Positions 1-21,413 of a DNA stretch of 21,413 bases are shown here, piece after piece; position 1 is the first letter of the stretch, and each line of letters starts with the position of its first letter. Position numbers and translations under genes: made by a program. This DNA comes from Candidatus Thorarchaeota archaeon. GTDB taxonomy: Archaea > Asgardarchaeota > Thorarchaeia > Thorarchaeales > Thorarchaeaceae. The notes under the pieces were generated by a model, which saw nothing but the letters and a program-made list of their open reading frames with translations, did no database searches and had not been told where the DNA came from. The stretch covers positions 1 to 21,413 of the forward strand of contig JAEOUG010000139.1 of assembly GCA_016839445.1 (NCBI GenBank), in the 5' to 3' direction.

Positions 1-151
1 CGGCTTCTACGGCATCGAGAGAAGACCCTCCCCTTTGAAGCGCCTTCATCCCCAAACGGGCGGAGGCACTGATTGCGGCAAGTATCTCTTTGTGGTGCTC
101 AGCATCGAAGGATGTAGCGCCTCCGTGAACAATGACAACTGGGAGTGCCAT
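1..151 (-). CDS. iaaA: Isoaspartyl peptidase / L-asparaginase (Asparaginase_2, Ntn-hydrolase), 5' part only; runs off the window start
   Basis: Not in the ORF track. My translation from the ATG at 151 gives MALPVVIVHGGATSFDAEHHKEILAAISASARLGMKALQRGGSSLDAVEA, matching the family N-terminal motifs IxxHGGA and GxSxLDAVE. A GGTG SD-like motif lies just upstream. Confidence 0.88.
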   Translation of the reverse strand, partial: MALPVVIVHGGATSFDAEHHKEILAAISASARLGMKALQRGGSSLDAVEA

Positions 152-221
152 GTCACACCGGGCTCATCGCGTAGTAAAAACCTATTCGCAATTGAGAATT
201 CGAGATGAATGGTTCAATCCA

Positions 222-255
222 TTTATATTCAGTCGCGACTCGAGGCGCTGGAGGA
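222..255 (+). promoter_or_regulatory. Putative archaeal TATA box (TTTATATT, 222-229) and SD (GGAGGA, 250-255) for the ABC operon
   Basis: AT-rich box about 37 nt before ATG 266, with an SD 10 nt before it. Supports a start at 266 rather than 209. Confidence 0.55.
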
Positions 256-265
256 CAGCGGGAAG

Positions 266-3034
266 ATGTTCAGATACGCCTTCAAGAGAGTCGCGCGCGG
301 CTACAAGCTCTTTCTCGCGCTGACCATCGGCATACTGGTCGCGACAACCTTTGTGTCCAGTCTCATCATATCAGCAGACGTGCAGACCAGCATTGTGCTC
401 GAAGATGCTCTTGAGGGCATTGACTACGACGCAAGGATCCAGGCCAACAATGTCACTTGGTCCTCAACAGAATGGAATGAGGTCAGTACAATCATTAACG
501 ACCTCCCTGAGGTCAGCGAACTCGATCGCTATGGCAAGATGAAATACGTGGCAAACGCCTCGGCTGGCATCATATTCGATATAGTGGGGTTAGAGCAACC
601 TAGTACCGTCTGGGATACGGTCCAGTGGATAAACGGCAGTACATCTCTCGGGCCCAACGAAACGTATGTTGTTGCCAGCTCTGTGAATGCGTCCAGGCTG
701 AGTGTTGGCCAGACAATCGAGGTACCTCTAAGCTACTTCACAACAGAGCTGCCCTACTTCGGCCAGACAACTATCAACTTGACGATTGCAGGATTCGTCG
801 ACATTCCTCTCACGACTGCGAGACTGCTCAATCCCCCAACATACATCAGTTTCGGTTTCATTCAGCTAGAACTCGGCAACTGGCGTCAGTATGATATCAT
901 GTTGACGGACTGGACCCAGACAATCCAGCCCATCATTGAGTGGTATTCAGGACAAGAGAATATCACCAGACTTCAGATGGAAACAGGCTTTCTCTGTCAA
1001 CTGAACAGAGACCTCCTGGTAAACCCCTATGATGTCGGTGGTTCGGCATCAAACATCGCCAACGCCATTGCCAAAATAGAGGACCGAACTGCAGCCTACA
1101 ACACCAACATACAGAACCTTGTTGGAGCCACTCTCGGCCTTCTCAGTCTTGCGTCCACGGTGCTTGTTCTCGGCTTTGTAGCATTAGCTGTTCCTGTGGT
1201 CTTCATGAGTTGGTACTCGTCGACGATGCTGAGTGAAGTGAGCTACAACCTTAGAAGGCGTGAGATTGGGCTCCTTCAGACCAAAGGTTTCGGTCCTGAT
1301 ACCATCAAGCGGATGCTGATAATCGAGGGACTAATCATTGGGATTATAGGCGGAGTTCTCGGGCTGTTCGCCGGAGGCGTAGTTGCTCAGTTCGTTTCAG
1401 GAGCTTCATTCAGTGTGACGTTTCGCATCCTGACAGGCAATGTCGTGAATGCCGCAGTCATCATCATCTTCGGTCTAATACTTGCATACTGGTCAATCAG
1501 GGGTCCTGCGGATAGAGCTGCCAGACTAGACCCCCTGGATAGCCTCAAGCAATACGTCCTGGTAGAGGAGCAGAGGGAATACAGAAAGCTGCTCCCTAGA
1601 ATCGCTCTGCTCCTCGGCTCCTACAAGATTATTGTATGGATGCTTGGGATAAGCATACAGACACTCCTTGCGTCTGCGCTGAACACAAGCTTCGTACTTG
1701 TGATAGCAATAGCAATCTGGTCGCCAATAGACCAATTCCTCAACTTCGCGGGTCCAATCCTCTTTCTCTATGGATTGACCAAGATTCTCATTCGAGGGTC
1801 GGAGAAGTTCCAGGAAACGATCATGCGATTGGGCAGAAGGTTCTTTGGCGCCTTCGGCACTCTGGCAACCAGGAACATCAAGAGGAATCCATCGCGCAAT
1901 GCAGCACTGGTGTTCGTGCTCTCATTGATTGTCTCATACGGCGTCTTCAGCGTGGGCGGGTTATTCTCAGAGCAGGACAGGATTCAACGCACTCACCTGT
2001 TCGACGTGGGTGCAGACGCCAATGCGGTGTTCAATCCCGGTGAGAACATGACGCTCATACAGGAGGAGATCCTTGGTATTGATGGCGTGCAAGACACTGC
2101 TGTTGAATACCATGTATCCCTGAGCACGACACGCGGAACTCTTCCAACCAGAGGCATAGACCCTCAGGATTGGCCAAGTGTAGCGTTCTACGAAGAGGCG
2201 TGGTTCTCTGGGCAGGCGCTCTCAGATATTCTGAGCAACTTCACAGGCCATAAGATCATCCTCTCAATTGCCGTGTCTCGACAGCTTGAACTTCGGCTCG
2301 GCAACTATGTGACCGTACGCGGTCCGAGCTCAGGCACTGTATATCAGCTCGAAGTGGTAGGATTCGTAGGGTATGCAAGCCCGTTCGAGTCGATTCTTGG
2401 GCAGTTTGCTTTCGGAGGTAGCTATCCTTCATACGTGCCTGCAGACTTCCTCAATGAGACCGGGATTGTGAGCTATGCAGATGCTCATGTGCTCATATCG
2501 ACCCAAGAGGGTCTCAACGGCACGTTGCTCGAAGAGCAGATTGTGACACAGCTACCACAGACGGCCAGTACAGACTCAGTGACCTCACGAATCATGGAGT
2601 ATGACCAAGCCAGCTATGAGGCGGCCAGCGGTAGAGCTAGAGTCCTCGGGATCTACTTCGCGGCTGCGCTGGCCATTCTCGGTACTGGCCTTGTTGTCGG
2701 ACTCACGCTAAAGGAGAAGGAGTATGAAATAACGTTGCTGGGAGTGCGTGGCTTCACGCGTGGCCAGACGATCAAAGTGCTCGTAGGCGAGGTCATGGTG
2801 ATGGTTCTCTTTGCGCTCATACTTGGCACCATGACAGGCTTCATCCAGCTCTTTGGGGACATCTCGAATACAAGCGAGAACTTGCAGACTCTGGTACGGC
2901 CACGGATCATAACATCGCTTCCGGCAGTCCTTGGTATGCTGGGAATCGTGTTCGCCATTGTCATGTCATCATTGATACCACTGCTACTCTCAACCAGATT
3001 CACGGAGGAGAAGGTAGACGTACTGAGAGAATAG
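266..3034 (+). CDS. ABC transporter permease, FtsX/MacB-like (type VII), two fused permease repeats
   Basis: Two repeats of TM + large extracellular domain + 3 TM. FtsX motifs RRREIGLLQTKGF and KEKEYEITLLGVRGFTRGQ, with linker RNIKRNPSR. Start moved to ATG 266 (MFRYAFKR). Confidence 0.92.
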   Translation: MFRYAFKRVARGYKLFLALTIGILVATTFVSSLIISADVQTSIVLEDALEGIDYDARIQANNVTWSSTEWNEVSTIINDLPEVSELDRYGKMKYVANASAGIIFDIVGLEQPSTVWDTVQWINGSTSLGPNETYVVASSVNASRLSVGQTIEVPLSYFTTELPYFGQTTINLTIAGFVDIPLTTARLLNPPTYISFGFIQLELGNWRQYDIMLTDWTQTIQPIIEWYSGQENITRLQMETGFLCQLNRDLLVNPYDVGGSASNIANAIAKIEDRTAAYNTNIQNLVGATLGLLSLASTVLVLGFVALAVPVVFMSWYSSTMLSEVSYNLRRREIGLLQTKGFGPDTIKRMLIIEGLIIGIIGGVLGLFAGGVVAQFVSGASFSVTFRILTGNVVNAAVIIIFGLILAYWSIRGPADRAARLDPLDSLKQYVLVEEQREYRKLLPRIALLLGSYKIIVWMLGISIQTLLASALNTSFVLVIAIAIWSPIDQFLNFAGPILFLYGLTKILIRGSEKFQETIMRLGRRFFGAFGTLATRNIKRNPSRNAALVFVLSLIVSYGVFSVGGLFSEQDRIQRTHLFDVGADANAVFNPGENMTLIQEEILGIDGVQDTAVEYHVSLSTTRGTLPTRGIDPQDWPSVAFYEEAWFSGQALSDILSNFTGHKIILSIAVSRQLELRLGNYVTVRGPSSGTVYQLEVVGFVGYASPFESILGQFAFGGSYPSYVPADFLNETGIVSYADAHVLISTQEGLNGTLLEEQIVTQLPQTASTDSVTSRIMEYDQASYEAASGRARVLGIYFAAALAILGTGLVVGLTLKEKEYEITLLGVRGFTRGQTIKVLVGEVMVMVLFALILGTMTGFIQLFGDISNTSENLQTLVRPRIITSLPAVLGMLGIVFAIVMSSLIPLLLSTRFTEEKVDVLRE

Positions 3035-3044
3035 AGGTGCTTGA

Positions 3045-3929
3045 ATGGTTAGCTACATTGAAACAAACGATCTAGTGAAGGTGTACAGACTCGGGAACGT
3101 GGAAGTGCAAGCCCTACGAGGGCTCTCGATGAAGGTAGAACAAGGAGAAGTGATTGCCATCGTAGGACCAAGCGGATCAGGCAAGACTACCCTGTTAAAC
3201 ATCATCGGCGGGCTGACCACGGCCACAGCAGGTAGGACCTGGGTTGAGGGCAAGGAAATCACGAATGCGTCTCCAGCACAGCTTGGCTATTTGCGCCAGA
3301 AGATGGTAGGCCATATCTTCCAGACTCTGAACCTGATTCCCACGCTGACAGCTTTCGAAAACGTAGAGCTCCCTATGCTGGCAATAAAGACTCCAGCAGC
3401 GGAGAGAAAGAAGCGCGTCGAGGGACTGCTGACTCGCGTGGGTCTGGAACTGAGGATGCACCACAAACCGGATGAACTCAGCGGCGGAGAAAAGCAGAGA
3501 GTAGCGATTGCATCTGCACTGGCTAACGACCCTCCGATTCTCATTGCGGACGAACCCACAGGCGACCTTGATACTGATACGGGTGCCAAGATTGTGAGGT
3601 TCCTCTTGGAGATCAACAAGGAAATGGGCAAGACAGTCCTGATAGTCACACACGACCCTGGGATCGCTCGGCAGACGGACCGCATCTATCGTATCATGGA
3701 TGGGCAGATAGTGTCCATTCAGAAGCCCAGCGAGTCCGAGGAGTCAAACATTGAGGTCATGCTTCAGATGTACAAGGACAGGCTGCAGGAAACCAACGCA
3801 GAACTGGACGACATCATGACCATGTTCAAGGAACAGAGAATCGATCCAGACAACTTCGCCGAACGGTGGCACAATCTCCATCAGACGAAGAGCTTCCTAG
3901 AACAAGAACTCCACAGGATGGGTTTCTAG
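3045..3929 (+). CDS. ABC transporter ATP-binding protein, LolD/MacB-type, with ~65 aa C-terminal helical extension
   Basis: Walker A GPSGSGKTT, signature LSGGEKQRVAIA, Walker B ILIADEPTGDLD, H-loop VTHD. SD GAGGTG at 3034-3039. Confidence 0.96.
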   Translation: MVSYIETNDLVKVYRLGNVEVQALRGLSMKVEQGEVIAIVGPSGSGKTTLLNIIGGLTTATAGRTWVEGKEITNASPAQLGYLRQKMVGHIFQTLNLIPTLTAFENVELPMLAIKTPAAERKKRVEGLLTRVGLELRMHHKPDELSGGEKQRVAIASALANDPPILIADEPTGDLDTDTGAKIVRFLLEINKEMGKTVLIVTHDPGIARQTDRIYRIMDGQIVSIQKPSESEESNIEVMLQMYKDRLQETNAELDDIMTMFKEQRIDPDNFAERWHNLHQTKSFLEQELHRMGF

Positions 3930-4486
3930 GCCGTAGCGGCAGGCTCGAGAGGGCGCCTCTTGTCATATAGATAGGCAACGAAGAATACGAGAACTGCAAC
4001 CGCGAGGCTCCCTCCAACGACGACCGGAAGCGTCACCAGCGGATTCGGTGGAGGATCAACGCCCACAGAGGCGGTCACAAAGACATCGTACGTTGACCTC
4101 GAGTTGTTCTCCATGTCGAAGGCGAGAAGAGTGACTCTGAAGACCCCATCATTGGGCAACGCGGCAACATCTCGCTCGTATAGTTCGGACGTACCGTTGT
4201 AGGTCATGGCATCACGAATAGTTGCATTTGGTCCCGTCACTATGAGTGTGACATTCCTGACTCCCGACCCACCTTCATCGTCTGTCACGTTGGCCCAGAC
4301 CGAGAATGGTTCGAGAAGCTGCGGACTGCCTTCAATCCCCCAGGCCCAGATTGTTGGCCTTGTCTCATCCTGGCTCACAGTGAAGGACCGCTTGGAATCT
4401 GTGGCGGGACTGTGACTCAGCAGTGCAAGACCACCCAGAGTCATGATCACAAACCCCAGCAGCAGGATGATTCTTCTCGGCTTCAT
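3926..4486 (-). CDS. Hypothetical membrane-anchored surface protein (N-terminal signal/TM, beta-rich Ig-like domain, C-terminal TM)
   Basis: Likely start MKPRRIILLLG at 4486 (ORF open to 4549). Contains VWANVTDDEGGSGVRNVTL, NxT sequons, a Pro-rich linker, and a C-terminal TM followed by KRR. Confidence 0.75.
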   Translation of the reverse strand: MKPRRIILLLGFVIMTLGGLALLSHSPATDSKRSFTVSQDETRPTIWAWGIEGSPQLLEPFSVWANVTDDEGGSGVRNVTLIVTGPNATIRDAMTYNGTSELYERDVAALPNDGVFRVTLLAFDMENNSRSTYDVFVTASVGVDPPPNPLVTLPVVVGGSLAVAVLVFFVAYLYDKRRPLEPAATA

Positions 4487-4564
4487 GACAATCGAGAGTT
4501 GGCTCTCAAATTCCCTAATTAGGGCGTCCATTAGCGCACGAAGGACCATCTATCGGAAACGTGA

Positions 4565-5164
4565 CTATTGCGGTTGGTCCGTAGAATCCTCGGCGTGAGA
4601 TCCAAGAATCAGGTAGCGCGGGACTGCCTTCAGGTACTCTCGATAGATATCGCCATAGCGCTGTAGGCAGTATTGCTCTTCTTCAAGAATCCGAACCCGA
4701 CCCAAGCCACTAGCGAGCAAGCCGACAATGAACGCTGTCCACGAACCCACAATGAGACTGATACCTGACATGACGATGAAGATCGACAAGACCTGAGGGT
4801 TGCGAGAGAAGCGGTAGAATCCCTTCGTTATGGGTTGGTCCAAGGGTGCGGCCCTGAAGCTTATCAAAGCGGCGGCAAAGCCCAACATGCCGAAGCAATA
4901 GACTACAAGCCCCAGATAGAACGCTGTTGTACCAATCGCAAGGGGTGTGAGAATGAGTAGCAGGAGCATCACAAGCGAGCAACCCTTACCAATGGTGAAG
5001 ACCACACGGTGCCGTCGAGTCCACTGAGAGTGATCGTACTCAAAGAGCCGCCCCCTTCGGTCTCTTGGGAAGGACAACACCATTACTAGCTCAAGAAGCC
5101 AGAAGGCCGCCAGAGGGATCCACCCAGTCAGAAGAATGAGCTGAAGTGATGGGAAGAGCTCCAT
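4565..5164 (-). CDS. Isoprenylcysteine carboxyl methyltransferase / phospholipid methyltransferase (ICMT/PEMT) family membrane protein
   Basis: Multi-TM protein with ITKGFYRFSRNPQ and EEEQYCLQRYGDIYREYLKAVPRY family motifs. Start probably MELFPSL (5164); ORF open to 5191. Confidence 0.85.
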   Translation of the reverse strand: MELFPSLQLILLTGWIPLAAFWLLELVMVLSFPRDRRGRLFEYDHSQWTRRHRVVFTIGKGCSLVMLLLLILTPLAIGTTAFYLGLVVYCFGMLGFAAALISFRAAPLDQPITKGFYRFSRNPQVLSIFIVMSGISLIVGSWTAFIVGLLASGLGRVRILEEEQYCLQRYGDIYREYLKAVPRYLILGSHAEDSTDQPQ

Positions 5165-5331
5165 TCCAGGTACAATGAACATCTCTTGCACCGATACTAT
5201 GTCTATGATTCAGGATTTGTATCCTTCCATCCTTTCTGGCCGGTATTCCCTACCTCCTCATCCTAAACTCGCTACTTGAACTCAACCGATGGTGAGAGAG
5301 CATCTTGTGAGCAGCGACGCGCCAGAGTCCT

Positions 5332-8300
5332 TCAAGGTCCAGTCGGATTGATTACCACCTGGTCCTCTTCAAGCCAACAGAAGTCTGTGTCGAACTCACT
5401 CAAGCCAATGTCAGAGAAATGCTCTCGAATCTCACCGTACTCCTGTTTCCGCTTCTCAACATCAGACGCCATCCTCTTGGCATTCACAAGCAATGCGCCA
5501 ATCGTCTTCTTCTCTGGGAGCAGTTCGCCAGTTAGAGACCGTTCCGCCAGACGTGCTGCTTCAAGAATCGTTTCCCATGCTTCGTCACTTCTTCCGCTCC
5601 TGAGCAGCATTCCACTCAGGTTGTTCAGAGAGTTAACAAGGCCATATGCAAACTCGACTGGTGACTGGTCTGCAAGCTGTCTTCTTGATGCAACTGCAGC
5701 CTGAAGATGCTGCTCGGATTCTTCCAGCCTGCCGAGCCTGCACAACAGGATTCCCAAGTTGCTTGCGGTGGACGCATACTCGTTGTTGAACATCTGAGGA
5801 CACGTTTCCGCAAGTCTTCGCTTGATATCATGAGCCCTTCTCAGATGTTTCTCGGCATCAGAGAGATTCTCAGTCTGAATTCTGAGCAGTCCCAAGTTGT
5901 TGTGTAGGGATCCAAGCAGATCCGAGACCATGAGAGTTTCTGGATGCTTCTCAGCTTCTTCCTGAGTCATTTCAACGGCCTCTTGGAAGGATCTTTCAGC
6001 AGAATCCAGCTGACCTCCGAGCCTGAGGATGACGCCTCTGTTGCACAGGAGAGCCGCCTTCTTGTAGCTTGGGAAGTCTGGAATTCGGTGACTGATCGCT
6101 TCGGATAACTGTAAAGCCTCCAACGATAGGTCAAGGGCCTCATCGGCTCTCCCCAGTAGTGCCAGAATCGTGGAGTAGTCGGAGAGAGTCCAGAGAAGGA
6201 TCTTTCCGTAAATCTCTGGAGTGGCCTCATTGAAGGGTCTGACTTCCTCTAGGGACTGCCTGTAGACCTTCTCAGCACGATCGTACTCCCGAAGGGCGAA
6301 AAGGACCGAAGCGTAATTGCTCAAGGCGATAGAGGCACACCAAGGAACATCCGGGTTCTCCTCTCTTGCTTTGAGCATCGAGTCCAGGCATGCTTTGTAT
6401 TGCACTTCTGCCTCTTGTGCTCGGCCTGTGAGGCGCAGCGCTTCTCCCAGCACTCCTCTTGCACCCGCCTTCATATCGACGGACAACGAGGAGTCCAGAA
6501 TGTCTCTTACGAGAGATTCTGCCTCCGATGGCTTGCCCAGCATGAGGCGGATTATGGAGAGATTACCTTTGGAGTGCTCCACGTACTCACTTGCCTGTAG
6601 CTTGAGTGTCTCTGGCGCGGTCGAGTCCTCATCCAGCATGTCACTCAACTCGATAGCCCGCACCAGAGCTGCTTCGCACGAGTTCTCAGCTTCTCGAAGT
6701 CTGTATTGGCTCCACATCAACATGCCATGTCCACGGAGACTTGCCCACCTGATGCTCTTGTCGAAGCGCAGCACCCTTGAGTGGGGGTCTATCCCTTCAC
6801 AGGACGCTATTGCCTCATCATAGAATCTCTCACCTTCCTTGTGTCTTCCCGTCCTGGTGAGAAGCAATGCGAGCCCGCTGCATGCAAGAGCAACAAACAC
6901 CGCCTGTGAGGATCCCTTCTCAGCCACTAGATCCTGGGCAAGAGCCAGGGCCTCTCGCAATACGTGCTCGGATTCTGCGACTCTTTCTTCAATCAAGTAG
7001 GTCCAGCCAAGAGCGTATGCGTAGACGATGTTGCCCCTTGGAGAATCCAAGCGCAGTGGACCTGTCACGAGGGGAGTCAGGTCACGCCGGAACTGCACAA
7101 GGTTGAACACCTCGAACAAGCGCCCAATTCCGCGATCTTCGTCGGCCAAGAACTCAACTGAGATCGCGTGACTCAATAGCGAGGGATCAGGCTCGCTGGC
7201 GTAAGCCGATTCCAGAAGTGTGACGATCTCTCTTGCGAGAGCACGTACTCCTTCCCCAAGTTCTGTCAAGACAAGGTTCTTGGCCAAGTCGTGAAGAACG
7301 AAAGTTCCATCGTCTCTTCCCCTGACGAAGCTAAGTCGAGTAATCCGGTCCCAGTAATCAGATGTCAGCTTTGGGGCTACAATGCCCAGCAACCGGCGAT
7401 TGAAGAAGGGCAGCAACCCGGCCCTGTTGATGAAGTCGTGAAGCCCTTCTGCTTCGCCAAACAGCCGTCTCCAGGTCTTCAAACGTACCTCTTCGAGTGT
7501 TTCTGCTCGTAGTTCATCTATTTCCGATCCGGACAGCTCTTCTGCTTCCATTATGTCACAGATGGCATCGATAACGAAGGGATTCCCGCCACTCACGTTG
7601 ACAATCTTACTAGAGAGGATTTCAGATTCTACATTTCGCAGTCGGAGCAGCTCTCTGCAGCTGTTTCGGTCAAGCTCAAGAAGCTCCTCACTCTCAATCG
7701 AATCAGCGATCTGCTTCGGAGCCTCGAATCTGCTCGCCAGGACTCCGACACAATTCTGAAGAGAGGCCAAAAAGGCGTACCAGAGCTCTGCCTCGGTTAT
7801 CCTTTTACCTTTGTACATCCACTTCGGTTTCTCGGCGTCTGCAATCTCGAACTGGTCAAACAGAAACAGCAACGACTTGTCAGACTTACGTTGGTTCAAG
7901 TCCTCAAGGAGAGCGTCCATGTAGAGGAACTCTGCGTGCCTAGGTTCCTTCCAGAGTACCTCAAGTAGGCGAGACATGTAGTCCTCACCAAGACGGGATG
8001 ACAGCCAGCTACCGATGTCACCATACCGTTCTCTGATCTTCGGCGCTACCTTCTTACCGACAGCAGAAATTGCGCCACCAATTGCAGCGATTGACCCGAC
8101 AAAGGGGATTGCAGCAAGTACTTCTTTAGCCCACTCCCGCCCCGATTCTGCAGCTGGTTCAACTCCCTCCACGAACCGCTTCCGAATGTGCCACAAGAAG
8201 TCGAAGCGGCGCAACCGAACACCAAGCCTGACGGCAGCTCTTGATACTACGTCTAGTCTACTCCAATAGTCCTGGTGCTGCTCGAAATCAATCTGTACGC

Positions 8301-8478
8301 TCTCACTGACCTCTTTGCCCCACTTCGCCAGCAGTGAGCTCTTGCCGATACCACCTATGCCTCTAAGATGTAGCACGACAGACTTGTCTCTGCATCTCTC
8401 AAGGGCATCTCTCATCCATTCAAGGTAGGCTTCCCTATTGACAAAGACACGATCGGCGGGTTCGTAATGCTCGTACAT
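5332..8478 (-). CDS. STAND-like P-loop NTPase with C-terminal TPR array (NLR-like architecture)
   Basis: FVNRE pre-P-loop, Walker A GIGGIGKS, Walker B LLFLFDQFE, sensor VLASR, GxP motif SGGNPF, winged-helix LHDL, followed by many TPR repeats (e.g. LHNNLGLL...AEKHLRRA, TASNLGILL, SLNNLSGML). Confidence 0.88.
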   Translation of the reverse strand: MYEHYEPADRVFVNREAYLEWMRDALERCRDKSVVLHLRGIGGIGKSSLLAKWGKEVSESVQIDFEQHQDYWSRLDVVSRAAVRLGVRLRRFDFLWHIRKRFVEGVEPAAESGREWAKEVLAAIPFVGSIAAIGGAISAVGKKVAPKIRERYGDIGSWLSSRLGEDYMSRLLEVLWKEPRHAEFLYMDALLEDLNQRKSDKSLLFLFDQFEIADAEKPKWMYKGKRITEAELWYAFLASLQNCVGVLASRFEAPKQIADSIESEELLELDRNSCRELLRLRNVESEILSSKIVNVSGGNPFVIDAICDIMEAEELSGSEIDELRAETLEEVRLKTWRRLFGEAEGLHDFINRAGLLPFFNRRLLGIVAPKLTSDYWDRITRLSFVRGRDDGTFVLHDLAKNLVLTELGEGVRALAREIVTLLESAYASEPDPSLLSHAISVEFLADEDRGIGRLFEVFNLVQFRRDLTPLVTGPLRLDSPRGNIVYAYALGWTYLIEERVAESEHVLREALALAQDLVAEKGSSQAVFVALACSGLALLLTRTGRHKEGERFYDEAIASCEGIDPHSRVLRFDKSIRWASLRGHGMLMWSQYRLREAENSCEAALVRAIELSDMLDEDSTAPETLKLQASEYVEHSKGNLSIIRLMLGKPSEAESLVRDILDSSLSVDMKAGARGVLGEALRLTGRAQEAEVQYKACLDSMLKAREENPDVPWCASIALSNYASVLFALREYDRAEKVYRQSLEEVRPFNEATPEIYGKILLWTLSDYSTILALLGRADEALDLSLEALQLSEAISHRIPDFPSYKKAALLCNRGVILRLGGQLDSAERSFQEAVEMTQEEAEKHPETLMVSDLLGSLHNNLGLLRIQTENLSDAEKHLRRAHDIKRRLAETCPQMFNNEYASTASNLGILLCRLGRLEESEQHLQAAVASRRQLADQSPVEFAYGLVNSLNNLSGMLLRSGRSDEAWETILEAARLAERSLTGELLPEKKTIGALLVNAKRMASDVEKRKQEYGEIREHFSDIGLSEFDTDFCWLEEDQVVINPTGP

Positions 8479-8691
8479 CCACCCAACCCCAATGCACGCA
8501 CAGGTTTACCGTGGCAGACGTTTCACATAAGATAGTCGGTCAGCTGCTCGCGGTGGAGTAACCTGGCTGAACGTTCTGCTGATGAAAACGAAACACTGGG
8601 CACACCGGATTGTGGGAAGCGCGATACACTACCGGCACCTCCAGCAACCTTTTCTTGGCAACACTAGTAACTCTCAGGGGAGTTGTGACAG

Positions 8692-10716
8692 ATGCCTGCG
8701 TCCGATCTGGAGCCCGAAATGATCGAGATTCCTATGATGACGGAGAAAGGCGAGAGGCTCAAACCCATTAGAATTCCTAGAGGTTCCACAGATGTGCACA
8801 TACGAGAGGCAGACATCACTGAACCCGACCGCGACCCAACCAGTGGAAGTGTCGATGTCCCTGCTGGAGAGAGAGCGATCATAGACCTGACTGGATTGTC
8901 CGAGGCCGAGAATCTTATCTCCCTTAGAATCACCACGCCGATGCTAGGAAATCTTGACCTCTCTCCTCTCAGTGAATGTAGAAACCTTAGAGAATTCACC
9001 ATCAGGAGTCCACGTGGCCCTGAAGAGAAGATTGTGATAGGAGATATCCTGGACCTGTCGTGGATGTCGAAGAACACCAAGATGAGGTCAATTGAGATTA
9101 GTGATGCCACAGTCAAGAAGATCATCCTCCCCTCCAAGAGTCAGTGGGCAGGACTGAAGACTTTCAGCATTGACCACACTCTGCTAGAGGAAATCGATCT
9201 CTCTTGTCTCAGTCCGTGCGTAGATCTCTATGCTCTTAGTCTTGAGCACAACAAGCTAGAATCACTTGTGCTCCCAGTAATGGACCAGCCCAACAAGATC
9301 AAAGATCTGTCATTGCTGTCCAACCGACTTGCTGATCTCGACCTCGGTCCTGTATCAACGTGGGAGAACCTTGTGAAGATTGAACTAGAAGAGAACCTCT
9401 TGACCCACATCAACTTGGCTCCGTTGAGTTCGTGTCCGTTGCTGCGGAACTTGAATCTAAGCAGGAACAGACTCAAATCACTGGATTTGAGCCCATTGGC
9501 GAAAATGAGAAAGATAGCTTCGATAAGGATCAACTCAAATAATGAGCTGGATCAGCTTTCCGCCTACCCCCTTAGCCATGTAAGAAATCTGACCTGGACT
9601 TCAATGCTAGGAACAGCTATCGAAGAACTCGACGTTTCTCCGCTTCTTCTGACCGGTACAAGCCCCACTGTTAGGATACCAAGTGACCTAAGAAAGAAAG
9701 CATTGAAGATTCTCAAGCCCTTACATTACATGGCCTCATCTGTGCAGAAGAAGCCTCTCTTCACTACAGAGGACTACTCTGTCAAATTAGAAGAGGTCCC
9801 ATGGGACCAGCTGAGATACCTCCTTGCTGCCTTCACAAAGCGAGTTCCTGAGGGTGTGATGGCTGCAGTGTTTCGTGGATTCATCTCCGAGCTAGAGCTC
9901 TCACCATGGGAAGGACTCTACTCTGATCTCGTAGCTCTTCTACCGGAGCTCAGCGCCGAGATGACATACACTCAGATTCGCAAGAGAATCAGCGATGAAT
10001 ACCCCCAGTCCTTGACCGCTCCAACTACCCGAGAGAAGAGAAGCGGCGAGATTCCCGCCTACGAGGACTGCGAGATCAGATACGAAGCCCTCAGAAGAAC
10101 CGAGGCCAAAGGGAAGAACTGGCTCACCATCCCTCCAATAGCCAGTCTGGACTTCGTCGTCGACACTACAGAAGCTGGAGAGGTATTGGTGTTCCGGAGT
10201 CTCAGAATGCGTGACGAAGGGCGGTCACCACCCTATACTCTACCCAAGAAGAAGTCCGTCAAACTTGAGGCTATGCTGGCAGCTCTGGCTGACGTACAAG
10301 ACCCTCTGGTTCCTCGCGTACTTGTCTCACTTCTCAACTCCACGCTAGACCGAATGAAGGAGCCAGTCCACTGGTGGGCGAAGATAGCGGGTGGCTACGA
10401 CCACTTCGTGTCCAAGTATGTCGAAGCAGTGGTTCTAAAGTGGATTACTGAATCCATGACCAAGAGGCATTCCAAAGAAACCGTGAGGCCCCTTATCCGG
10501 ACACTGAGTATTGTGTTCAGCTACAAGCTGTATGAGTGGGATGAGCCCGAAGTTGGGGATGTCAGAGCGATTGTCAAGTCAATTACTAAGATACTGGACG
10601 AGTATGACCTCAGAGGGGAGGTGGAACGTATCCACAATATCCTCAACAGCAAGACGGAACTCCCTGGAGACATCAAGAGCCTGGTTTCCCAGTTAGTATC
10701 TAAGTATGAGCAGTGA
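8692..10716 (+). CDS. Leucine-rich repeat protein with C-terminal alpha-helical region
   Basis: About 22-aa repeats of type LxxLxLxxNxLxxLDLxPLxxC (e.g. LEENLLTHINLAPLSSCPLLRNLNLSRNRLKSLDLSPL). No signal peptide or TM seen. Confidence 0.88.
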   Translation: MPASDLEPEMIEIPMMTEKGERLKPIRIPRGSTDVHIREADITEPDRDPTSGSVDVPAGERAIIDLTGLSEAENLISLRITTPMLGNLDLSPLSECRNLREFTIRSPRGPEEKIVIGDILDLSWMSKNTKMRSIEISDATVKKIILPSKSQWAGLKTFSIDHTLLEEIDLSCLSPCVDLYALSLEHNKLESLVLPVMDQPNKIKDLSLLSNRLADLDLGPVSTWENLVKIELEENLLTHINLAPLSSCPLLRNLNLSRNRLKSLDLSPLAKMRKIASIRINSNNELDQLSAYPLSHVRNLTWTSMLGTAIEELDVSPLLLTGTSPTVRIPSDLRKKALKILKPLHYMASSVQKKPLFTTEDYSVKLEEVPWDQLRYLLAAFTKRVPEGVMAAVFRGFISELELSPWEGLYSDLVALLPELSAEMTYTQIRKRISDEYPQSLTAPTTREKRSGEIPAYEDCEIRYEALRRTEAKGKNWLTIPPIASLDFVVDTTEAGEVLVFRSLRMRDEGRSPPYTLPKKKSVKLEAMLAALADVQDPLVPRVLVSLLNSTLDRMKEPVHWWAKIAGGYDHFVSKYVEAVVLKWITESMTKRHSKETVRPLIRTLSIVFSYKLYEWDEPEVGDVRAIVKSITKILDEYDLRGEVERIHNILNSKTELPGDIKSLVSQLVSKYEQ

Positions 10717-10731
10717 GCTACGGTGTCGTGA

Positions 10732-10985
10732 CTTGGCGGGAAAAGAGCAAGGATGAAAGGGTGGGCGCAGCGTCCTGTGGGCAACGCGATCGCATTGCCG
10801 CGCCACCACCTAATGTTTTGAGCGTCGCATTCCGGGAAACCGATTTTGCAGAATCCCGCAAGATACACACCGCACGCCAAAGTGTGTACACGACCCACAA
10901 TGAATATGCCGCGCCCTAGTCTACAGTATATGTAGGAAGGACTTCCAAGTTAACCCTTGTGGTTGAAGAGACCACGCGTGCCAAG
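10732..10985 (-). ncRNA. Candidate structured non-coding RNA of unknown family
   Basis: Nested complementary segments found by eye: 10732-37/10980-85, 10757-62/10953-58, 10763-71/10908-16, 10775-80/10895-900, 10824-28/10890-94, plus hairpins. The imperfect pairs are G-U on the minus strand and A-C on the plus strand. Confidence 0.55.
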
Positions 10986-11019
10986 GTGATGTTAGTCTAT
11001 AATACATCCTATCAGTTCG

Positions 11020-11025
11020 TTATAA
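11020..11025. promoter_or_regulatory. TTATAA palindromic TATA-like box, possible promoter for the minus-strand ncRNA
   Basis: About 35 nt upstream of the 5' closing stem (10985) of the candidate RNA. A second AT-rich box (TATTATAG on the minus strand) lies at about 10997-11004. Confidence 0.35.
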
Positions 11026-11243
11026 GACTTGCTTGCCTCTGTGTGTTTGAGCGTCATTCAGCGCGGGTTTGCGTTTCGTCGTCAAAGCGTAACCTTTTTC
11101 CGAGAGGAATCATGCATCGACTCATCAGCTTCGTAGAACAAGAGAGACCCTACCGACTATGTGACGAACTGACGATCTGCACTAGACTTGGCTCTCCTCT
11201 CAAATACGATTCAGCTAGCGGAGCTGTTACAGGAGATAATGCG

Positions 11244-13058
11244 ATGCGTGTATACCTCGACGCCAACTTCTTCATCTCGGGATTCTCAGACAGGCCAAAA
11301 GATGTCGGCACAGTGAAGCAGGCGGCAGACAGAATTGATGTCGAGCTATGGATCACAAGACAGGTCTTCCAGGAGCTGAGGTGGTACCTAAGAAGAGAGG
11401 TAGAGAAGATCATCCAGATTGACGAGACCCTCACGAAGGACATCAAGAGCTTCATGGAAAGCATCAACCGACCTGAGAGCTCGCTACCACAATTGAACGA
11501 CATGTCCCTCGTGCTTGGAGCTATGCGAACGAAGGACTCCAAGATAGTGACCAGCGATATGAAGCTCCTGAACACCATTCAGGACCTTCAGGTAGAAGTC
11601 GAGGGAATCGTAGGTTCTGCGTACATCCTCGAATTGATGGAATCAATCGACGATGAGGAACTGAAGAAGAATCTGTCACACATCAGAGAGCGAATCTACA
11701 CCGAAGAAGTGAGGTACAGCATTGCTCGACAGGAAGCATATGACCCCGTCACGAGAATCCGCATCATCGAAGATCATGCACTCCGTGTACTAAGGACAGT
11801 CAAGCGTCCAGCAGAGCAGGTAGACAGACAGCTGTCCCGTGGACAGCCCCTCTTTGTTCTGGATTTCCTCGAAGACATAAAGGCGGACATTCCAAACATG
11901 TTCGAGGACTTCCAACAGGGCAGATATGACACCCTCGCTCAAGAGATAGAGGCTGTTCAGAATGAGATTGAACGCATGCTCATTGTGTCAACGCTCACGG
12001 AGTCCTCCGAAACGCACGGCAAGCTTGTGAAGCATGCCTCTGAGCTGACGCTCTTCCTCTACTACCTTGAGATGATCTGTCATCTCTATCGAGGAACGAA
12101 AGAGGGTATCAGTGATGCCCTCACGATAAGCGAGGAAGCATTTCGGCTTCTCATGTTCGCAGAGGTAGAAAACGATGAGATGAAGGCACAGGTGTTCTTC
12201 GTTCGGATACTCCTCTCACTCATCCGCGAGGACTATGACGAACTGGACTACTTCTACAGCCTTTACGATAGCATGCTGAACAGAGTAGGCCTCGATGAGA
12301 TGATGGAGACAACAGAGGGATTCTATGTGACAATGCAGGTCCTGAGGAAGTTCATGGGTGGCTTTAGTCTGACTCAGTCCAAGTTGAACTACCCACTTGT
12401 CACAATCTCCATGCTCAATGACATATCCAAGTATAGCATCCTGTTCGACGACCACGACAATGCTTGGCAGTTGGCGGTCACAGCCTACAAGATAGGTGTT
12501 GCATACAACCTTGAAGAGGGAGCGATAAACTCGTTTCTCATGCTCTACAAGGTCTCTTCAGCCTCCCACGATAGATTCAATCCTGCACTTGAGAAGATTG
12601 CAGAACATGCCCTCAAGGCCTTTGTCAAGAAGGGGTGGAACACCTCGAACATCACCCCAATCCTTAACGAGGTTCAGGGAAACGTTGCACGGGCTGACAA
12701 CATGGCCACTGGCGGACCTGCCAAACTCAGCGAGATACCCAGTGAAATGAAGGGTTGGATGAACGTGCTCTCACTTGAGAAGGTAGATGGGGAAGAGACC
12801 CTAGTTGTCAGAAACGAGAACCTTCAGGCCAGAGTTGGCATTATCGTCACACACCACCCAGAGCTAAGGAACCTGAAGTCGGGACACAAGGTGGCATTCA
12901 CAGGCGGCGAGTTTGACATCTCTCAGGCGTCGAAGGAGACCACAAAGGACCTTGCAGTTGTCCTTCTGGTCAAACCCAGTCCCGGGTCGGAAATCTCTTA
13001 TGAGGGCGAGTATGGATTTACATACATGAAGGTTGCTAAGCCCGAGGCTGAGGCCTAG
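11244..13058 (+). CDS. PIN-domain protein with long alpha-helical middle region and possible C-terminal OB-fold
   Basis: MRVYLDANFFI...ITRQVFQEL...NDMSLV...IVTSDMKL gives the PIN acidic residues (D, E, D, D). SD AGGAGA at 11231-11236 supports ATG 11244 rather than 10959. Confidence 0.8.
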   Translation: MRVYLDANFFISGFSDRPKDVGTVKQAADRIDVELWITRQVFQELRWYLRREVEKIIQIDETLTKDIKSFMESINRPESSLPQLNDMSLVLGAMRTKDSKIVTSDMKLLNTIQDLQVEVEGIVGSAYILELMESIDDEELKKNLSHIRERIYTEEVRYSIARQEAYDPVTRIRIIEDHALRVLRTVKRPAEQVDRQLSRGQPLFVLDFLEDIKADIPNMFEDFQQGRYDTLAQEIEAVQNEIERMLIVSTLTESSETHGKLVKHASELTLFLYYLEMICHLYRGTKEGISDALTISEEAFRLLMFAEVENDEMKAQVFFVRILLSLIREDYDELDYFYSLYDSMLNRVGLDEMMETTEGFYVTMQVLRKFMGGFSLTQSKLNYPLVTISMLNDISKYSILFDDHDNAWQLAVTAYKIGVAYNLEEGAINSFLMLYKVSSASHDRFNPALEKIAEHALKAFVKKGWNTSNITPILNEVQGNVARADNMATGGPAKLSEIPSEMKGWMNVLSLEKVDGEETLVVRNENLQARVGIIVTHHPELRNLKSGHKVAFTGGEFDISQASKETTKDLAVVLLVKPSPGSEISYEGEYGFTYMKVAKPEAEA

Positions 13059-13084
13059 CACCAAACGTCTGGAAGGAAAAGCAG

Positions 13085-13510
13085 GTGATTGTCTGGATAC
13101 TACTGGCAGGAGTCGTGTCAGTGGTTTCGCTTTTCAACTACTACCTCAACCGTGCCCCTGGATCGGACCCTGAAGACTTCCTAGTGGGCCCGCCCGGACT
13201 AGGCGTGACCTGCGACTGCTTCCTGAACACCCTGATTCTTGGAGCCATTCTGATAATCGGTCTGGCCGCTTCCGCGGGAGCATTTGCGACCAGAAACGAG
13301 CTATACCTAGCAGGAGGGGTCTCCTTCCTCGTTGTCACCCTTGCAGGGTTATTCGGCCGCCGACGAAGACATCGTGAATGGAGAGAAACAGCCAAAGCTC
13401 TACATCGGGCCATTCCTTTTGGCGTCACAGATCCCTATCAGAGGTCTTCAGTCCATCTGATATTTGATGATGAGGAAGAGGAAGACGACAACAACCTGGA
13501 TGAGCTCTAA
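13085..13510 (+). CDS. Hypothetical small membrane protein (3 TM, CxC motif, acidic tail)
   Basis: Three hydrophobic segments, VTCDC, RRRR after the last TM, DDEEEEDD tail. Co-oriented 26 nt after the PIN gene. Confidence 0.65.
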   Translation: MIVWILLAGVVSVVSLFNYYLNRAPGSDPEDFLVGPPGLGVTCDCFLNTLILGAILIIGLAASAGAFATRNELYLAGGVSFLVVTLAGLFGRRRRHREWRETAKALHRAIPFGVTDPYQRSSVHLIFDDEEEEDDNNLDEL

Positions 13511-13532
13511 AGACTCGATTCCCTTCATCTCG

Positions 13533-13898
13533 CTAGTCAAGAGAGATCTTGTCGTCTTTCAGATTGGGAGCTTTGATTGCCAGTAGTCTCGCATCAATGT
13601 CAGCTGGTGCACGAAAGCTGTGTGCCTCTCCTGGTTCCGCAACCGCAACGTCCCCCGCATCAAGGACTCGGGACTCTCCACCGATTTCTACAGTGAGTGG
13701 AGTCAGAGCCACAAAGAACTCCTCTAGGTCTCGGTGAAGATGTGGAGAGGTCTTCATCCCTTTCGGAATGTCTACAACAATGAGTCCCAGGGATTTCGCA
13801 GACTTCTTCAGAACGAGGTCTGCAATATAGGTTGCCTCGTATCCAGCACGCCCATGCCGTTCAGCGTCTGAAGCTCTAAACACTCTCATGGTGTACAA
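13533..13898 (-). CDS. Cupin domain protein (Cupin_2)
   Basis: PHLHRDLEEFF and GDVAVAEPGEAHSF cupin motifs 1 and 2. Confidence 0.88.
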   Translation of the reverse strand: MYTMRVFRASDAERHGRAGYEATYIADLVLKKSAKSLGLIVVDIPKGMKTSPHLHRDLEEFFVALTPLTVEIGGESRVLDAGDVAVAEPGEAHSFRAPADIDARLLAIKAPNLKDDKISLD

Positions 13899-13987
13899 TC
13901 AAGCCTAACGATTGGTCAAGAAGGTTCCTACCTGTTTCTACATAGACCCAATAGCTATTATTGGCTCTAGTCATAGTATGTCCAAGA

Positions 13988-15076
13988 ATGACTACGAGTG
14001 AGACACCAAAGAACAGGATGATTTTCAAGATCCTGATTCTTGGAGGAAACCCAGGAAGAAGGAATGGGTTTCTTAGAGCAGCTGCTGGTGAGAGGATATC
14101 TTGTCAGCTGCATAGTAGCATAGGCGTAAGCCTCGGAGTGGCGCAGACGCACCTCTCAAGCGGCGAAAACGTTGCACTGCAGTTCTGGGCCCTCCCCAAT
14201 GATCCTCAATACGACGGTCTCATCAAGAGCTTCGTCAAGGGCCACAAAGGAATCATCCTCATTCTTGAGGCTGGAGATGAAGGTCGTATCGAATCCTTCT
14301 TTGAGAACATACCAGTGGAGTCTGTGCACTCAACGCTGGCTGTAATCGTCGGAGCTGTCCAGGACAGGGCTGCAATCATGACAGAGCTCAGGCAAGCCGT
14401 CGGAAAGCCACTTGAGAGAAGCTCCGCGAAGCTGGTTCATGAAGTGGTCGACATCATGGCTGCTGCGATGACAGGCAATGACGGACTCCCGATGGTAGTG
14501 GAGATACCCGAGGCTGCATGCCCCATCTACGAACCAGAGCTAAGGATTGGGACAGAGGAACACAACTCCCCCGAGGAAGTGGAAGAGATTCGAAACGTAG
14601 CCCATGGCCTAGGGCTCCGAACCTCAGGGAATACATGTGAGATCGAAGTCGAGGAGGGCAGACTCCAAGTCTCGATGCTATCAGGACGTGTTCTCATGAG
14701 ACCGACCATCTGCGAGTACTGCAGGAAGAACTGCTCTCGAAGAATCAATATCTGCATTATCGGCCAGGACTCTGGCTGGTCTTCGGACAGCCATAGAACA
14801 AAGGCGATGCTGACAATGGCGAAGATTGTCGCACTCGCAGAGAGAGACTTGCCACAACATGTAGAGAATCAGCTTCTACGCTCTTCGATATGTAGAGACT
14901 TCGCTGCAAGAGACGATGCCCCTGCAGAGATCCTCGAGACACTCATCCGCTCAGACGCACCTTACAACAAGGAGAGCCTACTGGAGGTCGCAGACCGTAG
15001 AGTCAAGGAAGGCAGACTTCCCGAGCCACTTTACAATATGCTGAAAAGAAGACTTGAGAGAGTATCTTCAGCATGA
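13988..15076 (+). CDS. Degenerate Rab/Ras-like small-GTPase domain fused to a Cys-rich domain and SHOCT-like tail
   Basis: FKILILGG, SIGVSLG, LQFWA and SFVKGHKGIILI align with Rab FKxxxxG, TIGVDF, LQIWD and YYRGAxGxxLV. C-terminal CEYCRKNC...IC...C. Start likely ATG 13988, with TATTATT at 13956-62. Confidence 0.7.
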   Translation: MTTSETPKNRMIFKILILGGNPGRRNGFLRAAAGERISCQLHSSIGVSLGVAQTHLSSGENVALQFWALPNDPQYDGLIKSFVKGHKGIILILEAGDEGRIESFFENIPVESVHSTLAVIVGAVQDRAAIMTELRQAVGKPLERSSAKLVHEVVDIMAAAMTGNDGLPMVVEIPEAACPIYEPELRIGTEEHNSPEEVEEIRNVAHGLGLRTSGNTCEIEVEEGRLQVSMLSGRVLMRPTICEYCRKNCSRRINICIIGQDSGWSSDSHRTKAMLTMAKIVALAERDLPQHVENQLLRSSICRDFAARDDAPAEILETLIRSDAPYNKESLLEVADRRVKEGRLPEPLYNMLKRRLERVSSA

Positions 15077-15104
15077 ATGAATCGGAATACCGGAGGCGTA
15101 TACA

Positions 15105-15602
15105 ATTAGGACAGTCTCGATAGTCGGTGGAGCAGATTCAGAACCAGAAGCCCTTGCACTGGCTTACGCTGTTGGTGAAGAGGTTGCTAAACATGGGGCC
15201 GCCCTCATCTGTGGAGGTCTCGGCGGAGTGATGGAAGCCGCGTGCAAAGGAGCCAAGAAGAACGGAGGACTGACTATCGGAATTCTTCCCTCCAATTCCA
15301 AAGAGGACGCCAACGCACACGTGGACATAGCACTACCTACGGGCTTGGGATACGCGCGTAACTTCCTGGTAGCCAAGAGCTCCGACGCAGTAATTGCCAT
15401 AGGAGGAGCAGCTGGCACATTGAGCGAGCTAGCAATCGCGTGGTTCTCAGATAGGCCGATTGTCGCATTGACTGGAGCAGGAGGATGGTCTGACAAGCTT
15501 GCAGATTCAAGAATAGATGAGAGGCGGCAGGACCGCGTTCACGCTGCATCATCAGCTGAGGAGGCGTTGAAGGTCATTTCTGAACTCCTCGGATGGGAGT
15601 AG
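15105..15602 (+). CDS. TIGR00725 / LOG-SLOG family nucleotide-binding protein
   Basis: In-frame upstream extension RTVSIVGGAD...LICGGLGGVMEAACKGA, then GILP, TGLGYARNFLV and GGAAGTLSELAIA. The true N-terminus lies well upstream of the ORF-track start 15228; the start codon is uncertain (ATT 15105). Confidence 0.85.
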   Translation: MRTVSIVGGADSEPEALALAYAVGEEVAKHGAALICGGLGGVMEAACKGAKKNGGLTIGILPSNSKEDANAHVDIALPTGLGYARNFLVAKSSDAVIAIGGAAGTLSELAIAWFSDRPIVALTGAGGWSDKLADSRIDERRQDRVHAASSAEEALKVISELLGWE

Positions 15603-15608
15603 ATTCAG

Positions 15609-16454
15609 TTGAATCAGCTCGTATCCGAGACCCTGCGCGGCCGCACTGTCTTGAAAGATGAGGATGTTTGGGAGCTTAGTGGAGTTCTCCAAGACAGATA
15701 CCGAAGTGAGAAGAATGTGGTTGAGGTCGATGCAGATCGCCTCGTCTTTGTAGGCGACCTTCATGGTGAGTACGAATGCCTCCTGAGTGTCCAACGACTG
15801 CTAGATGACTATAATGGCCATCTGTTCGTCTTTCTTGGCGACTACGGTGAGAGAGGACCTCTCCAAGTAGAAACCTTCAACCTTGTGGCAGCCATGGCTG
15901 TCGGATATCCAGAACGAGTACTGATGCTTCGAGGAAATCATGAAACTGCCAGTGTGGCCACACGATATGGGCTCTACAGTCAGGTTGTCAAGTCCTACGG
16001 CCACTCTACGTTCAGGCACTACACATCAGCTTTCTCTGTACTACCCATGGCTCTGCGAACCAAACACGGAGTCTTCGCGTGCCATGGCGGTGTTCCAGAA
16101 GGAGCTCTTTCAGTGGCTGAGATCGATGCCTGCAGCAGATACGGAGAAGAGCTGGACAGCTCGGTGCTCTATCAGATTGCATGGAACGACCCACGGGAAG
16201 GCGACTTCAGGTTCAGGCCAAATCAGAGAGGAGGTTCCTCACGCATCTTTGGGGAGAAGGCCTTCAGGGAGTTCAAGGAGGGAGTTGGGTTTGAACTCAT
16301 GGTACGAGCACATGAGGTCTTTCCCGCGGGTGTGAAGCCATTCTTCTCGGGCCAGCTCCAGAGTATATTCTCGGCCTCATCTGGAGGCCAAGTTGCGCCA
16401 AAGGTGCTCAGAGTTGGTCCGAATCTCGACATCGAGCCCATCAATCTCGCATAG
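15609..16454 (+). CDS. Ser/Thr protein phosphatase, PPP family (calcineurin-like metallophosphoesterase)
   Basis: GDLHG, GDYGERG, LRGNHE, HGG, WNDP, RG....FG and RAHE motifs. Confidence 0.92.
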   Translation: MNQLVSETLRGRTVLKDEDVWELSGVLQDRYRSEKNVVEVDADRLVFVGDLHGEYECLLSVQRLLDDYNGHLFVFLGDYGERGPLQVETFNLVAAMAVGYPERVLMLRGNHETASVATRYGLYSQVVKSYGHSTFRHYTSAFSVLPMALRTKHGVFACHGGVPEGALSVAEIDACSRYGEELDSSVLYQIAWNDPREGDFRFRPNQRGGSSRIFGEKAFREFKEGVGFELMVRAHEVFPAGVKPFFSGQLQSIFSASSGGQVAPKVLRVGPNLDIEPINLA

Positions 16455-16553
16455 TTCGCAAGTTCCACTTACACCAAGTTCATAAACCCCGGGCTAGGCT
16501 CAAAAATCGAGCTACGGTTCGCTTCTGAAAGCAATCCAAGGGTGTTGATCTGG

Positions 16554-17633
16554 TTGGCAAAAGTAGCAGTTGTGAAGACCACACCAAAGACGATATTCGA
16601 TGACGTAGCCAGGGTCATGGACCTAGCTGACTACGACAGATGCATCTCCAAGGACGTTGAAACAACCGTAAAGCTCAATCTATCTTGGTCGAAGCTCTAT
16701 CCTGCTTGCTCCACAAATCCGTACATTCTAGACGGTCTCCTTCGGAAGCTCATTGCCGACGGTTTTGACAGACATTCAATCCAAGCCGTTGAGAACGAGA
16801 CAGTTGTCACAAACATCTACGCAGGCGTCAAGAACAACAACTGGTACCCTGTCATGCGGAAGCATGGGATTAGATTCCTGCCTCTAATCAATGCGACCTA
16901 TGTGGATGTGGAACTCCCAAAAGAGACCCTTGTTCTGGAGAGGATATTCGGAGAGGTCATAGCACCAAAGGAGATCTTCGGCACCAACATCATTCATTTG
17001 CCGACCGTAAAGACGCACGGCCACACGATGATGACTGGAGCACTGAAGGATTCCTTCGGTCTTTACCTCACCAAGAACCGGCACCTGGCACACCTCAAGA
17101 TTCACAAGGTCCTGGTGGATCTGCTGCTACTGCAGAAAACCATCTCACACTCCGAGTTCGTCTTGACGGACGGGACTGTGATGGGAGACGGGGCAGGACC
17201 ACGGACCATGGTGCCCAAGATTGGGAATATCCTCATCGCGTCCAATGACATGGTGGCTGCAGACGCAGTCCAGACGCGCCTGATGGGTATTGATCAGAGC
17301 AGTGTTCACAAGCTTCGCATAGCAAGTGAACTCGGTCTGGGAGTCGCCAATCCTGATGACATTGAGATTGCCGGCGACTTCGAGTCTTGGAGCGACCTTC
17401 CGAACTTCCACCTGTCCCCAGGAAAGAGCCCCGTGATTACTTGGAACCGTGGCTTCCTGCGATTTCCTGGAATGGAAACATTATTGTTCCGGTCTCCACT
17501 AATGTGGCTACCAACGCAGCTATCTGGGCTCTACCATGATGGAATCTGGCTGCCGCTTTTCGGCAAGAAGTACGTCCGCTGGTTCCTTGAAGAGACCGAA
17601 TGGGGAGCCTTGTGGCAGTCATACTCAAGCTGA
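16554..17633 (+). CDS. DUF362 domain protein
   Basis: KVAVVK, VKLNLSW...ACSTNP, IIHLPTVKTHGHTMMTGALKDSFG and ASNDMVAADAV are typical of DUF362. Start TTG 16554 or GTG 16542. Confidence 0.82.
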   Translation: MAKVAVVKTTPKTIFDDVARVMDLADYDRCISKDVETTVKLNLSWSKLYPACSTNPYILDGLLRKLIADGFDRHSIQAVENETVVTNIYAGVKNNNWYPVMRKHGIRFLPLINATYVDVELPKETLVLERIFGEVIAPKEIFGTNIIHLPTVKTHGHTMMTGALKDSFGLYLTKNRHLAHLKIHKVLVDLLLLQKTISHSEFVLTDGTVMGDGAGPRTMVPKIGNILIASNDMVAADAVQTRLMGIDQSSVHKLRIASELGLGVANPDDIEIAGDFESWSDLPNFHLSPGKSPVITWNRGFLRFPGMETLLFRSPLMWLPTQLSGLYHDGIWLPLFGKKYVRWFLEETEWGALWQSYSS

Positions 17634-17648
17634 ACGGAGAGACTCGGA

Positions 17649-18659
17649 TTGGGCGTAAACGACTATTTCAGGCTCCTGAGACCAGCACAGTGGTACAAGA
17701 ACCTCCTGGTGTTTCTCGCTGTCGTGTTCTATGAAACACCGACAGAGTGGCCTTGGACAACGACCCCCGCCGCACTCAACTTCGCCAACTATCCCCCTCT
17801 GATCCTTGGCTTCATAGCCTTCTGTGCCGTTTCAAGCGCGACATACATCTGGAATGACATTCAAGATCTTGAAGCAGATGCCGCTCATCCGGAGAAGAAG
17901 CATAGACCACTGCCTTCGGGCAGGGTGTCCAGATCCAGGTCTTTGCTTCTTGCAGCGTTTCTGATGGTTGGGGGCCTCATCCTTGCACTCTCTCTCACAA
18001 GGATTCCAAACCCGGGACCAGTTGTAAACAACGGTGAGTTCTTCATTCTGGTAGTGCTCTATGTGATCAACTCCCTTCTCTACAATCACTATCTGCGGAA
18101 GTGGGCCATTGTAGACGTGTCGACGATTGCTATTGGATTCATTATCAGAGCCATCTCGGGAGCATACCTCATCGGTGCACCATTCACATCTTGGATTGTC
18201 ATTGGAGTGTTCTTCTTCGCACTGATTCTTGGGTTCGGAAAGCGGAAGAACGAACTGCAGTACCTTGGAGAAGATGCAGCCGAGCACAAGGAGGTATTCA
18301 CTCAGTACACAGAAACAATGCTCGACCACGGAATCAGCATGTCAGCAACGTGGTTCATCTTCTTCTATACTCTCTACTGCTTCAACAACTTCGGCGGCGA
18401 AGCGATGCAGCACCAGCCAGTCATGCTGACAGTGCCATTCCTTGCCGGTGTTGTGTTGAGGTACGTATACCTGATTCACAGCGGCAGCCCAGTTGGGAGG
18501 AAGCCTCACCTTGCTATCAAGGACAAAGGCATCCTTGTTGGAGTGTTTCTCTTCTTTATCATGCTTGCATGGACTCTGTTCTTCTGGGACTTCCTGCTGG
18601 CCTATTACGTAGCTTTCTGGGACTTCCTCTTCCAGGCGTTTGGTTCTCTGTTCCCCTAG
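17649..18659 (+). CDS. UbiA-superfamily polyprenyl-phosphate phosphoribosyltransferase (decaprenyl-phosphate phosphoribosyltransferase-like)
   Basis: LLRPAQWYKNLLVF, NDIQDLEADAAHPEKKHRPLPSG, DVSTIAIGFIIRA and GKRKNEL match the Rv3806c-type subfamily. Multi-TM. Confidence 0.88.
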   Translation: MGVNDYFRLLRPAQWYKNLLVFLAVVFYETPTEWPWTTTPAALNFANYPPLILGFIAFCAVSSATYIWNDIQDLEADAAHPEKKHRPLPSGRVSRSRSLLLAAFLMVGGLILALSLTRIPNPGPVVNNGEFFILVVLYVINSLLYNHYLRKWAIVDVSTIAIGFIIRAISGAYLIGAPFTSWIVIGVFFFALILGFGKRKNELQYLGEDAAEHKEVFTQYTETMLDHGISMSATWFIFFYTLYCFNNFGGEAMQHQPVMLTVPFLAGVVLRYVYLIHSGSPVGRKPHLAIKDKGILVGVFLFFIMLAWTLFFWDFLLAYYVAFWDFLFQAFGSLFP

Positions 18660-18669
18660 GGTGACGAAA

Positions 18670-19350
18670 ATGGATTCGCGGTTGGCTGCCTTTGACCTCC
18701 ACATGCACACCATCCACAGCAAAGACGGCCTGACGAACCCGAAGGACCTGTTCAAAATCATGAAGAGGCACGGGTTGAGGGGACTGGCCCCCACGGAACA
18801 CTACAGAGCAGCTACGTTGAAGATCATTGAGAGAGAAGGGAGGTTTATCCTTCCTGCATGCGAGTACAAGTCAACAGATTATGGAGAGTTGATTGGACTC
18901 TTTGTTTCAGAACACGTGGAGAACAGGTCATTCGCAGAGATAGCTGAAGATGTGCACAGTCAGAATGGCCTCACGATTCTCCCACATCCGCGGGACCCGC
19001 TCAGGAAGTACACTGCGATAAGACGTGGACTGCCAGACGAGCTGATAGAGAAACACGTTGATCTCATCGAAGGCATCAACTCCCGATGCATCATACCCCT
19101 CTTCAACAAGAGAGCTCAGGATTTGGCGAGGCGACTTCGAAAACCCATGACTGCAGGTAGCGATGGCCATAGCTGGCTTGAAATGGGAAGCGCTAGGACC
19201 TGGCTTCAAGATGTCGAGTCTGCAGAGGACATATACAATGAGCTCAGACGCGGCCGGACACAGATAACAGGGTGGCCATCCCTGTTCTTCATGCACTTTC
19301 CTACTATGTTATGGCAGAGAATGAGGAAGTTAGCCTATGACGCCTGGTGA
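18670..19350 (+). CDS. PHP-domain metal-dependent phosphoesterase
   Basis: DLHMHTIHSKDG, TEH, PHP, IEGINSR and AGSDGH. ATG 18670 is preceded by a GGGTGA SD-like motif. Confidence 0.88.
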   Translation: MDSRLAAFDLHMHTIHSKDGLTNPKDLFKIMKRHGLRGLAPTEHYRAATLKIIEREGRFILPACEYKSTDYGELIGLFVSEHVENRSFAEIAEDVHSQNGLTILPHPRDPLRKYTAIRRGLPDELIEKHVDLIEGINSRCIIPLFNKRAQDLARRLRKPMTAGSDGHSWLEMGSARTWLQDVESAEDIYNELRRGRTQITGWPSLFFMHFPTMLWQRMRKLAYDAW

Positions 19351-20371
19351 GATTAAGACGAATGACTCCGAGAAGTCACTAATCAGCACGCGAAGACTTC
19401 TCGCTCTCGTAATATTCAGTGTCGTTGTCTTCGCACTGGTCGGGCTTGTCGGCCGCATCGACGAGGTGGGCGCTGCTCTAGCGTCAATCCAATGGTACTG
19501 GGTTCTTCCCGCAATGATGGGGCTGTCACTCCTCAACTACGTCCTTCGCTACCTGAAATGGCAGTATTTCCTTCATCGGATAGATGTCAACCTGAAGCAT
19601 TCAGACAGCTTCTCGATCTTCTTGGCAGGCTTCACGCTGACTACAACTCCCGGGAAGATCGGGGAGGCAATCAAAGGATACTTCATCCGCGATATTGACG
19701 GTACACCCATCGCCAAGACGGTTCCAGTTGTAGTGTCTGAGAGGGTCACGGACCTACTAGCACTAGTTCTCCTGGCAATGATAGGTTTTGGAATCGGTGT
19801 AAACACGGGTGACCAGCTGCTAACCGTTCTGATGTTAGGAGGAGGAGTACTTCTCGCTGCGATAGTGTTGAGCCAGAAGACCTTCTATCAGAAGATTCTC
19901 AAGAGATTCACTTCATTTGGACCCTTGAAGCGGTTCCAAGACCATGTTGACGATATCGAGGACACAATGACCAAGACCCTAGGTCCAAAGCCGCTCGTGT
20001 TGAGCACCGCCATTAGCATTCCAGGGTGGTTCATGGAGTGCCTTGAGCTGTGGCTTCTACTTAGCCTTCTCTCAGGAGCTGGACTGCCATCACTTACCCC
20101 CGCATCTCTCATTCTGCTTCTGCAAGCTACATTCGTCCACGCAGCTGCTTCGATAATCGGCGCAGTGTCATTCCTGCCCGGTGGCGTGGGAACATATGAG
20201 GCCACATCAGTGGCGCTCATAACATTCCTGCTTGGAATGCCAATTGCACAGGCGAGCGCTGCCACGATTCTGATTCGAGTTGTGACACTCTGGTTCAGCG
20301 TGGTCGTTGGGTTCATTGCTCTTGGTATACTCAACAGGAGCAACCGGAAAAGAAGAGAATCTAGCGAGTGA
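19337..20371 (+). CDS. Lysylphosphatidylglycerol synthase TM / UPF0104 flippase-like membrane protein
   Basis: LRYLKW, TPGKIGEAIK, SERVTD, LPGGVGTYEA and LIRVVTLW motifs; about 8 TM. Overlaps the PHP gene end. Confidence 0.88.
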   Translation: MTPGEIKTNDSEKSLISTRRLLALVIFSVVVFALVGLVGRIDEVGAALASIQWYWVLPAMMGLSLLNYVLRYLKWQYFLHRIDVNLKHSDSFSIFLAGFTLTTTPGKIGEAIKGYFIRDIDGTPIAKTVPVVVSERVTDLLALVLLAMIGFGIGVNTGDQLLTVLMLGGGVLLAAIVLSQKTFYQKILKRFTSFGPLKRFQDHVDDIEDTMTKTLGPKPLVLSTAISIPGWFMECLELWLLLSLLSGAGLPSLTPASLILLLQATFVHAAASIIGAVSFLPGGVGTYEATSVALITFLLGMPIAQASAATILIRVVTLWFSVVVGFIALGILNRSNRKRRESSE

Positions 20372-21413
20372 TCTGATAGCCCATTACCAATTCGAGTAGG
20401 TCTCTGGCGCTCTTCTTCTTCTCGAAGTGGCTTCGAACGGGCTCGACCATCTTGTCCAGATACATGACGAGCATGTTCTTCAAGTCGAGTGGATGGAGTT
20501 CTCCTGCAACGTACGCCTTCTCAAGCCCGCCATAGCTACCGAAGTCAACGTCCCCGCCAAACTTGGGTTTTCGCTCAACCGTGACACTATCGAATCCACG
20601 AAACACGATCTCCTTCGCATAGTCGAGCAAGGGATTTCCTTCGGCTATTTTGGGAGGGCAGAAGGCAGCCATGATCTTCTGTCTAATCTGGTCAGTACTG
20701 TCATGCACAAAGATGCTTGACTCAGGCTTGCTCTTACTCATCTTTGAGGAGATTTGGACATCGAATCCTGCCTCCTCATCGTAACCCTCAGGTTCGGCAG
20801 CACCCTCCAAGTTCATGAGCATGTGATGGCTAATGACGACAGGTTTCCACCAGCCAAGTTTGGGACCAATTTCACGCGCGAGAATATTGGCTCTACGCTG
20901 GTCGAGACCAAGTTGCGTTATATCGGCCTCAAGATGGAAGATGTCTGCAACCTGCATCATGGGGTAGAAGTACTGCGCCACCTCTTTCATCTCACCTTCT
21001 CTTCGTCCCATGATCGTTAGCGCTCGTGTTGCCCTTGCCACTGTAGTGTTCTTAGCGATCTTCACAACCCGTGACCAGTACTCTACGGAGTCCATTGCTT
21101 CTGACGCCCAGAGAAACTCAACCTTGTCCGTAGGAACACCTGCTGCCTTCCAGACCTCGATGAAGTACTCACCAACATGCCTAATCTTCTCTAGATCCCC
21201 GTCCATCTTGTTGTTAATCCAAGCAAACCAGTCAGCCAGCCAAATCTTGAAACTGATTCCTGCGCTGATTAGGTCTTTGAGCAGCAGAGGTCTATACACC
21301 CCGAACGGTAGATGAGCTAGTCCAGAGGGTTCGAATCCATCATAGGCTATCGGATTCTTCTTCGTTTCCAGGAGTTCCCTCAATTCAGGCATCGTCACTA
21401 TTTCTTCGCCAAC
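20361..21413 (-). CDS. tyrS: Tyrosine--tRNA ligase, archaeal type; 5' end beyond the window
   Basis: AYDGFEPSGLAHL (HIGH-like), YPMMQVADIF, GLDQR, KMSKS and LHPLDLK. The frame is open to the window edge (VGEEIVTMPELRELL). Confidence 0.96.
   Translation of the reverse strand, partial: VGEEIVTMPELRELLETKKNPIAYDGFEPSGLAHLPFGVYRPLLLKDLISAGISFKIWLADWFAWINNKMDGDLEKIRHVGEYFIEVWKAAGVPTDKVEFLWASEAMDSVEYWSRVVKIAKNTTVARATRALTIMGRREGEMKEVAQYFYPMMQVADIFHLEADITQLGLDQRRANILAREIGPKLGWWKPVVISHHMLMNLEGAAEPEGYDEEAGFDVQISSKMSKSKPESSIFVHDSTDQIRQKIMAAFCPPKIAEGNPLLDYAKEIVFRGFDSVTVERKPKFGGDVDFGSYGGLEKAYVAGELHPLDLKNMLVMYLDKMVEPVRSHFEKKKSARDLLELVMGYQITR

Follow-up and report, generated by a model that had tools for sequence, protein, structure and literature searches.

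OLE, raiA, ROOL and GOLLD are lineage-restricted orphan structured RNAs of bacteria, and OLE recurs in a neighbourhood of membrane-protein genes, a setting that resembles that of the RNA described here. A second group of relevant systems comprises riboswitch aptamers, such as those of SAM-I, cobalamin and NiCo, in which a P1 helix closes a junction; riboswitches often control transporters. A third group mimics the acceptor end of tRNA and includes the tRNA-like domain of tmRNA, the tRNA-like structures of viruses, and the bacterial YrlA RNA. In archaea, we know of few structured RNAs beyond the universal ones.

The RNA considered here lies on contig JAEOUG010000139.1 of a Candidatus Thorarchaeota assembly (GCA_016839445.1), analysed as a stretch of 21,413 nt that is referred to below as the window. 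An earlier note, made from the window's letters, had proposed an unannotated structured RNA of ~254 nt on the minus strand, between positions 10732 and 10985. Its extent had to be reduced. As delimited by alignments, the conserved unit is only ~157 nt long, running on the minus strand from G1 at 10916 to the final C of a 3′ ACC at 10760, and it is a predicted structured RNA that was previously unclassified. A covariance model (R1) matches the window at 10754–10919 with 148.5 bits, and homologues measure 160–173 nt when 3 + 6 flanking nt are counted in.

The fold was evaluated on 48 distinct homologue sequences, with shuffles and slid pairings serving as controls. The consensus structure is paired in 95.7% of 2128 cells, as opposed to 80.8% in shuffles and 32–45% in the slid controls. 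Compensatory changes, i.e., those affecting both sides of a pair, occur in 32 of 45 pairs, and none of these measures was reached by any of 500 shuffles. With RNAalifold and 25 sequences, 32 of 44 pairs were compensatory, a count independent of that from the 48 sequences. The fold is kept by compensatory changes, and the collection of homologues has borne out the structured RNA that the earlier note envisaged. Its strand assignment is likewise upheld, since helices contain 279 G-U cells vs 14 A-C cells, which identifies an RNA of the minus strand.

The RNA begins with a 9-bp terminal helix, H1, in which GGGCGCGGC (10908–10916) pairs with GCUGCGCCC (10763–10771); here and below, all features of the RNA are on the minus strand. 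H1 is paired in 97.5% of cells, with compensatory changes in five of nine pairs. Its 5′ strand opens with three G that never vary, followed by C in 47 of 48 sequences, giving paired ends of the form GGGC.../...GCCC, after which an invariant, single-stranded ACC follows (10760–10762). The next base is U in 37 sequences and C in 11, and in none of the 48 is it A. An asymmetric internal loop, with a variable 5′ side at 10899–10907 and a 3′ side at 10772–10776, leads to a second helix, H2 (10893–10898 with 10777–10782; 94.8% paired, 4/6 pairs compensatory), and from there to a four-way junction. The H4 hairpin arm (10862–10891; 91.5% paired, 8/10 pairs compensatory) carries an invariant GGCGUGC loop at 10872–10878, and the H5 hairpin arm (10833–10858; 94.5% paired, 7/8 pairs compensatory) carries an A-rich loop, CAAAAU, at 10843–10848. 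The final arm, H6 (10783–10831), abuts the closing helix with no linker. It is formed by 10822–10831 and 10783–10793 (98.6% paired, 8/9 pairs compensatory), and closes a loop of ~28 nt containing GGUGGUGGCGCGGCAA (10795–10810). These 16 nt are identical in 48 of 48 sequences, most of which were gathered using that very motif as the search pattern; the motif is also present in 20 loci derived by blastn. The loops of all three arms are invariant or nearly so. The invariant loops yield no covariation, and a mutual information scan with APC correction gave clade-level signals only, with no added Watson-Crick pairing or pseudoknot.

All of the helices listed earlier exist in the window at the positions given for them, as confirmed by a scripted check. 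The minimum free energy fold of 10732–10985 (minus strand, −92.2 kcal/mol) reproduces most of them, though not every one. The single-sequence signal for this region is only modest, since 5 of 200 shuffles folded as well as the minus strand (z = −2.40; plus strand, z = −1.66). Conservation separates the helices further. When the ten listed helices were examined on an alignment of the 48 distinct homologues plus flanks (A4), in which slid controls pair 35–40% of cells, the proposed outer closing stem CUUGGC/GCCAAG (38.3%), GUGGU/ACCAC (39.2%) and CUACA/UGUAG (29.7%) proved to pair at chance level. The fourth outer helix, AAGGGU/ACCCUU, reached 54.9% but is likewise unsupported, with both-side change in only one of six pairs, and one of its arms sits in a promoter-like element. 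Conserved pairing was seen for GGGCGCGGC/GCUGCGCCC (95.9% of cells), UACACACU/GGUGUGUA (88.3%), UUGUGG/CCACAG (84.8%) and CGGGA/UCCCG (75.1%). GUCGU/GCGAC (79.0% paired, double change in 1/5 pairs) and the hairpin GCAAUGC/GCGUUGC (90.0% paired, double change in 1/7, 26 gaps in one column) are both displaced, because they conflict with the better-supported AAUGCGRC/GYCGCGUU, which is paired in 98.6% of cells with eight of nine pairs compensatory. As for the alternative pairing GUCCU/AGGAC, its 5′ arm (10943–10939) falls upstream of G1, in sequence that is unalignable outside the genus, and it does not appear to qualify as a P4-type long-range pairing like that of archaeal RNase P RNA.

The distribution of the RNA is narrow and well defined. 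A family-wide survey with the R1 model was positive in 68 of 86 genomes, with matches in each of the 16 genera and in 21 of the 23 high-quality genomes; public records title the family's genomes Candidatus Thorarchaeota. In an Asgard-wide sample, the model, run with filters on, matched 24 of 26 genomes of the family vs 0 of 124 other Asgard genomes, and blastn was positive in 26 of 36 same-family genomes and in 0 of 24 others. Scanning 185,579 species genomes for the exact motif returned 58 matches, 49 of them archaeal and nearly all of these titled Thorarchaeota, in agreement with the earlier note's view of the RNA as archaeal. The nine bacterial matches have only the typed motif in common with the RNA. 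The window's own genome (G000) contains one copy, as does every other matched genome except G014, in which a second match runs off a contig end. No relative outside the family was found in the sister family's syntenic loci with the model's filters off, nor in five genomes at E up to 10, and 0 matches in the viral contigs searched leave a viral origin unsupported. The RNA constitutes a new family that is confined to one Asgard family and present in every sampled genus there. Within that family, 18 of 86 genomes have no match, including G035, which is 97% complete and consists of 20 contigs, and the single-contig genome G175. Since near-complete genomes are among these, the RNA is probably dispensable, which makes it a poor fit to a housekeeping RNP.

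Described RNA families do not account for the locus. None of the 4227 models of Rfam 15 matched the window at gathering score, in keeping with the earlier note's view that no Rfam family applies. At E up to 10, region 10600–11150 gave only SNORA44, mir-207 and HOTAIR_3, with 11–19 bits, far under the cut-offs. RNase P RNA (RF00373) and SRP RNA (RF01857) are encoded elsewhere in the genome, at C155:31260–31600 (150.6 bits) and C7:9197–9506 (98 bits), respectively, and neither model matched the window contig. A likeness of the mini-hairpin GUG-GUGG-CGC to the SRP Alu domain was discarded, as the genome's own SRP RNA has no such loop. A tRNA, tRNA-Sec, tmRNA or intron-rich tRNA was rejected on the basis of 0 ARAGORN predictions in the window, no match at E up to 10, and variable loops, so the non-identity with RNase P RNA, SRP RNA and tRNA claimed beforehand stands. 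A Ro/Y RNA was also rejected, with 0 matches to PF05731 (TROVE) in the window's genome (89.8% complete) and a control that was positive in 2 of 14 genomes. A Vault search was matchless everywhere, controls included, and is uninformative on vault RNA. An antisense guide was discarded as well, as a search of the genome for complements of the 18-nt loop, allowing up to 2 mismatches, returned just the opposite strand of the gene itself. In the portions of the literature open to full-text search, no description of such an RNA was found, nor of any structured RNA beyond the universal ones from Asgard archaea. The RNA is new in the sense that no known family or clan appears to fit it, which does not imply a new mechanism.

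The flanks of the conserved unit have features of their own. Upstream, a BRE/TATA-like element, AAGGGTTAAC, lies at 10949–10958, ~33–42 nt before G1, and corresponds to the AAGGGU arm mentioned above; its sequence suggests a promoter. A TATA-like pattern occurs at −46 to −23 in 38 of 48 homologues vs 12 of 48 in a control zone, and the A/T profile upstream of G1 peaks at −41 to −39 and −36 to −32. The promoter and 5′ end proposed in the earlier note, farther upstream, are not supported. TATA-like boxes do exist in the window at 11020–11025 and ~11000; the one that recurs at a comparable distance from the RNA in most homologues is a different element, that at 10958–10949. Downstream, the pyrimidine tract reported near the 3′ end is real, and its composition is conserved in homologues. 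This pyrimidine-rich/oligo-U tract, CUUUCAUCCUUGCUCUUUU (10742–10759), is a probable terminator, with a pyrimidine fraction of 0.79 at +1 to +15 vs 0.51 at +31 to +45, and a T4 run within +20 in 30 of 48 homologues vs 6 of 48 in the control zone. Judged by sequence, the promoter element and terminator signal that would flank a stand-alone small RNA gene both appear to be present.

The gene directly downstream of the RNA in most relatives is d190, which encodes a surface-anchored, Ig-like protein of ~190 aa that matched no informative protein family, and the usual order in the family is RNA, d190, permease, ATPase. In this window, d190 (3926–4549, minus strand; located by tblastn, alignment A3 and the genome survey) is 6.2 kb away. 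The MacB-type ABC permease (209–3034) and the ABC ATPase (3045–3929), recognized through Pfam FtsX and ABC_tran, are inverted here and occupy 209–3929 of the plus strand; the permease is 59% identical to that of relatives. Among 24 genomes that have both RNA and d190, the latter is immediately downstream and co-directional in 14, with gaps of 76–205 nt, and is located within 1.3–6.2 kb on the same strand in seven more. A clade without d190 has the RNA right before the permease, with gaps of 62–103 nt; in one clade, the permease ATG follows ACC after only 62 nt. Gene content just 3′ of the RNA is highly variable among genomes. In other genomes, the genes that lie inserted between RNA and d190 have no functional relation to one another (M3 peptidase, LRR, NosD-like, ferredoxin-like, MFS and TPR), and in most loci they, too, are co-directional. 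In several clades a conserved TATA-like element belonging to d190 itself, CTAATTAAG, is found 17–38 nt before its ATG, and the TATA-like elements of both d190 and the permease sit at leaderless-type distances from ATG. Two genomes, G035 and G036, are unmatched for RNA, d190 and permease alike.

On the other side of the RNA, a divergent gene (11244–13058, plus strand) encodes a 604-aa protein with an N-terminal PIN domain, assigned by a weak Pfam PIN_12 match; the protein has no NCBIfam or PDB match. The relationship is one of synteny only: this gene adjoins the RNA in 22 of 27 first loci and is tens of kb away in other genera. As 83 of 151 Asgard genomes have the protein and its gene neighbours the RNA in only some genera, it was rejected as a partner of the RNA.

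The reading that we prefer, with a probability of roughly 55%, is that 10916–10760 on the minus strand would encode, as a stand-alone gene, a structured RNA of ~157 nt. Transcription would start a few nt before G1, from the RNA's own BRE/TATA-like element, and would end in the oligo-U tract just past ACC; we propose that a start and an end so placed yield a discrete, stable RNA. Its G-rich loops, GGCGUGC and GGUGGUGGCGCGGCAA, might form a tertiary core together with the A-rich loop, or else a surface to which a protein or small ligand could bind. The GGGC...GCCC-ACC end, which is like the acceptor end of the genome's own tRNAs, may protect or define the ends of the molecule or serve recognition, and the RNA would presumably act in trans. 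A tie to an envelope module composed of the small surface protein and the MacB-type ABC transporter is suggested, as a matter of conserved linkage only. The enrichment of TATA-like patterns and T4 runs over their control zones supports an independent transcription unit, as does the TATA-like element that d190 has for itself. Counting against a stand-alone gene are the 10 of 48 homologues without a TATA-like pattern, the 18 of 48 without a T4 run, the 62-nt spacing between ACC and the permease ATG, the joint lack of matches in G035 and G036, and the conserved co-directional site upstream of the d190/ABC operon, as in a cis-regulatory leader.

Such a leader is the main rival, and we regard it as possible though unlikely. 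The RNA would then be a cis-acting, riboswitch-like aptamer or attenuator for the operon of d190 and the MacB-type ABC transporter, with H1 and the U/pyrimidine tract as its expression platform, at which the archaeal RNA polymerase would tend to terminate when H1 is stabilised and would otherwise read through into the operon. An aptamer-like build (closing helix, multi-way junction, and invariant junction and loop bases) speaks for this, as do the short, co-directional spacing ahead of d190, or of the permease where d190 is lacking, the mostly shared direction of inserted genes, and the three-fold absence from G035 and G036. That absence is trivial given adjacency, because one deletion would take all three. 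The tract indeed adjoins H1, yet the downstream ATGs are preceded by apparent TATA-like elements of their own. There are also loci in which read-through is not possible and the RNA is nevertheless fully conserved. For instance, an opposite-strand LRR gene and ~6 kb separate the RNA from d190 in this window, and the RNA is still intact; with the ABC genes also inverted, read-through into the operon is impossible. Two further loci, L067 and L015, have their next ORF on the opposite strand, so the position expected of a riboswitch is lost in all three. The genes inserted downstream share no function, and the RNA occurs as one copy per genome in a single context.

Quite improbable in our judgement is a tRNA-acceptor mimic handled by the tRNA maturation machinery, i.e., by RNase P at G1, 3′ trimming and CCA addition, and perhaps charged outside translation or used as a landmark for foreign-gene insertion. 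Its attraction is that the invariant GGG (then C in nearly all copies), the matching GCCC and the ACC agree with both ends of six tRNAs of this genome: among 22 ARAGORN predictions in that genome, 20 end in CCA, and 6 begin GGGC or GGGT and end GCCCACCA. The last arm of the four-way junction also abuts the closing helix in a cloverleaf-like manner, and the variable gene content just 3′ of the RNA would suit an insertion landmark, although no integrase is present among the inserted genes scanned. The likeness to a tRNA end is incomplete, however, since the base after ACC is never A, whereas the genome's tRNA genes encode CCA. The alignment has no T-loop, D-loop or 7-nt anticodon-type loop, the H5 loop varies with no fixed triplet, and the ARAGORN and tRNA-model searches of the window were negative.

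A highly diverged known RNA, such as another RNA akin to RNase P RNA or SRP RNA, or a tRNA gene rich in introns, is very improbable. Size and multi-helix build are in range, and the terminal helix has the 9 bp that are also found in archaeal tRNA-Sec acceptor stems. No Rfam model matches, however, the canonical RNase P and SRP RNAs are present elsewhere in the genome, and a range of one family with gaps in near-complete genomes is not the pattern of a universal RNA. Finally, the notion that there is no RNA at all, and that the region is a conserved DNA element or a small protein-coding gene, is scarcely credible: the window has short ORFs overlapping the region and at least one frame is stop-free over ~165 nt in 39 of 48 homologues, but helix substitutions are compensatory and strand-specific, the length offset from the window copy is not a multiple of 3 in 26 of 48 homologues, and the AUG of the window ORF is missing in other genera.

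The 32 covarying base pairs, the invariant loops and the clean phylogenetic distribution make a strong comparative case, and comparative evidence of such quality has preceded the recognition of new bacterial riboswitches, ribozymes and RNPs. In material rich in Thorarchaeota, RNA-seq mapping, structure probing and pull-downs have a defined target in this RNA, and its acceptor-like end and linkage to a MacB-type transporter offer concrete hypotheses. Its reach is limited, as it is found in one family only and is probably dispensable. A bolder and rather doubtful prospect is that it represents a functional RNA class that is both new and native to the archaea most closely related to eukaryotes, in one of two forms that we rate jointly. 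It could be a ligand-sensing RNA, in which the invariant GG-U-GG-U-GG-CGC-GG loop (10810–10798), with its two-tier G-quadruplex-type spacing, would provide a binding platform that gates oligo-U termination by the archaeal polymerase before an efflux-type ABC operon. Alternatively, it could mimic the tRNA acceptor, with the tRNA machinery processing or charging it, and cooperate with the envelope module next to it.

Set beside the systems introduced at the outset, the Thorarchaeota RNA differs from tRNA in having no T-loop, D-loop, anticodon loop or encoded terminal A, and in its added helix and internal loop between end helix and junction, while sharing paired GGGC/GCCC-ACC ends with several of the genome's own tRNAs and a last junction arm that is flush with the closing helix. 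It also stands apart from the tRNA-like mimics in that ARAGORN and Rfam are negative and no TROVE/Ro protein (PF05731) was found in the genome. Like the SAM-I, cobalamin and NiCo aptamers, its ends form a closing helix and its conserved bases cluster in junctions and loops, and in most genomes it precedes a transporter operon that runs in the same direction. Unlike them, it has no similarity to their models, its downstream genes apparently have their own promoter, and it is conserved even where uncoupled from the operon, as in this window. With OLE, raiA, ROOL and GOLLD it shares no sequence or Rfam-model similarity, and it comes from archaea (Asgard) and falls well below OLE, ROOL and GOLLD in size. 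Like these bacterial orphan RNAs, however, it combines a conserved multi-helix fold, many covarying pairs and invariant loops with restriction to a single lineage, a copy number that is usually one, and a biochemical function not deducible from sequence.

The conserved structured RNA spans window positions 10916 to 10760 on the minus strand, from G1 at 10916 to the 3′ ACC that ends at 10760. The earlier note had placed a nested minus-strand RNA of ~255 nt at 10732–10985; a structured minus-strand RNA is present there, but its conserved unit is shorter. When positions 10717–11010 were compared by blastn with 61 related genomes, 27 matched, including the genome of origin, which carries a single copy. 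By lineage, matches occurred in 26 of 36 genomes of the same Asgard family and in 0 of 24 outside it, and most were confined to query positions ~94–256. The homologues are wholly divergent upstream of GGGC and downstream of CCCACC plus a pyrimidine tract, which limits the conserved unit to 157 nt. That this RNA is both real and new is put at about 95% probability.

Comparative analysis yields a well-supported fold. RNAalifold predicted 44 pairs from 25 homologues, 32 of them with compensatory changes. When 48 distinct sequences were aligned with MAFFT (A2), a 45-pair consensus was 95.7% paired, versus 80.8% in shuffles and 32–45% in slid controls, and 32 of the 45 pairs showed changes on both sides. 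None of 500 shuffles equaled any measure, a count that is not a probability because the sequences are related; the slid controls, which preserve this relatedness, fall far lower as well. The terminal helix, H1, pairs 10916–10908 with 10771–10763 and is followed by an asymmetric internal loop (10907–10899 and 10776–10772) and by H2 (10898–10893 with 10782–10777), which closes a four-way junction. H4 (10891–10862) has an invariant GGCGUGC in its loop, while H5 (10858–10833) has the loop CAAAAU. H6 (10831–10822 with 10793–10783) abuts H2 with no linker, is 98.6% paired with compensatory changes in 8 of 9 pairs, and closes a ~28-nt loop containing the invariant GGUGGUGGCGCGGCAA. The helices contain 279 G-U and 14 A-C cells, an excess that identifies the minus strand as that of the RNA, as had been proposed. 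No long complement of the invariant loops occurs elsewhere in the own genome, nor do these loops covary with other positions. They might form a tertiary core, a site for a protein or a ligand or, given the GG-U-GG-U-GG-CGC-GG spacing, a two-tier G-quadruplex, but these are ideas only.

The ten helices listed in the earlier note all occur in the window sequence, and most were reproduced in the minimum-free-energy fold of the region (−92.2 kcal/mol). Folding energy favored the minus strand modestly (z = −2.40, equaled by 5 of 200 shuffles, versus −1.66 on the plus strand). For the refined RNA alone, the values were −2.32 and −1.14 on the opposite strand, and its single-sequence fold is unlike the comparative one. 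Covariation in relatives strongly supports a conserved fold, but not every helix in the list. In an alignment that includes flanks (A4), four inner helices were paired in 95.9, 84.8, 88.3 and 75.1% of cells, whereas four outer helices (38.3, 39.2, 54.9 and 29.7%) were at or near chance relative to slid controls of 35–40%. Covariation is nearly absent from two further inner elements, GUCGU/GCGAC (79.0% paired) and the GCAAUGC/GCGUUGC hairpin (90.0%), both of which are incompatible with H6; the former could be an alternative conformer. The AAGGGU arm is instead part of a TATA-like element, AAGGGTTAAC.

Distribution of the RNA is narrow. With a covariance model (R1), 24 of 26 family genomes gave a match, as against 0 of the 124 other Asgard genomes in a sample of the phylum. 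A whole-family survey of 86 genomes recovered it from 68, covering all 16 genera and 21 of 23 high-quality genomes. When 185,579 species genomes were scanned for exact copies of the invariant loop motif together with CCCACC, 58 matches emerged. The 49 archaeal ones carry the titles Candidatus Thorarchaeota, Promethearchaeota or uncultured archaeon, with one MAG labelled Hermodarchaeota in addition; the nine bacterial ones are GC-rich sequences sharing only the typed motif. The MAG titled Candidatus Hermodarchaeota (L085) has flanks near-identical to those of a Thorarchaeota MAG (L046); mislabelling or misbinning, and not occurrence of the RNA in another class, could explain this. A viral collection gave no match.

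Near-complete genomes without the RNA argue against an essential housekeeping role: no match was found in G035 (97% complete, 20 contigs), G036 or the single-contig G175, and five genomes had none even at E up to 10. G175 belongs to genus g31, in which the RNA of two other genomes (G061:C65:46957-47153 and G176:C180:3832-4058) is longer (197–227 nt) and scores lower (101 bits), implying an insertion somewhere in the fold. Genome G014 has a full copy at C53:15201-15368 and a second at C20:62970-63019 that stops at a contig end (L078 and L083); their 3′ flanks differ, and the second probably reflects strain heterogeneity or a split assembly, not true duplication.

In the window, the RNA sits between two plus-strand genes, encoding an LRR protein (8692–10716) and a 604-aa protein (11244–13058). 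The latter, without a sequence match in NCBIfam or PDB, is a conserved Asgard protein with no more than a weak match to PIN at its N terminus. It is 66–77% identical across the family, with full-length relatives (24–43%) in many other Asgard families. Of the first 27 loci, 22 have its gene as the divergent neighbor; since it lies tens of kb away in other genera and is present in 83 of 151 Asgard genomes, the association is one of synteny only.

A more general neighbor is d190, a downstream, co-directional gene for a ~190-aa surface protein in which a signal peptide precedes an Ig-like middle and a C-terminal membrane anchor. The gene for a MacB-type permease of ~925 aa (FtsX, MacB_PCD) comes next, and then that for an ABC ATPase. 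Among 25 RNA-positive genomes of the phylum sample, 24 have d190: immediately downstream of the RNA in 14 (gaps of 76–205 nt), on the same strand 1.3–6.2 kb away in seven, and in another arrangement in three. The exception, G029, has the permease directly downstream, and G035 and G036 lack matches for the RNA, the d190 orthologue and the permease alike.

In the window, d190 (3926–4549, minus) lies 6.2 kb downstream of the RNA, separated by genes for a PEMT/ICMT-like methyltransferase (4565–5191), a STAND-type NTPase with TPR repeats (5332–8478) and the LRR protein, the last on the strand opposite to the RNA. This slot (4565–10716) has counterparts in L046, L047, L059, L064, L066, L071, L034 and L011, and its contents vary by genome (LRR, STAND-TPR, methyltransferase, M3 peptidase, NosD-like, ferredoxin-like, MFS), with unrelated functions. 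The slot tolerates insertions or is a hot spot for them; among its ORFs that were scanned, no integrase was found. The permease (209–3034) and ATPase (3045–3929) genes are on the plus strand and converge on d190. Because relatives carry all three on one strand after the RNA, the own genome has a local inversion at 209–4549, unless the contig is misassembled.

The strong tie in position between the RNA and a transporter operon, together with the aptamer-like build of the RNA, makes a cis-acting leader or riboswitch a serious rival, if an unlikely one. A stand-alone RNA is favored for several reasons. The RNA has its own promoter-like element and terminator-like tract, judging from sequence patterns: in other genera, TATA-like counterparts of AAGGGTTAAC precede G1 by 24–40 nt, and 38 of 48 homologues carry a TATA-like pattern at −46 to −23, whereas only 12 of 48 have one in a control zone. 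Just before G1, 92–94% of homologues have A or T at positions −2 and −1. The 15 nt after ACC are 79% pyrimidine, versus 51% further on, and a T4 run falls within 20 nt past ACC in 30 of 48 (6 of 48 in a control zone). Downstream genes also seem to have their own promoters. In several clades a conserved CTAATTAAG stands 17–38 nt before the d190 ATG, between it and the RNA (L041, L079, L025, L027, L018, L080, L062, L045, L033 and L029), and probably acts as the d190/ABC operon promoter; in some clades GCGCTAACAAGCGAGC precedes it, and a regulator site may lie alongside. The permease of the d190-less clade likewise has a TATA-like element. Finally, the RNA stays unchanged even at loci that rule out read-through, and the genes inserted after it share no theme.

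The RNA is rated a new family of a kind not yet assignable. Rfam, as had been anticipated, holds no fitting family (0 matches in the window at gathering scores; chance-level matches only at E up to 10 for 10600–11150), and titles and abstract listings in a literature search contained nothing on such an RNA. ARAGORN found no tRNA or tmRNA in the window. In the own genome, whose tRNA genes encode 3′ CCA, several tRNA predictions probably contain introns, being 104–138 nt long; a 352-nt ‘tRNA-Pyl(cta)’ and two calls of 1.5–2.2 kb look spurious. Whereas the remainder of H1 covaries, the RNA end, GGGC.../...GCCC-ACC, is invariant or nearly so. This end matches those of six own-genome tRNA genes, which encode CCA, but in the RNA ACC is never followed by A, and beyond its acceptor-like end the RNA has no other tRNA feature. 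Its closest analogues are tRNA-acceptor mimics, the orphan lineage-restricted structured RNAs of bacteria and junction-type riboswitch aptamers; it is like each of these groups in one respect but belongs to none.
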